A stretch of 64,000 nucleotides of DNA. Source: a virus. Taxonomy: Duplodnaviria; Caudoviricetes. Of this stretch, positions 1 through 64,000 are shown piece by piece. Under the pieces are notes generated by a model. The model was given only the letters and a program-made list of their open reading frames with translations, made no database searches and was not told the origin of the DNA. Made by a program: the position numbers and the translations under genes. Positions within the stretch are counted from its first letter, which is position 1. Every line of letters starts with the position of its first letter. The stretch is from the IMG/VR virus record IMGVR_UViG_3300034073_003276; one strand, written 5' to 3'.

Positions 1-205
1 TAGTTTCTGAGTTTCCTGCAATCTTCATTAAAACTCTTTCACCACCTCTTAAAGGAAGACCATTGTAAATTGATTGCCTTCCTGTGCCACCTTCTGCAAC
101 AATTGTGTTTCCTGTGTTGATAACCTTAACTTTCGCTGTGATTGTTGGTGAAAAAATATCCTCATAATAGTCAATCGCAATCGCACCTGTTGAGATGTCA
201 ATCGT
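1..205 (-). CDS. 5' part of a baseplate hub/tail protein (gp27-like), runs off the left edge
   Basis: Manual translation MSIQKSIYEQLVLESNDRSRTIDISTGAIAIDYYEDIFSPTITAK...; the YYEDIFSP motif resembles cyanomyovirus baseplate hub proteins; baseplate gene context. Confidence 0.5.
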
Positions 206-264
206 CCTACTACGATCGCTTGACTCTAAAACTAACTGCTCGTAAATGGACTTTTGAATTGACA

Positions 265-2187
265 TTATAGGTAAGCTAGATCCAGGAGAAGTTTATTCTT
301 GATAAAGTTATTTAACAAGTCAAAATCACTGATTGGAGAAGGTGCTGCTCCCCCACCACTTGCAGCAGGAGTAATAATATTTTGCTGTTGTCTTGGTTGG
401 TCTACAATTATAATGTCTTGCCCTCTTCTTTCTGGAGTAAGCGCAGAAGGAACTGTTTGTGACTGTTGAGGCGCTGCTGCGATTTGTGCTGGTGTTGCTG
501 ATACAACTCCAGGTCCAGGTTGAGTATTAAATGGGGCAAACTTACTATATCTACTGAGAGCATCAAATCTTCCTGTTACTTGCCCCCCATTCCATCCAGT
601 TCCAGCCTCCCAATGTAAATGAGGTCCGGATGTTCTACCAGTCATACCAACTTTTCCTATCACCTCACCCTTTTTAACTGGACCTCCCCTTTTATATCCC
701 GATTGCATATGACCATACAAGTGATAAATTCCACGATCATCTTTCATTACTAGAAAGTTTCCCCAACCTTTTTCAAAATCAGAATCGACAATAACACCGT
801 CAGAAATTGCTCTTAATGGTGTTCCCATTTTAACTTGCAAATCAACTCCTTTATGTCCCCTTCCAGCACCAAGTCTATCACCAATTGTTGGATTCACATT
901 TCCAACAGGAACTTGTTGTATTTGCGATTCTTGTTTTGATGGTTGAAGTTGAGCAGGACCTCCCCTTCTTTGTTTATCAAGAACACTTGCTGCTGCTTCT
1001 GGTGAAATACTAGCTTTATTTCTGCCAATACCAGCATACCTAGATTGCCCACGAACTCTGCCTGCTTCTGGATATTCTAGACCAACTGAAGCAAATTCTC
1101 TTGCCAATTGTTGAACAGCTGTTCTTCTATCATTTGATTTCCCATTAATGTATGCACCAATTTCCGGTCTTTTAACATCAATTAAGTAATCAAAGAGTCT
1201 GTTTTGAGTTGCAGAGTTAAATTTAGCATTTAATGGAATTTTGGTATATTTGACAGCACCAGATAAAGTGGAAGGAATAAATTGATATTTACCAACTGCA
1301 ACAACTCTACCTTGTCTTTGAGCTTGCATAATTTCACCAACTGTCATATCAGTTAGGTTTTTACCAAAAATAGATTTCGCACCACCTGGAGTATCGCCAG
1401 CATTGCCCCTATTAACTGAATTAATTCCACCTTCACCTTTTACAACTAAGGATGCTAACTCTGGGTATTTTGTTCCCCCAGAAGAAGGAGCACTACCACT
1501 ATAAGGAGGTGGTTCTTGATAGGCACCTTGATCGGTTTGTTGTGTTCCTGTTTCAGGAATTTCTTCACCACTATACTTACCTTCTGTAAGTGGTGTTGTT
1601 AATAAACTAAACGCTTCTTCAATTTGTCCAGTTAGACTTCCCATAGTGCTATTCAATTCACTCATCGAATTTTTCACACGATTTGATGTATCAAAGAAAT
1701 CAAACTGCAATAAGTTTTGCCCTAAAGAACTTAAAAGACTTCCAACCCCAGTAAACAGTTTAATTGTATTATTGAAAAATCCGGATACAATCTCACCCGC
1801 TTTCTGAATTCTTGCAATAAACTCTTTACCCATTGCAATCCAGGTTGGAAGATTATTCATCAACCAACCAGCAGCAAGATAACCAAGAAATCCTAAAATT
1901 CTGTTAAAAAATCCTTTAGCGCCAGTTTTTTCTACTAACTGTTGAGCGCCTGTTGGAATAGCAGCAACTCTAGGCGCTTCAAGTTCATCCTCAAGCATCA
2001 TTCTCTTTTCACTTTCTTCTCTTCTTTTTCTGAAGAGATTTGTTTGGGCAAATGCTTCTCTCTTAACCTTAGTTCTCTTTAGAATGACTTGCCCTATGTT
2101 TTTTATGCCCTCTCTACCTTGAGCAACTCCCTTCTTAGATTCATTTGCTGTAAAAATTACTCTTCTAACTGGTGCTGATACTGCCAT
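265..2187 (-). CDS. Baseplate/tail-associated peptidoglycan hydrolase: lysozyme-like domain plus M23 peptidase
   Basis: KGEGG...AVGKYQFIPSTL lysozyme-like segment; HKGVD and GPHLH M23 zinc motifs. Confidence 0.75.
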   Translation of the reverse strand: MAVSAPVRRVIFTANESKKGVAQGREGIKNIGQVILKRTKVKREAFAQTNLFRKRREESEKRMMLEDELEAPRVAAIPTGAQQLVEKTGAKGFFNRILGFLGYLAAGWLMNNLPTWIAMGKEFIARIQKAGEIVSGFFNNTIKLFTGVGSLLSSLGQNLLQFDFFDTSNRVKNSMSELNSTMGSLTGQIEEAFSLLTTPLTEGKYSGEEIPETGTQQTDQGAYQEPPPYSGSAPSSGGTKYPELASLVVKGEGGINSVNRGNAGDTPGGAKSIFGKNLTDMTVGEIMQAQRQGRVVAVGKYQFIPSTLSGAVKYTKIPLNAKFNSATQNRLFDYLIDVKRPEIGAYINGKSNDRRTAVQQLAREFASVGLEYPEAGRVRGQSRYAGIGRNKASISPEAAASVLDKQRRGGPAQLQPSKQESQIQQVPVGNVNPTIGDRLGAGRGHKGVDLQVKMGTPLRAISDGVIVDSDFEKGWGNFLVMKDDRGIYHLYGHMQSGYKRGGPVKKGEVIGKVGMTGRTSGPHLHWEAGTGWNGGQVTGRFDALSRYSKFAPFNTQPGPGVVSATPAQIAAAPQQSQTVPSALTPERRGQDIIIVDQPRQQQNIITPAASGGGAAPSPISDFDLLNNFIKNKLLLDLAYL

Positions 2188-2188
2188 A

Positions 2189-3838
2189 TTACATCACCAC
2201 ATTGTAGTTAAGTTGTGAGTAGAGCACATAGAAATTATCAGTGTTTGAAGATGGTATAAATGGCACATCAGTTAAAGGTTCTTGTTGAGAAACCATTGTC
2301 TGGGTTCTATCTTTTCCACCACCTGCCATAATAATATTTGGTTTTGCTTCAGGTAAAGTGCCAACAGGTGTATTTGGTTTTGGCGGTGCTTGAATATCTG
2401 CAGCAGGTGCTTTTTCTTGAAGTAAACCTTCAAGATTTACTGTGCCATATGGAGGTGCTGTTTCTTGTGTTGGTGATTGTGCTGGACCTTGTAGCATATT
2501 TGCAGTATCTACCCCAAATGTCATTTCAGACATTGATGGTATTGCAGGTGTTTGTGGTTGTGATGGTGCTGCTACTTGTGCTGCTGGTGGTGCTGGAGTT
2601 GCTGCTGGTTGTGCGGATGGCTGTGCTGCTGTTGGTGTTGGTTGGTCTTCTTTTTTGCCAAAGAATGTGCCCTTTCCAAATCCAAATTCTCTTGCTACAT
2701 CCAATCCAGCAAATCCTAATCCAATACCAGGAATTGCAGATCCATAAGATAATAAACCACCAACAATGTCTCCTTGCGAAATTCTATAAGTTCCAACACC
2801 AATTGCCAATGGAGTAAGAATTTTAGAAGCAATACTACCAGTACCCTTTAAAAAACTCCGAGCGCCCTTTCCTATATTATTAACGCCTCCCAAAAATCTT
2901 GACATTGGACTACCTGCACCCAATACCTTTCCACCACTGGTAGTAATAGGTACTCTTCCACCGGGTCTTGTAATTGTTTTTGCTGCGTTAGCACCAAACC
3001 CAAGTAGTCTTCCAATTGCAGCACCTGCTAATCTAAACGGTGCCAGAGCGATTCTAGCAACAAAACTTGCCAACTTAAGAGTCAATCCAGTAATGGTTCT
3101 CATTAAGAGACCGAATCCTAGATTTACAGCAGCAAAAGCACCTATTGCAAATAATACATTCTTAATGACATTGTTTTTAATCTCTTCAAGTTTCTTAGTA
3201 TCACCTTCAGCAAGTGCTTTTAGGGTTTCAATCCCCTGATTTGTCAACCATCCAAAGAATAATGTCGTCAAGGCACCCATTATTCGGTCAAAAAGACTTG
3301 TAACCGTTTGCTGAAGTTTAGCAATCGGTCTCATTAATGCTGCTTGAATATTTTTCTCTAATTCACTTTCCTTCCCAAGACGAACTTTACGCTCTGCTAA
3401 TCTTCTTTCTGCTTCTTGTTCTTGTTTAAGTTGATTCTGCTCTAAAGCACTTTCTGCTTGAAGTTGTTTTGCAGTGTTTTGAATTCCTTGATTTAATTCA
3501 GTTACTTGTACGCGAATAACATCAAGACTCTGCTGAAGACCTCCAATTGATTGTGCGTTTGTTTGTATTTGTAATGTCTGTGCCCTATCTACTAAACTTG
3601 TTTGTGGTCTTACTACAATCGCAGATCCTGCAGCAACTGCTCCTCCGCCACCTGCTCCACCGCCAGCGGTACCACCCCCACCACCTGCTACTGTACGACC
3701 ACCAAAAACTGATCTTGGTAATGTAGTGATTCTACCAAGAGAAAATTTTTGTAGGGTAATTCTTTCCGAGCTGGTATAGTAACCACCACTTGGCTTTTCG
3801 CCTGTTTGTGCTCTTAAACCAGCTTCTGCCCTATCCAT
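2189..3838 (-). CDS. Baseplate hub/tape-measure-like structural protein
   Basis: Coiled coil, Gly/Ala-rich hydrophobic middle, Pro-rich tail; follows gp26-gp51. Confidence 0.45.
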   Translation of the reverse strand: MDRAEAGLRAQTGEKPSGGYYTSSERITLQKFSLGRITTLPRSVFGGRTVAGGGGGTAGGGAGGGGAVAAGSAIVVRPQTSLVDRAQTLQIQTNAQSIGGLQQSLDVIRVQVTELNQGIQNTAKQLQAESALEQNQLKQEQEAERRLAERKVRLGKESELEKNIQAALMRPIAKLQQTVTSLFDRIMGALTTLFFGWLTNQGIETLKALAEGDTKKLEEIKNNVIKNVLFAIGAFAAVNLGFGLLMRTITGLTLKLASFVARIALAPFRLAGAAIGRLLGFGANAAKTITRPGGRVPITTSGGKVLGAGSPMSRFLGGVNNIGKGARSFLKGTGSIASKILTPLAIGVGTYRISQGDIVGGLLSYGSAIPGIGLGFAGLDVAREFGFGKGTFFGKKEDQPTPTAAQPSAQPAATPAPPAAQVAAPSQPQTPAIPSMSEMTFGVDTANMLQGPAQSPTQETAPPYGTVNLEGLLQEKAPAADIQAPPKPNTPVGTLPEAKPNIIMAGGGKDRTQTMVSQQEPLTDVPFIPSSNTDNFYVLYSQLNYNVVM

Positions 3839-3872
3839 TCGATTGATTCTTCAGGGTTTCTTCTTCAATATA
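3831..3872 (-). pseudogene. Orphaned duplicate 3' end of gp51 (YIEEETLKNQSNG*)
   Basis: Parallels the current gp51 end YIEEENLKNNQNS*; stop overlaps the ATG of the next gene (ATGGATAG). Confidence 0.75.
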
Positions 3873-3875
3873 AGT

Positions 3876-3988
3876 TATTTATTTGATAAATATGAATACC
3901 TGATCTGGTGGTTCTTTTCAGGTTGGGATAAAGCACCTTTGGGTGCTTTTCCTGTATAAATAGCAATAACCACCAGATTAGAGTAACA
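3876..3988 (+). promoter_or_regulatory. Endonuclease leader: TAAATA, outer stem, inner hairpin, TATAAATA late promoter
   Basis: TAAATA 3887-3892; ATCTGGTGGTT 3903-3913 pairs with AACCACCAGAT 3968-3978; AAAGCACC-TTTG-GGTGCTTT 3930-3949; TATAAATA 3955-3962. Confidence 0.75.
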
Positions 3989-4618
3989 ATGAAAAATCTT
4001 AAAAGATTTTACACTTACGCATATTTGCGTGAAAACAAAACACCATATTATATTGGTAAAGGAAGTAATAATAGACTGCACAAAAGAAAAAAGAGTGATG
4101 TAAAGCCTCCAAAAGATAAATCTAGAATAATAATATTAAAACAAAATCTCACAGAAAAAGAAGCATTTAATCACGAAGAATATATGATTTATGTCTTTGG
4201 TAGAAAAGATTTAGGCACAGGTATTCTTCTTAATAAAACAAGCGGGGGCGAAGGATCAAGTGGTGCCATTCGTTCTTTAGAATTTAAATTAAATTTGAGT
4301 GAAATAAACAAAAATAAAATTCTCTCAAAGGAGCATAAAGAAAAAATAGGCAATGCACAGAAAGGAGAAAAAAATCATAATTATGGAAAATCTGCATCCA
4401 AAGAAACCAGAGAAAAAATGAGTAATGCACAATTAGGCGAAAAACATCCTAGGGCAAACTGGTGGAAACTTACTTTCTCAAATGGAAACACGATAGAAAT
4501 ATGTGGATTGCCTAGTTGGGCAAAGGAAAATAATTATAGTTGTGGAAATATTCATATGGTTTATCTAGGAAATAGAAAAAAACATAAAGACATTATAAAA
4601 GTTGAAAAAATAAGATAA
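3989..4618 (+). mobile_element. Free-standing GIY-YIG homing endonuclease (Seg-like, NUMOD3-type repeats)
   Basis: FYTYAYLRE...YYIGKG...R motif, basic low-complexity DNA-binding tail; oriented opposite to its neighbours. Confidence 0.85.
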
Positions 4619-4619
4619 T

Positions 4620-4793
4620 TTAAGAATTTTGATTATTTTTTAAGTTTTCCTCTTCAATATATTGTTGGAGAAGAGTAATGTAAACTTCCCTTTCCCAAGG
4701 TATAAGATTTTCTAGTTCAGTTAAAGACCATCGATGATGTTGTACAAGGGCAAAATTTGTCTTGTAATATGATGCAAGATCCTCATGCATCAT
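4620..4793 (-). CDS. gp51: Baseplate hub assembly catalyst gp51 (57 aa, below the ORF-track cutoff)
   Basis: Manual translation MMHEDLASYYKTNFALVQHHRWSLTELENLIPWEREVYITLLQQYIEEENLKNNQNS; follows gp26. Confidence 0.85.
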   Translation of the reverse strand: MMHEDLASYYKTNFALVQHHRWSLTELENLIPWEREVYITLLQQYIEEENLKNNQNS

Positions 4794-4795
4794 CG

Positions 4796-5515
4796 CTAGG
4801 CGAAAAAACTTGTTAGACCCTCCAAGACAACTTCACTTTCAACTCCAGTATTTGGATTCTTCACTTTAATTGTATGAGAAAGTTTTGGCATTGTTTCAAA
4901 AAACTTTTCAATGTCTTTGAATTGTTGAGAAGTGAGTTGCTCAAGAAATTCTTTCAATTCTTTTTTAGTCGAATCTGATGCTGCCCAAGATTCTTCTTCA
5001 CTATAAATCTGCTCAATACAAGAAATAATCATATCAAAAGTGTCATCAACAGAAATCTCTTCTCCAACTACAAAGTTACTCTTCACAAACTCTTGCATTG
5101 ATGGATATCTCATTCTCAGAGTTAGATTATCATCAAGTTTAATATCTCTCGAATGCTCCTTATCAAATTCAACTTGAATATCGTCTAAGTTGATACTCAT
5201 AGGAACTTGTGTAGTGCCATCATCAGGGCAGGTAATTAAAATATCAACCGACTCTCCAACAGATTTTCCTCGAATATTCAGAAACAAATATTCAATATCA
5301 AAGGTTGCAAGTTTCTCAACCTTGATTCCACGACTGATAATACAATTTCCAATTACATTCTTAACAGCTTCGGCAATTTGCTTTGGATCTTCACTTTCCA
5401 TCGCAATAATTAGAATTTTCTCCTCCTTCACAAGAAATGGACGATACTTAATGCTCTTTTTCAGTGAAGGAATTTCCAACTCATATGTTGGTGTAGATAT
5501 TTTTGGTAAAGGCAT
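4796..5515 (-). CDS. gp26: Baseplate hub subunit gp26
   Basis: MPLPKISTPTYEL...YRPFLVKEEKILIIA...LEGLTSFF signature. Confidence 0.9.
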   Translation of the reverse strand: MPLPKISTPTYELEIPSLKKSIKYRPFLVKEEKILIIAMESEDPKQIAEAVKNVIGNCIISRGIKVEKLATFDIEYLFLNIRGKSVGESVDILITCPDDGTTQVPMSINLDDIQVEFDKEHSRDIKLDDNLTLRMRYPSMQEFVKSNFVVGEEISVDDTFDMIISCIEQIYSEEESWAASDSTKKELKEFLEQLTSQQFKDIEKFFETMPKLSHTIKVKNPNTGVESEVVLEGLTSFFA

Positions 5516-5545
5516 AATGACCTATAGAATTTCAGTTAAAATTAT

Positions 5546-6391
5546 TTAGAAGAGAGTTTCGGGGTTTGCTTGCGTAGATAATGGATTTGCTGATAAAGAT
5601 TCTGATGCAGTCTGAATTGTTTGATTAGTTTGCGTGCCAAAGGTGAAAGTTTCCTGAGATGCTCTGTAAACATCTTCTGCAGACTGTGGAGCGGATGGTG
5701 TATTTTGTGGTTGTAGAGGATTAAGATTATTGTTGTTTCCATTAAAGATATTGAATGAATTTGCCTTTCCAACAATGTATCTGTCATACTGGAAAGAAGC
5801 AGACACTTTCATAACATCGGATGCCATGTAAGAAACTGGAATAGAACTTATATTCAGAGGAAATAGTCCTCTGAAGTTGTATTCAATCTCTCTTCTATAA
5901 TCTCTATCAAACTTAACAATGGATACAGCATCTGCTTTGTAATATTTGGGATATTGCATCCTTACAAAATACCCATCTACATTTTGGTTGATTGGAGGAT
6001 TTTCTCCAGTAAGAGGTGTATTAGGATTACGATAAAAAGATCCACTTGCAATGAATTCCATCCAACACTCTAAGAAATTAAGCATTTGATAATCACTATC
6101 AACATAAAAATCTAGAGTGATTTCTGAATAAATTCTAGAGTTTGCAAACTTCTCCTGAACACCCATAAAGTTTCCATCAACCGTGAAAGAACCTAATGTA
6201 GTTGTTGGAAGAACAGCAGAATAGCAGAGAAGACCTGCACTTTCAGCAATAAATCTAGAGTTAATACCTTTATTACGGAGATATGACATTAACTGTGGTG
6301 GCAGAGTACCAAACTTCACCTCATAGTGAGAAGTTTGTGCCAGATTGGTCATCAATGGCTTAATATCAGATATTCTGCGGGGTGTTGCCAC
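5546..6391 (-). CDS. Tail tube/baseplate tube initiator-like protein (gp54/gp19 family)
   Basis: LAQTSHYEV...FYVD...YP..Y...PLNISSIPVSY pattern; context. Confidence 0.6.
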   Translation of the reverse strand: MATPRRISDIKPLMTNLAQTSHYEVKFGTLPPQLMSYLRNKGINSRFIAESAGLLCYSAVLPTTTLGSFTVDGNFMGVQEKFANSRIYSEITLDFYVDSDYQMLNFLECWMEFIASGSFYRNPNTPLTGENPPINQNVDGYFVRMQYPKYYKADAVSIVKFDRDYRREIEYNFRGLFPLNISSIPVSYMASDVMKVSASFQYDRYIVGKANSFNIFNGNNNNLNPLQPQNTPSAPQSAEDVYRASQETFTFGTQTNQTIQTASESLSANPLSTQANPETLF

Positions 6392-6433
6392 TCTAAATAC
6401 CTTATACGACTGTTTATATTATTAAGTATTTAG

Positions 6434-6871
6434 ATGTCATATAAAGGTAAATATAAACCATCATATCCAGAAAAATATAATGGTGACCCAACTAATATCA
6501 TCTATAGATCATTGTGGGAAAGAAAGTTTTGTGTATATTGCGACACCAACGAAAAAATAATTGAATGGTCATCTGAGGAAAAATGTATCCCTTATCGATC
6601 ACCTTTAGATGGGAGAATTCACAGATACTTTCCAGACTTTCTTATCAAGGTTAAAGAGTCTGATGGAAGCATCAAAAAATATATGATTGAGATTAAACCA
6701 TCGAAGCAAACTGTCCCTCCTACTAAACCAAAGAGGCAAACACAAAAATATATTGCTGAGGTCTATGAGTATGCTAAAAATCAATCAAAGTGGGAAGCAG
6801 CAAGAGAATGGTGTGCTGATAGAGGTTATGAGTTTAAAGTAATCACCGAGCACGAGTTAGGGATTAAGTAA
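6434..6871 (+). CDS. gp4: Head completion protein gp4 (TnsA-like nuclease fold)
   Basis: MSYKGKYKP...YRSLWE...WSSEE...HRYFPDF...IEIKP. Confidence 0.9.
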   Translation: MSYKGKYKPSYPEKYNGDPTNIIYRSLWERKFCVYCDTNEKIIEWSSEEKCIPYRSPLDGRIHRYFPDFLIKVKESDGSIKKYMIEIKPSKQTVPPTKPKRQTQKYIAEVYEYAKNQSKWEAAREWCADRGYEFKVITEHELGIK

Positions 6872-7245
6872 TGCCAAGAAAAACTCTTCAACAAAGACAA
6901 AGAAGTCGCCTTGCTGGTCTTGTAAAAAAGTTTATTGGTACTGAAGATGCTGATGATACAATGATTGAAATTATGAATGTATTGACTGAATCTCCATTAC
7001 CTCCAGTAGCAGGAAAGTATTATGTTTTTGTTTACAATGCAAAAACTCCAAACATAAATTATGACCAAAATCCTTTTGTCTATGTGAAAAAAGTTTATAA
7101 CTGGGGATTTACTGGATTAAATTATCATTGGGGGAAAGATAGACAGTATACTTGGGATGAAATCGCGGGTAAGTTATATGAAATTTATCCATCCGAAATT
7201 GAAGACTTAAAAAGATTATCTTTCGGCAATGTCAGGACTAAATAG
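6871..7245 (+). CDS. Conserved T4-like protein, possibly gp2 (DNA end protector)-like
   Basis: GKYYVFVY.AKT...YDQNP...GLNYHW pattern. Confidence 0.4.
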   Translation: MPRKTLQQRQRSRLAGLVKKFIGTEDADDTMIEIMNVLTESPLPPVAGKYYVFVYNAKTPNINYDQNPFVYVKKVYNWGFTGLNYHWGKDRQYTWDEIAGKLYEIYPSEIEDLKRLSFGNVRTK

Positions 7246-7260
7246 TTCAAAAAAAAATAA

Positions 7261-8172
7261 ATGGCACCCACATTCAGGTATCCACAAAAAAGATTAGAAA
7301 ATAATACCGACTATGTGAAAATTGATGCTTATGAATATCGCCCTCCAGGTGTTGGGCAATTAAGTTCTACCAATTTTGTAGTACCAACTTCAGATACATA
7401 TTATCAATCTATAGGTCAAAAAGATATACGAGGTAGTGTTATTCTTCCAATTCCACAATCTTTACCAGTCAATTCACAATCTGCAGGATGGGGTTCTGGT
7501 GGTATGAGTGGTATAATAGCTGCTGGGGTAGGCGTTGCACAGGAAACAATAAAAGCGGGAAATTCATTTCAAGGTTTTGGTCAAGGAGTATCTGCTTTTA
7601 TTAAAAAAGTAACATCTTCGGCACAGACTGGATTGGGACAAAAAGCAATTCAAGATTTTTTTGCAACGAAAGCAGTTGAGCAGTTACTTGGAACCGATCC
7701 AAACTTATTTGGAGAACTTCTATCAAGAGATACTGGAGCAGTGATTAATGAAAATATTGAGTTACTTTTTAGAGGAGTAAGCTTGAGAGAGCCTTTTTCT
7801 TTAGCATTTGATTTATCACCAAGAGATGCTGATGAGGGAAGAGTAATTAAAGATTTGGCATATTTCTTAAAAAAGGAAATGTCACCAAGAAAAGGAACTA
7901 CATCAGGTGCTGCAGGAGGATTATTCTTAACTGCCCCAAGTGTTTTTAAAATTCAATATATGAGTGGTGGAAAACCCCACCCATATCTAAATAAGTACAA
8001 AATATGTGCCCTTCAAAATTTGGGATTAAACTTTACAGGTTCTAATACCTATGCAACTTATTCTGACGGCACACCCGTTCATATGCAGTTGACCTTACAA
8101 TTCCAAGAATTGACTCCAATTTACGCGGAAGATTACAACAGCACAGAAGGAGCAACAGGAGTCGGATACTAA
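7261..8172 (+). CDS. gp48: Baseplate tail tube cap gp48
   Basis: NENIELLFRG...FSLAFDLSPRD...L.FQELTPIY. Confidence 0.85.
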   Translation: MAPTFRYPQKRLENNTDYVKIDAYEYRPPGVGQLSSTNFVVPTSDTYYQSIGQKDIRGSVILPIPQSLPVNSQSAGWGSGGMSGIIAAGVGVAQETIKAGNSFQGFGQGVSAFIKKVTSSAQTGLGQKAIQDFFATKAVEQLLGTDPNLFGELLSRDTGAVINENIELLFRGVSLREPFSLAFDLSPRDADEGRVIKDLAYFLKKEMSPRKGTTSGAAGGLFLTAPSVFKIQYMSGGKPHPYLNKYKICALQNLGLNFTGSNTYATYSDGTPVHMQLTLQFQELTPIYAEDYNSTEGATGVGY

Positions 8173-8864
8173 TGACTTACTTCAGAGAACTACCCAACTT
8201 AGAATATCAGTCATTCCTATCAGATTCTAATTCATCTGATCAGTATTTGATTGTCAAGAATCTTTTCCGTAGAGTCAAACTGCGTGATGACTTACAAAAT
8301 GTTTTTACTGTCTTTGACAAATATCAAATTCCAGATGGGTCTAGACCAGAATTAGTTGCTCAAGAACTTTATGGTAGCACTCAATATGATTGGGTAGTCA
8401 TCGTATCTGCAGGAATCACAAGACTCAGAGACCAATGGCCACTTTCCGATAAGCAAGTTTATGATTATGCAGAGTCAATTTATGGAAATAATTTGAATGC
8501 GATTCATCATTACGAAACTACAGAAGTCAGAGACTCAGAAGATAGATTAATTCTTCCTGCTGGTCAAGTTGTAGATGCAGACTTTAAGGTTTCTTACTAT
8601 GATGATGGCACTCTTTATACAAATGATGCAACAAGATTAGGAGATGATGTGATTCGTATTCCAGATCCTATAGTAGGAGTGAGTAATTATGAGTATGAAG
8701 TGAGAAAGAATAATGATAAGAGAGGTATCTATGTATTAAAACCAAGATACCTACAGCAAGTTATTAATGACACAAGAAAAGCGATGATTTATGATAGGTC
8801 ATCGCAGTATGTAAATGATACTCTAATTAAAACTGAGAATACTAAATCAACTATTCCATTTTAA
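8172..8864 (+). CDS. gp53: Baseplate wedge subunit gp53
   Basis: MTYFRELPN...RPELVAQELYG...YDWVV...QWP. Confidence 0.9.
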   Translation: MTYFRELPNLEYQSFLSDSNSSDQYLIVKNLFRRVKLRDDLQNVFTVFDKYQIPDGSRPELVAQELYGSTQYDWVVIVSAGITRLRDQWPLSDKQVYDYAESIYGNNLNAIHHYETTEVRDSEDRLILPAGQVVDADFKVSYYDDGTLYTNDATRLGDDVIRIPDPIVGVSNYEYEVRKNNDKRGIYVLKPRYLQQVINDTRKAMIYDRSSQYVNDTLIKTENTKSTIPF

Positions 8865-9440
8865 TTCTAGATTCTTATCAAAAACTATCACATAACGGTG
8901 CTTGCGGGAGCGTTCTTTCCATTCTCCCTCAGCACCTTTTACTTTTCCACGAGAGTGCTTAGTTCCGTCTGAATAGTAGAAATCTTTTTTTGGATCTGTG
9001 AGACCCATATACTTAAAGTTACAAGCGCGATAGATTGTGCCAGAATGAAAATCACTATCAGCGTAAGAGATAATTGCCTTAACTTCAGTATCTTTTCGTA
9101 ACTGTCTAATCGCTTTTGAAACAAACCAAGAAGTGATATTATACTCGCTCTGTTGAGTTTGTGGATGAATGCAGAGTCGTGAAAGTTCGAATAATCCTTG
9201 TTGTTCATTTCTCTCTAATCCAAAGGCACCTTTTGCGATTTCAGGAACAGGAAGTCCAGTGAAAATACAGACCCCAACAGGACCTCCAATATTTAACACA
9301 TCTGTAAAAGATTTTTTATATAAAGAATAATTATATCCACTTTTGAAATCTTTTGATATGTCTTTTAGATAATGGTAATTATACAATAATTCTTTTATTT
9401 CTGATTTGGGAACCCTTTGAATATAATAATCACTTTTCAT
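8847..9440 (-). CDS. Mom-like GNAT-fold protein (putative DNA modification enzyme)
   Basis: HYL...ELSRL...SWFVS...IISYAD...H.GTIYRA.NF.Y.G resembles the phage Mu Mom family; start trimmed to MKSDYY. Confidence 0.6.
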   Translation of the reverse strand: MKSDYYIQRVPKSEIKELLYNYHYLKDISKDFKSGYNYSLYKKSFTDVLNIGGPVGVCIFTGLPVPEIAKGAFGLERNEQQGLFELSRLCIHPQTQQSEYNITSWFVSKAIRQLRKDTEVKAIISYADSDFHSGTIYRACNFKYMGLTDPKKDFYYSDGTKHSRGKVKGAEGEWKERSRKHRYVIVFDKNLELKWNS

Positions 9441-10101
9441 AAAAAACACTATACTTGTAAATATAATATTTTGATCTACCAGTCATTTTTACAGCATCTT
9501 TTATGCAATCATATACTACGCCATTATAGCATAGTTTTCTCGCTCTTGGATTTTTACCTCCCATTATATCTGAATTTTGAATACCCTTATTCCAAGGTTT
9601 TCTTCCCTTACAAGAATCACTTATTTTTTTCCTAACTTCTGGTCTTTTAGTTGGATTTTTATCTCCAACTAATTTTCCTCTTGCTCTTAAACCTTTTTCT
9701 ATATCTGACTGTCTTCTTTTTTCAGTAATAGTCTTTGGAGTTCCTCTATTTGCTTCTGCAATTTTTCTTTTATGAGATTCTGATAAAGGTTTTCCAAGTC
9801 TTGCTTTTCTTCTATTTTCAATATCCTTTTCAGTCATTATTTTTCCAGAACATCCATCCCCACCATTAGTTTTATTATGAAGAATTCCAGTTCCTAGATC
9901 TTTTCTGCCAAACACAGCAATCATATAGATTTCGTGATTAAATGCTTGTTCCTCTGTAAGATTTCTTTTTAAAAATAAAATTCTTTCCTTTGATGGTGGA
10001 TAAAAACTTCCGTGTTTTAAAAATGCTCTTCTACCCTTTCCCTTACCAATATAATAGGGTGTCCCATCTTCACGCAAATATGCGTAAGTATAATAGTCCA
10101 T
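9430..10101 (-). mobile_element. Free-standing GIY-YIG homing endonuclease (NUMOD3-type repeats)
   Basis: YYTYAYLRE...YYIGKG..RR; KPWNKG and SESHKRKIAEA repeats; N-terminus similar to 3989..4618. Confidence 0.85.
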
Positions 10102-10200
10102 CTGCTTCTAAATTAAGGTCGCAATAGTATTTATAATAAAATAGGGTGGATTTCTCCACCCTTCTCTAAAAGTGCGACCTTGTTAGAGCATTAGTATTTA
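10102..10200 (-). promoter_or_regulatory. Endonuclease leader with the same nested architecture as 3876-3988
   Basis: Minus strand: TAAATA (10200-10195), AAGGTCGCA (10181-10173), AGGGTGGA-GAAA-TCCACCCT (10162-10143), TATAAATA (10135-10128), TGCGACCTT (10123-10115). Confidence 0.75.
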
Positions 10201-10204
10201 GACA

Positions 10205-11137
10205 TCAATCATCAGATGCTAATTTTGCGAAATACGAAAGCGCATCATCGTCCTCATCTTCTTCTGCCGCAGGAGCAGCAGCGCGGCGAGTTGGTTTCAG
10301 ATTGCTGATTTCCTCACGAAGGTCATCAGTCAACTCACGGGAAGACCCACGAGTATATTCTTCCTCTTCACCTTCTTCGACATCAAGACGCACATTTGCT
10401 TTCGATCCAAGCACAGAATGAAGACGTGCTTTCAGTTCTTCATAAGTCTTGAATTGATCGGGAGAAACAAATTCAGCAAGAGAATACTGCTTCTTCCAGA
10501 TTGCTTCCAGAGCATCATCATCATCCAGCAAAGCACTCTGAGGAGCAAACTCACTGGAATCATAGTTACGATAACCAGCAACATTCTTTGCCTTCAGTTT
10601 GAAGTTGGCGCCTTGCCAGAAGTCAAACGGATCGATTGCTTCTTCATCTTCAAACTCAGGTTGCATTGCAGCAGTCAGTTTGTCAAAGATCTTCTTACCA
10701 TACTTGAAGAGGAAGACTTTACCTTCATTTTCAGGATTGGCAGGATCTTTTACCACATAGATGTTGGAAACATAAGTCAGTTTGCGCTTCTGCTTACGTG
10801 CAACCTCTTTACCAGCATCAGTGCCGTTATTCCAGAGACCAGAGTTGTGCTCACATACAGGGCACTTTTGATTCATAGTCGTCAGGCAGGTGTCAATCAA
10901 CCAACCACCAGGACCTTGGAATGCGTGACTATAAACCTTCACAAAAGGAATGTCTTCACCATCAGGGGCAGGCAGAAAACGGATTACGGCATATCCATTA
11001 CCGCTTTTATCTACGTCCATTTTCCACAGACGATCATCGGAAGGACTTCCAATAGTATTCATTTTTTCTACTTCTTTCACCAGTTTTGCGGTGAGAGAAC
11101 CAAGTTTAGATTGTTTTTTAAGGTCGGAAAAACCCAT
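10205..11137 (-). CDS. gp32: Single-stranded DNA-binding protein gp32
   Basis: GNGYAVIRFLP...CPVCE.N...YGKKIFDK...NYDSSEF; acidic tail. Confidence 0.95.
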   Translation of the reverse strand: MGFSDLKKQSKLGSLTAKLVKEVEKMNTIGSPSDDRLWKMDVDKSGNGYAVIRFLPAPDGEDIPFVKVYSHAFQGPGGWLIDTCLTTMNQKCPVCEHNSGLWNNGTDAGKEVARKQKRKLTYVSNIYVVKDPANPENEGKVFLFKYGKKIFDKLTAAMQPEFEDEEAIDPFDFWQGANFKLKAKNVAGYRNYDSSEFAPQSALLDDDDALEAIWKKQYSLAEFVSPDQFKTYEELKARLHSVLGSKANVRLDVEEGEEEEYTRGSSRELTDDLREEISNLKPTRRAAAPAAEEDEDDDALSYFAKLASDD

Positions 11138-11179
11138 TTGGATACCTCGGATAAATTGGATTCGGGGGATTACTCGGAT

Positions 11180-11208
11180 AGTATAACAGGGATTCCCTCA
11201 ACCGTCAA
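11180..11208 (-). promoter_or_regulatory. sigma70-type promoter for gp32
   Basis: TTGACG-N17-TATACT. Confidence 0.7.
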
Positions 11209-11530
11209 TGTATTGTTTGAGGGATTGGATAGTCTTGGTCATACTATTGAATAAGATTTGCATATCAGTCTCTGGTGGGAAACCCATCAGTGCGACTGAT
11301 TTGCGTAGGTTATCTTTCATCTCAACCGCTTTAGGGTCGTCTGAAAGGGACAACCTAGTATACATCACTCTTTGCTTTTCTAGCAAGGATTCAAGTTTTT
11401 CAATATGCTCCAGTTTGGTTTCACGGTCCATCATACCAAAAGTCAAAAGACTTCCGTAGATACTTTCTTGTAACTGATTGATTTCTTTCAGTTCATCTTG
11501 AATAATATCGGAGTCAAAAAAGTTACTCAT
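11198..11530 (-). CDS. Conserved cyanophage protein (DUF1825-like)
   Basis: FF.SD..Q.EL...LLEKQ.VMY.RL.LSDDP.A pattern. Confidence 0.55.
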   Translation of the reverse strand: MSNFFDSDIIQDELKEINQLQESIYGSLLTFGMMDRETKLEHIEKLESLLEKQRVMYTRLSLSDDPKAVEMKDNLRKSVALMGFPPETDMQILFNSMTKTIQSLKQYIDG

Positions 11531-12119
11531 TTATAATGTCCCGTAAAATTTTCTTAAACTGGAATATGTCAGTATTTATGAATGGAGTGTATTTTTTTAT
11601 TTTCAAACTTACGGTTTCCCACACAGGGTCGTCAAGTTTTTTATCAAAAGTTTTTGAGAAACCAAATATTTTTTCGTATATTGTTAAGGTTTCTAGCGAC
11701 AATTGCCCGCTTAGAAACTTTTTGAGGATGATTGGGTGTCCTTTGGAACAATTGAAAACATCCTCTAATTTGTTCTCCGAGAGCAATTCGTTGCTTTGCT
11801 CTTTGAATAAGTAAGTCAAACTCTGTTGTCTCCGCATCCATTCTGCGTATGTTCTTTCGCCAGAATTTATAATTTCTCCAATCCATAAGTTTTGTGGGTT
11901 GTCTGCAGATACAAAGTTTGATACAAGAAAATTTACGACTTCTTTGTCATCATACTTACGCGAAGTTTTTTCAAACCAGTATTTGTCCTTTCTTTTATTG
12001 AAAGAAGTTACACTGGCACGGGTCTTCGCACCGTATTTAAAGAAGTCGTATTTTGGATTTGTGAAATGATTTTTAAGTGACAAATAATGTTGATAAGTTT
12101 CAAAAGGAGTCACAATCAT
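11523..12119 (-). CDS. gp59: Helicase loader gp59-like
   Basis: Y.SLKNHF...YDFFKY...F.KRKDKY.FEK; position between gp33 and gp32. Confidence 0.7.
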   Translation of the reverse strand: MIVTPFETYQHYLSLKNHFTNPKYDFFKYGAKTRASVTSFNKRKDKYWFEKTSRKYDDKEVVNFLVSNFVSADNPQNLWIGEIINSGERTYAEWMRRQQSLTYLFKEQSNELLSENKLEDVFNCSKGHPIILKKFLSGQLSLETLTIYEKIFGFSKTFDKKLDDPVWETVSLKIKKYTPFINTDIFQFKKILRDIINE

Positions 12120-12376
12120 AGAGGCAGTTTTGCTCGGGAAGTTTTCTTCATAAAGTTAAGACGAATGGCATCCCATTTCAGTCTTTCTTTAAGTGGTTTT
12201 GAAATAAGTTTCGTTACTGAGTCTACTTCAAGATTATTGATTTCGCAATAATGACAAATAGCATCAATGTAATTCATATTCTCCACTGCCACAATGTTCT
12301 CTATTTCTAGAGCAAACTTAGAGGGCGTAAGAAACTTATTTTCTATGACTTGTTCTAATTCTTTATTGGGTTCCAT
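12116..12376 (-). CDS. gp33: Late transcription coactivator gp33
   Basis: KF...IE...YIDAI.HYCE.N.LE...V.KLISKPLKE.L; start trimmed to MEPNKE. Confidence 0.85.
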   Translation of the reverse strand: MEPNKELEQVIENKFLTPSKFALEIENIVAVENMNYIDAICHYCEINNLEVDSVTKLISKPLKERLKWDAIRLNFMKKTSRAKLPL

Positions 12377-13046
12377 ATGATTCCAATTTATCTCTAACAA
12401 ACTCTCTAATGTATTCGGTGAGTAGTTTGATGTATTTTGTTTTGTCTCTTTCTTCATAGACGACGCATTCTCCATTTTCGCAAGCCATAATAATTACAAG
12501 TTTTTTAACTGGAATACCAGTCAGTTCGTAAAGCATACAACCATATGCCATACATTGAACAAAATAGTGTTCGATCCACTCTCGTGGTTTTGGTTTTTTA
12601 GAAGTCTTAAAGTCTATGATTGACAATTCTCCATCAAACTCTGCTATACAGTCAACAGTGCCAGCAATGCCTAGTTGTTTACTGTAGAGTGACCCTTCAA
12701 GAGCATGAATATTATTTATACGATTGAGAGTTGACTTAGAAATCTTGAATAAGAAATCAGACAGAGGTTGAACTTCTGGAAGAGTCTCATTTTTTAAATG
12801 ATACTCAACAAGTGTGTGCATATCAGTGCCACGACTTGTTGCTTGTCGAGTAATCTTATCTGCTTCTTCTTCACCAACTTTTTTTCGCCAGTTAATAAAT
12901 ATCTGGCGATTTTTATGACTGGTGACAGAAGTGATAGAAACAAGTTTGATTAATTCATGATTATCAGGAACTTTATAGTATCTTACCCCATCAATTGTTT
13001 CTCTTTCGAGTTGGGGTAAATTCAAATCAATGTGATTAAATATCAA
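12363..13046 (-). CDS. PD-(D/E)XK exonuclease (Cas4-like phage exonuclease)
   Basis: SITSV...RGT..H...AGTVDCIAE...IIDFKTS. Confidence 0.85.
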   Translation of the reverse strand: MIFNHIDLNLPQLERETIDGVRYYKVPDNHELIKLVSITSVTSHKNRQIFINWRKKVGEEEADKITRQATSRGTDMHTLVEYHLKNETLPEVQPLSDFLFKISKSTLNRINNIHALEGSLYSKQLGIAGTVDCIAEFDGELSIIDFKTSKKPKPREWIEHYFVQCMAYGCMLYELTGIPVKKLVIIMACENGECVVYEERDKTKYIKLLTEYIREFVRDKLESYGTQ

Positions 13047-13795
13047 AAACCTGCCTCCATTTTTGCGGTGATGTATTCCTTGACAAGTCCAGAGCGAACA
13101 ATATCTTCTATACCAAATTCAATTATATCAAAGGAAGGCATTTTACGCAAGACTGACATAAAATCTACAATACCATTTCTTTCATTTGTCTTTTGTAAAT
13201 CAGACTGAGTGGCATCACCACAAAACATAATCTTAGTATTTTCACCAACGCGGGTGATAATAGAATCTAATTCATGGAAGTTTAGATTCTGAAACTCATC
13301 GACAATAATAATAGCGTTATCAAGAGTTGTACCACGAAGGAATGAAGTAGACCAAAACTTGATTGTTTCTTGTGACTTTAGATTTCCATAAAGCATTTCA
13401 AAATCAGCATCAGAAGGCATCTGGAACATATACTTTACCATATTCTTATAAGGAATTTGGTAAATGTCTGCCTTATCATCGTGACTTCCAGGCAAGAATC
13501 CAATTTCACGAGTAGCAACTAGTGAGCGGACAATATAAACTCTTTCGTATGGACTTCTTTCATTCAATACATCTTGAATAGCATTATAAAGTGTGATAAA
13601 CGTTTTACCAGTTCCAGCGCATCCATAGGCAACCAAGTGCTTTTGCTCTTTATAAGATTCAAATAACTTTCTTTGGTTGTCTGTAAGAGGTTCAATATCT
13701 ACAAGATATTCAGAACTCAGTGGTTTTTTGCGCTTCATTTGACGAGTAGTAAGACCAACCCCGATTGGTTGCTCTGCTCTTTTTCTTCTTGCCAT
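13043..13795 (-). CDS. phoH: PhoH family ATPase
   Basis: GCAGTGKT Walker A, RGTT, IIVDE.QN. Confidence 0.95.
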   Translation of the reverse strand: MARRKRAEQPIGVGLTTRQMKRKKPLSSEYLVDIEPLTDNQRKLFESYKEQKHLVAYGCAGTGKTFITLYNAIQDVLNERSPYERVYIVRSLVATREIGFLPGSHDDKADIYQIPYKNMVKYMFQMPSDADFEMLYGNLKSQETIKFWSTSFLRGTTLDNAIIIVDEFQNLNFHELDSIITRVGENTKIMFCGDATQSDLQKTNERNGIVDFMSVLRKMPSFDIIEFGIEDIVRSGLVKEYITAKMEAGF

Positions 13796-13801
13796 AGTTG
13801 G

Positions 13802-14050
13802 TTATAGTTTTTTTACAGTTGATCCAGGTGCTTTACTTGCTTTTTCTAAGACATCATTCCATCCAGGATTTTTACTTACAAGTTTATTCCTCCACTCACC
13901 AACTTCTCCTGGTTGAGGGCAAGTTGATGGGTCGGACCAATCACGAATCCAATCAGGATTATCAGTTTTCCACTGGTCCCAGTCGTGGATACTCATTTCC
14001 ACTTCTTTCTGTTCACCAGTTTTGGTATTGACTATCGGATATACAGGCAT
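13802..14050 (-). CDS. Conserved small cyanophage protein
   Basis: MPVYP...TGE.KE...W...NPDW...GW.DVL.K..K.PGS. Confidence 0.6.
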   Translation of the reverse strand: MPVYPIVNTKTGEQKEVEMSIHDWDQWKTDNPDWIRDWSDPSTCPQPGEVGEWRNKLVSKNPGWNDVLEKASKAPGSTVKKL

Positions 14051-14085
14051 AAAGTTACGAATTCAAGATAATTTATTTAGAGTCA

Positions 14086-14796
14086 TTATACCACATACTT
14101 CCAAACATATCCTTTATGTTTTTTCCTTTTATTTTGACAAACTAAAGTTATTTTGGAAGTTGAGGCGTTATTTTTTTCTGCGGCAATGGTCATACTATCA
14201 TAAACTTCAATTAAATTTCCATTAGTATCATATTTTCCTATTTTTTTAATTTTATGAGAGGTTCTTTTATATGAAGATATTTTTGATAGTGGTTGATTTT
14301 CAAAAGTTTTCCATTGAAACCCACCACAAGTTTGATATTCTCCTCTTATCACGGCACCAATGCCTTTACAATCTTTACCAAAAACATCATAAGAAGCATC
14401 TCTACAACTTTCATAAACATTGACTAGATTTCCATCCAAATCATAACAAGCAACTTTTTTAGAATTGCTTTGTTTAATTGCTTGTTTCCATCTATCCCCG
14501 TGCTTTTTATTGAGAAATCCACCACCGTCGCCTCCATTAGTCATATTATAATATGGTTTCAAAAGAGAGACATAATACATTTCTCTTTCATTTACTTTAT
14601 TTTCAAAACACTCTTCTATAATTTCAAATACAAAATTTTCAACACCATACTTTCTCATAGCATAATATAATTTTGTATTTCTTACTTTTGAATGAGATTT
14701 ATGCTGTCTCCATCTTACTTTTGGTCTTTTGGATTTACCAATATAAATCTGCTCATTAAGAATATTTGTTATTTTGTAAATGTAGTGTGAAACCAT
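14086..14796 (-). mobile_element. GIY-YIG homing endonuclease with two NUMOD1-like domains, downstream of thyX
   Basis: HYIYKITN...IYIGKS...RW.QH; two YD.DGNL...Y.S...G..WK repeats; TATAAATA upstream. Confidence 0.85.
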
Positions 14797-14832
14797 AATA
14801 CGATAGTTTTACTCTACCAATATTTATATAAA

Positions 14833-15585
14833 TTAGGGACTCAAACGAGCACGATGTAGTCTCTTTTCTTCATAATACTTCCAAACATTTGGAGACCACT
14901 TTTGAAGTTCTGGAGCAATTGCGTCACAAAGTGCTTGAATCTCAATTTGAGCATCAAGTTTAGAACGAAGGTCCATAAAGTGAAGAACAGAACGAAGGTT
15001 AAATGAAACTACAAAGTTTTGCCGAATTGCCTGAGGAAGATAATCACGAATATGCTCTTCACACATACCTTGCTCATAATACTCAGCATACTCCTCACAC
15101 TCACTCAGAATGCGCTCTAACTTGCGTTGTCGGTTCTCTTCGGTCCATTCATACTTCTTACCCTTACGATTGGTGTAGAATCCCTCAGGACGCACATAGA
15201 AGACATCTTCGACATCAAGTTCACGCTTAGCAACCTTTACAACTCTCTTTCCAGTATATCGTTGCGACTGAACATCCCAAGAAGTGCCAATTCGATGAGT
15301 TCTTGCCTGAACGATTACATTATGAACAAAACCAGATACCGAAAAAGTAATTCCGGGATGCTCTAATGGACCCCAGTGACCTCTTTCATTTGCGAGTAGT
15401 TGCTCTACAATCCACTCACCACATTCCTGAGGACTGGGGACCTTAACTTCGTGAATTGGTACTTCGGAATAATCACCTTTTCCTGCCTGCCAAATAACTT
15501 GTTCCGGAATCGGATAACATTGAAGTCTAACAACTTCAAGTCTTTTATCAAGTTCAAGAAGGTCTTTTGCTTTAATAGGTTTCAT
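14833..15585 (-). CDS. thyX: Flavin-dependent thymidylate synthase
   Basis: GHWGPLEH, RTHR...VQSQRY, NLRS..HF.DLR motifs. Confidence 0.9.
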   Translation of the reverse strand: MKPIKAKDLLELDKRLEVVRLQCYPIPEQVIWQAGKGDYSEVPIHEVKVPSPQECGEWIVEQLLANERGHWGPLEHPGITFSVSGFVHNVIVQARTHRIGTSWDVQSQRYTGKRVVKVAKRELDVEDVFYVRPEGFYTNRKGKKYEWTEENRQRKLERILSECEEYAEYYEQGMCEEHIRDYLPQAIRQNFVVSFNLRSVLHFMDLRSKLDAQIEIQALCDAIAPELQKWSPNVWKYYEEKRLHRARLSP

Positions 15586-15951
15586 TTCTTTCCAAATCCT
15601 TTTGATGTTTGTGCTTCTAACTCTTTAATTTGCTCTTTTACTGTACGAAGTTGTGCTTTCATTTCTTGAATTTTGTCATCAGTATAAAGATGATCTTGTT
15701 TGATTAATCTTTCAAGAAGTTTTACAAGTTGCTTTGCTCTTGATGTTTCAGTCATCTAAGTCAGAATCCTCAAATATTTCGTCGTAATCTAAGATTGGTC
15801 TTTTTCTCACATCTGGTTCTGTATATGAGTAAGCAGAAACATCAGAATACACTTCTGCTTTTAGAGAATCAACCAACAGTTCAAGATTACGGACGATGAG
15901 TTTTAGTTTGTCTTTGTCCATAAGATACCATTCTCTCTCAGAATTTTAGCA

Positions 15952-15981
15952 TAAAAAAAGGAGGGAATCAATCCCTCCTTT
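15952..15981 (-). terminator. Rho-independent terminator closing the micropeptide operon
   Basis: AAAGGAGGGA/TCCCTCCTTT inverted repeat followed by a T run on the minus strand. Confidence 0.75.
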
Positions 15982-15991
15982 GAATTTTTTT

Positions 15992-16075
15992 TTACTTAGA
16001 CAACCACTGAATATACAATGAAAGTAAAGTAATAAATGCGACAGACGCAACTGAAATTTGTGCGATGATTAGCAT
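15992..16075 (-). CDS. 27-aa hydrophobic micropeptide
   Basis: MLIIAQISVASVAFITLLSLYIQWLSK; TGATG coupling to the upstream ORF. Confidence 0.55.
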   Translation of the reverse strand: MLIIAQISVASVAFITLLSLYIQWLSK

Positions 16076-16170
16076 CACTTTGCTCCTGCGTTTGCTAGCA
16101 GTGCTTGGTGACGACGTTGCTCTTTTTGCTTTTGCTCTTTAATGAGTTGAAGCACATTGAGTTTTTTCAT
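16075..16170 (-). CDS. 31-aa basic, Gln-rich micropeptide
   Basis: MKKLNVLQLIKEQKQKEQRRHQALLANAGAK; GGAGG RBS and TGATG coupling. Confidence 0.65.
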   Translation of the reverse strand: MKKLNVLQLIKEQKQKEQRRHQALLANAGAK

Positions 16171-16307
16171 CACTTATGACCCTCCTTTACAAACTTAACA
16201 CCACGATAGGTTTCGTTGTATTGTTGGGGTTGTTGCATCATTTGCTGTTGATACTCAAGACGCTTTTGAGTATCATACTCTACGCCTCTGTATACGACTT
16301 TAGACAT
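16170..16307 (-). CDS. DUF4278-like small protein (45 aa)
   Basis: MSKVVYRGVEYD...ETYRGVKFVK with two YRGV motifs; AAGGAG RBS. Confidence 0.75.
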   Translation of the reverse strand: MSKVVYRGVEYDTQKRLEYQQQMMQQPQQYNETYRGVKFVKEGHK

Positions 16308-16339
16308 TAGGTTTTCTCCTTAGTTTTTAAGTTAAAGAG

Positions 16340-16436
16340 CGTTCCTTCAGTCGGCGTTTGCGTCCGCTATTTGAGAATAGCGAATGAACGTTCCGTTCCG
16401 CGTCGGCTTACTTCCGTCTGGTTTTCCAGATGAACG
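16340..16436 (-). ncRNA. Tandem glutamine-riboswitch-like aptamers (glnA/Downstream-peptide family)
   Basis: Two CGTTCA-hairpin-...-GGAACG units containing CGGAAGTAAG and GAAGGAACG; starts about 1 nt after the predicted TSS. Confidence 0.7.
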
Positions 16437-16443
16437 TAAGGTC

Positions 16444-16496
16444 ATTATAGACCCTTTCATCGTATATATCAATCTTATTTTGTAACTTTTGTTACA
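16444..16496 (-). promoter_or_regulatory. sigma70 promoter with upstream NtcA-type palindrome
   Basis: TTGATA-N17-TATAAT (16472-16444); TGTAACAAAAGTTACA = GTA-N8-TAC at 16481-16496. Confidence 0.7.
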
Positions 16497-16556
16497 ATTT
16501 TTAAAAATCTTAATAGTCAAAAAAATTGCCGGGATTTTTTCCCAGCATTTTTGAAA

Positions 16557-16910
16557 TCACTTTCGCTTTTTCTTTTGAGGTTTTTGATACCCCCATAACT
16601 TAGGATTAACTCTACCATACCCAAAGTCAATACTCTTTAGATTTTCACGAAACTTATCCCAATACATATCAAATAATTTAATTCTTCCACCACGAGTCAA
16701 GTCAAAACAAATCTTATCGTCAATCATATACTTGATAATATAAGCATCATTTGGAGCATCCTTAGTGCATACTTCAGCATAAGATCCATCCTGAATTAAA
16801 ATTTCACAACCATAACGTGCTTTACAGGTTTCTTTTTCTGCTGGTGTCCAAGAGTCCATATGCTTTTCTGTACTTTGTGCTCTTTCAATTACATCACGAA
16901 GTCTGCTCAC
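16557..16910 (-). CDS. Conserved cyanophage hypothetical protein
   Basis: LFD.YWDK...IDFGYG..NPKLWGY; probable GTG start overlapping the upstream stop. Confidence 0.55.
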   Translation of the reverse strand: MSRLRDVIERAQSTEKHMDSWTPAEKETCKARYGCEILIQDGSYAEVCTKDAPNDAYIIKYMIDDKICFDLTRGGRIKLFDMYWDKFRENLKSIDFGYGRVNPKLWGYQKPQKKKRK

Positions 16911-17512
16911 GAACGTCCTCCCCAATGAATATCAGGATATGCTTCTGAAACAATTTGTTTTGTAATCTTATACTTAGTTTGAAGTTTTTTATCCTTTATG
17001 AGACAAACAATTTCTGCTTCAAGTGGATGAAGACCCTGAAGAAGATTGATAAACATAGTTTCTCTACGAATAGAACTTAGTCCATCATTTCCACCCTTAA
17101 TAAAGTTATAAAATTTTTGATACTCTTTGCGAATAGAAGAACGTCCCTGATCTTGAGATCCTAAAGAATTAGATCCAATTTCACCCATTTTCTCAACAGC
17201 GTCGGATATTTTTTCACTCAATGTTCCTTTAAATGAATCCATTTCATTTACCGCAGCGTACGGAACATCGCCAGGAGGAAGAATTGAAATTACACTTTCA
17301 TCAAAATTCCAAATAAAAATTGCTTTTAAAGAAGGATGCTCATACTTTCTGAGCACTTCAATTTTTTTAGAATTGGTTCTTTGCTTTGCAATCAAATTTA
17401 AAATTTCAAAGACAAAAGGATTTGCAGGAAGATCTTGGATTGGAGCAGCTGCTACTTTTGGTTTTGAAACTGATTTTTTAGTGGTCGTTTTTGATTTTGT
17501 TGTCGTTGTCAT
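16907..17512 (-). CDS. Conserved T4-like protein (DUF6433-like)
   Basis: NFDESV...LP.G.VPY...RRETMFI.LL.GLHP.EAE. Confidence 0.6.
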   Translation of the reverse strand: MTTTTKSKTTTKKSVSKPKVAAAPIQDLPANPFVFEILNLIAKQRTNSKKIEVLRKYEHPSLKAIFIWNFDESVISILPPGDVPYAAVNEMDSFKGTLSEKISDAVEKMGEIGSNSLGSQDQGRSSIRKEYQKFYNFIKGGNDGLSSIRRETMFINLLQGLHPLEAEIVCLIKDKKLQTKYKITKQIVSEAYPDIHWGGRS

Positions 17513-17559
17513 AATTCTACAAAATGTTGAATACTGTTAGTGATATTTATTGTCTATTA

Positions 17560-17805
17560 CTATTCTTCTTCTATATCTTCCATTTCAAAGTCATCATCAA
17601 AATATCCTTGCTCAAATCTTACAGATACAATTTCTTCATCAATTAGGTCACCATCTTTATTATAAAATTCTGGATGATATGCGATTTGCTTTGGTCCTTC
17701 TTGATGAGTCATCATGTATTCTCTTGCAACCCAACCTATAGCAAGTCCCACTATAAGAAACAATATGGTTAGAAAGGAACCTAAAACTAAACTAACTGCT
17801 AACAT
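17560..17805 (-). CDS. Small membrane protein conserved in cyanophages
   Basis: N-terminal TM helix, HPEFY..DG motif, acidic tail. Confidence 0.55.
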   Translation of the reverse strand: MLAVSLVLGSFLTILFLIVGLAIGWVAREYMMTHQEGPKQIAYHPEFYNKDGDLIDEEIVSVRFEQGYFDDDFEMEDIEEE

Positions 17806-18007
17806 TTCTTTTTCTCCGGGAAACTACTTTTTTCTTCCTTGACTTTAAGGAAAATTCAAAATAGATAGTTACTTCCCGATTCAGAAAGCAAACTATCTTC
17901 TCAAAAATGAGATGGAATGGTTGAGTCTGCTTTCGTTTACCTCCATTAAGAATAAAATCAACGCCACGATTTCTGTGGTCTGAGTTATTTATGTTAGTAT
18001 CAGACAA
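17792..18007 (-). CDS. Hypothetical protein
   Basis: Co-oriented ORF with overlapping start/stop. Confidence 0.45.
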   Translation of the reverse strand: MSDTNINNSDHRNRGVDFILNGGKRKQTQPFHLIFEKIVCFLNREVTIYFEFSLKSRKKKVVSRRKRNVSS

Positions 18008-18236
18008 TTTGTTTTTCTTTCAAATATTTGACAGTATCACTACAACCACCAAGTTTTTTATCATCACAGATGACTTGAGGGAATGTGGACCCTTCACCAA
18101 ACTCAGAATAAAATTCATCTTTGGTGAAGTGTTCATCCAGATTATACACGACAAAGTTGCTTCCTGTCAACTCTAATACTTGTTTAACCTTATAACAATA
18201 AGGACAATTTTCTTTTGAATATACAGTAAAGTTCAT
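18000..18236 (-). CDS. Glutaredoxin (NrdC-like)
   Basis: CPYC active site, TFPQV, LGG. Confidence 0.9.
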   Translation of the reverse strand: MNFTVYSKENCPYCYKVKQVLELTGSNFVVYNLDEHFTKDEFYSEFGEGSTFPQVICDDKKLGGCSDTVKYLKEKQIV

Positions 18237-18250
18237 AAGTTAAAAATTAA

Positions 18251-19030
18251 TTAAAATTTGTTTTCTTTATATATCTTCCATAAATTTAGCACATCATTAT
18301 AAGATTCGATATGAAATCCTTTTTGTCCACCAGAGACAAAGGTAGATTCTATGGAAATATTTTCAACAAACAGTGGAAAAGTGTAAGTTTTTCCAATCCC
18401 AGTAAAAACTATATTTTCTACTAAATTTGGTTGTTTGTGATACAATGGATCTGCAGAATAATTTTCATCATGATACCATACATTTGGAGTTTCATTGACA
18501 AGGTTTAAAATAAATTTATCTTCTTTAACATAAGAGTCTACCAATTTTTTAGCATATTCTCTTTTCATAATGTATGCGGTTGCTCCCCAAAAATCCCACA
18601 TCCTTTCTTTTAATTTCAATTCAGTTATATAAAAATGATCGGCAATAAGAAGCAATTGAACACATTCCCAATCTTCAGGCAATTTTTCTATAAATTCATC
18701 CCAATTAAAATTCCAATACTGAACTGTTTCTAGACTTAAATCATCTTCACAAAAAAATCCATAAGAGTCATCACATTCTTCAATCCATTTTTTTATAAGT
18801 TTAAGATGTGAAACGCCACATTCAATACCTCTCATAGAATAAACATCATCACTATAGAGATGTAAATATTCACCTTCTATATTTTCAGAATACTCTGGAT
18901 ATTTTTTCGATATTAAAAAATTTACATCATCAATTCCATAGTTTTCAAATTGTCCTACAAGAATATTTCTTCTAGTAATATCATTCTCCAAACTAACACA
19001 ATATACTTTTGGAAAATTTTTTAGTTTCAT
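18251..19030 (-). CDS. Glycosyltransferase family 25-like
   Basis: VYCVSL...RR...GVSHLK...FCEDD...AYIM. Confidence 0.75.
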   Translation of the reverse strand: MKLKNFPKVYCVSLENDITRRNILVGQFENYGIDDVNFLISKKYPEYSENIEGEYLHLYSDDVYSMRGIECGVSHLKLIKKWIEECDDSYGFFCEDDLSLETVQYWNFNWDEFIEKLPEDWECVQLLLIADHFYITELKLKERMWDFWGATAYIMKREYAKKLVDSYVKEDKFILNLVNETPNVWYHDENYSADPLYHKQPNLVENIVFTGIGKTYTFPLFVENISIESTFVSGGQKGFHIESYNDVLNLWKIYKENKF

Positions 19031-19035
19031 AGTGT

Positions 19036-20286
19036 TTAAGTATCAAAAAAGAACATCTGCCAAAGTCTGCCACTATTTTTATTACAACCAAAATATTCTG
19101 AAGCAGAATGAATGCAACTTCCATCAAATATTATGAGACGATTAAAAACATTTCCCATAACATCTACAGGTTCGAATGGAGTTTTGTCTAAATGTGTTGT
19201 GGTTTCATTTATAACTCCAGAAAAAGCATCGTCATAAGAGACTTCATAATAATCTCTACCTCTTGTTTTTTTATGTGCAAACAATGTTGTTCCACATTCA
19301 AAAGGAGCATCAGGTGTTAAGTATAGCACAGCACCCCATTTTTGACTATCCCAATGATAAACTAAGGGTTCTCCTGCCCAAGCAATTTGAAATTTACCAT
19401 TTTCACTATGTTCTTCCCATGCCGTAATTTTTCTTCCCATAATTTCTTCAAATTTTTCTTTTAATCCTGGAAACAAAAATTGTTGATATGTTCTCCTACC
19501 AATAAACCCCCTCCCTATTCCACCCTCAAAATAATCCTGTTGAAGAGCAAAATCACGAACAAAATAAGGATCATTATAAAAATTATCTACAGTCCATACT
19601 CTTAACTTTTGATTTAGACTTATAGAAAAATTTTCAACTCTAACTCTTTTAAAAAGAATAGAGGCATCAACATTTTTTACCATTTCGAATCCATAAGATT
19701 CGATTAATTTTATTGATTTTTTAGTATCTTCTGACCAATCTACATCATCAATAAAACAATAACCATTTAAAACTACCTTACTAGCATATTTGTTTATGTC
19801 TTTAAGAACTTGCACTGTGTGTTGACCATCAATATGGATAACACTTAAATTTTCTATTGCTGGAGCATCATCACTAGTAGATCTTATCAACTTTGTATAC
19901 TCATAAACACTTAGATCTTCTATCGCATTGCAACAGACATTTAACATATTTTCCAAATCAACCGTTCCCCAAAATTGTTGGTGACTTGGATGATCATATC
20001 CAGTTAAAGCATCTTGAGTATTCCATGGATCAATTCCATAGACAGTTCCCCTAGATAAAAATTTCAGTGTGAGAGAGAATGGAATTAAACTCTTTCCGCC
20101 AAAAACTCCAACTTCAAGACAATTTAACTCTTCCTGTTCTTCAGATAATTCAAGAATACATTTAATAATTTCTTGTGCCTTTTCTAAAGAACACCATCCC
20201 CAGAGATTATATTTTTGGTCATATTCCTGATAAATTTTTTCGACTTGTTTTAAAATTTCTTCAGAATAATTTTTATCTTCTCCCAT
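19036..20286 (-). CDS. Class I SAM methyltransferase fused to a DUF6445-like (2OG-Fe(II) oxygenase-like) domain
   Basis: LEVGVFGGKS...IHIDGQH; C-terminal VDNFYNDP...H.D...YLTP...NRL..FDG..IH. Confidence 0.7.
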   Translation of the reverse strand: MGEDKNYSEEILKQVEKIYQEYDQKYNLWGWCSLEKAQEIIKCILELSEEQEELNCLEVGVFGGKSLIPFSLTLKFLSRGTVYGIDPWNTQDALTGYDHPSHQQFWGTVDLENMLNVCCNAIEDLSVYEYTKLIRSTSDDAPAIENLSVIHIDGQHTVQVLKDINKYASKVVLNGYCFIDDVDWSEDTKKSIKLIESYGFEMVKNVDASILFKRVRVENFSISLNQKLRVWTVDNFYNDPYFVRDFALQQDYFEGGIGRGFIGRRTYQQFLFPGLKEKFEEIMGRKITAWEEHSENGKFQIAWAGEPLVYHWDSQKWGAVLYLTPDAPFECGTTLFAHKKTRGRDYYEVSYDDAFSGVINETTTHLDKTPFEPVDVMGNVFNRLIIFDGSCIHSASEYFGCNKNSGRLWQMFFFDT

Positions 20287-20289
20287 AAA

Positions 20290-21612
20290 TTAAAATCCTA
20301 AATTTTTTTCTCTAATAAAATTCAAATCATAAGTAGTATACTTATTATCATAATTTTCCATATTAAATGGTTTTGAATATTTAAATTCTTTTCCCCATTT
20401 ATTAGTTAAATATACAGATTCATTAAGTATTCTAGAATTGTCTAATTTTTCTTTCAACTTCATATCCAATCTCCAAGTTTGAGATCCTGTAGTTGCATAA
20501 TCTTCTTCACCATGCAAATAATTTTCATCTAAAGATTTATACTTTATATTTTCATTCATAATTCGAATATGATAATCAACATCTTCTGCATATGCTGGAT
20601 ATAAATTTTCGTCAAATAATCCACATTTTTGAACTACCCAATCCTTAATTAAAAATAAATCATACATACCTCCACCCCAATCGGATTTTTTAGCATGTAT
20701 CATTCCATATTCAGGATTTAAAGATTCTTGATAGAATTTTTTTAATAATCCAGGACTAAATTCAACATCGTTACTTACAAGCATCCAGTATGGTTCCATC
20801 ATATAAGATTTAATAATTAAATTCCATCCACCTCCACATCCAAAATTAGAAGGCATATGACTAACATGAAAATTTTTTATGAATGGGTGTCCAGAGTTGC
20901 ATATCTCATTTAATTCTTCAGTAATCTCACCTTTTCCATTATTGTTTACAATAAAAAAGTTTTTAACAGGGTAATCGACACTATCAATTAATCTTTTTAA
21001 CCAGTGCACGCCATTTACGATCGGAACGCCAATTACAGGAATTATTCCCCTTTCAATTTTTAAATTATCCATATTAGCATCAACTGCGTCTTTATGACTT
21101 TGATCCATTACATCCCAGTAATTATGATATAAGTCTAAAAACAATTGCCTAGATTGCTCTCCTTTACCCCACCAATAAGAAGATACTGCCTTTTCAAATA
21201 TCAACCCATATTTTCCAGGATACTCCAAATGATCATTTAATGGAGAAAGATCGAAATCACATATTTCTAAAGACAAAGATGATAACATATAAGCAGTGTC
21301 AAATTGTCTTCTTCTCTCTTCAAATCTTGAAAAAAGAAAGTATGCTTCAGGTCTTTTTGGAAGAACTGAAATCGCATGTTTATATAATCCTCTAACAGCA
21401 TCTTCTCTTTTTCCTTGCCTATCAAAACATTCTGCCGCATGTAATAGGCATTCGTATGATAAATTTAAGTCTTCGCTTCTATCAGCGGCACGAATAAAAA
21501 ATGAAACTGCAGATGCTGTTTGATTTATTTTTTTATATTCTAATGCAAGATTAAAATTATTTTTAGGATCTTCAACATTTTGAATATATTCTTGTAATCT
21601 TTCAAGAAGCAT
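20290..21612 (-). CDS. TPR domain plus GT-A-like glycosyltransferase
   Basis: TPR-like N-terminus; VIGVP, VSNDV, GLFDEN.YPAY.ED.D. Confidence 0.7.
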   Translation of the reverse strand: MLLERLQEYIQNVEDPKNNFNLALEYKKINQTASAVSFFIRAADRSEDLNLSYECLLHAAECFDRQGKREDAVRGLYKHAISVLPKRPEAYFLFSRFEERRRQFDTAYMLSSLSLEICDFDLSPLNDHLEYPGKYGLIFEKAVSSYWWGKGEQSRQLFLDLYHNYWDVMDQSHKDAVDANMDNLKIERGIIPVIGVPIVNGVHWLKRLIDSVDYPVKNFFIVNNNGKGEITEELNEICNSGHPFIKNFHVSHMPSNFGCGGGWNLIIKSYMMEPYWMLVSNDVEFSPGLLKKFYQESLNPEYGMIHAKKSDWGGGMYDLFLIKDWVVQKCGLFDENLYPAYAEDVDYHIRIMNENIKYKSLDENYLHGEEDYATTGSQTWRLDMKLKEKLDNSRILNESVYLTNKWGKEFKYSKPFNMENYDNKYTTYDLNFIREKNLGF

Positions 21613-22579
21613 GGATATAATCCTCTAAAAATTTTTCAGTAACTTTTAACAAATAAGCACAGTTATCCTGAAATCCAAAAGTAATTAAATAACTGTCACG
21701 ATATTTAGACATTCCACAAACAAATTCTATTTTTGCTCCCATAAAATCAAATTCTTCAGTTATCTTTTTTATATTCCATTCCTTATCCCAAATTACAAAT
21801 CTATGTCGATAAGTCCCATTCTTTCTTCCTGCCTCACTATCATAAAAATAGACTTCGTGAGTAATCGTAATGTATCCATCCTTATATGGAATAACCTGAG
21901 AACCACCTCTTAAATCTCTAGGTAATTCAATACGCTGATTACTACTAAAAACTACATCACATTCATTTGTGTAAGGATTGTATTTAACAATTTCTGTAGG
22001 ATTTACCCACTTTACAAAATGATAAGGAATATTAGAGATAGGCATCCAATTTTTTTCACAATATGAATCTAGGTTATTGGGCATTGGAATTCTAAATCTT
22101 TGTGTTTCCACAACTTTATTATCAATGGTTTGCAATTCACTCAATTCCATTCTACCAACGCCGTTGGTAGTTGTATCTCTACGAACTCCGCACAAATAAA
22201 ATTTATTGTCCCATTTTACTATACGACCGTCTTCTAATCCTACAAATTCCCATAAAGGTTTTTGATCTAATTTTCCAGTGTCTACTTGAGAAAATCCAAT
22301 TGCATTGAAATTAGAATCTAACTCACAAAAATAATTGGTTGTGGTTAATGTTAAATCATCTTCTGGATTCAAATACAGTAAAGGACCCCATTGATGCTCA
22401 TAGTTGCTCAATTCAGAATGATATAATGTATACTGACAGTGCCTTATATTCACATATATTTTATTCCCATCCACAAAAACTGAGGGATTAAAAAGACCTG
22501 TACCATTCGTTAATTCTGAAGGAATTATAAGAGGATGGATTGAACCTCTATTTTCTGAGGCAAGTTTTACAAAGTTCAT
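21602..22579 (-). CDS. Glycoside hydrolase-like beta-propeller
   Basis: FNPSV, GLEDGR, EKNWMP, LRGGS, IEFVCG, FG.QD motifs. Confidence 0.6.
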   Translation of the reverse strand: MNFVKLASENRGSIHPLIIPSELTNGTGLFNPSVFVDGNKIYVNIRHCQYTLYHSELSNYEHQWGPLLYLNPEDDLTLTTTNYFCELDSNFNAIGFSQVDTGKLDQKPLWEFVGLEDGRIVKWDNKFYLCGVRRDTTTNGVGRMELSELQTIDNKVVETQRFRIPMPNNLDSYCEKNWMPISNIPYHFVKWVNPTEIVKYNPYTNECDVVFSSNQRIELPRDLRGGSQVIPYKDGYITITHEVYFYDSEAGRKNGTYRHRFVIWDKEWNIKKITEEFDFMGAKIEFVCGMSKYRDSYLITFGFQDNCAYLLKVTEKFLEDYIHAS

Positions 22580-22616
22580 AAAAACATAATAAGTTATTGA
22601 ATATATTTATTTACCA

Positions 22617-22973
22617 CTAGTATAACTTAATTTCTTTAAATACGGAATTGCACATCTCATTAATTTCTCTTTTAATTCTTGCTCTCTCATCATTAGTAAT
22701 GTAAACACTACGAGCAAGTTTAATAAACTCTTCGTCAAATTTTTGTTCCTTCTCTAACTTTCTCAACCTATCTTCAATCTTCCAAAGTTTTTCATTCACT
22801 TTTTTAAGTTTAATTTCATACTCTAAAGTATATTGAGTTAGAGTACTCTTAATTGAATTTAATTGTTCCAACTCTTTTATAACATATTCATTATCGGTGA
22901 ACATAGATTTAATTTCTAAAATTGAAATCTTATCTAATAATTCACCGACTGATACTGGAATTTCAATCTTCAT
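22617..22973 (-). CDS. DUF6165-like protein
   Basis: S.GEL.DKISILEIK...LW.IED..R...AR.VY.TND.R. Confidence 0.7.
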   Translation of the reverse strand: MKIEIPVSVGELLDKISILEIKSMFTDNEYVIKELEQLNSIKSTLTQYTLEYEIKLKKVNEKLWKIEDRLRKLEKEQKFDEEFIKLARSVYITNDERARIKREINEMCNSVFKEIKLY

Positions 22974-24525
22974 TTTTAATGCTTAAATATAAGTTTTGAA
23001 TTGCTTCTATCCTTTCAGGAAGTGTTAATGTTTCAGAATTAAATCCAGAAGCAAATACAATAATGTTTGGATTTTGAGTCAATCTACCAATATTAAGTAG
23101 ATGAGTGAATGCTTTACCCATAGCATCCCCACCAATATTCATTGCTTCACTTAATGCGTGAAAAGCATAATTAGATGCTCTTTGAATATCTTTGGTATTA
23201 ATAAGAGCGATACTAGTCATAATGAACACATCAATTCTTGATGGGTCAAAATATGCTTTTGAAAGATTTAGATATTCTTGACCAAGTTCAATAGTCTTCT
23301 CAATATTCTTAACTTCAAAATAATGCTTGAAGATAAACCAAAGATAATAAACACTTGTAGGATTCTTTTCAAATTCTCTTTCGCAAATTGAAAGATAGAA
23401 AAGTTGCTTATCCACACTTGGTTGGATATTCTTAGTAATCTTAACTGTTATATTAACGGCAACTTCATTCAAATATTCTTCTGTTGGAACAAATGTTGGA
23501 GTTTCATGAACAGCATTCACCCAAATGTAGTTTTTGGTTCTATGAAAACGAATGTGAGATGCTTGACCTAATGTTGGTTCTTCGTCTCCAACCTTATCAT
23601 ATCGTTCATGATTAAATACTGTGAATTCTTCGGCAATTACACCAAGACCTTCTGGAAAGAACTCATCCAGATCTTCATTGAAATCAAGAGAAAATGCCCA
23701 ATCAGTCTTTACATAAGATAGTGCTTGATTTCTCGCTTTGGCAAAATCAAACTCTTCTCTGGTCTGTGGATGCTCATAGACTTCAATACCAGCATCTTTG
23801 AGTAGTTGAACTGTATTATCTGTGCTTCCCGTATCAACTACAACAGTATTTGTAAACTTCTTTGAAATTTCAATGAATTTCTCAACATTCTTTTCTTCGT
23901 TTTTAGCAATAGCATAAAGTGTGATGTCCATTTTTTCTCCTTGTTTTTGATGTAACCAAACTTTGTTTAATGTAAAATCTCCACGATCTAAAAGAACTAC
24001 AGATTTTCCTGTAAAATATTCTTTAACTGCTTGAATAACTCCACCCCAACTTATTACATAGTCATCACCAGTAATAAAACCTCCTGGTTTTACTTTTGGA
24101 TACCAAGCAATAATATCTGCTAAAACATTTTCATAATCGTGTGAGGCATCAATATGAACAAAATCAAGACTATTATCTTCAAATTGTTTTGCTGCTTCTA
24201 CACTAGTAGTTTTGAGTGGTATTACTTGTTTTTGAATACCACACATTTGAATATGATAATTAAAGATATCAAATAGAGTTAGGTTTTCATTCTTCAATTT
24301 TTCTATTGTTTCTTTATGCTGAGGTTCTTCGCTTCCTTCCCAAGTATCTACGGCATAAAACTTGATATTTTTGGAAGATTTTTTAATTTGTTCTCCCATA
24401 TAACAAGTAGACCTTCCCATCCAAGAACCAACTTCCACAAAAGTTGAGTTATCTGGACAGTATTTAATTACTAAATCATAAAGGTTAGTATAAGAAAAAT
24501 AACCTTCAACATCTTTCCATTTCAT
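22963..24525 (-). CDS. SAM methyltransferase-GT2-TPR fusion
   Basis: VEVGSWMGRS, VHIDASH.Y, GDDY; then AIAKNEE...VDTGSTD...DFNEDL; TPR-like end. Confidence 0.75.
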   Translation of the reverse strand: MKWKDVEGYFSYTNLYDLVIKYCPDNSTFVEVGSWMGRSTCYMGEQIKKSSKNIKFYAVDTWEGSEEPQHKETIEKLKNENLTLFDIFNYHIQMCGIQKQVIPLKTTSVEAAKQFEDNSLDFVHIDASHDYENVLADIIAWYPKVKPGGFITGDDYVISWGGVIQAVKEYFTGKSVVLLDRGDFTLNKVWLHQKQGEKMDITLYAIAKNEEKNVEKFIEISKKFTNTVVVDTGSTDNTVQLLKDAGIEVYEHPQTREEFDFAKARNQALSYVKTDWAFSLDFNEDLDEFFPEGLGVIAEEFTVFNHERYDKVGDEEPTLGQASHIRFHRTKNYIWVNAVHETPTFVPTEEYLNEVAVNITVKITKNIQPSVDKQLFYLSICEREFEKNPTSVYYLWFIFKHYFEVKNIEKTIELGQEYLNLSKAYFDPSRIDVFIMTSIALINTKDIQRASNYAFHALSEAMNIGGDAMGKAFTHLLNIGRLTQNPNIIVFASGFNSETLTLPERIEAIQNLYLSIKNED

Positions 24526-24529
24526 ATTA

Positions 24530-25228
24530 TTAATATAGATAATTTTTCCAATCAATACAAGGTGATAATAAATCTTCTTGACAGTGTGTAGAATAACCAG
24601 GAATAGAAGAGATAAGAACTCTTCCTCTTTGAGATAATTCTAAAAATTTTTGGTGGTCCGCTGATGGTTCCACTCCTGTAGAATATTTAGTGTGAGTATA
24701 AAAGTCTTCTACGAGAGTTGAATACTTAACGGCAAAAGTATTTGTCGTTGATGGTGTTGCCATCCAGTGACAAGAATCTGTGAACAAAACTTTGGTACGA
24801 AACTCTTCATAATATTCACCATACTTATCTCTATGGTCGTACAAGGTCACATAAGAAACTGGTAGAGTAAATCCCTCCATTAGAACTTTATCCCATCCTG
24901 GTTGATGAACATAATCATCTTCTAGAAAGTAAATGATATCATCTGGAGAATGGTTTTGAGATTGGACATACTTTAATGTCTCAATAAAACTCTTTGCTTC
25001 TCCACCGCAATTAATAGTATGAACATTATTCTCCTGTGATAAGAAAGTATCTTCTATCTTTCCATAATATTCATCATAGACGAGTGTATAATTTGTGGTT
25101 TCTGGATTAAGAGTATTTTTAAAATTTTGGAATACCTTTTCTTTATCCCACCAAGAAGGTCTCTGTTTTCCTGGAGACTCTTGAATTTTTGAGTAATAGC
25201 AGTGTCTTAAATATACATTAATTTTCAT
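24530..25228 (-). CDS. GT-A-like glycosyltransferase
   Basis: IYFLEDDYVH DxD-like motif. Confidence 0.55.
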   Translation of the reverse strand: MKINVYLRHCYYSKIQESPGKQRPSWWDKEKVFQNFKNTLNPETTNYTLVYDEYYGKIEDTFLSQENNVHTINCGGEAKSFIETLKYVQSQNHSPDDIIYFLEDDYVHQPGWDKVLMEGFTLPVSYVTLYDHRDKYGEYYEEFRTKVLFTDSCHWMATPSTTNTFAVKYSTLVEDFYTHTKYSTGVEPSADHQKFLELSQRGRVLISSIPGYSTHCQEDLLSPCIDWKNYLY

Positions 25229-25824
25229 TCTAAATTACCTGATATGGAAATTCTGTAGTCATCACTTGTCGTGAATGGATAAACACAATGAGATAAATGG
25301 GCAGGAAATAATACTATTCTACCACACCAATCTTGATTTACATATAAAGTTTCTGTAGTTAATTGTCCAAGAATGTTTGGATAAATGAACTGGAATGTTG
25401 ATGCTGCTTTTGCTTTTGTGTCTTTAACGTGAGAAGCGTTCAATTCTTCTTCTACTTTATAAGGAATTTTTAACCAGCAGACAAAACTAAAAGTACTACT
25501 GTGATGATGGATAGGATTAAATTCATTCTTCTTTTGAAAATTAACCCATAAATGAGTGAGATTAAATTCTTCTTCTTTTTGATAAAATTTCCAATAATTT
25601 GTATAAGACTTACACATACCATTCAAGTATGGTTGAAGAATTGGAATGGATTTTTTCAGTTCATATTGTCTTTCAATATTTCCAGCAAGTCCATTATTAT
25701 ACTTTGAGTGTGATTGAAAGTCTGTTGAAATTCCATTCACCTCTTCCATCACTTGGTTATGTACGTCTTCTGGAAGTTGTCCAGTTATTACTCCAGGATT
25801 TGGTAGTGATATATGATTAAACAT
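25225..25824 (-). CDS. Putative 2OG-Fe(II) oxygenase
   Basis: W.N.Q...EFNP.H.H...FP..L.H.V.P...RISIS.N. Confidence 0.8.
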   Translation of the reverse strand: MFNHISLPNPGVITGQLPEDVHNQVMEEVNGISTDFQSHSKYNNGLAGNIERQYELKKSIPILQPYLNGMCKSYTNYWKFYQKEEEFNLTHLWVNFQKKNEFNPIHHHSSTFSFVCWLKIPYKVEEELNASHVKDTKAKAASTFQFIYPNILGQLTTETLYVNQDWCGRIVLFPAHLSHCVYPFTTSDDYRISISGNLE

Positions 25825-26623
25825 TTTTCAATTTCTCCAAATCATATTCATTCCACCAAGACTTCCAATCAATGAAGAAGTCCTTATCCCATTCTGTCTG
25901 CATATGAAGTGCTAATGATGGAATAGGTGTAAAGCAATAGTATCCTCTTTGATAATAAATCTTACAAATACTATCCATTTCCATCGTTTCACTCACTTCA
26001 CTTGTTGCCATTTTGTAAAACAAGTCCCAGTGTAGTTTAATAATACTACTATGAGTCATTAGAGTCACTGCTGGATGAATATTGGTTCTCCAGTATCGAT
26101 CTTTTCCAACAACAAGATTACAAAGAACAGCAGTATTTTCTGGTAAATGATATTCTGCCGGTTTATTAAATGGAAAGATGCTAGCAGGTTTTCCTAAGTT
26201 GCAACTAAACTGATTGATTGCATGTAGCATTAATTCGATTGTGTTTTGTTGATGTAAAAAATCATCTTGAACAAAGTAAACCCAATCCTTTCCATAGTCT
26301 CTTCCATGCTCATAACAACGAAGTATAGAAGGCATTATACCGTAGGTTTCAAGATGAGTCAAATTAACTCGAAACTTTGCAGTATCAATCAGTCTTTGAA
26401 GAATATCTAAAAACTCTTGGTCTGAATGGTCATCAAAGATTTGTAGTTCTATTTCATAATCTGGATATTGTTCTTGAGCGTAGTTAAGACTATCGATCAC
26501 AGAGAAAATACACCTTGATGATACTTCAATCTTTGGAGCATTACAATATCTTTTATGATTTTCATCGGTTTCTCTATTCCCCTTTGAATGAGACTGAATA
26601 ACCACTAACAAATGAGTTTTCAT
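25817..26623 (-). CDS. GT-A-like glycosyltransferase
   Basis: IFDDHS, YFVQDDFLH. Confidence 0.55.
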   Translation of the reverse strand: MKTHLLVVIQSHSKGNRETDENHKRYCNAPKIEVSSRCIFSVIDSLNYAQEQYPDYEIELQIFDDHSDQEFLDILQRLIDTAKFRVNLTHLETYGIMPSILRCYEHGRDYGKDWVYFVQDDFLHQQNTIELMLHAINQFSCNLGKPASIFPFNKPAEYHLPENTAVLCNLVVGKDRYWRTNIHPAVTLMTHSSIIKLHWDLFYKMATSEVSETMEMDSICKIYYQRGYYCFTPIPSLALHMQTEWDKDFFIDWKSWWNEYDLEKLKNV

Positions 26624-27402
26624 AAATCAAATTTGGAATAAAGTTTTACATTTTCTTCTCCTATTATATCAATAGGATTTTGTGAGATTTTGGATAAATT
26701 TGGACGAATATCGTGAAGACCTTTCAACCCCCAAGCATCATCCTTTTGTTCTCCACAAGTATTATCAATGTTATCAAAGGTATTTGTGTAAGAAGGAATC
26801 TCCAGAAACTCATAGATTTTATTCAACTCTGCTTCTGGATTTTCTACAAGACTATTATATTCTACCAAATGAACCCAATCTGGGTACGTTGTAAGTCCAT
26901 AAACCATAGACTCATAAGATGGAGAAACATAATATCTCCAAATATATTCGGCACGATTATTATTTGTGATTGCAAGTTTATCTTTTCTTAAGTGATTATC
27001 GATAAAATTATCTTCGTGCTTTGATTTTTCTATGAGCGAAATATAAGATGTAAGAACTTCTGGAATAGAACGATAAGTTGCTACAATCTTTGGTTTATTG
27101 GAAAGAAACCTTTGAACTATATCAAGATTCTTTCCCCAAAATCTATGCTTATCTAATATTGTAGACTTTGGTATATGATTATAAAAGTTAGCAAGCACTG
27201 CCTTATAAACATTATAAGATATTTCTTTACGGTCAAAAGTAAATTGCTCATTTACTTTATTGAATATTTTTTCTATATCAGTAACAAAATCACTTAATGG
27301 AGATGTTGGAGAAACATAAATGTCTGGATGTTGATTAAGAAGTGACCCTAATAGTGTGGAACCACTTCTTGGAAGTCCTCCAAGAAAATACAAAGTCTTC
27401 AT
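26620..27402 (-). CDS. Sulfotransferase family protein
   Basis: GLPRSGSTLL PAPS-binding loop, DKHR.W, R...EV..S, V.Y..LV.NP. Confidence 0.8.
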   Translation of the reverse strand: MKTLYFLGGLPRSGSTLLGSLLNQHPDIYVSPTSPLSDFVTDIEKIFNKVNEQFTFDRKEISYNVYKAVLANFYNHIPKSTILDKHRFWGKNLDIVQRFLSNKPKIVATYRSIPEVLTSYISLIEKSKHEDNFIDNHLRKDKLAITNNNRAEYIWRYYVSPSYESMVYGLTTYPDWVHLVEYNSLVENPEAELNKIYEFLEIPSYTNTFDNIDNTCGEQKDDAWGLKGLHDIRPNLSKISQNPIDIIGEENVKLYSKFDL

Positions 27403-27427
27403 AGTATTTTTCAGTTGTTATGTGTAT

Positions 27428-28624
27428 TTAGATTACTGAATCGATGTAGGTTAGTGCTGCAATATGAAGATCTCCACCACTCACTTGTTTCCAATTGGAT
27501 CCTCCAGCGAATGTAGTGATTGGAGTACTTATATATGCAAAAGTTGCTACTCCATTTCCAAGTTTTCCCTGCGTTCCACTACCCCAAGTCCATAAGGTTC
27601 CATCGGTTTTGATTGCTGCTGTATTATCACTTGCACCACTCACTTGTTTCCAATTGGTTCCTCCAGAGAATGTAGTGACTGGAGTACTTATGTCTCCTGT
27701 TGTTGTTGCATTTCCAAGTTTTCCACCACTTCCAGCACCCCAAGTCCATAAGGTTCCATCAGTCTTGATTGCTGTTGTATGAAAACGTCCACATGCCGAT
27801 TGTTTCCAGTTGGTTCCTCCAGAGAATGTAGTGACTGGAGTACTTATGGATCCTACTGTTGCTCCATTTCCAAGTCTTCCATTACTTCCAGCACCCCAAG
27901 TCCATAAGGTTCCATCAGTTTTGACTGCTGCTACATGATAACCTCCACAACTCACTTGTTTCCAGTTGGTTCCTCCAGCGAATGTAGTGACAGGAGTAGA
28001 AGGAAAAGCAGATATCTGTCCGTTTCCAAGTTGTCCAAGGTTTCCAATACCCCAAGTCCATAAGGTTCCATCGGTCTTGATTGCTGCTGTGAAATACTGC
28101 CCATTACTCACTTGTTTCCAATTCGATCCTCCAGCGAATGTGGTGACTGGAGTACTTATGTTTCCTACTGTTATTCCATTTCCAAGTATTCCAAGTAGAC
28201 CATAACCCCAAGTCCATAAGGTTCCATCAGTTTTGATTGCTGCTGTATGATACCACCCACTGTGTACTTGTTTCCAATTGGTTCCTCCAGAGAATGTAGT
28301 GACTGGAGTACTTATGTCTCCTGTTGTTACTGCGTTTCCAAGTTTTCCATTACCTCCAGCACCCCAAATCCATAAGGTTCCATCGGTCTTGATTGCTGCT
28401 GTATTAACTCGACCAGCATGTACTTGTTTCCAATTGGTTCCTCCAGAGAATGTAGTGACTGGAGTACTTATGGATGCTGATGATGTTATTGCATTTCCAA
28501 GTCTTCCAGCATCTTCAAAACCCCAATCCCATAAATTACCTTCACGAAATAAATCAGCAGGCACAAAGATATCATCAAAACTATAATCAAGTCCATTTTC
28601 TCTAAAGTTATAAAAGGTAGGCAT
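27428..28624 (-). CDS. RCC1-like 7-bladed beta-propeller
   Basis: Seven ~52-aa repeats [12 protein letters not shown]...LGNG...STPVTTF.GG.NWKQV. Confidence 0.85.
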   Translation of the reverse strand: MPTFYNFRENGLDYSFDDIFVPADLFREGNLWDWGFEDAGRLGNAITSSASISTPVTTFSGGTNWKQVHAGRVNTAAIKTDGTLWIWGAGGNGKLGNAVTTGDISTPVTTFSGGTNWKQVHSGWYHTAAIKTDGTLWTWGYGLLGILGNGITVGNISTPVTTFAGGSNWKQVSNGQYFTAAIKTDGTLWTWGIGNLGQLGNGQISAFPSTPVTTFAGGTNWKQVSCGGYHVAAVKTDGTLWTWGAGSNGRLGNGATVGSISTPVTTFSGGTNWKQSACGRFHTTAIKTDGTLWTWGAGSGGKLGNATTTGDISTPVTTFSGGTNWKQVSGASDNTAAIKTDGTLWTWGSGTQGKLGNGVATFAYISTPITTFAGGSNWKQVSGGDLHIAALTYIDSVI

Positions 28625-28648
28625 TGGAAATCTCTAAGACTTAGTAAA

Positions 28649-29002
28649 TTACTCTGATATCAAAACTAGAGTATTCATTTTCTCCCCCCATTCTATAAAC
28701 CACTTTCTCATATCATCAGTTATTCTTTTATTATTTATCCCAAACACTTTAAGGTATTGACCATTTTCATTTCGTTCCACAGATACTAATACATTACACT
28801 TATCAGGTCTCATTTCTTCTGGTAGCAAATGTTGACTCCAGGCACACTGATAATTCCTACAAGATTCTGGTCGTCCTTTATGAACTCCACATCCATTACA
28901 TTCCAAGAACTTACAAGACTGTCCCTGACCAAACTTCCAAGCAAAAGCATCACCAATCAACCAAGTACAACAAGCAGTACATTCTCCACATTCACGAAAC
29001 AT
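28649..29002 (-). CDS. YkgJ/CxxCxxCC family Cys-rich protein
   Basis: CGECTACC...C..L...C.VH..RP..CR.Y.C. Confidence 0.7.
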   Translation of the reverse strand: MFRECGECTACCTWLIGDAFAWKFGQGQSCKFLECNGCGVHKGRPESCRNYQCAWSQHLLPEEMRPDKCNVLVSVERNENGQYLKVFGINNKRITDDMRKWFIEWGEKMNTLVLISE

Positions 29003-29645
29003 AATCTTTCTCCTGATAAAAATATGTATAAGGTTCGTGGTCTTCTGGTTGATACAAAGATTTCATCTTACCATTTCCAGTACCAATCCAGAATTCTCTG
29101 TCCAATCTAAAGTTACTCTTCAAGAACTCATCATCCAAAGTATTTACATAAGAAGCATTTGCCCACCAAAAGTTTCCTACAAAATGTTGAGTTCCTACCT
29201 TTTCCCAAGTTTGTGTACCATCACTCCAAGTTGTTGGTCCTAAAATCTTAAGATTACTTCCAACAACATCATAATCATTCAAATATTCTACACATTCTTT
29301 CCATCTATCAATCACAAAGTATTCCATCATTAGTCTCCAACTCTCTCCATTTAGGCAGTGTTGAGATATACCTTTTGTGTGAAAGTAAATAACTTTGTAG
29401 TCTGGATTTTCTTTACAGAAATCTCTTAAAGAGATTAGAGTTTCTGTTTCTTCTTTATGGTTTTGATTATAAACGATCTTTGTATTCTCTGGAACATTAA
29501 AAAGTTCTTGGTCTCCATTTACACCAAAGTGAATATAATCTGCTTCTTTGATTAATTCAGAAGCATATAATCTATGAACTTGTTGTAGATATACAAAAGC
29601 ACCCAACCCCATTTGAGTTATGTGATAAAAAATTGCTAGTTTCAT
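28992..29645 (-). CDS. Hypothetical GT-like protein, tandem paralogue A
   Basis: MKLAIFYHI...YFHTKG...HF.GNFWWA. Confidence 0.55.
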   Translation of the reverse strand: MKLAIFYHITQMGLGAFVYLQQVHRLYASELIKEADYIHFGVNGDQELFNVPENTKIVYNQNHKEETETLISLRDFCKENPDYKVIYFHTKGISQHCLNGESWRLMMEYFVIDRWKECVEYLNDYDVVGSNLKILGPTTWSDGTQTWEKVGTQHFVGNFWWANASYVNTLDDEFLKSNFRLDREFWIGTGNGKMKSLYQPEDHEPYTYFYQEKDYVS

Positions 29646-30310
29646 TTTATATAAAGTTTTTCGTCGTATATGTCTATATAAAAATCTCCAATTTCTCCAT
29701 TCATCTTAGAATAATTTAAACATTTTGGATTAGCATTTGTTGTTTGTCCTATCCACAATTCTTTTGTTAATCTTGGAAGATTTGGATTTAAATATTCATC
29801 ATTTAAAGTATTCACATAAGAAGCATTTGCCCACCAAAAGTTTCCAGCAAAATAATGAGAGTCAAATCTTTGCTTGAGAATATACTCATCTAAAAATACT
29901 TTTTTAGCACCATAACAATCAGTACCACAAGAATCATATTCACTTAGATATTCTACACACTCTTTCCACTTATCAATCGTATAGTATTCCATATACAATC
30001 TCCAAGCACTTGTTTGTAAATCATTTTTACTAGCACCTTTTGTGTGAAAATAAAAAACTTTGTAGTCTGGATTTTCTTTACAAAAATCTCTTAAAGATAT
30101 TAAGGTGTCCGATTCATCTCCTAAATTTTTATTTCTTTTTACGATTGCCTTGTCTGGAACATTAAAAAGTTCTTGGTCTCCATTCACTCCAAAGTGAATA
30201 TGAGATGCTTCTTTGATTAATCCTGAAGCATAAAGTCTATGAATTTGCTGTTGGTATATGAAAGCACCTAGACCCATTTGTGCTATATGATAAAAAATTG
30301 CTAGTTTCAT
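29642..30310 (-). CDS. Hypothetical GT-like protein, tandem paralogue B
   Basis: Same motifs as 28992..29645. Confidence 0.55.
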   Translation of the reverse strand: MKLAIFYHIAQMGLGAFIYQQQIHRLYASGLIKEASHIHFGVNGDQELFNVPDKAIVKRNKNLGDESDTLISLRDFCKENPDYKVFYFHTKGASKNDLQTSAWRLYMEYYTIDKWKECVEYLSEYDSCGTDCYGAKKVFLDEYILKQRFDSHYFAGNFWWANASYVNTLNDEYLNPNLPRLTKELWIGQTTNANPKCLNYSKMNGEIGDFYIDIYDEKLYIK

Positions 30311-31086
30311 ATATTATAACTATCTCCTTCCATTCCTTTGATTGTTGTAAGTCCTAGATTTGGAATACTAATCACATTCCTTTTATTTAAGAACCGATAA
30401 AGAGAATGTTCAACATCAGTACCTGCCGTATATTGAATCATTTTTTCCATATAAACAAATGCTTTCTCAAGTGTCTCAACAATCTCATTAAAAAGCATAC
30501 GGTCAAAAGACCATAATCCAGTTACCATCATACCCTTTGCACCATAAAGATAAGCATAGACATTCTCAAGTTCTTTACCATCAAAATTCTCTGCTTCTTG
30601 TGGAAGATAGTCATACTTTTTGATTATATATCGTTCCTCAAGAAACTTTGATTCATAATCTTTAATATCAAAATACTCATTCAACAAATATCTTCCAGTC
30701 AATTTGAATACTCTTTGACTATCACTGAATAGATTATGTTTTTTAATTACATAAAGAGCATTCAATAATCCTCTGGTTTCTAATAATGACTTAACATAAG
30801 TAATCAGTTCTGGTCTTGATTCTAGATTTTCGTAGATTTGTTTGATTACTGGTTCATTATAAAATTCCAAAAACAAATCTGCTTTTTCTTTGATTACATC
30901 TTTTTGCCTTTCGTCAATTGGTTTAGAAGAACACTCAAATAAAACGACATAAGAGTTTGGTACTTTTTCTCTTATACATTCAATCGTTTTTAATGTTTGC
31001 TCAAATCTTTGCTCCTCATCATAAGCACTAAACTTTTCTTCTTGAAAGTGTTTAAGTGCTGAACCAACCAAAAATAAAAATTTCAT
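30307..31086 (-). CDS. Hypothetical protein, possibly GT-like
   Basis: R.EQTL.TI..IR...FKLTGRY.L motif. Confidence 0.45.
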   Translation of the reverse strand: MKFLFLVGSALKHFQEEKFSAYDEEQRFEQTLKTIECIREKVPNSYVVLFECSSKPIDERQKDVIKEKADLFLEFYNEPVIKQIYENLESRPELITYVKSLLETRGLLNALYVIKKHNLFSDSQRVFKLTGRYLLNEYFDIKDYESKFLEERYIIKKYDYLPQEAENFDGKELENVYAYLYGAKGMMVTGLWSFDRMLFNEIVETLEKAFVYMEKMIQYTAGTDVEHSLYRFLNKRNVISIPNLGLTTIKGMEGDSYNI

Positions 31087-31541
31087 AAGTAATCTGTATT
31101 AAAACTAATAATAATTCTTTCTTCTGTTTCTTCTTCAGTATAGTGAACCAAATCACTTGAGAAAATGATTAATAATCCTGGATAAGGACTGATTGAAGTA
31201 TCTGGAAATATTAAAGGAGTCTTTCCAGAAATATAAAATGCTCCACTTACAATACTTTCTTCGTGCTTATGTGCCTTAAGTTTATTTCCTGGTTTTGAAA
31301 TATTAAACCAACTATTGATAAATTTGAGTGGTGAAATCTCATACTTATTACAATATATTCTAACATATTGTTTAAGAATATTTCTCAATCCAGTCAGTTC
31401 TGGATACAATAGAGTAGGCATTCCGTAATTATAAGTGGAAACACCATTGGTTACAAGACCGTGAGAACTAGTTTCTATTTGAAAAAGTTTGCTCTTAATA
31501 GTATTTAGATTGAGAAAAGAAAGGTTATACTCCTCTATCAT
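31083..31541 (-). CDS. Putative 2OG-Fe(II) oxygenase (TIGR02466-like)
   Basis: SWFN...H.H...SG.FY...F.S.L.H...RI.ISFN. Confidence 0.75.
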   Translation of the reverse strand: MIEEYNLSFLNLNTIKSKLFQIETSSHGLVTNGVSTYNYGMPTLLYPELTGLRNILKQYVRIYCNKYEISPLKFINSWFNISKPGNKLKAHKHEESIVSGAFYISGKTPLIFPDTSISPYPGLLIIFSSDLVHYTEEETEERIIISFNTDYL

Positions 31542-32865
31542 TTAAAAATTCCTTCAGTTGCTTCAAAGGTTCGTCCCAGTTTCTTGGTTTCTTTTGCTTG
31601 AACAAATGGACATTATCCCCATACCACCAAGACTTTCCTGTTGAACTTGTCCAAACATAATACTCCATAATCGGTACAAAGACACATACTTCTTTACCTT
31701 GTGATGCTGCTATATGAGCAATAGAGGTACAAGAAGTAATCACCAAGTCCATTTGAGATACAAGTGAGAATGTATCTGTAAAATCCCTATTTGGAATATC
31801 AAAAGTATTTACCTCATAATACTCTGGTGGCAATTGATCAGGTAGTTGAAGTGAATATAATGACGAATTAGTTTTTGATATAACTTTGAATAAATCATCA
31901 GCATCAATAGAACGAAAATGTGCTTGTTCAAATCCAGAACCAGAGTTCCAGAATGTACCAATCTTATATTTTTGGTCTTCTTGTAGATATGAATATTGCT
32001 CTTCTTTTTGTGGTAGTGGTTTTAGATAAGGAGTTTGACCTAAATCTTCTACCTTGAGATTAAGATAATAAGGAAGAGCAAGGGCATAAACCCAACAAGC
32101 ATCTTTTGGAAACTTTGGTTTGTCCCAAACACAGACAGAGTTAAATTCATTGTAGTTAAAAAGTTTTACTAATTCTTTTCTAGTTGATGTCCATATAGGA
32201 TTCATTCCAAGTTTCTTCAGATGCTTCATAAAACGAATATGGATAATTTCATCACCAGCACCACACTGACTATCAATAATAATCGTTCTACCTGGAGTTA
32301 CTGTTCCATCCCACTTCTCATAGTTTGGATACTTTTTATTCTTATATGCCTCTACTTCTCCTGCTTTGAGAAAGTGCTGAAGTCCTGTATGAATATCGTC
32401 TTTACGAAAGTAATGTCCAGATAGGTTATGATATGCCTTTCTTTCAATCTCTTCGGGTAGTCTTTTTTTAATTAGGTCAAATAGAAGTTTTTCTGATTTC
32501 TCTTTTTGATTTAAGGCAGAATATGAAAAAGTTTCCTCAAGAAGAAGTTCAGAATCTTGAGGATTTTGTGATTTGATTTTTGAGATTTGAGTTATTGCTT
32601 TTTCTGGATAGTTATTTTGGTTGTATGCGTTTATAAGGTTTTTTGCAGTAATGTAAATTTCTTCTTTTGACTTTGCTAACTTAAGTGCTTTCTCACCATA
32701 AGTAATAGCATTTGAGAAATCTTTAATTTCAAAAAAAATCTTAGCAACATCATCGTGCTGCTCAAAAGTTTCTGCTCTTTTTCCAAATGCTTGAAGAACT
32801 TCCGTTGTAAGTTCCTTTTCGTTGAAGGAGTACAGAGTTTTTGTAACCAATTCAAGAGGGTTCAT
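31525..32865 (-). CDS. TPR plus GT9/GT-B-like protein
   Basis: TPR N-terminus; QCGAGD.I...R; DLVITSCTSIAHIA...G. Confidence 0.7.
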   Translation of the reverse strand: MNPLELVTKTLYSFNEKELTTEVLQAFGKRAETFEQHDDVAKIFFEIKDFSNAITYGEKALKLAKSKEEIYITAKNLINAYNQNNYPEKAITQISKIKSQNPQDSELLLEETFSYSALNQKEKSEKLLFDLIKKRLPEEIERKAYHNLSGHYFRKDDIHTGLQHFLKAGEVEAYKNKKYPNYEKWDGTVTPGRTIIIDSQCGAGDEIIHIRFMKHLKKLGMNPIWTSTRKELVKLFNYNEFNSVCVWDKPKFPKDACWVYALALPYYLNLKVEDLGQTPYLKPLPQKEEQYSYLQEDQKYKIGTFWNSGSGFEQAHFRSIDADDLFKVISKTNSSLYSLQLPDQLPPEYYEVNTFDIPNRDFTDTFSLVSQMDLVITSCTSIAHIAASQGKEVCVFVPIMEYYVWTSSTGKSWWYGDNVHLFKQKKPRNWDEPLKQLKEFLNDRGV

Positions 32866-32892
32866 TGTGCAATGATAATGTGTTTAGAGTAT

Positions 32893-34128
32893 TTAGAATG
32901 GTGTAAAGTCTACTGATTTAATTGCTGCTGCAAAATCTGATCCACCACTCACTTGTTTCCAGTCAGTTCCTCCAGCGAATGTGGTGATTGGAGTACTTCT
33001 GTCTCCTGTTGTTATTCCATTTCCAAGTCTTCCAGCCAATGCATGACCCCAAATCCATAAGGTTCCATCAGTTTTGATTGCTGTTGTAAGACTTCCACCA
33101 CTCACTTGTTTCCAGTTGGTTCCTCCAGCGAATGTAGTGATTGGAGTACTTATGTCTGTGACTCCTAACACTACTCCATTTCCAAGTATTCCTCTACCAC
33201 CATAACCCCAAGTCCATAAGGTTCCATCGGTCTTGATTGCTGCTGTATGCTGACTTCCAGCACTCACTTGTTTCCAGTTGGATCCTCCAGCGAATGTAGT
33301 GATTGGAGTACTTATGTTTGCTGTTATTACTGCGTTTCCAAGTTTTCCATCAGTTGTACCACCCCAAATCCATAAGGTTCCATCGGTCTTGATTGCTGCT
33401 GTATTACCTGATCCAGCACTCACTTGTTTCCAGTTGGTTCCTCCAGCAAATGTAGTGACTGGAGTACTTATGTAACCAAAAATCGTTGTTGTTACTCCAT
33501 TTCCAAGTTGTCCATTATATCCAGTACCCCAAAGCCATAAGGTTCCATCAGTTTTGATTGCTGCTGTATGAAATTCTCCACCACTCACTTGTTTCCAGTT
33601 GATTCCTCCAGCGAATGTAGTGACTGGAGTAATTGCGAATCCTGATACTACTCCATTTCCAACCCGACTTGCAGTACCCCAACTCCACAAGGTTCCATCG
33701 GTCTTGATTGCTGCTGTATGCTCACTTCCAGCACTCACTTGTTTCCAGTTGGATCCTCCAGCGAATGTGGTGACTGGAGTACTTATGTCTCCTATTGTTA
33801 TTCCATTTCCAAGCAGTGCACTTCCCTCACCCCAAGTCCATAAGGTTCCATCAGTTTTGATTGCTGCCATGTGGTCATTACCAGCACTCACTTGTTTCCA
33901 GTTGGTTCCTCCAGAGAATGTGGTGACTGGAGTACTTATGTATCCTGTTATTACTCCATTTCCAAGTTTTCCAGAAACTCCAAAACCCCAAGTCCATAAC
34001 TCTGGAGGAATACCTATCTTATCTGCAATTCCTGGGTAAACAGTAATTAAATAGTCTTTAGTGACTAACTTAGTCCCCAAATCAACACCATTACTATCTT
34101 TAAAGTTAGTTACTGGTTCTAAACTCAT
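32893..34128 (-). CDS. RCC1-like 7-bladed beta-propeller
   Basis: Seven repeats near-identical in scaffold to 27428..28624. Confidence 0.85.
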   Translation of the reverse strand: MSLEPVTNFKDSNGVDLGTKLVTKDYLITVYPGIADKIGIPPELWTWGFGVSGKLGNGVITGYISTPVTTFSGGTNWKQVSAGNDHMAAIKTDGTLWTWGEGSALLGNGITIGDISTPVTTFAGGSNWKQVSAGSEHTAAIKTDGTLWSWGTASRVGNGVVSGFAITPVTTFAGGINWKQVSGGEFHTAAIKTDGTLWLWGTGYNGQLGNGVTTTIFGYISTPVTTFAGGTNWKQVSAGSGNTAAIKTDGTLWIWGGTTDGKLGNAVITANISTPITTFAGGSNWKQVSAGSQHTAAIKTDGTLWTWGYGGRGILGNGVVLGVTDISTPITTFAGGTNWKQVSGGSLTTAIKTDGTLWIWGHALAGRLGNGITTGDRSTPITTFAGGTDWKQVSGGSDFAAAIKSVDFTPF

Positions 34129-34129
34129 T

Positions 34130-34918
34130 TCATTCCTCTATTGGTATTTGAAATTCTCCGAGTCCTTCAAGTTCTTCAGATACTTCACGAACAATAACAT
34201 CGTGAACCTCATCAATTGTTAAACAAGCATCAATCTCTTGAAGTTTTGCTAACTCCCAATCAAATGCTTCCTGAACTACTTTATCAACTTCACTTACAAT
34301 GTACTGAAGTTGTTCTGTAGTGATCTCCAACCAAGTATTCTCAAACTTAAAGTTATGAGGACCAGGAGATGCAGAAAGTTTACTTGCAAGCATCAATCTT
34401 TCTTCTCTTGATGTTGATACTTTTACTTCAGTATCATTTACTATAAGAGTAATGGTAGTATTTTCTTTTTCTCTTCTATAAGGAGCAACTTCTTGTTTAC
34501 GAAGTGCTTTGACTTCTTCTAAAGTTTTATTAGTGATTGTATAAGTAAATACAACTTTTGCAGGAACATCAATGTCTGCAAAAGTACCGTAACTATACAC
34601 CACTTCACCATCTTCACCGACTTTCATATTGACGCTATCATCATCGGTCACACTCACATCATTACTCAACTTTTCTGTAACAATTTCCCAAATAAAGTTT
34701 CCTATATTATGATACTTTGAATCATTTTCTGGAATCACTCTTTCGATTGGAAGAAGATGTGTAATCCCATCCGAAAAATGAATTGGAACATGTAAATAAC
34801 TTTTTGGTGAAATTCTATCTCTTAATTCCAAATCTTCTAATTCAGAATTAATCATACGTACATTGAATCTAATAGGTCCAAGAATGAGTTGATTGTTGTG
34901 TACTAATGCAAATTCCAT
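34130..34918 (-). CDS. DUF4376-like tail fibre-associated protein
   Basis: V...R...E...T.RE.R...NFKF...W...L..I...V...VQ..F.WE. Confidence 0.55.
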   Translation of the reverse strand: MEFALVHNNQLILGPIRFNVRMINSELEDLELRDRISPKSYLHVPIHFSDGITHLLPIERVIPENDSKYHNIGNFIWEIVTEKLSNDVSVTDDDSVNMKVGEDGEVVYSYGTFADIDVPAKVVFTYTITNKTLEEVKALRKQEVAPYRREKENTTITLIVNDTEVKVSTSREERLMLASKLSASPGPHNFKFENTWLEITTEQLQYIVSEVDKVVQEAFDWELAKLQEIDACLTIDEVHDVIVREVSEELEGLGEFQIPIEE

Positions 34919-34934
34919 ATCTTTTTTTTAATAT

Positions 34935-36698
34935 TTAGACATACTCAAGTTGAACAACGGGTCTATAGGTTCTAGTTGAAGTTGGATTATCAACATTAAT
35001 TGTATAAGTACCTGCACTATCCGACAGAGAAAACCATAAAGTTCCTGAACCTATTGGACTTGTGCCAGAAGAATTCCAGTTAGTTGGACATTGACCCCAG
35101 GCAAAAATTATTGCTAGATCATCTCCAGTCCAATTAAATGAGGTAGTAAGACTAAATGTTTTAGTTGTACCTGTAGTAAAACTTTCGGATGATGCTGATT
35201 TGACTATAGTGTATCCAGTATGCCCCGGAGTTCCTCCACCAAAACTACCATTTTTCATGCCAATAGCATAATTCGGTAATGGTTGATATAATGGTTGTTG
35301 GGTTACATCAAATCTCAATCCACTTATAGTCGCAGATGTAGTACCAAGAGCAGATTGTAGTTCTGCAGAGGTATAAACCCACATTATAATATGTCTCCTA
35401 AAATAAATATTACATATATTTGGACTAGTTGTTGTATTGTTTCCTGATGCAGTTATTATATCTCCAGACCATGCAGGATCAGGCGGCGGTGGTGGCGGTG
35501 CATCATTTCCACCTATGCCTGATTGAACTGCTCCTGTATTATCAGATCTAGTACTCACTTGTTTCCAGTCAGTTCCTCCAGCGAATGTGGTGACTGGAGT
35601 ACTTATGTTTCCTGATCCTACTGCGTTTCCAAGTAATGAGGAGCCTGCATAACCCCAAGACCATAAGGTTCCATCAGTCTTGATTGCTGCTATATTATTA
35701 GATCCAGCACTCACTTGTTTCCAGTCAGTTCCTCCAGCAAATGTAGTGACTGGAGTACTCATGTCTCCTGTTGCTGTTGCATTTCCAAGTTTTCCATTAG
35801 ATGCAGAACCCCAAGTCCACAAGGTTCCATCGGTCTTGATTGCTGCTGTATGATAACCTCCACAACTCACTTGTTTCCAGTCAGTTCCTCCAGCGAATGT
35901 GGTGACTGGAGTACTTTTGAATCCTGATGCTACTGCGTTTCCAAGTTTTCCATAAACTGTATTACCCCAAGTCCATAAGGTTCCATCGGTCTTGATTGCT
36001 GCTGCATGAGCACCTCCAGAACTTACTTGTTTCCAGTTGGATCCTCCAGCGAATGTAGTGATTGGAGTAGATAAACTAACAAAACTTGATGTAGCTCCAT
36101 TTCCAAGTTGTCCATTAGCTGCAGAACCCCAAGTCCATAAGGTTCCATCAGTCTTGATTGCTGCTATATTACTAGATCCAGCACTCACTTGTTTCCAGTC
36201 AGTTCCTCCAGCAAATGTAGTGACTGGAGTACTTATGTTTCCTGTTATTACTCCATTTCCAAGATTTCCAACACTTCCAGAACCCCAAGTCCACAAGGTT
36301 CCATCGGTCTTAATTGCTGATGTATTAGCAGTTGTACCACTCACTTGTTTCCAGTCAGTTCCTCCAGCGAATGTGGTGACTGGAGTACTTATGTTTCCTG
36401 TTGTTACTCCATTTCCAAGTTTTCCAGAAACTCCAATACCCCAAAGCCATAAGGTTCCATCGGTCTTGATTGCTGATGTGAAAGAACCTCCAATATTCAC
36501 TTGTTTCCAGTTGGATCCTCCAGCGGATGTGGTGACTGGAGTACTTATGGATCCTACTGTTACTCCATTTCCAAGTCTTCCATTACTTCCAGAACCCCAA
36601 GTCCATAATTGATCTCCAATATACTGATCAATTAACCAATATTCAGTTACAAAGTAATTTTCAATATCTCCTTCTGGCGATAAAAATTCATTAGGCAT
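34935..36698 (-). CDS. RCC1-like propeller, poly-Pro linker and C-terminal beta domain
   Basis: Seven RCC1-like repeats, PPPPPP linker, VYTSAEL-containing domain. Confidence 0.8.
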
Positions 36699-39600
36699 TT
36701 AACTTTCTCTCCATTTCTTCAATACGAACTTGTTGTTCTTTGATTGCTTCAATAAGTAATGCAACAATGTTTCCATAAGAAACTGATTTCAATCCTCTTG
36801 GCGTTTTAGATACAACTTCAGGTAAAACTTTTTCAATTTCTTGAGCAATCACACCAATTGATGGTTGATTATGTCCGTCAATCCAATCATATCTAACACC
36901 ATCAATTTTTTTAACCATATCTAAAGCATTTTCAATCTTTCTTACATTTGTTTTTTGAGTTTTATCAGAAAGTGATGTGAATACTGTCGCAAATAGAGTT
37001 CCACTTGAAGGATTATATTCAAGTTTGGTTGATGAAACATATAAGGTAGATACTGTGCCAGAAGTTGAATCTTCAAAAACAGGGTAACGAGTTGCATTTG
37101 TGCTTGTATCATCAGATATTGTTGCAACTGCAGAAGATCCTTGAGCACCTTGAGCACCCTGAGGTCCTTGTGGTCCTTGAGCACCTTGTGCACCCTGAGG
37201 TCCTTGAGGTCCTTGAATACCTTGTCTACCTTGAGTGCCTTGAGCACCTTGAGCACCTTGTGCACCCTGAGGTCCTTGTGGTCCTTGAGCACCTTGTGCA
37301 CCTTGTGCACCCTGAGGTCCTTGAGGTCCTTGAATACCTTGTCTACCTTGAGTGCCTTGAGCACCCTGAGCACCCTGAGCACCCTGAGCACCTTGAGGTC
37401 CTTGTGGTCCTTGAGCACCTTGTGCACCTTGTGCACCCTGAGGTCCTTGAGGTCCTTGAATACCTTGTCTACCTTGAGTGCCTTGAGCACCCTGAGCACC
37501 TTGAGGTCCTTGTGGTCCTTGAGCACCTTGTGCACCTTGAGCACCTTGAGGTCCTTGAGGTCCTTGAATACCTTGTCTACCTTGAGTGCCTTGAGCACCT
37601 TGAGCACCTTGAGCACCCTGAGGTCCTTGTGGTCCTTGAGCACCTTGAGCACCTTGAGGTCCTTGAGGTCCTTGAATACCTTGAATGCCTTGAGCACCTT
37701 GAGCACCTTGAGGTCCTTGTGGTCCTTGAGCACCTTGTGCACCTTGTGCACCCTGAGGTCCTTGAGGTCCTTGAATACCTTGAATGCCTTGAGCACCTTG
37801 AGCACCTTGAGCACCCTGAGCACCCTGAGCACCTTGAGGTCCTTGTGGTCCTTGAGCACCTTGTGCACCCTGAGGTCCTTGAGGTCCTTGAATACCTTGT
37901 CTACCTTGAGTGCCTTGAGCACCTTGAGCACCCTGAGCACCCTGAGCACCTTGAGGTCCTTGTGGTCCTTGAATACCTTGTCTACCTTGAGTGCCTTGAG
38001 CACCCTGAGCACCTTGAGGTCCTTGTGGTCCTTGAGCACCTTGAGCACCTTGTGCACCCTGAGGTCCTTGAGGTCCTTGAGGTCCTTGAATACCTTGTCT
38101 ACCTTGAGTGCCTTGAGCACCCTGAGCACCCTGAGCACCTTGAGGTCCTTGTGGTCCTTGAGCACCTTGTGCACCCTGAGGTCCTTGTGGTCCTTGAGCA
38201 CCTTGAGCACCTTGAGGTCCAGTTGGTCCTTGAATACCTTGTCTACCTTGAAGTGCTGCAGTAGAAATTGCTTCCCACTTTACCCCAGACCCAGTTGATA
38301 ATAAAACTGAAGTAGCAGATCCAACCTGATTGTTAACATCATATAATGCAGATCTTAATCTTATATTTCCATTGACATCTAATTTTTGTGTTGGATTTGT
38401 TTCACCAACACCGATATTTCCACCATAAGGTGCCAATTGAATTGTTCCACTTGCGTCTACATCAATAGAAGGAATACCTGAAACATCATTAACAGAGAAA
38501 ATAGATCCAGAAGTAAGATTATTTGTGATACTAAAAAGTTGTCCAGCAGAACCTTCAAACGAAAGTGTTCCTGTATTCAGAGTATCATAGTGAACAACGT
38601 CAATAACAGTTCCGATACCTAAAGTTCCAACTCCAGATACTGGAGTAATATAAGTTAAACTATCGGATCCAGTTGGATTGTTAGAAGCATCCTTATAAAC
38701 AACTTGATAGGCAGAACCTGCTACAGGTCCAGTTATACCTTGAATACCTTGTCTACCTTGAATACCTTGAATACCTTGTCTACCTTGAGTGCCTTGAGCA
38801 CCTTGAGCACCTTGAGCACCTTGAGCACCCTGAGGTCCTTGAGGTCCTTGAATACCTTGTCTACCTTGAGTGCCTTGAGCACCTTGAGCACCTTGAGGTC
38901 CTTGTGGTCCTTGAGCACCTTGTGCACCTTGTGCACCCTGAGGTCCTTGAGGTCCTTGAATACCTTGAATGCCTTGAGCACCTTGAGCACCCTGAGCACC
39001 CTGAGCACCTTGAGGTCCTTGTGGTCCTTGAGCACCTTGTGCACCCTGAGGTCCTTGAGGTCCTTGAATACCTTGTCTACCTTGAGTGCCTTGAGCACCT
39101 TGAGCACCCTGAGCACCCTGAGCACCTTGAGGTCCTTGTGGTCCTTGAGCACCTTGTGCACCCTGAGGTCCTTGAGGTCCTTGAATACCTTGAATGCCTT
39201 GAGCACCTTGAGCACCTTGTGCACCCTGAGGTCCTTGAGGTCCTTGAATACCTTGAATGCCTTGAGCACCTTGAGCACCTTGTGCACCTTGTGCACCCTG
39301 AGGTCCTTGAGGTCCTTGAATACCTTGTCTACCTTGAGTGCCTTGAGCACCTTGAGCACCCTGAGCACCTTGTGCACCTTGAGGTCCTTGAATACCTTGA
39401 ATGCCTTGAGCACCTTGAGCACCTTGTGCACCCTGAGGTCCTTGAGGTCCTTGAATACCTTGAATGCCTTGAGCACCTTGTGCACCTTGTGCACCTTGTG
39501 CACCCTGAGGTCCTTGAATACCTTGCCTACCTTGAGTGCCTTGAGCACCTTGTGCACCCTGAGGTCCTTGAGGTCCTTGAATACCTTGAATGCCTTGAGC

Positions 39601-42600
39601 ACCTTGAGCACCCTGAGCACCTTGAGGTCCTTGTGGTCCTTGAGCACCTTGAGCACCTTGTGCACCCTGAGGTCCTTGAGGTCCTTGAATACCTTGTCTA
39701 CCTTGAGTGCCTTGAGCACCTTGAGCACCCTGAGCACCCTGAGCACCTTGAGGTCCTTGAGGTCCTTGTGGTCCTTGAGCACCTTGTGCACCTTGAGGTC
39801 CTGTTGGTCCTTGAATACCTTGAATACCTTGAATACCTGCAGCAAAAGGATCGGTCCAAGATACCCCTACACCAGTTGAAATTAGAATTGATCCAGCAAC
39901 ACCAACTTGGTTATAAACATCATATAATGCAGATCTTAATCTTATATTTCCATTGACATCTAATTTTTGTGTTGGATTTGTTGTACCTATTCCAGTATTA
40001 CCACCATAAGGATTCAAAGAAATAGTTCTATCAGCATCAACATCAATAATTGGAATACCAGAAATTGGATTAACACTAAAGATAGAACCTGATGAAAGAT
40101 TATTTGTAATAGAAAATATTGTTCCTTGCGATGCTTCAAATGATAATGTTCCAGAATTTAAAGTATCATAATGAACTACATCAAAAATTGTACCAATACC
40201 TAAAGTTCCAACTCCAGATACTGGAGTAATATAAGTTAAACTATCGGATCCAGTTGGATTGTTAGAAGCATCCTTATAAACAACTTGGTAAGCAGAACCT
40301 GCTACTGGTCCTGTTATACCTTGAATACCTTGTCTACCTTGAGTGCCTTGAGCACCCTGAGCACCCTGAGGTCCTTGAATACCTTGAATTCCTTGAATTC
40401 CTTGTGCACCCTGAGCACCTTGTGCACCTTGTGCACCTTGTGCACCTTGTGCACCTTGAGGTCCTTGAATACCTTGAATTCCTTGTGCACCTTGAGCACC
40501 TTGTGCACCTTGTGCACCCTGAGGTCCTTGAGGTCCTTGAATACCTTGCCTACCTTGAGTGCCTTGAGCACCTTGAGCACCTTGTGCACCCTGAGGTCCT
40601 TGAGGTCCTTGAATACCTTGTGTACCTTGAGTGCCTTGAGCACCTTGTGCACCTTGTGCACCTTGAGGTCCTTGAATACCTTGAATTCCTTGAATTCCTT
40701 GTGCACCCTGAGCACCTTGTGCACCTTGTGCACCTTGTGCACCTTGTGCACCTTGAGGTCCTTGAATACCTTGAATTCCTTGTGCACCTTGAGCACCTTG
40801 TGCACCTTGTGCACCCTGAGGTCCTTGAGGTCCTTGAATACCTTGAATGCCTTGAGCACCTTGAGCACCTTGTGCACCTTGTGCACCCTGAGGTCCTTGA
40901 GGTCCTTGAATACCTTGTCTACCTTGAGTGCCTTGAGCACCTTGAGCACCCTGAGCACCTTGTGCACCTTGAGGTCCTTGAATACCTTGAATGCCTTGAG
41001 CACCTTGAGCACCTTGTGCACCCTGAGGTCCTTGAGGTCCTTGAATACCTTGTCTACCTTGAGTGCCTTGAGCACCTTGAGCACCCTGAGCACCTTGTGC
41101 ACCTTGAGGTCCTTGAATACCTTGAATACCTTGAATTCCTTGAATTCCTTGTGCACCTTGAGCACCTTGAGGTCCTTGAATACCTTGAATTCCTTGTGCA
41201 CCTTGAGCACCTTGAGGTCCTTGAGGTCCTTGAATTCCTTGAATTCCTTGAATTCCTTGTGCACCTTGAGCACCTTGAGGTCCTGTTGGTCCTTGAATAC
41301 CAGCAGCAAAAGGAGCAGTCCAAGAAACACCTACACCAGTAGAAACAAGAACGGATCCAGCAACACCAACTTGATTATAGAAATCCTTTAAGGTTGAATT
41401 TAATTCTACTTCACCATTAAAAGTAGAAATTCCAGAAACAACTAATGAATCAAAAGTTGGAGTGTCAGATACTCTAATAGTAGCAATAGCACCTCCAACA
41501 GTAGAAGTGGCAATAATATTATTTCCACGAAAATCTAAGTCAGTAACGCTACCAGCAGTTCCAACAACAGACCCTTCATCACGAACAACTATACCGTCCA
41601 GTGTTCCAGCACCTGCACCAGTAACTGGTTGCCATGACCAACCACCTACTCCATCAGCAACAGGAACATAGAGATTTGTACCAAAATCAACACCATCAGG
41701 AGATATTTGATTTACATCAAGTTTATCAAATGTTCCAATACCAGAAGCGTTAATATTTCTTACGACTGCTAAATCATTTTCAGTGAATTGAACTGAACCA
41801 GCAGCAAGTCTTGTTCCTGTCGGGAATTGAGTGCTTCCAATACCAACAGCATAATTAATTAACCAAGCATCAGTTCCAAGTCCAGCAAAAGAGCCTTCCT
41901 TGAACCACATAATTTTCTTGTATGTAGGAGGAAGAGTTTCAATACCAGCAACTGTTAATGTAATTAAAGGATTACCTTCAGTTGAAGCAACTGCAATACC
42001 ACCATGATTTGCGGTATTATCATTCGAAACATCATTACCAAATGCATCAGTTCTAAATCCAAGAATAATATCGGAGTCATAAACTGTTAATTCCGTAGCA
42101 AAAATTGTTGCCGATGTTCCACCAATTGTAACATTTCCAGTTACATTTAAGTTGCGGTTAACTTGTAGGTCTCTTGTAACTGTTAAATCTTCGGGAACAA
42201 CAAGATTTGTTGGAAGACTTAATGTTGGTGTGGAACCTTCTCCAGTGCCGCCAGTTACTGTAATCTGATTTGATGTCCCACTAATATCTTTAACATAATC
42301 ACCAAAAGTATCCGTGCCTAATCCAACACTATTTGGTTGAATAGTTGCTGCTAATGATACATTACCAGTACCATCAAAGGAAATTGGAGAAGCAACAACA
42401 TCTCCTGTGATTTCAAAAGTTCTTGCGTTTTCTAGTTTTGTTGCTGTTGTTGCAGTTCCTGTTAATGCTCCTACAAAAATTGTTGCTGTAGTGACACCAG
42501 AAACATAAAGTTGTGAAACAGTAACAATACCTAAAGTTGCAATCCCAGTATTGTTTATATTAGTATTACTTAAGAAATCAATAGTACCTGTAGTGGTATC

Positions 42601-43278
42601 TAAGGTCTCAATGCTACCAATACCACTATAAGAAACATTAGTGCCTGAGAGATAATCAATAGTACCTGTGGTTACATCAAGAGTCTCAATGGTTCCAATA
42701 CCAGAAGTATTAAGATTAGTATTACTTAAGAAGTCAATAGTACCAGTAGTGGTATCTAAAGTTTCTATAGTTCCAATACCACTATAAGAAACATTAGTGC
42801 CAGAGAGGTAATCAATAGTACCTGTAGTGGTATCTAAGGTTTCTATAGTTCCAATACCAGTTATATTAATATTTCTAGCATTAAGTTCGTCGAAAGTAAT
42901 ATCATCAGAAACATAAAGATCTCCACCGACATAAAGGTCACCAGAGAATGTACTAACTCCAACAAATGTAGATACACCGGAAACATAAAGTTGATTTGAT
43001 GTAACAATACCTAAAGTTGCAATACCTGAAGAATTGATATTATCTAAAGTAGAATCGGTACTATTAAGTGTAGTAATAGTACCTACGCCAGCATTAACTT
43101 GACCATTAAAAGTAGTTGCAGTAACTACACCAGTAAATTTTCCGTTCCCTCCAACATCAAGTTCTACTGTTGGTTGTGCCGAATTTATTCCTACTAAACC
43201 ACTAGAAGTAGCAGTAATTACTGTACCTCCAACTCCTACTTCTAACCCGCGCTTTACTCTAAAATTTTGATCAGCCAA
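36691..43278 (-). CDS. Collagen-like fibre with C-terminal intramolecular chaperone (peptidase S74-like); TTG start
   Basis: Three G-X-Q blocks; C-terminal SD..QK...GVIAQE...L.EAIKE coiled coil. Confidence 0.85.
37139..41300 (-). repeat. 9-bp G-X-Q collagen-type tandem repeats in three blocks
   Basis: Plus-strand units ttgagcacc/ttgaggtcc/ttgaatacc at about 37139-38253, 38730-39840 and 40310-41300. Confidence 0.95.
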
Positions 43279-43326
43279 GGTTCACTGTCCCCTCTGCTTA
43301 TTACTTTTACTTTTTTATATTTAGTC

Positions 43327-46300
43327 TTAAATCTTTGTGGCAATAAAATTAATTACATAATTAGTTGCTGATGCTGAAGACCCAGTTGCAAGAAGTACTA
43401 AATTTCCACCAGAAATATCAACATCGAATGATGCTACGGGGGTATTATTATAAACAGTCCCATATTCAGTGTGATAAGCAGTTATATTATCGTGAAGGGT
43501 AAGAATTTTTGTGCATTGGAAATTAGTTCCCTCTGTTGCTTGGATTGTGTATTCCACAAAACGATATGCTGAAGTAGAGAGTCCAGAATGAATACTTGTC
43601 TGAAGTATAGTTGATAAAGTTGAAGTTGCAGATCCAGTAACTGTCGTAGAGTTGATTTCAATATCACCAATAACTTGAAGTTTTGATGTTGGTTGAGTAG
43701 AACCAACACCAATATTAGTTCCAGTATCAGTAATAATACTATTAGTTAATTGACCATTACCATCATCCCATTTTACAATTCTATTATCAGTTAAATTATC
43801 ACCATTCTTAAGTGCCACTGAATCAGAACTAATGGTAATACCAGTTCCAACATTAACATCGAGAGTTACATCAGAAGTTAAAGTTCCACCACCACCTAAT
43901 CCAGATCCAGCAATCACATCCCGATTAAGATTTAATGCAGTTGTAGCAACTCCCACAAGATTTCCATAAAATGTTGTTGCTGTAGTAACACCAGAAACAT
44001 AAAGTTGTGAAACAGTAACAATACCTAAAGTTGCAATCCCAGTATTGTTTATATTAGTATTACTTAAGAAATCAATAGTACCTGTAGTGGTATCTAAGGT
44101 CTCAATGCTACCAATACCACTATAAGAAACATTAGTGCCTGAGAGATAATCAATAGTACCTGTGGTTACATCAAGAGTCTCAATGGTTCCAATACCAGAA
44201 GTATTAAGATTAGTATTACTTAAGAAGTCAATAGTACCAGTAGTGGTATCTAAAGTTTCAATAGTTCCAATACCACTATAAGAAACATTAGTGCCTGAGA
44301 GATAATCAATAGTACCTGTAGTGGTATCTAAGGTTTCTATAGTTCCAATACCACTATAAGAAACATTAGTGCCTGATAAGAAATCAATGGTTGCTGTAGC
44401 GGTATCTAAGGTTTCTATAGTACCTATTCCACTATAAGAAACATTAGTACCAGAAAGGTAATCAATAGTACCAGTAGTGGTATCTAAGGTCTCAATGGTT
44501 CCAATACCTGAAGTATTCAGATTGGTATTACTTAAATAATCAATAGTACCTGTAGTGGTATCTAAAGTTTCAATAGTTCCAATGCCACTTACATTAATAT
44601 TATTAGCACTAAGTTCATCAAAAACAATATCATCAGCAACATAAAGATCCCCACCAACATAAAGGTCACCAGAGAATGTACCAACTCCAACAAATGTAGA
44701 TACACCGGAAACATAAAGTTGTGAAGCAGTAACAATACCTAAAGTTGCAATCCCAGTATTGTTTAGATTGGTATTACTTAAGAAGTCAATAGTACCAGTA
44801 GTTACATCAAGAATCTCAATGGTTCCAATACCAGTTATATTAATATTATTGGCACTAATTTCATCAAAAACAACATCATCAGCAACATAAAGATCTCCAC
44901 GAACATAAAGGTCTCCATTAAAAGTACTAATTCCATTAAATGTAGAAAATCCAGTGACAAAAAGATTTTCATTCAATAAGAAATCAATAGTACCAGTAGT
45001 TACATCAAGAGTCTCAATGGTTCCAATACCAGTTATATTAATATTTCTAGCATTAAGTTCGTCGAAAGTAATATCATCAGCAACATAAAGATCTCCACCA
45101 ACATAAAGGTCACCAGAAAATGTACTAACTCCAACGAATGTAGAAACTCCAGAAACATAAAGTTGATTTGATGTAACAATACCTAAAGTTGCAATCCCAG
45201 TATTGTTTAGATTGGTATTACTTAAGAAGTCAATAGTACCAGTAGTTACATCAAGAATCTCAATGGTTCCAATACCAGTTATATTAATATTTCTAGCACT
45301 AATTTCATCAAAAACAACATCATCAGCAACATAAAGATCTCCACCAACATAAAGGTCTCCATTAAAAGTACTGATTCCATTAAATGTAGAAAATCCAGAA
45401 ACATAAAGTTGTGAAGCAGTAACAATACCTAAAGTTGCAATCCCAGTATTGTTTAAATTAGTATTACTTAAGAAATCAATAGTACCTGTAGTGGTATCTA
45501 AGGTCTCTATAGTTCCAATACCAGTTATATTAATATTTCTAGCACTAATTTCATCAAAAACAACATCATCAGCAACATAAAGATCTCCACGAACATAAAG
45601 GTCTCCATTAAAAGTACTGATTCCATTAAATGTAGAAAATCCAGTGACAAAAAGATTTTCATTCAATAAGAAATCAATAGTACCTGTAGTAGTATCTAAG
45701 GTCTCTATAGTTCCAATACCAGTTATATTAATATTTCTAGCACTAATTTCATCAAAAACAACATCATCAGCAACATAAAGATCTCCACCAACATAAAGGT
45801 CACCAGAGAATGTACTAACTCCAACGAATGTAGAAACTCCAGAAACATAAAGTTGTGAAGTGGTAACAATACCTAAAGTTGCAATTCCAGTATTGTTTAA
45901 ATTAGTATTACTTAAATAATCAATAGTACCAGTAGTTACATCAAGAGTCTCAATGGTTCCAATGCCACTTACATTAATATTATTAGCACTAATTTCATCA
46001 AAAACAACATCATCAGCAACATAAAGATCTCCACCAACATAAAGGTCACCAGAAAATGTACTAACTCCAACGAATGTAGAAACTCCAGAAACATAAAGTT
46101 GATTTGATGTAACAATACCTAAAGTTGCAATCCCAGTATTGTTTAGATTGGTATTACTTAAGAAGTCAATAGTACCAGTAGTGGTATCTAAGGTCTCAAT
46201 GGTTCCAATACCACTATAAGAAACATTAGTGCCAGAGAGGTAATCAATAGTACCAGTGGTGGTATCTAAGGTTTCAATGGTTCCAATACCACTATAAGAA

Positions 46301-48810
46301 ACATTAGTGCCTGATAAGAAATCAATAGTTGCTGTAGTGGTATCTAAAGTTTCAATAGTTCCAATACCTGAAGTATTCAGATTGGTATTACTTAAATAAT
46401 CAATAGTACCAGTAGTTACATCAAGAGTCTCAATGGTACCAATACCACTATAAGAAACATTAGTGCCAGAGAGGTAATCAATGGTTGCTGTAGTGGTATC
46501 TAAGGTCTCAATGGTACCAATACCAGAAGTATTAAGATTAGTATTACTTAAGAAGTCAATAGTACCTGTAGTGGTATCTAAGGTCTCAATGGTTCCGATA
46601 CCTGAAGTATTAAGATTAGTATTACTTAAGAAGTCAATAGTACCTGTAGTGGTATCTAAGGTCTCAATGGTACCTATTCCACTATAAGAAACATTATTAC
46701 CAGAAAGGTAATCAATGGTTGCTATAGTAGTATCTAAGGTCTCAATGGTACCTATTCCACTATAAGAAACATTAGTGCCTGATAAGAAATCAATGATTGC
46801 TGTAGTGGTATCTAAAGTTTCAATGGTTCCAATACCACTATAAGAAACATTAGTGCCTGATAAGAAATCAATAGTACCTGTAGTGGTATCTAAGGTCTCA
46901 ATGGTTCCAATACCAATTGCATAAATATTTGGAACTGTTAGTTGATTAGAACTTAATACTTCAACTTCATTAATTTTATAAACTTTACCAGATTCTAAAT
47001 CAAAGTTTTCACTCGATTTTAGAGAATCGCTAGAATAATCATATGTTAAAGTTTTACGAATATTTACAGATCCAATTCCAATTCCAGCACCATCAAGAAG
47101 AAAATTAGTTCCTACTGTAGTTGCTATACCTACATTAAAATCGGCAAATTCAATTGTTGTTGAATTAACAATAAATTCCGTACCTTCTACATATAGATCA
47201 CCTTTAATTCTTACTATACCACTTGTAGTTCCAACGCCAACTGGATGAGGGTCAATAATTAAAACTTCCGGACCACTTATAGTATCTGCAGTAATATTAA
47301 TTGAAGTCGAAGAAGGTCCAGTTGAAAACTGAGTTGCAGTTATAATACCAGAAGAATCAATATTAGTATTACTTAAGAAGTCAATAGTACCAGTAGTGGT
47401 ATCTAAAGTCTCAATGGTTCCAATACCACTATAAGAAACATTAGTGCCAGAGAGGTAATCAATAGTACCAGTGGTGGTATCTAAGGTTTCAATGGTTCCA
47501 ATACCACTATAAGAAACATTAGTGCCTGATAAGAAATCAATAGTTGCTGTAGTGGTATCTAAAGTTTCAATAGTTCCAATACCACTATAAGAAACATTAG
47601 TACCAGAAAGGTAATCAATAGTACCAGTAGTGGTATCTAAGGTCTCAATGGTTCCAATACCTAAAGTATCCAGATTGGTATTACTTAAATAATCAATAGT
47701 ACCAGTAGTTACATCAAGAGTCTCAATGGTACCAATACCAGAAGTATTAAGATTAGTATTACTTAAGAAGTCAATAGTACCTGTAGTGGTATCTAAGGTC
47801 TCAATGGTTCCAATACCTGAAGTATTCAGATTAGTATTACTTAAGAAGTCAATAGTACCTGTAGTGGTATCTAAGGTCTCAATGGTTCCAATACCACTAT
47901 AAGAAACATTAGTGCCTGATAAGAAATCAATAGTACCAGTAGTTACATCAAGAGTCTCAATGGTACCAATACCAGAAGTATTAAGATTAGTATTACTTAA
48001 GAAGTCAATAGTACCTGTAGTGGTATCTAAGGTCTCAATGGTACCTATTCCACTATAAGAAACATTATTACCAGAAAGGTAATCAATGGTTGCTATAGTA
48101 GTATCTAAGGTCTCAATGGTACCTATTCCACTATAAGAAACATTAGTGCCTGATAAGAAATCAATGATTGCTGTAGTGGTATCTAAAGTTTCAATAGTTC
48201 CAATACCAGTTATATTAATATTTCTAGCATTAAGTTCGTCGAAAGTAATATCATCAGCAACATAAAGATCCCCACCAACATAAAGATCTCCACCTGTTGT
48301 TGTAATACCGCCAGCAGAGGCAAGTGTTGCGACCCCTACAACATTTAAAGTCTCTGAAATATTAGTTATATCAAGTTCCGTTATACCTTCTACATTCAGA
48401 TTTCCATTAGCATCAATAGAATCAGTAAATGTAGAAACTCCTGTGACACTTAAATTGCCAGTAAGAATTGCGTTTCTTGCAGTAAACTCATCAAAGATTA
48501 AATCATCCGCAACATAAAGATCTCCACCAACATATAAATCTCCACCAGTCGTAACAATACCACTAGTTGCCGCTAATGTAGTAATTCCAGAAACATAAAG
48601 TTGCCCAAAAGAAGAAGAGGCACTTACATCAATATTTGTAGCAGTTACAACACCTGTAAAATATCCATCTCCTACAACATATAATGCAGATGTAGCATTT
48701 GTAGTTCCTATACCAACATTACCAACAATATCTAATACGGTTTTATTTTCGGTAAAACTATTAATACCAATACTTAAATTTCTTTGTCTACCGCTGAGGA
48801 ACTTTGCCAT
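43327..48810 (-). CDS. Long Thr/Ser-rich repeat fibre or virion structural protein
   Basis: Dozens of 26-aa [16 protein letters not shown](F/Y)LS... units and [11 protein letters not shown] repeats. Confidence 0.75.
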   Translation of the reverse strand: MAKFLSGRQRNLSIGINSFTENKTVLDIVGNVGIGTTNATSALYVVGDGYFTGVVTATNIDVSASSSFGQLYVSGITTLAATSGIVTTGGDLYVGGDLYVADDLIFDEFTARNAILTGNLSVTGVSTFTDSIDANGNLNVEGITELDITNISETLNVVGVATLASAGGITTTGGDLYVGGDLYVADDITFDELNARNINITGIGTIETLDTTTAIIDFLSGTNVSYSGIGTIETLDTTIATIDYLSGNNVSYSGIGTIETLDTTTGTIDFLSNTNLNTSGIGTIETLDVTTGTIDFLSGTNVSYSGIGTIETLDTTTGTIDFLSNTNLNTSGIGTIETLDTTTGTIDFLSNTNLNTSGIGTIETLDVTTGTIDYLSNTNLDTLGIGTIETLDTTTGTIDYLSGTNVSYSGIGTIETLDTTTATIDFLSGTNVSYSGIGTIETLDTTTGTIDYLSGTNVSYSGIGTIETLDTTTGTIDFLSNTNIDSSGIITATQFSTGPSSTSINITADTISGPEVLIIDPHPVGVGTTSGIVRIKGDLYVEGTEFIVNSTTIEFADFNVGIATTVGTNFLLDGAGIGIGSVNIRKTLTYDYSSDSLKSSENFDLESGKVYKINEVEVLSSNQLTVPNIYAIGIGTIETLDTTTGTIDFLSGTNVSYSGIGTIETLDTTTAIIDFLSGTNVSYSGIGTIETLDTTIATIDYLSGNNVSYSGIGTIETLDTTTGTIDFLSNTNLNTSGIGTIETLDTTTGTIDFLSNTNLNTSGIGTIETLDTTTATIDYLSGTNVSYSGIGTIETLDVTTGTIDYLSNTNLNTSGIGTIETLDTTTATIDFLSGTNVSYSGIGTIETLDTTTGTIDYLSGTNVSYSGIGTIETLDTTTGTIDFLSNTNLNNTGIATLGIVTSNQLYVSGVSTFVGVSTFSGDLYVGGDLYVADDVVFDEISANNINVSGIGTIETLDVTTGTIDYLSNTNLNNTGIATLGIVTTSQLYVSGVSTFVGVSTFSGDLYVGGDLYVADDVVFDEISARNINITGIGTIETLDTTTGTIDFLLNENLFVTGFSTFNGISTFNGDLYVRGDLYVADDVVFDEISARNINITGIGTIETLDTTTGTIDFLSNTNLNNTGIATLGIVTASQLYVSGFSTFNGISTFNGDLYVGGDLYVADDVVFDEISARNINITGIGTIEILDVTTGTIDFLSNTNLNNTGIATLGIVTSNQLYVSGVSTFVGVSTFSGDLYVGGDLYVADDITFDELNARNINITGIGTIETLDVTTGTIDFLLNENLFVTGFSTFNGISTFNGDLYVRGDLYVADDVVFDEISANNINITGIGTIEILDVTTGTIDFLSNTNLNNTGIATLGIVTASQLYVSGVSTFVGVGTFSGDLYVGGDLYVADDIVFDELSANNINVSGIGTIETLDTTTGTIDYLSNTNLNTSGIGTIETLDTTTGTIDYLSGTNVSYSGIGTIETLDTATATIDFLSGTNVSYSGIGTIETLDTTTGTIDYLSGTNVSYSGIGTIETLDTTTGTIDFLSNTNLNTSGIGTIETLDVTTGTIDYLSGTNVSYSGIGSIETLDTTTGTIDFLSNTNINNTGIATLGIVTVSQLYVSGVTTATTFYGNLVGVATTALNLNRDVIAGSGLGGGGTLTSDVTLDVNVGTGITISSDSVALKNGDNLTDNRIVKWDDGNGQLTNSIITDTGTNIGVGSTQPTSKLQVIGDIEINSTTVTGSATSTLSTILQTSIHSGLSTSAYRFVEYTIQATEGTNFQCTKILTLHDNITAYHTEYGTVYNNTPVASFDVDISGGNLVLLATGSSASATNYVINFIATKI

Positions 48811-48819
48811 TGTTGGTTA

Positions 48820-49161
48820 TTAGTTGAGAGTTTCTAAAATACTTCCAATAAATTTGATATTAGTGCCATCACTTGCCGAAATACTCAAAGAATCACCAGA
48901 CTCAAGCACAAGTTTTCCACCCAGAAGAGTTGTCGTATCATTCCCTTCAATTGGAAAATCTTTCAATATTTCCGTAGTTACAGCAATTCCAGTTTTAGTT
49001 CTTTTATGGGAGAAAGAAATTGTGTGAGTATTCACATCAATATTTGCTGCCTGTGCCAATAAAACAACGCTACTATAACCAATAGGTGCTGTATAAATTC
49101 CAACGGCACTTGTTGGAACTACAGTAGTAACTGTTTTATAAACATTTAACGGTAATGCCAT
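48820..49161 (-). CDS. Small virion structural protein
   Basis: Beta-rich; KLVLE.GD motif; fibre gene context. Confidence 0.5.
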   Translation of the reverse strand: MALPLNVYKTVTTVVPTSAVGIYTAPIGYSSVVLLAQAANIDVNTHTISFSHKRTKTGIAVTTEILKDFPIEGNDTTTLLGGKLVLESGDSLSISASDGTNIKFIGSILETLN

Positions 49162-49165
49162 TGTT

Positions 49166-51040
49166 TTATTCTCCTAATGCTAGAATGTATGGTGTAAGAG
49201 TTGCAAACAAACTCTTGGAATAGAAAGTTCCAGAAATAGTACCAGTGACCTGATTGATTTGAACTCCCTCACCAATTCTAAAATTTCCTGACTGATCGGT
49301 ACTAGTATAAACAACTAGTCCACCATTTCTAGAATCAGTTTCATTATCTGGAATTGACACTCCACCATTTGCTGGTAAAGAATTAACTTTATCTGTTCCA
49401 GATCCAATGTATTCAAAAGAGTGTCCAGATCCCAATATTCTACTTTGTTTAAAGAACGGAACTGTAGATCCAACTCCAACAACATAAGGCACATTTTCAT
49501 TTAATGTAATCGTACAAATTCCAGCACTTGGTGGTGTTGAACTTTGAATTGTATAATAAGACGGTAAAAGTTCTAAAGTAGCAGTTGCTGTATTTATCCC
49601 AACATCAGGAGCAGAGAATGTAATTGTTGGAAGTGATGTATATCCTCTACCACTCGAAACAATTTCAACTCCAACGACACTTCCATTACGAATTTCAGCA
49701 ACGGCAGTAGCAGACACTCCCCAATCATTTACTGTTGAAGGATCTTCAATTGTAATTGTTGGAGCACTATTGTATCCACTACCAGAATTTGTAATCGTAA
49801 TTTTTCCTAATGTATAATATAGTTCATCAAGATAGATAACTTGACCATCAAAAGGTCTTACAACATCAATTGCTACCGTGCCGCCAGACTCATAAGAATG
49901 TGGAAGAGTTGAAGGTCCAACATAAGCAGAGAATGTATCAGCAGAATTTACAGACTCAACAGTAAATTTATAACCATAATTTCCGCTAGGATAAGTAAGA
50001 ATTGTTGGTCCAGAAGGGCAACTAAATTGAAGACCATTAATTGTCAAACCCATTCCGACATTAAAATTGTGGTTTGTTGTGGTGGTGATTGTGACAATAC
50101 CAGATACATTATCATATGATGCTGTCTGAACTCCAAGTGTTGGAGTGCTAATATCAACCTCAAAAATAAAGTCGTTAATTTCTGAATTTGACCCTGTTAG
50201 AATTCCAGTGTATTGCTTTGCTCCTACACCATCAGCAACTAGTCCATAATTACCGAATGAAGAGTTAGAGTTTGTAAGATCGCAAGCACCACCACTTCCA
50301 CAATATACTGCAATATCACTATTAATAGTAAATAAAGAAACTAACTGTGCGTATCCACCATTTGTGATTGAAACTCCAATGCCATTTGGATTGTATTGAG
50401 TAAAAGAGTCTGTAACCATACTCTTGAATGGTCCAATAACATCTCTACCATCAATCTTCATTCCAATACTATTTTCAATAAAATTTGTGCAGTTACGAAT
50501 ATAAGGTGATTGTGCCGAGTATCTTACAATATTTGGATTAAAGGCAACAATTCCTTTTCCAGGATTTAGTGTACCTGTAAACGATAACTCTGTAATATAA
50601 TTACCAGGAGCAACATGAAAAAGATCTTGATCAGCATTTTGAGGAGAAACTGAAACTTCTCTTAAACTATCTCCAACGATACTGACTTGTGGCGGTAAAA
50701 CAATTGGATTATTCTCAACATAAGACCCAGCACTTATACGAATCACATCTCCTTCTGTAGCAACAGCAACGGCACCAGCAATTGTTGCTTTTGCATCTCC
50801 AAGTTTAAGACCTGTGTTATTATCGTTTCCGTCTTTTGTTACATAAAGAATATTTGTAACACTTGCACCTGCTCCGACTCTTACAACTTCTGTTGCGATT
50901 CCTGTCTGTGAGAATCGGTCACGAAGTGCATATAACTCCGCATCATAAGTATTAAATGCTAATTCAGCACCTAATAGTTGGTCTACTGTAGGTCTTTTAC
51001 CAGGAACGGCAGACCTTTTTATCCGAATCGGAGTTGCCAT
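49166..51040 (-). CDS. Virion structural protein with a beta-helix (pectin lyase-like) region
   Basis: IRIKRS...P; LYV...G.D.N.G...ATIAGA...GD.I...AG.Y.E; SG.GY repeats. Confidence 0.6.
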   Translation of the reverse strand: MATPIRIKRSAVPGKRPTVDQLLGAELAFNTYDAELYALRDRFSQTGIATEVVRVGAGASVTNILYVTKDGNDNNTGLKLGDAKATIAGAVAVATEGDVIRISAGSYVENNPIVLPPQVSIVGDSLREVSVSPQNADQDLFHVAPGNYITELSFTGTLNPGKGIVAFNPNIVRYSAQSPYIRNCTNFIENSIGMKIDGRDVIGPFKSMVTDSFTQYNPNGIGVSITNGGYAQLVSLFTINSDIAVYCGSGGACDLTNSNSSFGNYGLVADGVGAKQYTGILTGSNSEINDFIFEVDISTPTLGVQTASYDNVSGIVTITTTTNHNFNVGMGLTINGLQFSCPSGPTILTYPSGNYGYKFTVESVNSADTFSAYVGPSTLPHSYESGGTVAIDVVRPFDGQVIYLDELYYTLGKITITNSGSGYNSAPTITIEDPSTVNDWGVSATAVAEIRNGSVVGVEIVSSGRGYTSLPTITFSAPDVGINTATATLELLPSYYTIQSSTPPSAGICTITLNENVPYVVGVGSTVPFFKQSRILGSGHSFEYIGSGTDKVNSLPANGGVSIPDNETDSRNGGLVVYTSTDQSGNFRIGEGVQINQVTGTISGTFYSKSLFATLTPYILALGE

Positions 51041-51104
51041 TTATTATATTCGGTATTTACCATAGGAGACAGTATATACTGCCTTTTTATATATTTATCA
51101 AACC

Positions 51105-51476
51105 TCAAGACGCATTATTTCTTCTTGGACGATAAGCAAATAAGTTAGTCGGAGGGTCTGGTTTCATCCACTCTTCTATCTTATCAAATCTTTCTTCATC
51201 ATAAAAATCTTGTTGGACATACCAAAGTTTCCAGTGGTCATGTCCTTTTGATTGATTACAATTATGACAACAACACACTACATTCTTTGTTGTATCTAAA
51301 CCACCTTTTGATTGTGGGATAACATGGTCAATTGTGAGATTTTCTTCTGACTCACAATACGCACATTTATAATTCCATTTTTCTTTAATTTCTTGTCTCC
51401 ATAATCTTCGTGCTTCTCCCGGTTTTGTAGTGCGTAAGTAAAACAAATATTCTTCTGGAGAATGAAGAGGAGTCAT
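51105..51476 (-). CDS. HNH endonuclease
   Basis: CAYC...TIDHVIP.SKGG...N...C..CN..K. Confidence 0.85.
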   Translation of the reverse strand: MTPLHSPEEYLFYLRTTKPGEARRLWRQEIKEKWNYKCAYCESEENLTIDHVIPQSKGGLDTTKNVVCCCHNCNQSKGHDHWKLWYVQQDFYDEERFDKIEEWMKPDPPTNLFAYRPRRNNAS

Positions 51477-51499
51477 AAGTTACTGCGACTTATGATTAT

Positions 51500-52195
51500 T
51501 TAGATACCGAAACGACCTCTTAGCATATTGAAGTTTTGTTGGATTTCTGATGATGACAATTCTCTATTATATATTCTTGTTAGTGAGATTCTACCATCAA
51601 AATTATAAGTATTTGCTCCGTTAGTATACCCACCACCAATACCTATAGTTTGTGGTGAGGAAATTGGTCGATTAGCAACTGACCCTGCCAAAATTGACAT
51701 TGACTGAGAAACACCATTTATCCAAAGTTTTGCTTGAGTATAAGTTGCTGTTGTCCAGTTTGGAATATAAACCGCATAATGAACCCATTTACCAACAAAA
51801 ATTGAAGTTGCTCCAGAAATGCCGTATCTTAAAGAAGACCCATTATTGATTCCAAATTGGTCATTATACAACCAAGTATCAAGAGAAACATTATAAAATG
51901 TAAATGGCATATGTCCATTTACACTAATAGTATTTGCATAAATTATTTGTTCTATTGTGTTGCCACTTGTACTAACATTTACAGATGCTGTTGTCTCTGT
52001 ATTAACGTCATTTCCTCCATAATCTATCCAACCACCAGAATTATATTGACCAGCAGAAACTAAGGTTCCATCACTATCATTACCACTCAAATCAGTCCAA
52101 GTGGTTCCAGAACCAGGATATGAGTTTCGGTCTGCTGCGTCAAGTGCTAAGACTAAACCATTTTCTACGATGTCTGGACCTGCGGATGCTCCCAT
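51500..52195 (-). CDS. LamG/concanavalin A-like protein 1
   Basis: LVLALDAAD...W.DLSG...IYNR.L...EI.QNF. Confidence 0.8.
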   Translation of the reverse strand: MGASAGPDIVENGLVLALDAADRNSYPGSGTTWTDLSGNDSDGTLVSAGQYNSGGWIDYGGNDVNTETTASVNVSTSGNTIEQIIYANTISVNGHMPFTFYNVSLDTWLYNDQFGINNGSSLRYGISGATSIFVGKWVHYAVYIPNWTTATYTQAKLWINGVSQSMSILAGSVANRPISSPQTIGIGGGYTNGANTYNFDGRISLTRIYNRELSSSEIQQNFNMLRGRFGI

Positions 52196-52890
52196 TAGAT
52201 TCCAAACCTCCCTCTGAGTGCGTTAAAGTTTTGTTGGATTTCTGATGCTGTGAGTGCTCTGTTGTATATGGATACTTGTGCTATGTTTCCTGTAAATCTA
52301 CCAGAATCAGAATATCCATAACCAAAAATTAAATTGGTAATATAAATTAAAGGGACATGTCCAGCACTCACACCAAAGGTAGTAGTTTTTGAAAGTGAAT
52401 TTATGTAAATATCATAACTATTACCATTCCAATTAAAATTAATACAATTCCACCCCGAAGAAATATTTTCAGTTATAGATGTTCTTCTATATGTTCCAGC
52501 AGGATATTCATACAGTATCGTAAGTGTTTCATCACTCACTAATCCAGTTATGCTACCAAAATTGACTCCAGGTTGTAATGAAGATCCATAATTAAAAAAT
52601 CCATTACTTGAACTTTGTGTTATAGTAGAATTAAGATATATCCAACAATTTAAGTGGTATAAACTTTGATTGTAATTTATTATTTGAACTTGATCATTCA
52701 CCCCATCAAAACTCAAAGAACCTCCATTACCACTATTATATCCAACACCATTCACAAGAGTTCCTGTATTACCTCTACCACTCAAATCAGTCCAAGTGGT
52801 TCCAGAACCAGGATATGAGTTTCGGTCTGCTGCGTCAAGTGCTAATACGAGTCCTTGTGTGACTACTGTTGGTCCGTGTCCGAGTGCCAT
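52195..52890 (-). CDS. LamG/concanavalin A-like protein 2
   Basis: Same terminal motifs; FDGVND. Confidence 0.8.
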   Translation of the reverse strand: MALGHGPTVVTQGLVLALDAADRNSYPGSGTTWTDLSGRGNTGTLVNGVGYNSGNGGSLSFDGVNDQVQIINYNQSLYHLNCWIYLNSTITQSSSNGFFNYGSSLQPGVNFGSITGLVSDETLTILYEYPAGTYRRTSITENISSGWNCINFNWNGNSYDIYINSLSKTTTFGVSAGHVPLIYITNLIFGYGYSDSGRFTGNIAQVSIYNRALTASEIQQNFNALRGRFGI

Positions 52891-53579
52891 TAGATTCCAA
52901 ACCTCCCTCTAAGAGCATTGAAGTTTTGTGAGATTTCTGTTGATGTGAGTGCTCTGTTATATATGGAGCAAGAAAACACATTGCCAGTCCATAATCTATC
53001 ATCCGTATTTGGTCTACACGCAACACTAATATTACCAAAACTTGAAGAGTTTATATTACTACTGTCGTTTAATATTTTTATTTCATTATCCAACCACAAA
53101 GAATATGTTGAAGTATTATGAGTTAATGTAACAAAATAAATTTGATTCAAATTTATAGGAAATCTTAATGTTTTTTCATTTCCACCTGCACCAGCAAAAA
53201 CAAAATCTGAATTTGGTGTTACACCAATGCACCATTTAGTAGAACCACTAGAAGCATCTGCCGAAATTAATCGCTTTGAAACTGAAACGGTGTCGGAAGA
53301 AGTTAATGAAGTAAGATTAAAAAAAATACAAACAGTAAAAATACTACTCAAAGTTGAAACTGGTAGTGTAGTTCTACATAAATCATCAACTCCATCAAAA
53401 CTCAAAGAACCTCCATTACTCCCAGAATATCCAACACCATTCACAAGAGTTCCATTGTTCCCATTACCACTCAAATCAGTCCAAGTGGTTCCAGAACCAG
53501 GATATGAGTTTCGGTCTGCTGCGTCAAGTGCTAGAACCAACCCATCAGTCACAACTTTCGGTCCATACCCTATCGACAT
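52890..53579 (-). CDS. LamG/concanavalin A-like protein 3
   Basis: Same terminal motifs; FDGVDD. Confidence 0.8.
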   Translation of the reverse strand: MSIGYGPKVVTDGLVLALDAADRNSYPGSGTTWTDLSGNGNNGTLVNGVGYSGSNGGSLSFDGVDDLCRTTLPVSTLSSIFTVCIFFNLTSLTSSDTVSVSKRLISADASSGSTKWCIGVTPNSDFVFAGAGGNEKTLRFPINLNQIYFVTLTHNTSTYSLWLDNEIKILNDSSNINSSSFGNISVACRPNTDDRLWTGNVFSCSIYNRALTSTEISQNFNALRGRFGI

Positions 53580-53657
53580 CTTAGAATTCTTATCGTTTCT
53601 CTTATCGTTATGTATATATAATGGAATTCCTCATAGAGAGTAATATCTTTGTCTCTC

Positions 53658-54917
53658 TCAGATACGAACAGGATGTGGTCGTTTTTCATTACTTTTAATT
53701 GCACACAACCAAGCATTAGTAATAGCAATATTATTATCCCACCAAACAGTATCAAGACGATATTCTTGAAATCTTATTGATGTATTGTGTATATATTGTG
53801 CCTTATCTCCTCTCGTGTAGTACCAGAAACTATTTTCATTCCAATAACTCACATGAGTCGGGTCTTGAAATGCTCCTCTCCCATCAGTTGAGGGTACAGT
53901 AATAAATGCCCAACCACCATCACAGAGAACTCTATGAATTTCATTCATAATATGTATGGGATCTTTAACTTTTTGTAGTATATCATTCGCATAAAGGACA
54001 AATGCACTATTGTCCTCTAAAGGAATTTTATCATTTAAATCACACTGAATATCACAAAAAGATTCTTTACCAATAGAAACACAATTAGGTCTCCTACTAT
54101 GCAATGGACTTATATCAACCTTGAGTAGTTTTCTTTTATCAGCATCATGTTCAGCAAGTTTACATCCATATTGATGAAATAATTCAAAAGTTTTCTCTTG
54201 AATATTTTTTTGCCTTAGAGTTTGTGTATTACTCCCATCAGGAATCCACCTATAATAGTAAAGAACTTTAGGTATATGCACCATTTTAGTATTCAGATAA
54301 GTTCGAATTAACAATTCATGATCATCACAAATGTTAAATTCTGGATTATGTCCATTTAATTTTTGATATTCTGATTTTCTCCAAGTTCTTATGTGATCCG
54401 GAGCATACCAAATAATAGACAATGAATGACTTGTTGGAGGAAAACTATCCATTGCATAATATTTTTCTCCTCTAAATTCTTGGACTGTATGAGTCCAACC
54501 ATTTTCAGGATTCCAAGGAACTCTATCAGGATTAAGATCATACATTACAGCATTACTATAAACAAAACCCACTTCAGGATCTTGATATGCTTTATTCAAT
54601 TCTTCTAGGCAATCAGAAGAAATTAAGTCATCATGATCGACTTCGACTAAAATATCACCTTTAGCAAGATTAAATGCTTTGTGTTTAATAAATCCAATAT
54701 TTTCATGTGATTGTCCAGAAAAAACTTTAACATTATCATTGTCTCTAATTTCTAAAGGAATATCACCCACCTTACATTTTCCATTTACATATATTACCCA
54801 TTCCCAATTAGAGTAGGTTTGGTTTTTTATGGATTCATACAATTCCAAAAGATATGGAATATTAGTTTTTGAATGTTCTGGAGTAATGATGCTAAATTTA
54901 TAGTTCATATCAATCAA
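53658..54917 (-). CDS. GT2 glycosyltransferase fused to a methyltransferase-like domain
   Basis: FSIITP, VEVDHDD, DDHEL; C-terminal CDL...E.HRVL..GG...VP...DPTH. Confidence 0.75.
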   Translation of the reverse strand: MIDMNYKFSIITPEHSKTNIPYLLELYESIKNQTYSNWEWVIYVNGKCKVGDIPLEIRDNDNVKVFSGQSHENIGFIKHKAFNLAKGDILVEVDHDDLISSDCLEELNKAYQDPEVGFVYSNAVMYDLNPDRVPWNPENGWTHTVQEFRGEKYYAMDSFPPTSHSLSIIWYAPDHIRTWRKSEYQKLNGHNPEFNICDDHELLIRTYLNTKMVHIPKVLYYYRWIPDGSNTQTLRQKNIQEKTFELFHQYGCKLAEHDADKRKLLKVDISPLHSRRPNCVSIGKESFCDIQCDLNDKIPLEDNSAFVLYANDILQKVKDPIHIMNEIHRVLCDGGWAFITVPSTDGRGAFQDPTHVSYWNENSFWYYTRGDKAQYIHNTSIRFQEYRLDTVWWDNNIAITNAWLCAIKSNEKRPHPVRI

Positions 54918-55491
54918 AGAAAAACATGTGAAAAAGTCTAGAGTCTTCTAAAGTTTGTCCAAAATATTTTGATGCTGCGTGAATACACTTACCATTAAAA
55001 ATAACTAATCGATTAAAAACATTTCCTACAGTATCCACCAATTCAAATTTTGTACTGTCATAAAATCCACCAGAAAAACAATCATCAATTCCATCATCTT
55101 GGTGTCTTTTTTTAGTTTCTTTATGGGCATAAAAAGAAGTACCACATTCAAATGGAGCATTTGGTGTCAAATAAATCATTCCTGCCCACTGTTGATTATC
55201 AGTATGATACACTAAAAGATCTTGGGCATTGCAACTTTGAAAAACACCGTTCATTCCATAATCATCCCAAACATTAATTTTTTTCCCTATAATGTCTTCA
55301 AATACTTTTTTTGTTCCTGGAACAAAATATTGTGTTTGAGTTCTTTTTCCTTTATAGTATCTTAAATCTTCAACAAATTCTTGTTGAAGAGCAAAGTCTC
55401 TTATGATATATGGATCTGAATAAAAATTATCAACTACAAAAATTCTTTTATCAAAGTTGTGGTTAATTGTAGTGTTGGTTAAGAAATTCAT
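54910..55491 (-). CDS. DUF6445-like (2OG-Fe(II) oxygenase-like) protein
   Basis: VVDNFYSDP...G.RT...H.D...YLTP...FNRL..F....H. Confidence 0.7.
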   Translation of the reverse strand: MNFLTNTTINHNFDKRIFVVDNFYSDPYIIRDFALQQEFVEDLRYYKGKRTQTQYFVPGTKKVFEDIIGKKINVWDDYGMNGVFQSCNAQDLLVYHTDNQQWAGMIYLTPNAPFECGTSFYAHKETKKRHQDDGIDDCFSGGFYDSTKFELVDTVGNVFNRLVIFNGKCIHAASKYFGQTLEDSRLFHMFFFD

Positions 55492-56570
55492 TTTTTTAAT
55501 TTTTCTATTGCTGTGTTATGTAAATATTGAACATATTCTCCGGTGTCATAATATGCACCATTATGAATCAAAAACATTAAATTTGGAAAAGGATTTTTTC
55601 TTTCAGGATTTATAAGCATACTTGTATAATAGAACATATTTTCAAAATCTTCAAGGTCAAAGTATATTTCAGCAAGACCACATAGATGTTCATTTCTTTG
55701 AAAACAATATTTAGAACATTTTTCATATGCTTCTATTGCTTTATCATATTCTTTACAAAATTTGTATGCATTTCCAACTAAGTATTGGGAATAATAAACC
55801 ATCTCATCTGCTCTACCAACATAATCTACAAAACTTTGACAATAAAAAATACATCTTCTTGCATATTCTTTTTGATGTTCATACCCCAGAGGAAAATCAC
55901 TTCCATAACAATCACTATAACTTTTTCCAACATAAAAGAAATGATATAAATCTTGTAACAAAGTTCCTTTAGAAAGATGCTGTTCTTCTAACTCTAAAGC
56001 ATCTACTAAAAACTTAGTAGGATCTACATAAGAATTTCCTTCACTTGTAATAAACTGTCTAAACTTTGTGTCTAAAGTAAAGCGTTCAAAATCTTCTCCA
56101 CAATCAGGTAAGATAATACATTCATGTCTCTTGTCATGTTTAAATCTCCAAGGAAGTTTTGCATTCCACAACCTTGTTCTAAACCAAGATGCCCCTGTTG
56201 TAGTAGCCATAACATTCCAAGCTTTGACTTCTGTATCTTCTAGTATAGACCAATCAAAGTCATCATCAACAACTAATTGCTCATCAGCATCAATTCTAAA
56301 CAACCAATCACATTCATGATTAGTATTATAACACTCTTGAACTAAATGATCACTATTCCAACCAGGATATCGCCACTCTACATTATAACAATATCCTGGA
56401 ATGTCTTTATCCTCAAAAAACTTTTCTATGATCTCTTGTGTATTGTCTGTACCATTACACTGAATGATCCAATAATCAATATACCTATAACAAGATTTTA
56501 AAACTCTTTCAATAATGTGAGATTCATTTCCCACCATCATATTCAGACACAGTTTAGTTTTTTTCATCAT
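55488..56570 (-). CDS. GT2-like glycosyltransferase with TPR tail
   Basis: LCLNMMV.NE...GTD.T...IDADE...H. Confidence 0.75.
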   Translation of the reverse strand: MMKKTKLCLNMMVGNESHIIERVLKSCYRYIDYWIIQCNGTDNTQEIIEKFFEDKDIPGYCYNVEWRYPGWNSDHLVQECYNTNHECDWLFRIDADEQLVVDDDFDWSILEDTEVKAWNVMATTTGASWFRTRLWNAKLPWRFKHDKRHECIILPDCGEDFERFTLDTKFRQFITSEGNSYVDPTKFLVDALELEEQHLSKGTLLQDLYHFFYVGKSYSDCYGSDFPLGYEHQKEYARRCIFYCQSFVDYVGRADEMVYYSQYLVGNAYKFCKEYDKAIEAYEKCSKYCFQRNEHLCGLAEIYFDLEDFENMFYYTSMLINPERKNPFPNLMFLIHNGAYYDTGEYVQYLHNTAIEKLKK

Positions 56571-57613
56571 TCTTCAATTTCAGTATTTGGTGTCAAAATG
56601 TGATCTACAAATCCCATTCTTTTCAATTTGTTTGCAGTTCTTGCAATAGTTTGATCTATAGTCAGATACTTATATGTTGCAGTTCTTCCCACAAAAATTG
56701 TATTTTTTTCTTCTTGCATTAAAGGTTTATATTGTTCAAACTGTTCCAGATATTTTCCAAATATCATAGGATAATAAGGATTATTCACTCCCTCAACATG
56801 TTCTATAGGATATTCTCTGGTAACGATTGTTGTTTCAACATCTTGATTATACCAATAAGAATGATCAATTGCCCTATTCCACATATTATTTTTATTACAT
56901 TCATTTAACTGAATATAAACTGTTTTGGGACAATAGATATGTTCAAACTTCAAAGACCTATAAGATAAAGGTCCATGCTGATAGTTAAAATAATTATCTA
57001 CCTTTCCAGTAAAAACTAAAAGGTCACATTTATCTTTAAGTTTTTTCCACTCATCTTTTGGAACATTCAAATGAACTGGAATATCATCAAAAATATTTTT
57101 GAACATATCTACAAATCCATTCTTTGGAAGACCTTGATACTTTTGTGACGTAAAGGAACCATCTGTTCCAGGTTTTCTTACAGGAAGTCTATTCAAAATT
57201 CCCATAGGAAGTTCTTCCATTTTAACTCCCCACATCTTTTCAGAGTAGTCTCTGAAAACCAATTCTTTAATTTCATTATCATCCAATCTTCTTCCAATAA
57301 TTTTATCAGAGTTATCATTATATGGAATTGGAATTCTACCTAACTTTGTATTTGCCCAAACTTGAACTGAAAAGTTATTAAAGGAAGCAAACTGATTTAA
57401 CCACTTCCATACACGTTCACTATCAGTATGAATAGCATGTGGACCATGAGCATGAACCACACAACCTGTTCTTTCATCCACATAATCATAACAGTTTCCA
57501 GACAGATATTCTCTTGTCTCAAATACTTCTACATCCCATCTATTATCTTTTAAAATTCTCGCAGAAGTTGCACCTGCAGTGCCTGATCCAATTACATATG
57601 CCAACATCATCAA
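56567..57613 (-). CDS. glf: UDP-galactopyranose mutase
   Basis: IG.G.AG FAD motif, GNCYD, H..GPH..HT, Y..KMW, YRSL.FE, P.YP, GR.A.YKY. Confidence 0.9.
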   Translation of the reverse strand: MMMLAYVIGSGTAGATSARILKDNRWDVEVFETREYLSGNCYDYVDERTGCVVHAHGPHAIHTDSERVWKWLNQFASFNNFSVQVWANTKLGRIPIPYNDNSDKIIGRRLDDNEIKELVFRDYSEKMWGVKMEELPMGILNRLPVRKPGTDGSFTSQKYQGLPKNGFVDMFKNIFDDIPVHLNVPKDEWKKLKDKCDLLVFTGKVDNYFNYQHGPLSYRSLKFEHIYCPKTVYIQLNECNKNNMWNRAIDHSYWYNQDVETTIVTREYPIEHVEGVNNPYYPMIFGKYLEQFEQYKPLMQEEKNTIFVGRTATYKYLTIDQTIARTANKLKRMGFVDHILTPNTEIEE

Positions 57614-58176
57614 TACCTTGTATTAAAGAAAAACGTTTGAAATAGTCTACCATTATTAATATCATTCCCAAAATAATTTATAGAAGAATGATATAGATTG
57701 CCAGAATAAAGAATTAATCGATTATAGATGTTTCCAACTTTATCAACAACCTCCCATTTTGTAAGATCGTAAGAGTCTTCACCATGATCCTTTTTATCAA
57801 TGGAAAATCTTTCGTTTGTTTCTTTATGCAAGTACAATGCAGTTCCACCATCAATTGGTGCGTTTGGAGTTAAATAACAGACTCCTGCCCACATATTGTT
57901 ATAATCGGAATGAATCCATGTTCTATCCATTGAGGTACAAATCTGAAAAGACCCACTATACCCATCCCCATTTTCATCAAGAAACCAATCAGTTACTCCA
58001 CCACCAGCATAAGATATTAAAGAATTAATAACTTCTTTCTGACTATCATTTAAAAAAGATTTTGTTCTAAGACCAGGAAAATTTCCACGAACAGAAAATT
58101 CTTGATTTAATGCAAAATTCCTAACAGCATCAGGATCACTATAAAAATCATCAACTATTATCAAATTAACTTTCAT
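57610..58176 (-). CDS. DUF6445-like (2OG-Fe(II) oxygenase-like) protein
   Basis: VDDFYSDP...PG.RT...WIH.D...YLTP...YNRL....H. Confidence 0.7.
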   Translation of the reverse strand: MKVNLIIVDDFYSDPDAVRNFALNQEFSVRGNFPGLRTKSFLNDSQKEVINSLISYAGGGVTDWFLDENGDGYSGSFQICTSMDRTWIHSDYNNMWAGVCYLTPNAPIDGGTALYLHKETNERFSIDKKDHGEDSYDLTKWEVVDKVGNIYNRLILYSGNLYHSSINYFGNDINNGRLFQTFFFNTRY

Positions 58177-58445
58177 ACAATTACAGGTTCTCCTTGACCT
58201 TCTGGAAGTTTTTCCCTATAAGAATTTAATTGCTCCACTTTTCCAGCAGGCAGTCCAATCTGTCCAGGAAGTTGTTTATCAGTTGTTGAAGTAATATCAA
58301 TCACTTGATCCATAATAAAACGATGCCGACTGTAAGAGCGATTATTTGAATCAAAACTGACCATCATAATCGCATCATTAATATCACCACAGTGTGCAAT
58401 GACTCTTCCAGTCTTATTATCAGTTACGATCCAGTATTCGTTCAT
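58173..58445 (-). CDS. Hypothetical protein
   Basis: Co-oriented 90-aa ORF coupled to the next gene. Confidence 0.5.
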   Translation of the reverse strand: MNEYWIVTDNKTGRVIAHCGDINDAIMMVSFDSNNRSYSRHRFIMDQVIDITSTTDKQLPGQIGLPAGKVEQLNSYREKLPEGQGEPVIV

Positions 58446-58550
58446 TATCTAAAGTCTTTTGATTATTATAGGACACTTCTGGTTTTCTGTAAAGGTTTGG
58501 AAAAGTATCTCTTATAATTTCTGCGAGTTTATAAGGTGTTTCTGTAGTAA

Positions 58551-59264
58551 TCATTTATATTTTTCAAGAGAGTACATTCCATTTTTTTCAACAATTGCCG
58601 TACAAGAATCACACCAATCACCACAACACATATACAGAAGTTTGTTAAAGTATCTCACATTACCATGATGAATATGCCCACAGATTACTCCATTATATTT
58701 TTTATCTCTCTGAACACAGAAAGATGAAATATCAGTCTCATAACGATTGATATAGTTTTTACCTCTTACTGTATTCTTAAGAGCATAAACCAAAGAGAAT
58801 CTAAAAAACCTTTCCAGAAATAAACTTAAAGGTGTAATCAGTTCATATCCTTTATTGAACATTAACTGCTTCCAAGAACCAGAAGAATACTCAGAATACT
58901 TATCTCCATGAACACAAAGAAATTTGTTTCCCTTTGAATCTTCATGAACATATTCATCAACCATTCGGAAGTTCTTATGTTTAAAATCACAATACCGACG
59001 AATCTGACCTTCGTGATTTCCAAGAATATAAACGACTTCTGTACCTTTCTTGATTAGATTCATAATCTGATGAACACACTCAGTATGCTCTTTCGTCCAA
59101 CGAGTGTTATATTTTTCCATACAGGCAATATCAATAATATCACCCACTAAAACTAACTTTTTTGTTTTTAGGTTTTTAATGAACTTATAAAATCTTTCCG
59201 TATCACATCTAGGCGTCCCCAAATGAACATCAGAAATGAATACCGTATCGTAAGTCATAATCAA
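58551..59264 (-). CDS. LpxH-like metallophosphoesterase
   Basis: SD.HLG, GDIID, GNHE, HGD, CGH.H, GDW motifs. Confidence 0.85.
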   Translation of the reverse strand: MIMTYDTVFISDVHLGTPRCDTERFYKFIKNLKTKKLVLVGDIIDIACMEKYNTRWTKEHTECVHQIMNLIKKGTEVVYILGNHEGQIRRYCDFKHKNFRMVDEYVHEDSKGNKFLCVHGDKYSEYSSGSWKQLMFNKGYELITPLSLFLERFFRFSLVYALKNTVRGKNYINRYETDISSFCVQRDKKYNGVICGHIHHGNVRYFNKLLYMCCGDWCDSCTAIVEKNGMYSLEKYK

Positions 59265-59422
59265 TATCTTGACGGTGTATATTCAATGTCTTCTAGGATT
59301 TCATTGAGCATTGTACCATATTCTTTAAATCTTTTGTCACCAGCAATAAAACATCTCTGACGCATCCATACCGCATCGGCAAGAAGTTTTACTTGGTCTT
59401 CTGTGAGTGTTATGGTTTTCAT
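59261..59422 (-). CDS. 53-aa hypothetical protein
   Basis: Manual translation MKTITLTEDQVKLLADAVWMRQRCFIAGDKRFKEYG... Confidence 0.5.
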   Translation of the reverse strand: MKTITLTEDQVKLLADAVWMRQRCFIAGDKRFKEYGTMLNEILEDIEYTPSRY

Positions 59423-59534
59423 TTTAGTATTGCAACCTTCTTATGTAGTAGTTTAATAATGATAATGGTCTGTGAGTGATATGAGAGTTATAAAGACTCC
59501 GAAGAGTATGAAGAATGTGAGGATTGGGAGCATT

Positions 59535-59690
59535 TTATTGATGTTTTTGTAGGTATTTAATCATTTCCTGTAAATATTCAGTTGCTTTATCCCAATTTCC
59601 ATTAAATCTTTCTTCTAATTGATTATAAATTTTTTCTGCTCTTTCATATTCAAGTCCAGTTGATTGAATAAATCCTTCTTTAGTAATCAT
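59535..59690 (-). CDS. 51-aa hypothetical protein
   Basis: Manual translation MITKEGFIQSTGLEYERAEKIYNQLEERF...; overlaps the endonuclease stop. Confidence 0.45.
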   Translation of the reverse strand: MITKEGFIQSTGLEYERAEKIYNQLEERFNGNWDKATEYLQEMIKYLQKHQ

Positions 59691-60294
59691 AATGTTTTAG
59701 TGTTTTTTCTGTAAGGTTAATGATTTCAGTTATAGGCAATTCTACCATATAACACTCTGTATATCCACTATCTGTGGTCTTAAAATTAATTTTATAATTT
59801 TGATATTTTTGATGAATAAACTTTTCAAGGTGATGCACTTGATAATGTATACCTTTCCATATTTTTATTACACTATGAAGTTTATTTTTAGTATGATTTG
59901 ATAGTTTATTAAAACTCCTACCAACTTTATAAACTAATTTTCCATCAAGATAAACAATCACCAAATACAAATAATCAGTATCAAAATATCTTTTACTCCA
60001 AGGATTTTGATAATTGTTTCCTTTTAATTTTTCTCCATATTTTTTAACTCTTTCATCAGTATCTTTTGTTAGACCTTTATTCCAAGATACTTGTGCTCCT
60101 TTTACTCCCTTATTCCAAGGTTCTTTTCCAATCTGCCATTCAGACCAATTCCTAGAAATATTACAAGATTTTATGTGCTTATATACACTCGGTTTTGGAA
60201 CATTAAGTTGTCTTGAAATCTCATAAGAAGAAAGACCAGACAAATACATTTGTTCCCAAAGTTTCTTATCATCATCAGTATATTTCACATTCAT
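59680..60294 (-). mobile_element. Putative endonuclease: HTH, WNKG repeats and a C-terminal GIY-YIG-like domain, directly downstream of psbA
   Basis: S.YEISRQLNV...VY HTH; EPWNKG/SWNKG; YLYLV...YKVGRS...LEK.IH; own TATAAATA promoter; start trimmed to MNVKY. Confidence 0.6.
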
Positions 60295-60324
60295 TGTGGT
60301 CTGCTCATAGTTATTATTATTTAT

Positions 60325-60348
60325 AAAAAAGAGACCTTTGCAGGTCTC
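60325..60348 (-). terminator. psbA terminator hairpin
   Basis: GAGACC-TGCAAA-GGTCTC-TTTTTT on the minus strand. Confidence 0.7.
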
Positions 60349-60376
60349 CATATTATACCATATATTTAGTTTTATA

Positions 60377-61456
60377 TCAACCGATTGAGGGGGCAGTGAG
60401 AGCAACTTCAGTTGTTGAAGCAGTAGCAAGGTCTAAAGGAAAATTATGTGCATTCCTTTCATGCATAACCTCAATACCAAGGTTTGCTCCATTTACCAAA
60501 TCTGCCCAAGTTTTAACTACACGACCTTGACTATCTTGAATGGATTGATTGAAATTAAATCCATTGAGATTAAATGCCATAGTGCTTACTCCAAGGGAAG
60601 TAAACCAAATTCCAATAACAGGGAGAGCAGCAAGGAAGAAGTGAAGTGAACGAGAATTATTAAAAGAAGCATATTGGAAAATAAGACGACCGAAATACCC
60701 GTGTGCAGCACAGATATTATAAGTTTCTTCTTCTTGACCAAACTTATACCCATAGTTTTGAGATTCTTGTTCTGTGGTTTCACGCACCAGGGAGGATGTC
60801 ACCAAAGAACCATGCATTGCTCCAGCAAATGCTCCACCAAAAACACCGATTACGCCCATCATATGGAATGGGTGCATCAGGATATTGTGCTCTGCCTGGA
60901 ACACAAGCATGTAGTTGAACGTACCAGAGATACCCAGAGGCATCGCATCAGAGAAAGAACCTTGACCGAAAGGATAGACCAGGAATACAGCAGAAGCAGC
61001 AGCAACAGGTGCGCTGTAAGCAACACAGATCCAAGGACGCATACCTAGACGGTAAGAGAGTTCCCACTCACGACCCATATAAGCATAAACACCAATGAGG
61101 AAGTGGAAGACAACCAGTTGGAAAGGACCACCGTTGTAAAGCCACTCATCCAGAGAGGCAGCTTCCCAGATTGGGTAAAAGTGCAGTCCAATTGCGTTGG
61201 ACGAAGGAACAACAGCACCAGAGATGATGTTGTTTCCATACATTAGAGAACCAGCAACGGGTTCACGAATACCATCAATGTCCACTGGGGGAGCACCGAT
61301 GAATGCAATGATGAAACAAGTTGTCGCAGCAAGCAGACAAGGAATCATCAGAACACCGAACCACCCCACATAAAGGCGGTTATCGGTTGAAGTAACCCAC
61401 TGGCAAAAAGATTCCCAGGGATTAGTAGAATTGCGTTGTGCAATAGAAGCAGTCAT
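60377..61456 (-). CDS. psbA: Photosystem II D1 protein (359 aa), atypical C-terminal half
   Basis: Unmistakable D1 sequence from MTASIAQR; Mn-cluster ligands retained; no intron seen. Confidence 0.98.
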
Positions 61457-61502
61457 TTTCGTTAAAGGGTAAGTAGTGCTCAGGGGGAACTGAACGAATA
61501 CA

Positions 61503-61572
61503 TTATATCCCACACCACCCTCCAGTGTGGGTATGAGAGACGTGCTTTATACACCCATAGGTCTCGGTTAAC
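61503..61572 (-). ncRNA. PhotoRC-II-like RNA in the psbA leader
   Basis: CCGAGACC...CGTCTCTCATACCCACAC-TGGAGGGTG-GTGTGGGA, a paired element upstream of psbA resembling the recalled motif. Confidence 0.6.
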
Positions 61573-61627
61573 AGGTGTGGACAATGTTAAGAATTATGAG
61601 GAATCCGTAACATTTGTTTACCTATTT

Positions 61628-61656
61628 ATCATAACACGCTGACAAATCCCTGTCAA
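61628..61656 (-). promoter_or_regulatory. sigma70-type psbA promoter with overlapping TAAATA late promoter
   Basis: TTGACA-N17-TATGAT; TAAATA overlaps the end of the -10 box. Confidence 0.7.
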
Positions 61657-61817
61657 GCCCTGTATTCCTCGATTTTGTCCAGAACCTTGTTGAGATAATG
61701 ATGTGCCAACCATTTTGGATCATATCCAGATTTATTCATCCACTCTTTATCCAATTCGGATTTTATTTTAAGGACTTCACATCTTATAATATCCTTTGTT
61801 AGTTGTCCTCTTGGCAT
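61653..61817 (-). CDS. 54-aa conserved-looking cyanophage protein
   Basis: Manual translation MPRGQLTKDIIRCEVLKIKSELDKEW...K.LAH.YLNKVLDKIEEYRA. Confidence 0.55.
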   Translation of the reverse strand: MPRGQLTKDIIRCEVLKIKSELDKEWMNKSGYDPKWLAHHYLNKVLDKIEEYRA

Positions 61818-61902
61818 ATACAAAAAAACTCTGCCTCTTATTTAGAAGCAGAGTAAAGATATATTAAGTGTTATATCAGACAGTTCAGGTATTATTATTT
61901 AG

Positions 61903-62022
61903 TCACCACACTCCCGGAATTACTTGCCCAGTAGTGAGATAAGTTCCTACGGCAATAACAAATCCAAGCATTGCCAGTCTTCCATTCAGTCTTTCGTTTT
62001 CTTCAGTCCATCCGAATTTCAT
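61903..62022 (-). CDS. hli: High-light inducible protein (39 aa)
   Basis: MKFGWTEENERLNGRLAMLGF with the ExxNGRxAM motif; GAGGAG RBS. Confidence 0.85.
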   Translation of the reverse strand: MKFGWTEENERLNGRLAMLGFVIAVGTYLTTGQVIPGVW

Positions 62023-62183
62023 TTTGTTTCTCCTCGTTTAGTAGTGTTTTGAATAACGATAAATTTGTCTTTTGGTAAAGTACCTGCGATACAGACTTTA
62101 AGTTCGTCATTATTATTCCAGGCACCAGAATCTACTAATTCTTGGAGGGCAAGAGAAAGGTGTCCAAGCATATTAGCACTCAT
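62019..62183 (-). CDS. 54-aa hypothetical protein
   Basis: Manual translation MSANMLGHLSLALQELVDSGAW...; coupled to neighbours. Confidence 0.5.
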   Translation of the reverse strand: MSANMLGHLSLALQELVDSGAWNNNDELKVCIAGTLPKDKFIVIQNTTKRGETK

Positions 62184-62269
62184 TAATAAGTCTCCAAAAC
62201 TTTTTCAACAGAATAACCTAAAATTACCAAAAAGGCAACACTAGTAATAGTCCAGAGTGCTTCAATCAT
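62183..62269 (-). CDS. 28-aa transmembrane micropeptide
   Basis: MIEALWTITSVAFLVILGYSVEKVLETY; TGATG/TAATG coupling. Confidence 0.5.
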   Translation of the reverse strand: MIEALWTITSVAFLVILGYSVEKVLETY

Positions 62270-62478
62270 CAGAAGATTCCGAAGAAGAGTTTACCAGTGA
62301 TAGCATAAGAAATGATACCAGCAACAAAGCCGACCATTGCCCAGCGTCCATTCATTTTCTCCGCTTTCTCAGCATAGGGTTCGATACCATAACGCTCAAG
62401 ATCTTCTTTTGTCATATACATTGAGGGCTCTTTGGCAAACATATTCATTTGCCCGAACTCATTTTTAGTTACAGTCAT
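62269..62478 (-). CDS. hli: High-light inducible protein (69 aa)
   Basis: NMFAKEP...AEKMNGRWAMVGF. Confidence 0.9.
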   Translation of the reverse strand: MTVTKNEFGQMNMFAKEPSMYMTKEDLERYGIEPYAEKAEKMNGRWAMVGFVAGIISYAITGKLFFGIF

Positions 62479-62506
62479 TTTTAAATTCATTAAGAATTGT
62501 TACACA

Positions 62507-62535
62507 ATTATATAGGAAATCTAAAGGCGTGTCAA
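62507..62535 (-). promoter_or_regulatory. sigma70-type promoter of the hli operon
   Basis: TTGACA-N17-TATAAT. Confidence 0.75.
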
Positions 62536-62577
62536 GCCCTTTTTGTTTGAGTATGCTAACACGATAAGTATAAATGC

Positions 62578-63369
62578 TTACTGTGCTGGTTGAGATGGTT
62601 GGGATATCCGTCCAAGATAAGGATCATAAGTCATAAAATCGTCAATAGTCATATCATGCCCTCGATGTTGCCAAAATTGAAAAAGACCATCATGACTTGC
62701 TTTATGAAATGCATCAACATGTTCTGGATGAATAGAAGATCCTAATTCAATACGATAAAGAAAAATTGGAATTGAAAATGTATTACCAGAATTATAAATC
62801 AAATCATCAGCAACTGCTCTGGGTTTCACTCCTTGATCTAACTTATATTTTCCATCACGAATATGAAATTTCATAAGTTTTTCTGCATGATGGCGAGTGA
62901 TCATATAAGCAGCAGTGGAAAAGTCATTTACAAATCTTTTATGAAGTTTTACATGCAGGTCCCCAGTGCAAATAATTGCTAACTGTATGACATCCCAATC
63001 ATATGGAACTTTTGATACGAAATCTTGCCATGTAAAATTCCAGAATCTTGCAAGTTGTAGATCTACATCGTCCTCCATAATAATTGCATAAGGACTATCA
63101 GAAGTCTCCATCCAATGTTTGATTGCTTTTAAATGAGAAGTTGTACAACCAATCTCACCAGAGGTCATATTCTCTGGATACCTACCTTTAATAATGTCAC
63201 TTAGATCATCTTCCCTCCCATCATATGCAGAGATGCGAGTATAGTTTTCAATTTCCCAATACTTAAATTGCTCCTCCATATATTGCTTTCTTTCTGGTTG
63301 ATCATCCAGATTTAAATAATATATTGGAGGAATATTTTTAAGTTTATATACTGATTTATTTTTATCCAT
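62578..63369 (-). CDS. Glycosyltransferase family 25
   Basis: IYYLNLD...R...GEIGC..SH...IMEDD. Confidence 0.85.
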   Translation of the reverse strand: MDKNKSVYKLKNIPPIYYLNLDDQPERKQYMEEQFKYWEIENYTRISAYDGREDDLSDIIKGRYPENMTSGEIGCTTSHLKAIKHWMETSDSPYAIIMEDDVDLQLARFWNFTWQDFVSKVPYDWDVIQLAIICTGDLHVKLHKRFVNDFSTAAYMITRHHAEKLMKFHIRDGKYKLDQGVKPRAVADDLIYNSGNTFSIPIFLYRIELGSSIHPEHVDAFHKASHDGLFQFWQHRGHDMTIDDFMTYDPYLGRISQPSQPAQ

Positions 63370-63370
63370 A

Positions 63371-64000
63371 TTATACTTGATACTTAGAATTATCTTTTGC
63401 AAGATGAATTATTTTAGGTAAGAACTTACAGTAATCAGAAAAAACTTCTGGATAGGCATATTCTGGTCCTAGAGTATTAATCTTATCCTTATTTTCAATA
63501 AAGTATTTGTTTAGATGACTTTCATCATGCCAAAGTGCAATGACGTTATTTTTAAGATCTTTATTAGTTCTATCACAGAGTTCATCAATCATTTCAAAAA
63601 CTTCTGGGACTTTACCACCCCACAAACATCCCTGATAGTATACCGTAGGAATTTCTTTTTCAGTATCTACATATGCAAGAGATAATGGATTAGTTTCAAA
63701 TGCACCAGGAAGTTTATTATGTGGGGGCATTCCAAGATTATGGCAGGGATGCCAAACACCAAACAAAGGTTTATCTGAGAAAAAGTCTTCCTCTAAAACC
63801 TTATCAATAACGAGAGTATCAGCATCAAGGAAAACCAACCAGTCATTGTTAGCAATTTCTTCTCTGGCTTTGTTAAGAATCTCAAAGCGAGTAAGCGTGA
63901 TATATGGCCAGTCAAGGTGTTCTTGTGGATATACTTTAACATCTTCTGGGAAATCTCCTTCTCCATCAGTAAATACTAAAAAAGTCTTCTCCGTATTTGG
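63371..64000 (-). CDS. Glycosyltransferase family 6 (ABO-like), 5' end outside the window
   Basis: VFTD...WP.ITL.RF...FLDAD...YYQG..WGG...WHDESHLNKY; frame stays open to the window edge. Confidence 0.85.
   Translation of the reverse strand, partial: PNTEKTFLVFTDGEGDFPEDVKVYPQEHLDWPYITLTRFEILNKAREEIANNDWLVFLDADTLVIDKVLEEDFFSDKPLFGVWHPCHNLGMPPHNKLPGAFETNPLSLAYVDTEKEIPTVYYQGCLWGGKVPEVFEMIDELCDRTNKDLKNNVIALWHDESHLNKYFIENKDKINTLGPEYAYPEVFSDYCKFLPKIIHLAKDNSKYQV

Follow-up and report, generated by a model that had tools for sequence, protein, structure and literature searches.

A leader with a nested late promoter box and a predicted long-range helix over the ribosome site precedes homing endonuclease genes in cyanophages

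In a T4-like cyanomyovirus, a free-standing homing endonuclease gene is preceded by a compact leader in which two distant arms are complementary to each other, the downstream arm reaching almost to the start codon, and in which a terminator-like hairpin and a late promoter box lie between the arms. Leaders with the same elements and different arm sequences recur in IMG/VR contigs and phage isolates; they are linked exclusively to endonuclease genes, and all three of their helices covary. We consider it probable that the module is a portable 5′ control leader of the endonuclease gene, which would combine masking of the ribosome-binding site (RBS), of the type known from phage T4, with a nested late promoter. 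Homing endonuclease genes are selfish and have to spare the phage in which they reside; their control has been tested directly for few genes of the T4 family, such as I-TevI and Aeh1 mobE. In cyanophages, a standard and exchangeable leader serves several unrelated endonuclease families, presumably by keeping them quiet.

The window, as we call the whole stretch of 64,000 nucleotides that was analysed (IMG/VR record IMGVR_UViG_3300034073_003276), comes from a T4-like cyanomyovirus, with gp32 and a T4 baseplate protein among its genes. The leader lies between two of them:

10205..11137, minus strand: gene for gp32, the single-stranded DNA (ssDNA)-binding protein (Pfam gp32, E = 1.8e-50; phage matches annotated as ssDNA-binding protein)
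9430..10101, minus strand: homing endonuclease gene 2 (223 amino acids; GIY-YIG-like N-terminus and NUMOD3 repeats)

The gp32 gene is the co-directional upstream neighbour, and its transcripts would run into the module. In endonuclease 2, the NUMOD3 match (E = 5.9e-8) is above the Pfam cut-off, so that this nuclease-associated DNA-binding module is present, and the protein also matches phrog_314, ‘homing endonuclease’, at E = 6e-14. At its N-terminus, the YxY...YxGKG stretch resembles a GIY-YIG protein of solved structure only weakly (E = 0.5), and a search with Pfam GIY-YIG returned no match at E <= 0.1. Megablast of the region against isolates matched gp32 only, and neither the leader nor the enzyme. 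In S-SKS1 and S-T4, which are relatives without the endonuclease, gp32 abuts a convergent baseplate gene with no spacer in between; thus, the whole module arrived with the insert.

The other end of the endonuclease gene is also tightly packed. In ATGAAAAGTGA (9430-9440, minus strand), the ATG of a Mom-like gene (Pfam PF25680, E = 1e-21) shares bases with the final codons and the stop codon of endonuclease 2, and the Mom-like gene would therefore be expressed from the endonuclease's late promoter. The main text of Dassa et al. describes a similar 3′ overlap for endonuclease inserts (PMC2677866).

On the minus strand, the module extends from 10202 to 10099 and comprises, in this order, an upstream box (P1), the 5′ arm, a terminator hairpin with its U tail, a second box (P2), the 3′ arm and the ATG. 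The individual features are as follows:

10202-10195, minus strand: P1, upstream late-promoter-like box TCTAAATA, which includes TAAATA at 10200-10195
10189, minus strand: predicted start of transcription from P1, a G, the sixth nucleotide after the box
10190-10173, minus strand: 5′ arm (anti-RBS strand), which pairs with 10123-10103 in the minimum free energy (MFE) fold and in a duplex calculation, and for which covariation was counted
10190-10183, minus strand: segment a of the 5′ arm, TGCTCTAA, followed by one unpaired C
10181-10173, minus strand: segment b of the 5′ arm, AAGGTCGCA
10169-10164, minus strand: a′, TTAGAG, also complementary to segment a; a and a′ form a local hairpin (H1) with segment b in its loop
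10162-10133, minus strand: intrinsic-terminator-like hairpin including its tail, called by a terminator scan
10135-10128, minus strand: P2, a perfect T4-type late promoter box, TATAAATA, between the two arms
10122, minus strand: start of transcription from P2 as predicted from position only, a G, the second nucleotide of the 3′ arm
10123-10103, minus strand: 3′ arm, made up of b′ (TGCGACCTT, 10123-10115), AAT and a″ (TTAGAAGCA, 10111-10103)

The 5′ end of the P1 box lies 3 nt past the gp32 stop codon (10207-10205). Gaps of 13 nt from TAAATA to AAGGTCGCA, 4 nt from the P2 box to b′ and 13 nt from TGCGACCTT to the ATG (10101-10099) define the spacing, and every element between 10102 and 10200 is placed exactly as a preliminary description of the sequence had it. 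The outer helix is longer than was first described: TGCTCTAA also pairs, with TTAGA-A-GCA (10111-10103), so that there are 17 pairs in all. It is a long-range helix enclosing ~50 nt, and its 3′ arm covers the ribosome-binding region, ending 4 nt before the AUG; a single G stands between the arm and the ATG. The terminator stem, AGGGTGGA/TCCACCCT (10162-10143), has 8 bp, five of them G-C pairs, and a GAAA loop, and is followed by the tail ATTTTATTAT. The G+C-rich stem, short loop and U-rich tail of an intrinsic terminator are all present, with an A interrupting the tail. The leader folds at -38.7 kcal/mol (z = -6.1), and none of 200 shuffles folded as well.

Relatives of both endonucleases of the window were fetched from IMG/VR and their leaders were read; most have the same architecture (type A) with different arms. 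With MAFFT and RNAalifold alone, no more than the outermost 8 pairs are recovered, since arms that differ in length lose their register. For a covariance model (R1), the structure was instead written by hand from the window copy, after which the leaders were realigned. At E < 0.01, the only R1 hits in the 64-kb window are the two endonuclease leaders (105 and 54 bits). A weaker hit follows psbA, and so the window holds two further sites of interest:

3885..3991, plus strand: sibling module with unrelated arms, before endonuclease gene 1 (3989-4618); R1 54 bits, E = 1.4e-6
60288..60376, minus strand: reduced form after psbA, with CTAAATA, a terminator with a U run, TATAAATA at 60325-60318 and a different endonuclease start

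The sibling module has the order and spacing of the 10202-10099 module, and the fold of 3870-4000 has z = -5.4; the earlier impression that the architecture mirrors 3876-3988 with unrelated stems was correct. So was the remark that both enzymes start with YTYAYLRE...YYIGKG: endonucleases 1 and 2 are 56% identical over their first 120 residues, which include this start. In the ORF map, the upstream neighbour of the sibling module is on the opposite strand. The psbA-linked site had been described as a reduced form at 60318-60368; it is present, but consists of terminator and late promoter only, with no outer (masking) helix, and R1 scores it at 28 bits (E = 0.04) with 8 mispaired outer-helix positions.

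Two observations concern the surroundings of the sibling module. A AATAAATA box (3876-3882, minus strand), 37 nt upstream of a divergent gene (2189-3838), stands back to back with the sibling's outer box, giving a short spacer with late-promoter-like boxes in both directions. Endonuclease 1 is GIY-YIG-like, and its C-terminal half with the DNA-binding NUMOD3 (4262-4603, plus strand) shares 46% identity with the corresponding half of an HNH-type endonuclease in another contig (L051:1138-1914), which points to an exchange of domains between nuclease families that have the leader in common as well.

A comparison of homologue leaders for covariation and conserved spacing had been proposed at the outset, and its outcome favours a structure-conserved module: R1 detected 50 distinct copies among IMG/VR contigs and isolates, all with the same order and spacing, and their 32 different inner arms, which have no conserved sequence, are each still complementary to their partners. 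Pairing was counted in alignments that were fitted to R1 and are thus biased towards pairing, so that the control in which columns are slid and an alignment-free matrix are the better guides: among 33 distinct copies related to the training set, 91.9% of the cells are paired, versus 72% in shuffled and 40-49% in slid alignments (by 1-3 columns), and among 19 non-training copies (from other places in IMG/VR and from isolates) the values are 92.1%, 65% and 36-47%. Compensatory changes are seen at 20 of 23 pairs in the former set and at 21 of 23 in the latter. In the matrix, which uses no alignment, arms pair with their own partners at a mean of -22.7 kcal/mol and with the partners from other leaders at -12.3 kcal/mol. 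In the terminator stem, all seven of seven pairs have changed on both sides in other copies. The 3′ strand ends before the AUG, leaving it unpaired, in each of the 22 leaders analysed. Where the outer helix departs from Watson-Crick pairing, 14 cells are G-U and two are A-C; this excess of G-U points to an RNA of this strand rather than to a DNA palindrome.

Comparison with Rfam, also proposed earlier, left the leaders unmatched. In the window at the gathering threshold, the only match is a PhotoRC-II RNA motif upstream of psbA (61495-61589, minus strand; RF01717, 81 bits, E = 1.7e-12). In 14 homologue loci at E <= 1, no leader was matched, and the only matches, elsewhere in these loci, were to tRNA and to a glutamine riboswitch; the latter (L022:1964-2020) is sub-threshold, with 31 bits versus a gathering score of 35, and lies just downstream of an endonuclease gene. 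With covariation this clear and no Rfam entry, the leader could be annotated by means of a covariance model.

The two boxes are conserved along with the helices. In T4, the late box spans -13 to -6 (PMC2988020), which puts the start at the sixth base after the box. The sequence NATAAATA is the cyanomyovirus late promoter, and g55, g33 and g45 are reported in all cyanomyoviruses (PMC2984593). Among the 50 copies, the P2 box is TATAAATA in 47, a purine occupies the predicted +1 in 49, and the 3′ arm most often begins at the fifth nucleotide after the box (31/50). A box at the P1 position is found in every copy, as NATAAATA in 32 and as NCTAAATA in 18; the helix usually starts at the fifth nucleotide after it, and the sixth is a purine in 47 of 50. 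Thus, the distance from P1 to the 5′ arm equals that from P2 to the 3′ arm. In the window, 9 of 19 occurrences of CTAAATA have a gene start no more than 60 nt downstream, versus 2.7% of random positions, and ATAAATA, with 8 of 18, is just as gene-proximal; overall, ATAAATA is scarcer in the window than in 99 of 100 shuffles. A literature search for CTAAATA as a published cyanophage promoter variant returned nothing relevant.

The module had been proposed to travel with the YTYAYLRE family of endonucleases. It does travel with endonuclease genes, but is not limited to that family. The downstream frame was read for 18 of the 19 non-training copies, and each stands directly before a homing-endonuclease-like gene; for the S-SRM01 copy at 48433-48536 the endonuclease call rests on the record's annotation, and a weak S-N03 match was left out. 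Behind the module there are at least four N-terminal types of endonuclease: YTYAYLRE (as in the window), IYTYKITF...YYYYG, YVYYSYEEYG and HNH (EKHHTFP), the last with NUMOD3 repeats and matches to phrog_655 and phrog_314 ‘homing endonuclease’. Isolates with the module include S-SRM01, S-B68 and B23. One 61-kb contig has five copies, and the freshwater isolate S-SRM01 has six, before genes annotated as HNH endonuclease, NUMOD3 protein, ‘hypothetical’ and ‘translation initiation factor 2’; in such genomes, the arms differ between the five or six copies. Enzymes 84-91% identical to the window's carry unrelated arms (L010-L012), and a nearly identical leader is found before different enzyme types (L043, L064, L077). 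Judged from these sequences, leader and enzyme are reshuffled independently.

Since the module marks endonuclease insertions, the leader model could also correct annotations: endonuclease genes behind it are labelled ‘translation initiation factor 2’ or ‘hypothetical protein’ in MW015081.1 (62515-63273) and MN695335.1 (41542-42165).

From this anatomy we infer the promoter activities, the terminator activity and a translational effect, and the reading that we consider probable, masking in cis, would work as follows. An RNA that arrives from upstream, by read-through from gp32 or by a start at P1, would carry the 5′ arm. It would meet the intrinsic terminator first and mostly end there; in the survivors, a 17-bp duplex between the 5′ arm and the sequence leading up to the AUG would mask the ribosome site. 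Transcripts from P2 would begin at the 3′ arm, without the masking strand, and could be translated. A nuclease that could do harm would then be made late and in small amounts. For the window copy, the region from -14 to +4 around the AUG has a computed mean unpaired probability of 0.47 in the long RNA and of 0.73 in the RNA started at P2, a modest difference because the AUG itself is never paired; the region before the AUG is a weak Shine-Dalgarno match. Public RNA runs (Logan contigs with small word shares over 9400-11200) gave only pieces of relatives' gp32, which is evidence neither way, and in one contig from a run of unknown kind the module is present with a different upstream sequence.

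Much of this logic has precedents. For I-TevI and Aeh1 mobE, an RBS-masking hairpin with a nested late promoter has been shown experimentally, and a similar arrangement is reported for I-TevII, I-TevIII and segB as well as for the T4 genes e, soc and 49 (PMC2988022, PMC3014915). The remark that the leader is no named motif thus holds for Rfam, but its core is the known T4-type RBS-masking hairpin of these reviews. As in the T4 and Aeh1 leaders, the late promoter lies inside the helix, the 3′ strand lies over the ribosome site and a selfish nuclease gene follows; there, long transcripts are masked and late ones, which lack the 5′ strand, are translated, and the cyanophage module would have the same effect. 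In T4 and Aeh1, going by the two reviews, a hairpin lies over the ribosome site, whereas the helix here is long-range, and the cyanophage module has in addition a nested terminator, an upstream promoter-like box and a local hairpin that uses the anti-RBS strand. Moreover, it is common to several endonuclease families, with up to six copies per genome.

Closer in habitat are the leaders of ‘fractured gene’ endonucleases in marine metagenomes, in which Dassa et al. (2009) noted a hairpin before the start codon in 15 of 16 cases (PMC2677866). These endonucleases are free-standing GIY-YIG and Vsr-like enzymes; ten of the leaders include TATAAATA, and the authors read them by analogy with Aeh1 mobE (PMC2677866). 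The likeness to the present module lies in hairpin-bearing leaders of marine phage-like endonucleases. In contrast, the paper has two mutually pairing motifs of conserved sequence, whereas the arms in the window are not conserved in sequence, and neither an upstream promoter box nor a nested terminator or alternative hairpin is described in its main text (PMC2677866). The principle is thus already known, and the main text of that paper noted related hairpins in 2009 (PMC2677866). What appears to be new is the compound module, with its two late boxes, bistable anti-RBS strand, nested terminator and long-range helix, and also its use by several endonuclease families in common and in multiple copies per genome with mutually non-matching arms. 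Such arm pairs could serve as orthogonal translational switches.

Two other explanations leave RNA masking aside. The inverted repeat might act as DNA, either as an operator through which the endonuclease represses itself or as a cruciform or recombination site that moves the cassette. I-TevI does bind an operator overlapping its own late promoter and so represses itself (PMC2988022, PMC2790892); the repeat here likewise brackets a late promoter, and the reshuffling of leaders and reading frames (L043, L064, L077) would suit a mobile cassette. A protein cannot, however, read arms that are unrelated between enzymes as similar as those of L010-L012 and the window, and the 32 inner arms have no sequence in common. 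The 14:2 ratio of G-U to A-C is unexpected for a DNA palindrome, and the position of the 3′ arm follows the start codon rather than the promoter. We therefore regard a DNA-level role as very unlikely. The preliminary description had offered a ‘cis-regulatory RNA or operator module’; the unrelated arms of near-identical enzymes and the G-U asymmetry speak for the RNA device and against the protein operator. More prosaically, the spacer could be ordinary punctuation, a terminator for gp32 and then a late promoter, with complementary outer 9-mers by chance. A terminator followed by TATAAATA does occur after psbA without an outer helix. Covariation of the outer helix across 50 copies, together with the fold z-score of -6.1, excludes chance repeats, and where relatives lack the endonuclease, there is no spacer behind gp32 either; this explanation is scarcely credible.

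Masking in cis, in its plain form, does not explain why the upstream box and H1 are conserved in all copies, nor why the 5′ arm is kept in copies that stand head-to-head with their neighbour. An extension of the cis model, which does not exclude it, is that P1, H1 and the terminator together make up a very small gene, whose RNA product of ~54 nt (10189 to ~10136) masks mainly in trans. The loop of this RNA would show segment b; pairing would begin there, at the 5′ end of the P2 mRNA, and zip on over the ribosome site, so that the RNA would be an antisense-like repressor, encoded on the same strand, holding endonuclease synthesis down throughout late infection. The constant distance of the P1 box from the arm, the purine at its predicted start and the equal gene-proximity of CTAAATA and ATAAATA all suit a promoter at this position. 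H1 plus terminator is the MFE structure of the segment from P1 to P2 in 26 of 28 distinct copies, the H1 stems covary, and a loosely defined 5′ hairpin is found in 50 of 50. Copies with a divergent upstream neighbour (3885-3991 in the window, L034-L041) keep the 5′ arm, although they have no co-directional upstream gene and thus no upstream transcript is expected there. Orthologous insertions (L035 versus L037) differ by four compensated changes in the inner arm, and the predicted duplex is computed at -20.7 kcal/mol.

On the other hand, deviations from the consensus are more frequent in P1 than in P2, with C at the second position of P1 in 18 of 50 copies. H1 could be a mere folding intermediate or an RNA stabiliser. 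Promoters of equal strength for repressor and target would lead to near-complete shut-off. The differences between arms within one genome are what orthogonal regulators would need, but could also reflect drift or selection against recombination between repeats. On balance, we put masking in trans forward tentatively, as a possibility clearly weaker than masking in cis. It is similarly doubtful, though conceivable, that copy-specific arms let five or six RNA pairs work in one genome without cross-talk.

Antisense RNAs such as RNA-OUT, which pairs with RNA-IN in IS10, and those of type I toxin-antitoxin systems use a hairpin loop to pair with the 5′ end of an mRNA, over the ribosome site. A P1 RNA, if there is one, would resemble them as a stem-loop with a terminator, the loop matching the extreme 5′ end of the message for a potentially harmful protein from a mobile element; unlike them, it would be encoded on the same strand as its target and upstream of it. 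For T4-like phages, the module provides a concrete candidate small regulatory RNA. According to a 2010 review, no small regulatory RNA had been characterised in T4 (PMC3014915). If masking in trans is true, the P1 RNAs would be the first family of trans-acting regulatory RNAs of T4-like phages dedicated to taming homing endonucleases.

A second kind of leader (type B) was seen before YTYAYLRE-type genes in IMG/VR (L015:1215-1330, L022, L023, L025, L028, L029 and L030). It has a bipartite hairpin with the conserved stems GTGGGC..CAA / TTG..GTAAGTCCCAC (in L015 and L022-L030 also summarised as GTGGGC...GTCCCAC) and an anti-RBS arm of 12-15 nt in the loop. An ATAAATA box comes next, followed by the complement of this arm, which continues into the ATG; the copy-specific duplexes are computed at -19 to -30 kcal/mol. 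To judge from the main text of that paper, type B is probably what Dassa et al. (2009) drew.

Follow-up and report, generated by a model that had tools for sequence, protein, structure and literature searches.

We identified a self-contained transcription unit on the minus strand of an S-SRM01-like freshwater cyanomyovirus (i.e., a T4-like cyanophage), within a 64,000-nt stretch of DNA (IMG/VR record IMGVR_UViG_3300034073_003276), the whole of which is referred to here as the window. The best explanation of this unit, to which we assign a probability of roughly 70%, is that it is read by the host RNA polymerase and expresses three small proteins under the control of nitrogen status. The elements listed in an initial annotation of the region were all confirmed on the minus strand, and its account of the parts and their layout stands; its tandem aptamers and its reading of the NtcA box need correcting. 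Judged by sequence comparison with ~125 related cyanophage loci, the unit is a conserved module, and chance is ruled out as its origin. The same order of elements occurs in S-SRM01, S-PM2, P-TIM68, Bellamy, S-CREM1, and DSL-LC02/03, and a scan of IMG/VR for related units returned at least 120 loci with the same ordered architecture. The element, which heads a conserved and modular micropeptide operon, is very widespread, and homologs of the first protein (ORF1) make up 272 protein clusters. The S-SRM01 genome paper does not mention it. With this unit, it becomes possible to test whether a virus reads the nitrogen status of its host, and its genes exemplify small proteins overlooked by annotation.

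Intrinsic terminators flank the unit on both sides, and it has its own sigma-70-type promoter, which bears out the earlier description of a self-contained operon. The upstream terminator, belonging to the preceding gene (positions 16517 to 16547), consists of an 8-bp stem (16547 to 16527) followed by ATTTTTTT; it insulates the unit from transcription of that gene and is also present 5' of the unit in several relatives. The terminator said to close the operon was found at 15950 to 15981, where a G+C-rich hairpin with a 10-bp stem (15981 to 15957) is followed by the T-run TTTTTTT, as in Rho-independent terminators; this hairpin is shared with S-SRM01. The promoter (16444 to 16472) can be read directly on the minus strand, as originally noted, with TTGATA at 16472 to 16467, a 17-nt spacer, and TATAAT at 16449 to 16444. 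It matches the consensus at 11 of 12 positions and is the top promoter-like site of the region, and TTGACT-N17-TATAAT is kept across relatives. From this near-consensus promoter, transcription would be expected to start at about 16437. The -10 hexamer is enclosed by an inverted repeat (AGGGTC/GACCTT; 16438 to 16455), and the resulting hairpin has a z score below -2 in 64 of 83 distinct relatives, with 53 different stems. A simple sigma-70 start does not account for this covarying structure, which hints at a second, upstream start.

Upstream of the promoter lies the dyad TGTAAC-AAAA-GTTACA (16481 to 16496), which is the perfect GTA-N8-TAC palindrome of the initial annotation; its core spans 16482 to 16495, and its center is at about -51.5. 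The sequence matches the NtcA consensus, GTA-N8-TAC (PMC6212724, PMC3037559). Of 78 distinct related promoters, 41 have a perfect GTA-N8-TAC at the identical offset, starting 22 nt before the -35 hexamer; their GTA and TAC halves are exactly kept, with variation in the inner eight bases. The dyad is also retained in S-SRM01 and S-CREM1 despite their remodeled promoters, its position being shifted in these two phages and in DSL-LC02. The designation as an NtcA box thus holds with respect to the consensus and its conservation, but the spacing is not that of an NtcA-activated promoter. In NtcA-activated (class II) promoters, GTA-N8-TAC is centered at -41.5, about 22 nt upstream of a TAN3T -10 box, and replaces the -35 hexamer; here, the distance to the -10 hexamer is 32 nt, an excess of 10 bp, and a full TTGATA -35 hexamer is present, so the defining geometry of NtcA activation fails. 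In Synechocystis, 71% of the binding sites of NtcA-induced genes are located at -41 to -44, whereas those of NtcA-repressed genes are spread from -69 to +83 (PMC5714215). The dyad falls within the latter range without overlapping the core promoter, a position easier to reconcile with repression by NtcA than with its classical role as an activator.

A different possibility is that the palindrome is the site of another host factor or of a dimeric phage protein, or is a neutral relic, which would leave the unit with control at the RNA level only. Such a reading would accommodate a dyad that stands beside complete -35 and -10 hexamers outside the class II geometry and that is missing or decayed in ~40% of relatives. 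The frequency of the motif does not help NtcA either: the whole window contains 24 GTA-N8-TAC sites versus 10.8 expected, an excess that is uninformative on NtcA because it stems from a repeated coding region at 42.6 to 48 kb, where most of the sites lie. What this reading leaves unexplained is the exactness of GTA and TAC around eight variable bases at a fixed offset, as well as the survival of the dyad through promoter remodeling in S-SRM01 and S-CREM1, and the wide spread of NtcA sites at repressed genes (PMC5714215) weakens the objection from spacing. We consider it possible but clearly less probable than recognition by NtcA. The dyad is accordingly best regarded as a likely site for host NtcA loaded with 2-oxoglutarate, and, because of the position of the dyad and the strength of the promoter, NtcA bound there would more probably damp transcription under nitrogen shortage than activate it.

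The region proposed to hold an aptamer-like RNA from about +2 begins with CGTTCA at 16436, one base past the expected start, and extends to 16340; RF01739 matches, covariation, and a nested fold identify it as a glutamine-I (glnA-type) aptamer region. Screening with the glnA model, suggested by the initial annotation, gave two matches, corresponding to unit 1 (16436 to 16394; 26.3 bits, E = 2.3e-3) and unit 2 (16390 to 16340; match at 16392 to 16336, 29.1 bits, E = 3.6e-4). Both scores are below the Rfam gathering score for RF01739 (35 bits), and neither unit was reported when the whole window was scanned at Rfam gathering scores. Relatives score 28.9 to 35.6 bits on the same model, and the homologous elements of S-CREM1 and P-TIM68, which align with the aptamer of the window, were recorded as single glnA matches of 44 and 46.7 bits in an older Rfam-based annotation (PMC9964418). 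The second model suggested, Downstream-peptide (RF01704), was not borne out, the window scoring only 13 bits; unit 1 of several phage relatives matches RF01704 weakly. The P1 strands CGUUC and GAACG are present and invariant and are accompanied by covarying hairpins. Like glnA RNAs, which occupy the 5' untranslated regions of DUF4278 or nitrogen metabolism genes, the leader precedes such a gene, its aptamer ending 32 nt before ORF1, and YRG/DUF4278-type genes lie downstream in all of the listed related loci that have a called downstream ORF. These features, together with covariation in the relatives, place the leader RNA in the glutamine-I (glnA) riboswitch class and uphold the proposal of a glutamine riboswitch, which would be expected to bind glutamine.

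The two units most likely fold as one composite aptamer, because a covarying helix joins both halves. The 5' strand of this bridging helix (AGCCGACG; 16401 to 16408) pairs with its 3' strand (CGCCGACU; 16349 to 16356). Across relatives, 93.7% of cells are paired, versus 84.9% in shuffles, and 15 pairs show changes on both sides (5 of 5 pairs in hairpin 1, 6 of 9 in hairpin 2, and 4 in the bridging helix), which supports both hairpins as well as the helix between the units. The latter occurs in 17 partner combinations (e.g., AAGUCG/CGACU and AAGUCA/UGACU). Its long form, which is also that of the window, contains two conserved mismatches and is weak by nearest-neighbor energy, and the gap between cognate and noncognate partners is small (-3.6 versus -2.8 kcal/mol). 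The nested fold is favored by energy evaluation (-21.8 versus -17.8 kcal/mol) and also by RNAalifold and RNAfold. According to this model, the 5' end of the mRNA would be a glutamine-I-class aptamer made from two half-degenerate units: an outer P1 would form between the first CGUUC and the last GAACG, the junctions ACGGAAGUA and GAAG would come from units 1 and 2, respectively, and the inter-unit helix would act as P3. The arrangement of ACGGAAGUA and GAAG flanking P3 appears only if both units are read as one aptamer.

The initial annotation had instead described tandem aptamers. Two independent aptamers, each with its own P1, would form a cooperative or two-threshold glutamine sensor rather than a composite. 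Rfam aligns the units separately, tandem glnA RNAs are on record (PMC2864571), and the four P1 strands, being all invariant, could pair either way; since they never vary, covariation cannot choose between the tandem and nested folds. Read separately, however, neither unit contains the full conserved core, GAAG being missing from unit 1 and ACGGAAGUA being replaced by ACGCAAA in unit 2, and the covarying inter-unit helix would become a pseudoknot. With the nested topology preferred by both thermodynamic and alignment folds, independent tandem aptamers are possible but less probable. In the tandem glycine riboswitch, two aptamer domains are held together by inter-domain contacts. The composite aptamer would resemble it in having two related units physically joined in one leader but, unlike the glycine riboswitch with its two complete sites, would use a Watson-Crick helix to complete a single conserved core.

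The degeneracy of the units raises the question of whether the leader, while conserved and structured, has lost the ability to sense glutamine, serving either as a degenerate aptamer with a role in stability or processing or as an aptamer for another ligand. The Rfam scores under the threshold would agree with this, as would the junctions, which are altered in unit 2 and, among many relatives, also in unit 1 (ACGCAAGUA for the consensus). The composite reading, in contrast, restores all of the core elements (CGUUCA, ACGGAAGUA, P3, and GAAGGAACG), and the leader shows the same strict association with DUF4278-type genes that is seen in hosts (PMC6212724). Loss of glutamine sensing thus seems quite improbable, and a composite aptamer that would still respond to glutamine remains our preferred reading.

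The expression platform (16316 to 16339) begins immediately 3' of the last aptamer strand with the anti-Shine-Dalgarno (anti-SD) sequence CUCUUUA (16339 to 16333), which pairs with the SD sequence UAAGGAG (16322 to 16316). The latter corresponds to the strong ribosome-binding site noted previously, TAAGGAG, 8 nt from the ORF1 ATG at 16307. The pairing is found in the minimum-free-energy fold, with a duplex energy of -6.9 kcal/mol versus -4.2 kcal/mol for shuffles. It occurs throughout the subfamily of the window and clearly in one other, and it is not general across all of the relatives examined. The arrangement agrees with the model proposed for host gifB (PMC6212724): CUCUUUA would sequester the ribosome-binding site, and we infer that glutamine binding alters this pairing. 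By analogy with gifB, high glutamine would probably open the ribosome-binding site, after which ORF1, ORF2, and ORF3 would be translated by coupled initiation, the terminator ending the unit.

Both signs of control could nevertheless be reversed, with glutamine turning translation off and/or NtcA acting as an activator, such that infected cells would make the peptides under nitrogen shortage. Cyanophages have been proposed to exploit NtcA-driven nitrogen stress promoters (Sullivan et al., PMC3037559), and the purine-rich junction strands could conceivably compete for the pyrimidine anti-SD sequence in the ligand-free state. We consider a reversal unlikely, given that the homologous host arrangement combines an ON switch with NtcA repression (PMC6212724), that consensus promoter hexamers need no activator, and that the dyad is not among the positions typical of activated genes, -41 to -44 (PMC5714215).

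ORF1 (16170 to 16307; 45 amino acids [aa]), previously described as DUF4278-like, carries two YRG motifs and matches Pfam family PF14105 over residues 3 to 38 with 19.1 bits (E = 1.7e-3), below the cutoff of 25.3 bits. DUF4278 is the only family matched by 8 of 10 ORF1 relatives (20.3 to 31.1 bits), one of which passes the cutoff. ORF1 also matches phrog_5049 (E = 1e-10) and has an Atlas score of 0.96 to DUF4278-bearing clusters, and 14 of its 17 listed natural variants are at codon position 3. These similarities confirm ORF1 as a DUF4278-like protein, from the family of the N-terminal part of IF17. A profile of the ORF1 family gave no match to PDB sequences at E values up to 10, and the AlphaFold2 model of ORF1 (mean pLDDT of 63.9; pTM of 0.27) is too weak for a fold search. 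In IF17 (GifB), the C-terminal part inactivates glutamine synthetase (PMC6212724). Because ORF1 has only 45 aa, of which residues 3 to 38 match DUF4278, it has no room for the IF7-like C-terminal part that is described as binding glutamine synthetase; picocyanobacterial IF17-like proteins are likewise without it (Klahn et al., PMC6212724). The possible action on glutamine synthetase raised in the initial annotation is unsupported.

ORF2 (16075 to 16170; 31 aa) encodes a basic helical peptide, recognized from its ATG at 16170, its own GGAGG, and a family alignment. The ORF1 stop and the ORF2 start overlap in the sequence TGATG, all five of the listed natural variants of ORF2 are at codon position 3, and other phages encode the peptide as an N- or C-terminal fusion to a DUF4278 domain. 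A prediction of the ORF1-ORF2 complex from family alignments scored 0.00, a value that counts neither for nor against an interaction. ORF3 (15992 to 16075; 27 aa) is predicted to encode a hydrophobic, single-span membrane micropeptide; it is defined by its ATG at 16075 and a family alignment, its start overlaps the ORF2 stop as TGATG, and many loci have a homolog at the corresponding place in the operon. The TGATG overlaps, the conserved families, and the codon positions of the ORF2 variants identify ORF2 and ORF3 as real, translationally coupled micropeptide genes, in agreement with the initial annotation.

The layout of the unit has a counterpart in gifB (encoding IF17) of Synechocystis sp. 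PCC 6803, a gene for a DUF4278 protein with a type 1 glutamine riboswitch (ON) and a promoter repressed by NtcA (Klahn et al. 2018, PMC6212724). The phage unit resembles gifB in that GTA-N8-TAC is located at the promoter, the 5' untranslated region contains a glnA-class aptamer, a short post-aptamer sequence is able to pair with the ribosome-binding site, and a DUF4278-family gene lies downstream. It would thereby mirror the two-level host control of a glutamine synthetase inhibitor gene, with 2-oxoglutarate acting via NtcA and glutamine via RNA. Unlike gifB, the phage unit appears to use a bridged two-unit composite aptamer, has its dyad upstream of a full -35 hexamer rather than overlapping the core promoter, encodes a 45-aa protein too short for the glutamine synthetase-binding part of IF17, and adds two coupled micropeptide genes. 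Marine picocyanobacteria carry glutamine-II (RF01704) riboswitches before IF17-like small proteins, and Prochlorococcus MED4 has an NtcA site at the start site (PMC6212724). These host loci share with the phage unit short DUF4278-only proteins and the combination of a glutamine aptamer with putative NtcA control, but they differ in the position of the NtcA site, which extends over the start site in the host and is centered at about -51.5 in the phage, and the low RF01704 score sets the window apart from glutamine-II aptamers.

Glutamine riboswitches and NtcA sites are already on record in cyanophages. Phages are considered to carry riboswitches only rarely (PMC5473149). RF01739 members have been annotated in cyanophages S-CREM1, P-TIM68, and ACG-2014f (PMC9964418, Table 4 and Table S7; McCown et al. 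2017, PMC5473149); these are homologous RNAs in the same kind of locus, and, unlike them, the copy in the window scores under the current gathering score. No cyanophage glutamine riboswitch is known to have been studied past the database match, and the reports cited here describe neither the promoter and its dyad nor the bridging helix, the content of the operon, or the nested ORFs. T4-like cyanophages have been reported to carry NtcA-box promoters with GTA-N8-TAC in intergenic regions, which were interpreted as connecting the phage to the 2-oxoglutarate status of its host (Sullivan et al. 2010, PMC3037559). Those sites were proposed to drive phage genes, whereas the geometry observed here points to the modulation of a strong promoter combined with a riboswitch.

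In most relatives, though not in the window, one of the aptamer hairpins accommodates a protein gene in its loop. A bridged composite aptamer, with genes inside the loops in relatives, could extend the known riboswitch architecture, and we tentatively suggest that cyanomyoviruses possess a glutamine riboswitch architecture of their own, a proposal that may well not hold in all of its parts. First, one ligand pocket would be built from two half-units across the bridging helix. Second, the loops of most relatives would hold whole phrog_504 genes, with the start codon in the aptamer stem and the last codons forming the conserved aptamer core; because the nested gene overlaps the stem and the core, its translation and ligand sensing would be mutually exclusive. 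Third, an NtcA operator and an aptamer would together allow the phage to read 2-oxoglutarate and glutamine, and both signals would time the production of micropeptides (i.e., the DUF4278-like protein, its partner, and the membrane peptide) that would retune host nitrogen assimilation.

RNA libraries contain related copies of the unit in abundance. Contigs with at least 88% identity to it, obtained in runs from two of three studies, cover positions 16081 to 16435, with a summed word depth that is mostly ~50 to 1,000 (dropping to ~14 toward the 5' end of one run's coverage), compared with 0 to 5.5 on the flanks. These contigs come from related phages and show neither the start site nor the true expression level, and the conservation of the stretch may explain the high depth. 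Positions 15952 to 16039 are uncovered, as is the region upstream of 16436 in three runs, which is no sign that these parts are absent. The promoter is crossed by one low-depth contig of run X16, which is uninterpretable. A DNA pattern scan of bacterial genomes returned mostly chance matches; real units accounted for 3 of 120 among the matches listed, and all 3 were on contigs resembling binned phage DNA.

The minus strand at 16547-15950 carries a compact unit with an intrinsic terminator at each border (16547-16527 upstream and 15981-15957 downstream, both from terminator scans). Direct reading and scans recovered every element listed in the initial annotation: a perfect palindrome, TGTAAC-AAAA-GTTACA (16496-16481); a promoter, TTGATA-17-TATAAT (16472-16444), the top-ranking sigma-70-type site of the region (11/12); an RNA leader beginning with CGTTCA at 16436, one base past the expected transcription start; a strong ribosome-binding site preceding the ORFs; three overlapping ORFs of 45, 31, and 27 codons (ORF1 to ORF3) with TGATG stop/start overlaps; and the terminator. 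The phage is a T4-like cyanophage; among isolates it is closest to S-SRM01, a Synechococcus phage from fresh water (75% identity, shared gene order). The proposed nitrogen-sensing role of the unit is supported in part; the dyad is not placed as in NtcA-activated promoters. The combination of NtcA, a riboswitch, and DUF4278 is on record for the host gene gifB (PMC6212724).

The Rfam gathering scan of the window did not pick up a glutamine riboswitch. A local scan gave two adjoining matches to the glutamine-I model (glnA; RF01739) in the leader, one for each of unit 1 (16436-16394) and unit 2 (16390-16340), at 26.3 and 29.1 bits, both below the 35-bit threshold. Homologous elements in ten named phages score 28.9 to 35.6 bits. 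The S-CREM1 copy is annotated as a glnA riboswitch, and published tables record the element in S-CREM1, P-TIM68, and ACG-2014f (PMC9964418; PMC5473149); glutamine riboswitches in cyanophage genomes are on record. At least 120 IMG/VR loci match the junction between units 1 and 2, and the IMG/VR matches listed yield 126 distinct units. Among the 120 genome-collection matches listed, genuine units occur only on L208 (a 193,981-base contig assigned to a Synechococcus MAG), L141, and L227, which resemble phage DNA binned with bacterial genomes. The sole Rfam match above threshold in the window is a PhotoRC-II RNA (RF01717) at 61495-61589 on the minus strand (81.1 bits; E = 1.7e-12).

In an alignment of 30 compact units, 93.7% of cells form pairs versus 84.9% in shuffles, and 15 pairs change on both sides (mean of shuffles, 7.6). 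When the register is shifted, pairing drops to 31 to 51%. Covariation backs hairpins 1 and 2 as well as a helix bridging the two units, AGCCGACG (16408-16401) with CGCCGACU (16356-16349). One bridging pair cycles through G-C, U-A, and A-U across relatives, and 17 partner combinations (e.g., AAGUCG/CGACU, AAGUCA/UGACU, and AGGACGG/CCGCCC) occur in 106 units among the matches listed. Tandem glnA RNAs have been described (PMC2864571), and the leader could be read as two separate aptamers; unit 1 has the conserved ACGGAAGUA and lacks GAAG, and unit 2 has GAAGGAACG with ACGCAAA as its other junction. Pairing of the first CGUUC with the last GAACG, with the bridging helix as P3, would supply all conserved features of a single type 1 aptamer; the P3 loop would then house a GAACG-GAU-CGUUC hairpin and the second hairpin. 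Both RNAalifold and the minimum-free-energy fold return this nested topology, which evaluates at -21.8 kcal/mol versus -17.8 kcal/mol for the tandem arrangement. Because the P1 strands are invariant, this choice is beyond the reach of covariation, and we put the probability of one composite aptamer at roughly 55 to 60%.

The window holds the compact form of this RNA, whereas S-SRM01 holds an expanded form. Among the matches listed, the second hairpin is expanded to 157 to 215 nt in 77 of 113 distinct units; expanded hairpins also lie at 1711-1887 of the S-SRM01 locus (L001), 1057-1228 of L003, and 1306-1487 of L008. Of these 77 hairpins, 73 contain an ORF of 49 to 66 codons (phrog_504), and a covarying closing stem of 4 to 9 bp is retained in all 75 loops tested. 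The ATG of the nested ORF lies in or beside the 5' stem strand, often within the stem, and its final codons, encoding ..WDAND or ..IDAKAD ahead of the stop, form the conserved core of the aptamer, GACGCAAAC. In 29 loci among the matches listed, hairpin 1 likewise seems to be expanded.

Directly 3' of the aptamer, CUCUUUA (16339-16333) pairs with UAAGGAG (16322-16316) in the minimum-free-energy fold as an anti-Shine-Dalgarno helix. This pairing is kept throughout the window's subfamily and has an equivalent (CCUAAA with UUUAGG) in one other; no clear counterpart was found in the remaining subfamilies. The model of Klahn et al. for host gifB has the same arrangement, and glutamine turns gifB translation on (PMC6212724); by homology, the phage leader would be a glutamine ON switch.

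Across relatives, the promoter is kept as TTGACT-N17-TATAAT. Among 78 distinct promoters from the matches listed, anchored on the -35 element, 41 have a perfect GTA-N8-TAC beginning exactly 22 nt upstream of it, with variable inner bases. The dyad lies 5 to 6 nt closer in a few promoters and is decayed in others; S-SRM01, S-CREM1, and DSL-LC02 retain it about 20 nt nearer the aptamer, beside a remodelled promoter. The pattern is consistent with binding by a dimeric protein. The dyad agrees with the NtcA consensus (PMC6212724), and NtcA sites in cyanomyoviruses were already reported (PMC3037559). Its distance to the -10 element, however, is 32 nt versus 22 nt for NtcA activation, and a full -35 element is also present. 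Given this geometry, the dyad is probably an NtcA operator and would lower transcription at high 2-oxoglutarate, both binding and direction being predicted from sequence. NtcA damping and a glutamine ON switch together would copy the host gifB logic. Elsewhere, a region of about 5 kb (42662-47946, plus strand), which resembles repetitive coding sequence, holds GTACCAGTAGTTAC, GTAATCAATAGTAC, and related words at least 13 times and inflates the count of NtcA-like words.

In 64 of 83 distinct relatives among the matches listed, as in the window (16438-16455, minus strand), a covarying hairpin encloses the -10 hexamer; it occurs with 53 different stems of 4 to 9 bp and finishes 1 to 3 nt upstream of the aptamer. 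Any transcript begun at the sigma-70 start site lacks its 5' arm, and the conserved TTGAC-TAWATA of the -35 region overlaps a motif like a T4-type late promoter, 7 to 9 nt upstream of the stem. A second, upstream start is therefore possible and may yield RNA with a 5'-terminal hairpin; a DNA-level structure is a possible alternative.

The predicted DUF4278-like ORF and two coupled micropeptides are supported as real genes by their families and, for ORF1 and ORF2, by natural variants. DUF4278 is the sole Pfam match of ORF1 (E = 1.7e-3, under the cutoff) and matches 8 of 10 ORF1 relatives at 20.3 to 31.1 bits; ORF1 also matches phrog_5049 (E = 1e-10), its 272 homologous clusters are all unnamed, and the nearest Atlas clusters bear DUF4278. 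Members of the ORF2 family either have an overlapping gene of their own or are fused to a DUF4278 domain, N-terminally in phrog_545 proteins (e.g., SynMITS9220M01 and S-T4) and C-terminally in S-CREM1, and these fusions tie ORF2 to ORF1 in function. The ORF3 family consists of single-span hydrophobic micropeptides sharing the operon position. Among the variant positions listed from RNA-library contigs of related phages, 14 of 17 in ORF1 and 5 of 5 in ORF2 fall at third codon positions. In two of the three studies compared, runs contain contigs of 88% or greater similarity that span 16081-16435, where summed depth is mostly about 50 to 1,000 (one run dropping to about 14 at the 5' end) versus 0 to 5.5 on the flanks; this hints at high transcript abundance but is confounded by conservation of the stretch, and contigs reveal neither the ends of transcripts nor their expression levels.

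DUF4278 forms the N-terminal part of the glutamine synthetase inactivating factor IF17 (PMC6212724). ORF1 has no room for the C-terminal enzyme-binding part, also lacking in Prochlorococcus IF17-like proteins (PMC6212724), so an action on glutamine synthetase is possible but unsupported, and we consider it unlikely. The ORF1 structure model had low confidence, a family-profile search of PDB sequences (E up to 10) found no solved relative, and an ORF1-ORF2 complex prediction (score, 0.00) was counted neither for nor against. A literature search turned up no study of DUF4278 or IF17-like proteins in phages, and the papers examined contain no description of the promoter with its dyad at a fixed offset, the hairpin enclosing the -10 hexamer, the bridging helix and composite fold, the protein genes within aptamer loops of relatives, or the modular micropeptide operon with gene fusions.

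In many relatives, the operon is lengthened by further small YRG-containing proteins absent from the window, including ..DDMDKDNRPPACYQLTYRGC.YWSCY.. and ..LTYRG..YAKW.. (phrog_6192) types (e.g., L012:2317-2484, L025:1716-1871, and L067:10033-10185, all minus strand). The next gene in the window (15748-15921, minus strand) encodes an acidic-tailed protein of 57 aa (MDKDKLKLIVRNLELL...) and has a promoter-like site at 15971-15943, whose TGn-extended -10 element overlaps the unit's terminator. In S-PM2, Bellamy, P-TIM68, S-SKS1, and many IMG/VR loci, this gene likewise comes after the operon and usually precedes thymidylate synthase.

Follow-up and report, generated by a model that had tools for sequence, protein, structure and literature searches.

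The endonuclease F-CphI and the psbA intron of phage S-PM2 are reportedly the pair for which Zeng, Bonocora, and Shub spoke of "collaborative homing" in 2009. Intron-less homing and marker exclusion by T4 endonucleases are said to have been treated by Belle in 2002 and Liu in 2003, and mosaic psbA genes in cyanophages were reportedly described by Zeidner in 2005, with no link to intron sites or endonucleases. F-CphI is a protein of 142 amino acids with an Endo VII motif, encoded by a free-standing gene right after the phage psbA, and the S-PM2 psbA carries a group I intron between codons 334 and 335 (Fang et al. 2018, PMC6083498). The T4 endonucleases SegF, SegG, and MobE are encoded between conserved genes; they cut the neighboring gene in genomes that do not have the endonuclease, with coconversion of the flanks, and sequence differences at the site give self-protection, all of which was demonstrated by crosses and cleavage mapping (Wilson and Edgell 2009, PMC2790892). 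Homing endonuclease genes of the T5orf172 type, most of them with CapR-type zinc-finger DNA-binding repeats, are located at the edge of blocks that related phages exchange, beside an important gene; arrangements resembling collaborative homing and turnover of endonuclease genes were noted in that survey, which reported no cyanophage psbA case (Barth et al. 2023, PMC10448857).

The DNA analyzed here is a stretch of 64,000 nucleotides (the window), in which the following features make up the psbA locus.

60377..61456, minus strand: psbA (D1), 359 codons plus stop, intron-free and intact; Pfam Photo_RC.
60330..60349, minus strand: hairpin resembling a terminator, downstream of psbA; a T-run comes next, and TATAAATA precedes the endonuclease gene; consensus matches only.
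59680..60294, minus strand: HE204, putative free-standing endonuclease gene, 204 amino acids (PHROG 681, Pfam T5orf172, fold search).
59535..59690, minus strand: ORF of 51 amino acids overlapping the endonuclease stop codon, inside a block 98% identical to contig L002.

The order psbA, endonuclease, small ORF is common to S-PM2 and the window, and most carriers of the HE204 clade have, as S-PM2 does, a small ORF-less group I intron in psbA; over part of its length, this intron shares 86% identity with that of S-PM2. However, HE204 is a T5orf172/GIY-YIG-like protein with an N-terminal helix-turn-helix and WNKG repeats, the intron associated with it is placed between codons 250 and 251 (the 250/251 site), and the psbA of the window has no intron but an amino acid change beside the site instead. 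To the S-PM2 model of collaborative homing, the locus adds the 250/251 intron site and an endonuclease family unrelated to that of F-CphI. Like the T4 enzymes, HE204 is free-standing between conserved genes and would cut its neighbor and coconvert the flanks, although here the case comes from comparative sequence only and the protected allele alters a universally invariant reaction-center residue. HE204 probably belongs to the same nuclease subfamily as the enzymes surveyed by Barth et al. and occupies the same kind of position, but it carries a helix-turn-helix and NUMOD3-like repeats. The locus would add a new variant to collaborative or intron-less homing.

We assign HE204 to the nucleases with moderate confidence. 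The predicted protein joins the N-terminal helix-turn-helix and the WNKG (NUMOD3-like) repeats to a C-terminal T5orf172/GIY-YIG-like domain with the motifs YLYLV...YKVGRS...GYTE. It matches PHROG 681, "endonuclease" (3.5e-12), while its match to T5orf172 (PF10544; E value, 0.0068; 17.3 bits) lies below the gathering threshold of 20 bits; this family is matched by 10 of 13 HE204 homologs, with a best E value of 6e-4. The motifs LY(L/F)...YKVGRS and G-(Y/M)-T-E are invariant across the homologs of HE204 and HE215 (36% identity), and both the GIY...YIG-like strand pair and the conserved acidic residue in the G-x-T-E motif are present in HE204. In the structural model (mean pLDDT, 63.6), the helix-turn-helix gave a fold match (Z score, 6.1), and the C-terminal domain resembled the GIY-YIG nucleases HIGLE (Z score, 5.0 over 85 residues) and Slx1 (Z score, 4.6), both scores being below the level at which the tool is reliable. 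A homolog of F-CphI was ruled out, since a tblastn search with HE204 against GenBank phages, S-PM2 included, gave no match.

The slot after psbA is variable and holds HE204, HE215, HE223 (a relative of HE204, 41% identical), or an Endo VII-like, GIY-YIG, or HNH gene, or is empty (59 of 70 ordinary loci). Endonuclease turnover can be seen in the window itself, where the remnant of an F-CphI-type (Endo VII) gene, its 3' end, lies behind HE204. It corresponds to the last 12 codons of the 51-amino-acid ORF (59535-59573), whose C-terminal LQEMIKYLQKHQ agrees at 11 of 12 residues with the C termini of the endonucleases of S-SRM01 and L196 and which at the DNA level is 93.5% identical over 31 nt.

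The psbA product covers positions 1 to 259 of the 260 in the Photo_RC profile (PF00124; 5.9e-88, 294.9 bits). The ligand and redox residues Y161, D170, E189, H190, H198, H215, H272, H332, E333, D342, and A344 are kept, and so is S264; Mn, Fe, and YZ ligand residues are all present. The first-pass annotation, made from the letters alone, had listed these residues, apart from Y161 and H198, as retained, and all of them were seen. In what follows, type-F denotes a divergent AT-rich lineage of D1 alleles with L210F, F211A, S212G, and W278L, with or without V249C. Along the gene we distinguish the following segments.

60866..61456, minus strand: segment A, codons 1-197, ordinary Synechococcus-myovirus type, GC3 of 0.44.
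60740..60865, minus strand: segment B, codons 198-239, type-F allele with M200, I203, and F210-A211-G212.
60740-60808, minus strand: divergent patch in segment B, codons 217-239, diverging from L002.
60377..60739, minus strand: segment C, codons 240-359, type-F, GC3 of 0.23, with C249, L278, and G323; in the block shared with L002.

The first-pass annotation had described a two-part chimera with a switch at about H198 and a shift in codon usage. The switch is there, both as a step in GC3 (single change-point test; permutation P = 0.0005) and as a maximum chi-square breakpoint at codon 198 against the nearest ordinary alleles, L054, L064, and L087 (P ≤ 0.0005). Two parts are too few, given that a further breakpoint was found at codon 240 against L002 (P ≤ 0.0005), which gives at least three segments, plus the patch at codons 217-239 relative to the closest relative. 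Segment A nests among ordinary alleles in the tree, with at most 86% DNA identity to GenBank cyanophages and 91% to the IMG/VR locus L054, and the 5' part is itself mosaic, its best match shifting from one subsection to the next. The nearest relative of segment B is L208 (94% and 89% identity); compared to L002, identity is 93% in codons 198-215 but 72% in codons 216-239, and the divergent patch begins at the intron site between codons 215 and 216 (215/216), which is occupied in L208 and L191. Segment C is 97 to 99% identical at the DNA level to L002 and L003, while the 3' half of the gene reaches at most 77% identity to GenBank cyanophages. Separate trees of the two parts, a check that the annotation had proposed, gave different nearest relatives; for the 3' part, grouping the window with its 5'-part neighbors was rejected by the AU test (P = 0.03), whereas for the 5' part, grouping it with L002 was not (P = 0.21).

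GC3 falls from 0.44 in codons 1-197 to 0.36 in codons 198-239 and 0.23 in codons 240-359. The drop between the 5' and 3' parts (0.21) is not reached by any of the 79 ordinary viral alleles (maximum, 0.175), and the 3' value is below their minimum (0.31). The other genes of the window have a GC3 of 0.17 to 0.27, so that the 3' part fits the background of the phage and the 5' part is the outlier. The 3' half had been called recoded, a description that is not supported: its low GC3 spans 480 bp at the level of the genome background and is more likely the composition of the donor lineage than adaptive recoding. A search for type-F D1 in cellular genomes (one per species) gave best matches of 87% identity, all canonical at the signature sites; a host source was thus not found.

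A rival origin of the mosaic would be an assembly chimera, in which reads of the psbA genes of two phages were joined at a conserved stretch. The gene is prone to misassembly, and the top-scoring sequences of the homology search (P0003-P0013) were tandem or duplicated D1 artifacts of assembly that we left out. However, this origin is extremely improbable, because contigs from other runs bridge the junctions. A contig of run X3 spans 59500-60906 with 0 differences from the window, a contig of run X4 covers 60681-60889, and one of run X5, a different study of seawater, covers 60675-60892 with one difference across the junctions; the junctions at codons 198 and 240 are bridged in X3 and X4 without differences, and read depth is similar on either side. 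The runs that hold this stretch carry the labels subsurface, soil, seawater, sediment, and freshwater.

The 3' end of psbA is likely coinherited with the endonuclease. The block formed by codons 240-359, HE204, and the 51-amino-acid ORF is ca. 98% identical to the metagenome contig L002; its limits lie at ca. 60750 and ca. 59530, with 70 to 85% identity upstream and none downstream. Independent pairs of HE204 loci repeat this pattern, with dense differences up to codons 237-247 followed by 97 to 100% identity to the 3' end. In the trees, the HE204 loci with the intron group together by their 3' exons (one clade; SH-aLRT, 95) but not by their 5' parts, which are scattered. All 16 IMG/VR homologs of HE204 (81 to 94% identity) lie directly downstream of psbA. 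As to the recurrent boundary, its use as a map of the cut site is weakened by its position in the stretch of lowest synonymous diversity of the gene.

Could ordinary homologous recombination be enough, without any drive by the endonuclease, with endonuclease and intron as bystanders and V249C as a neutral marker? Coinfecting cyanophages have long been known to swap parts of psbA, and by this account the crossovers would be resolved where the gene is most conserved. Patchy G+C content and intragenic recombination, as in the window, are established for psbA of Synechococcus myoviruses, where the patches were not tied to intron sites or endonucleases and no L210F/F211A/S212G/W278L lineage was described (Sullivan 2006, PMC1484495). 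Both breakpoints fall in the stretches of lowest synonymous diversity in psbA (codons 190-199 and 233-248), which favor any homologous recombination, and hence recurrent boundaries alone do not locate a cut. The mosaic nature of the 5' part and its nonsignificant AU test also fit this explanation. What it leaves unexplained is the near-identical block of psbA 3' end and endonuclease amid differing flanks, as well as the state of the 250/251 site across loci (below), and we consider it unlikely.

The first-pass annotation had proposed that the endonuclease coconverts a cleavage-resistant half-gene, and had suggested a test of whether the signature of this half co-occurs with the enzyme. The 3' part does travel with the endonuclease, as the L002 block indicates, and an endonuclease gene occupies the slot after 14 of the 15 alleles with the FAGAMH/AALPV signature compared to 11 of 70 ordinary alleles. 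However, these endonucleases belong to at least four families, not to this enzyme alone, so that the signature marks a D1 lineage in endonuclease-rich phages rather than immunity to HE204.

The candidate for immunity is the codon beside the intron site of the relatives, which in the window would fall between 60707 and 60706.

60710..60712, minus strand: codon 249, TGT (Cys for the invariant GTN Val), one codon 5' of the position of the 209-nt group I intron of the relatives.

In all 16 loci of the IMG/VR HE204 homologs, codons 250 and 251 are separated by an insert of 209 nt, scored as a group I intron by Rfam (92 bits), and 18 of the 20 copies of this intron with enough downstream sequence are accompanied by HE204 or HE223. 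Among the 22 HE204/HE223 loci, 18 have the intron, 3 have C249, and 1 has S247; the four intron-less carriers of the clade, the window included, therefore have C249 or S247. An uninterrupted canonical TYNIVAAH was found in none of the 22 loci but in 77 of 79 of the ordinary sample (Fisher's exact test, P = 3e-20, a value inflated by the kinship of the loci; counted as five lineages, the probability is ca. 1e-8). C249 was absent from 80 cellular D1 proteins and from 512 GenBank phage records (the best match had one mismatch), and in the ordinary sample only L082 and L086 have it. It was found only in intron-less phage alleles, and in IMG/VR and the metagenomes an endonuclease gene adjoins seven of its eight allele groups. 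Neither the absence of uninterrupted canonical sites nor this distribution of C249 is explained by ordinary recombination. Considering that every HE204-clade locus has either the intron or a change at residue 247 or 249, V249C most likely shields psbA from cutting by the endonuclease, and for this residue the immunity proposed at first reading is likely, so that the proposal as a whole is partly supported.

The association is broader than one enzyme. C249 is also found next to HNH and Endo VII-like genes and is thus not tied to HE204 alone, and further endonucleases accompany the 250/251 intron as well (F-CphI-like in S-SRM01, GIY-YIG in L229 and L236). In L022, the related HE215 sits beside an ordinary V249. 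Other replacements at residues 247-250 (T249, S247, L248/S250) are found in divergent alleles only; those of L201, L202, and L193/L194 adjoin an endonuclease gene or a remnant of one, and the locus L200 also has a replacement.

Judging from sequence comparisons, the psbA of this T4-like cyanophage is a natural recombinant, probably shaped by selfish homing elements in and beside the gene. Codons 1-197 come from the pool of ordinary Synechococcus myoviruses and the sequence from codon 198 on from the old, AT-rich type-F lineage, the part from about codon 240 to the stop having been inherited nearly unchanged together with HE204 and the small ORF. HE204 would cut ordinary intron-less psbA near the 250/251 insertion site, as suggested by the alleles that it accompanies, and repair from the endonuclease-bearing genome would copy HE204 along with the neighboring 3' part of psbA, a step that would amount to intron-less homing with coconversion. 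A genome with HE204 would have to protect its own psbA. Most carriers would do so by the 209-nt group I intron that splits the site, in the manner of collaborative homing in S-PM2, while this phage, which has no intron, would rely on V249C, a change from GTN to TGT that is one codon away from it. The locus offers a concrete and testable example of how a phage could tolerate a homing endonuclease next to psbA when no intron guards the target; by this proposal, one amino acid replacement would be enough, at a site where none of the cellular D1 proteins examined varies. A further suggestion is that intron and endonuclease sites organize much of the mosaicism known from cyanophage psbA.

V249C is one of a set of changes in D1, two others of which are located as follows.

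60821..60829, minus strand: codons 210-212, TTT GCT GGA (F-A-G for the invariant L-F-S), 3 to 5 codons 5' of the 215/216 intron site of other alleles.
60623..60625, minus strand: codon 278, CTC (Leu for the invariant Trp), from the conservation comparison.

A clustering of substitutions at near-invariant sites had been noted at first reading, and it stands for A203I, L210F, F211A, S212G, V249C, W278L, and R323G: the seven sites are invariant in 80 cellular D1 proteins from diverse cyanobacteria, and among 93 ordinary viral alleles F211, A203, and V249 are invariant and W278 is 99% conserved. The claim is weaker for L200M, which occurs in 1 of the 80 cellular proteins, and for M328I, at a site where cellular D1 proteins have M, F, or L. 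The bases of the window that are rare (≤2%) in ordinary viral alleles are all in codons 200-323 and all nonsynonymous. Could these changes be the decay of a gene whose 3' half degrades under relaxed selection? The replaced residues are precisely invariant ones, but the reading frame is intact, every cofactor ligand is retained, and the signature is conserved among distant alleles. Moreover, dN/dS is 0.06 to 0.09 (with saturated dS) among the type-F alleles that keep it, which indicates that the 3' part is not decaying; decay is hardly credible. The type-F D1 lineage appears to be functional and old.

L210 sits over PheoD1 (PMC3888939), F211 contacts the QB tail (PMC4030317), and W278 and L200 line one lipid/quinone pocket, the SQDG-tail/QD site (PMC10300377). 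The shared pocket suggests a coupling at the protein level, so L200M and W278L may be coadapted; FAGAMH and AALPV are invariably found together. This leads to the alternative of functional specialization, in which L200M, A203I, L210F, F211A, S212G, V249C, W278L, and R323G would be one coadapted set altering the pheophytin, QB, and QD pockets to the benefit of the phage in infection, with the endonucleases hitchhiking beside an allele that does well. The strong purifying selection on the signature despite saturated synonymous divergence, the contacts of L210 and F211, the alteration in the window of both residues of the shared pocket, and the constant pairing of the two motifs all speak for it. 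However, C249 occurs alone in otherwise canonical alleles with endonucleases alongside (the L082 group, L209, and L210), and alleles next to endonucleases have several different replacements at 247-250, a pattern more like escape than like a single optimum. As an account of the entire set we find specialization rather unlikely; it is compatible with protection from homing at codon 249 and competes with it mainly for residues 200-212 and 278. The changes at 200, 203, 210-212, 278, and 323 look like lineage markers of type-F, possibly coadapted within the protein.

Protection from homing could be extended, tentatively and with less than even confidence, to a general proposal. Homing endonucleases and introns may impose diversifying selection on the D1 residues 5' of intron sites (247-250, perhaps 210-212), forcing replacements at positions invariant in cells, and this conflict would yield a functional D1 lineage whose pheophytin, QB, and QD pockets are altered and which spreads by homing and not by photosynthetic advantage. 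Whatever its origin, type-F is a natural D1 lineage under purifying selection whose changes (L210F, F211A, S212G, and W278L, in some alleles also V249C) lie in the pheophytin/quinone region, and it would be a ready-made variant for the study of QB/QD chemistry, herbicide binding, and D1 turnover. A comparison, made by hand, of the private substitutions of the window with the known intron sites gave no support for proximity in general (7 of 11 within 12 codons, against ca. 53% expected). The residues suggestively near such sites are only 249, at one codon, and 210-212, at 3 to 5 codons.

The mosaic structure of the window psbA and its unusual substitutions are real. The gene and its neighbors are arranged as follows:

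61456-60377, minus strand: psbA (D1), 359 codons, intron-free, full-length Photo_RC match (5.9e-88)
60349-60330, minus strand: terminator-like hairpin after psbA
60294-59680, minus strand: HE204, a 204-aa ORF (free-standing endonuclease), next after the hairpin
59690-59535, minus strand: 51-aa ORF, overlapping the HE204 stop codon

The GC content of third codon positions (GC3) decreases along psbA from 0.44 (codons 1-197) to 0.36 (198-239) and 0.23 (240-359; permutation p=0.0005), and the 3' value is lower than in every one of 79 ordinary viral alleles and equal to that of the neighboring phage genes (0.17-0.27). The maximum chi-square breakpoint against the closest ordinary alleles is at codon 198, in agreement with the switch placed there by the first-pass annotation. 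DNA identity to GenBank cyanophages is at most 86% for the 5' half and 77% for the 3' half. An assembly artefact was ruled out, since read depth is even over psbA and the junctions are bridged by contigs from other sequencing runs: one contig from run X3 spans 59500-60906 with zero differences, and contigs from X4 and X5 (a seawater run from a different study) cover 60681-60889 and 60675-60892, respectively. Several database D1 "proteins" (P0003-P0013) are tandem or partial D1 duplications that top homology searches through their summed score, and are most likely metagenome mis-assemblies.

Searching a database with the 3' half recovered a few metagenomic D1s sharing the signature FAGAMH/NICAAH/AALPV, an allele type named here type-F. 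Contig L002 is the nearest relative and has an endonuclease 98.5% identical to HE204, a divergent psbA 5' exon and an additional intron near codon 137 holding an HNH ORF. Identity between both psbA genes is 70-88% over codons 1-197, 93% over 198-215, 72% over 216-239, and 97-99% from 240 to the stop, and the stretch of high similarity also takes in HE204 and the 51-aa ORF, ending at about 59530, with no similarity beyond. Over codons 198-239, the closest allele is that of L208 (94% and 89%), a locus where introns interrupt psbA at 215|216 and 337|338 and the endonuclease is of the F-CphI type. The patches of difference among these close alleles start or stop at intron insertion sites. A far more divergent viral D1 (ca. 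76% identical to that of the window), with residues I203, L278, L248, S250, and V214, is found at loci L193/L194, where psbA has introns near codons 186 and 334 and an HE215-like endonuclease remnant downstream.

HE204 has an N-terminal helix-turn-helix (fold matches with Z up to 6.1), two WNKG (NUMOD3-like) repeats in the middle and a C-terminal domain with the motifs LYL...YKVGRS...GYTE. This last domain matched PHROG 681 "endonuclease" (3.5e-12) and, slightly under threshold, Pfam T5orf172, while its model aligned weakly to the GIY-YIG nucleases HIGLE and Slx1 (Z 4.6-5.0). HE204 is not related to F-CphI, the Endo VII-type enzyme in the same slot of S-PM2. Variation among the HE204 homologues (L006-L021 and the window) is mostly in the DNA-binding N-terminus (residues 1-75), the nuclease domain being almost invariant. 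A sigma-70-like promoter match (60352-60380, minus strand; TTGATA, 17-nt spacer, TATAAT, 11/12 positions) overlaps the psbA stop codon, ahead of both the terminator and HE204, and TATAAATA lies between the terminator and HE204; both are consensus matches only.

All 16 HE204 homologues in IMG/VR (81-94% identity) are directly downstream of psbA, and in all 16 loci a 209-nt group I intron (Rfam, 92 bits) separates psbA codons 250 and 251. This intron is 97.6% identical to that of the freshwater phage S-SRM01 and partially homologous to that of S-PM2, which is located instead at 334|335. Conversely, HE204 or HE223 (a 41%-identical relative) follows 18 of the 20 copies of the 250|251 intron with downstream sequence. 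The four intron-less loci of the HE204 clade have altered residues next to the site, C249 in the window, L002, and L003 and S247 in L201. The uninterrupted canonical TYNIVAAH is present in 0/22 HE204/HE223-clade loci versus 77/79 of the ordinary sample (Fisher p=3e-20; ca. 1e-8 counting the clade as five lineages, relatedness not being fully corrected in either figure). C249 was not found in 80 cellular D1s or 512 GenBank phage records. The IMG/VR pattern scan and the metagenome contigs found earlier provided eight groups of C249 alleles, and the seven with a determined context all adjoin an endonuclease gene (HE204, HE215, HE215-like, HNH, or Endo VII-like). Judging from these sequence associations, HE204 probably targets the 250|251 site, which carriers would shield with the intron or, in the window, with V249C. 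Loci L006-L009, with the window-type HE204 N-terminus, have a second intron at 337|338.

The first-pass annotation had proposed that the endonuclease co-converts the 3' half of the gene, and separate phylogenies support co-inheritance of the two: the 3' exons of the HE204 loci group in a single clade, and the 5' parts of these loci are scattered among ordinary alleles. Forcing the window together with its 5'-part neighbors was rejected for the 3' part (AU test, p=0.03); for the 5' part, the reciprocal constraint gave no significant result (p=0.21). In independent pairs of HE204 loci, differences are dense as far as codons 237-247, and identity over the remainder up to the 3' end is 97-100%. 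Third-position diversity among 77 ordinary alleles reaches its minimum for the gene in codons 233-248 (60713-60760), and codons 190-199 (60860-60889) are also among the least diverse, pointing to constraint at the nucleotide level. Homologous exchange of any kind would tend to resolve within these stretches; hence, the boundaries are consistent with cleavage near codon 250, although they are no proof of it. The best-supported reading is that the psbA 3' end is co-inherited with a free-standing homing endonuclease, putatively of the T5orf172 type, and that the low GC3 and the substitutions other than V249C are features of the donor D1 lineage. Precedents exist for mosaic psbA genes (PMC1484495), for collaborative homing (PMC6083498), and for T5orf172 endonuclease genes located at boundaries of exchange (PMC10448857); what is new is the endonuclease family in the post-psbA slot, the intron site partnered with it, and an allele that lacks introns and is altered at an invariant D1 residue.

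Endonuclease genes from four or more families lie next to the type-F alleles found by a pattern scan, and some of these alleles have introns at 215|216, 334|335, or 337|338. An endonuclease gene lies beside 14 of the 15 type-F alleles with known context versus 11/70 ordinary alleles (p=1.5e-8). The suggested association between signature and endonuclease is thus present, but FAGAMH/AALPV is no evidence of immunity to HE204 specifically; given this diversity of families, these motifs rather mark a D1 lineage of endonuclease-rich phages.

As the annotation had claimed, the substitutions affect near-invariant positions while the ligand residues are all present. None of 80 cellular D1s (picocyanobacteria to Nostocales) departs from A203, L210, F211, S212, V249, W278, or R323, and in 93 ordinary viral alleles these residues are also invariant or almost so. 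The rare bases of the window psbA are all within codons 200-323 and all protein-changing. Decay of the gene was ruled out by the dN/dS among alleles sharing the signature (0.06-0.09), which, with dS saturated at 1.3-1.7, indicates that the variant D1 is old and under purifying selection. Published work assigns the altered residues to functional pockets: L210 lies over PheoD1 (PMC3888939) and F211 on the QB tail (PMC4030317), while L200 and W278 jointly surround an SQDG tail where the QD site has been proposed (PMC10300377). The replacement of both L200 and W278 in the window suggests that the two are coupled within the protein.

The last 12 codons of the 51-aa ORF (59535-59573, minus strand) encode LQEMIKYLQKHQ, matching the F-CphI-type C-terminus at 11/12 residues, and at the DNA level its 3' end is 93.5% identical to F-CphI-type genes over 31 nt. 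This end thus appears, by sequence similarity, to be the relic of an earlier F-CphI-type gene displaced by HE204. In L001 (7000-7700; P0017), a type-F psbA stops at about codon 334; D1 residues 298-333 then recur in a second, canonical copy, with remnants of HE215-like and HNH genes behind it, an arrangement that may be a snapshot of incomplete or illegitimate homing. In L005 (5559-7164; P0016), psbA exon 1 extends to codon 80 and a GIY-YIG-like ORF then continues in frame into D1, which resumes near codon 132; codons 81-131 could not be located, and this psbA may be multiply interrupted or damaged. Inserts in viral psbA (L002, L007, L102, L103, L185, L191, L193, L208, L211) occur at many positions (approximately codons 61, 92, 107, 137, 185/187, 215|216, 250|251, 331|332, 334|335, and 337|338), several of them containing HNH or GIY-YIG ORFs, and the 215|216 site lies between the codons of H215, an iron ligand, and G216.
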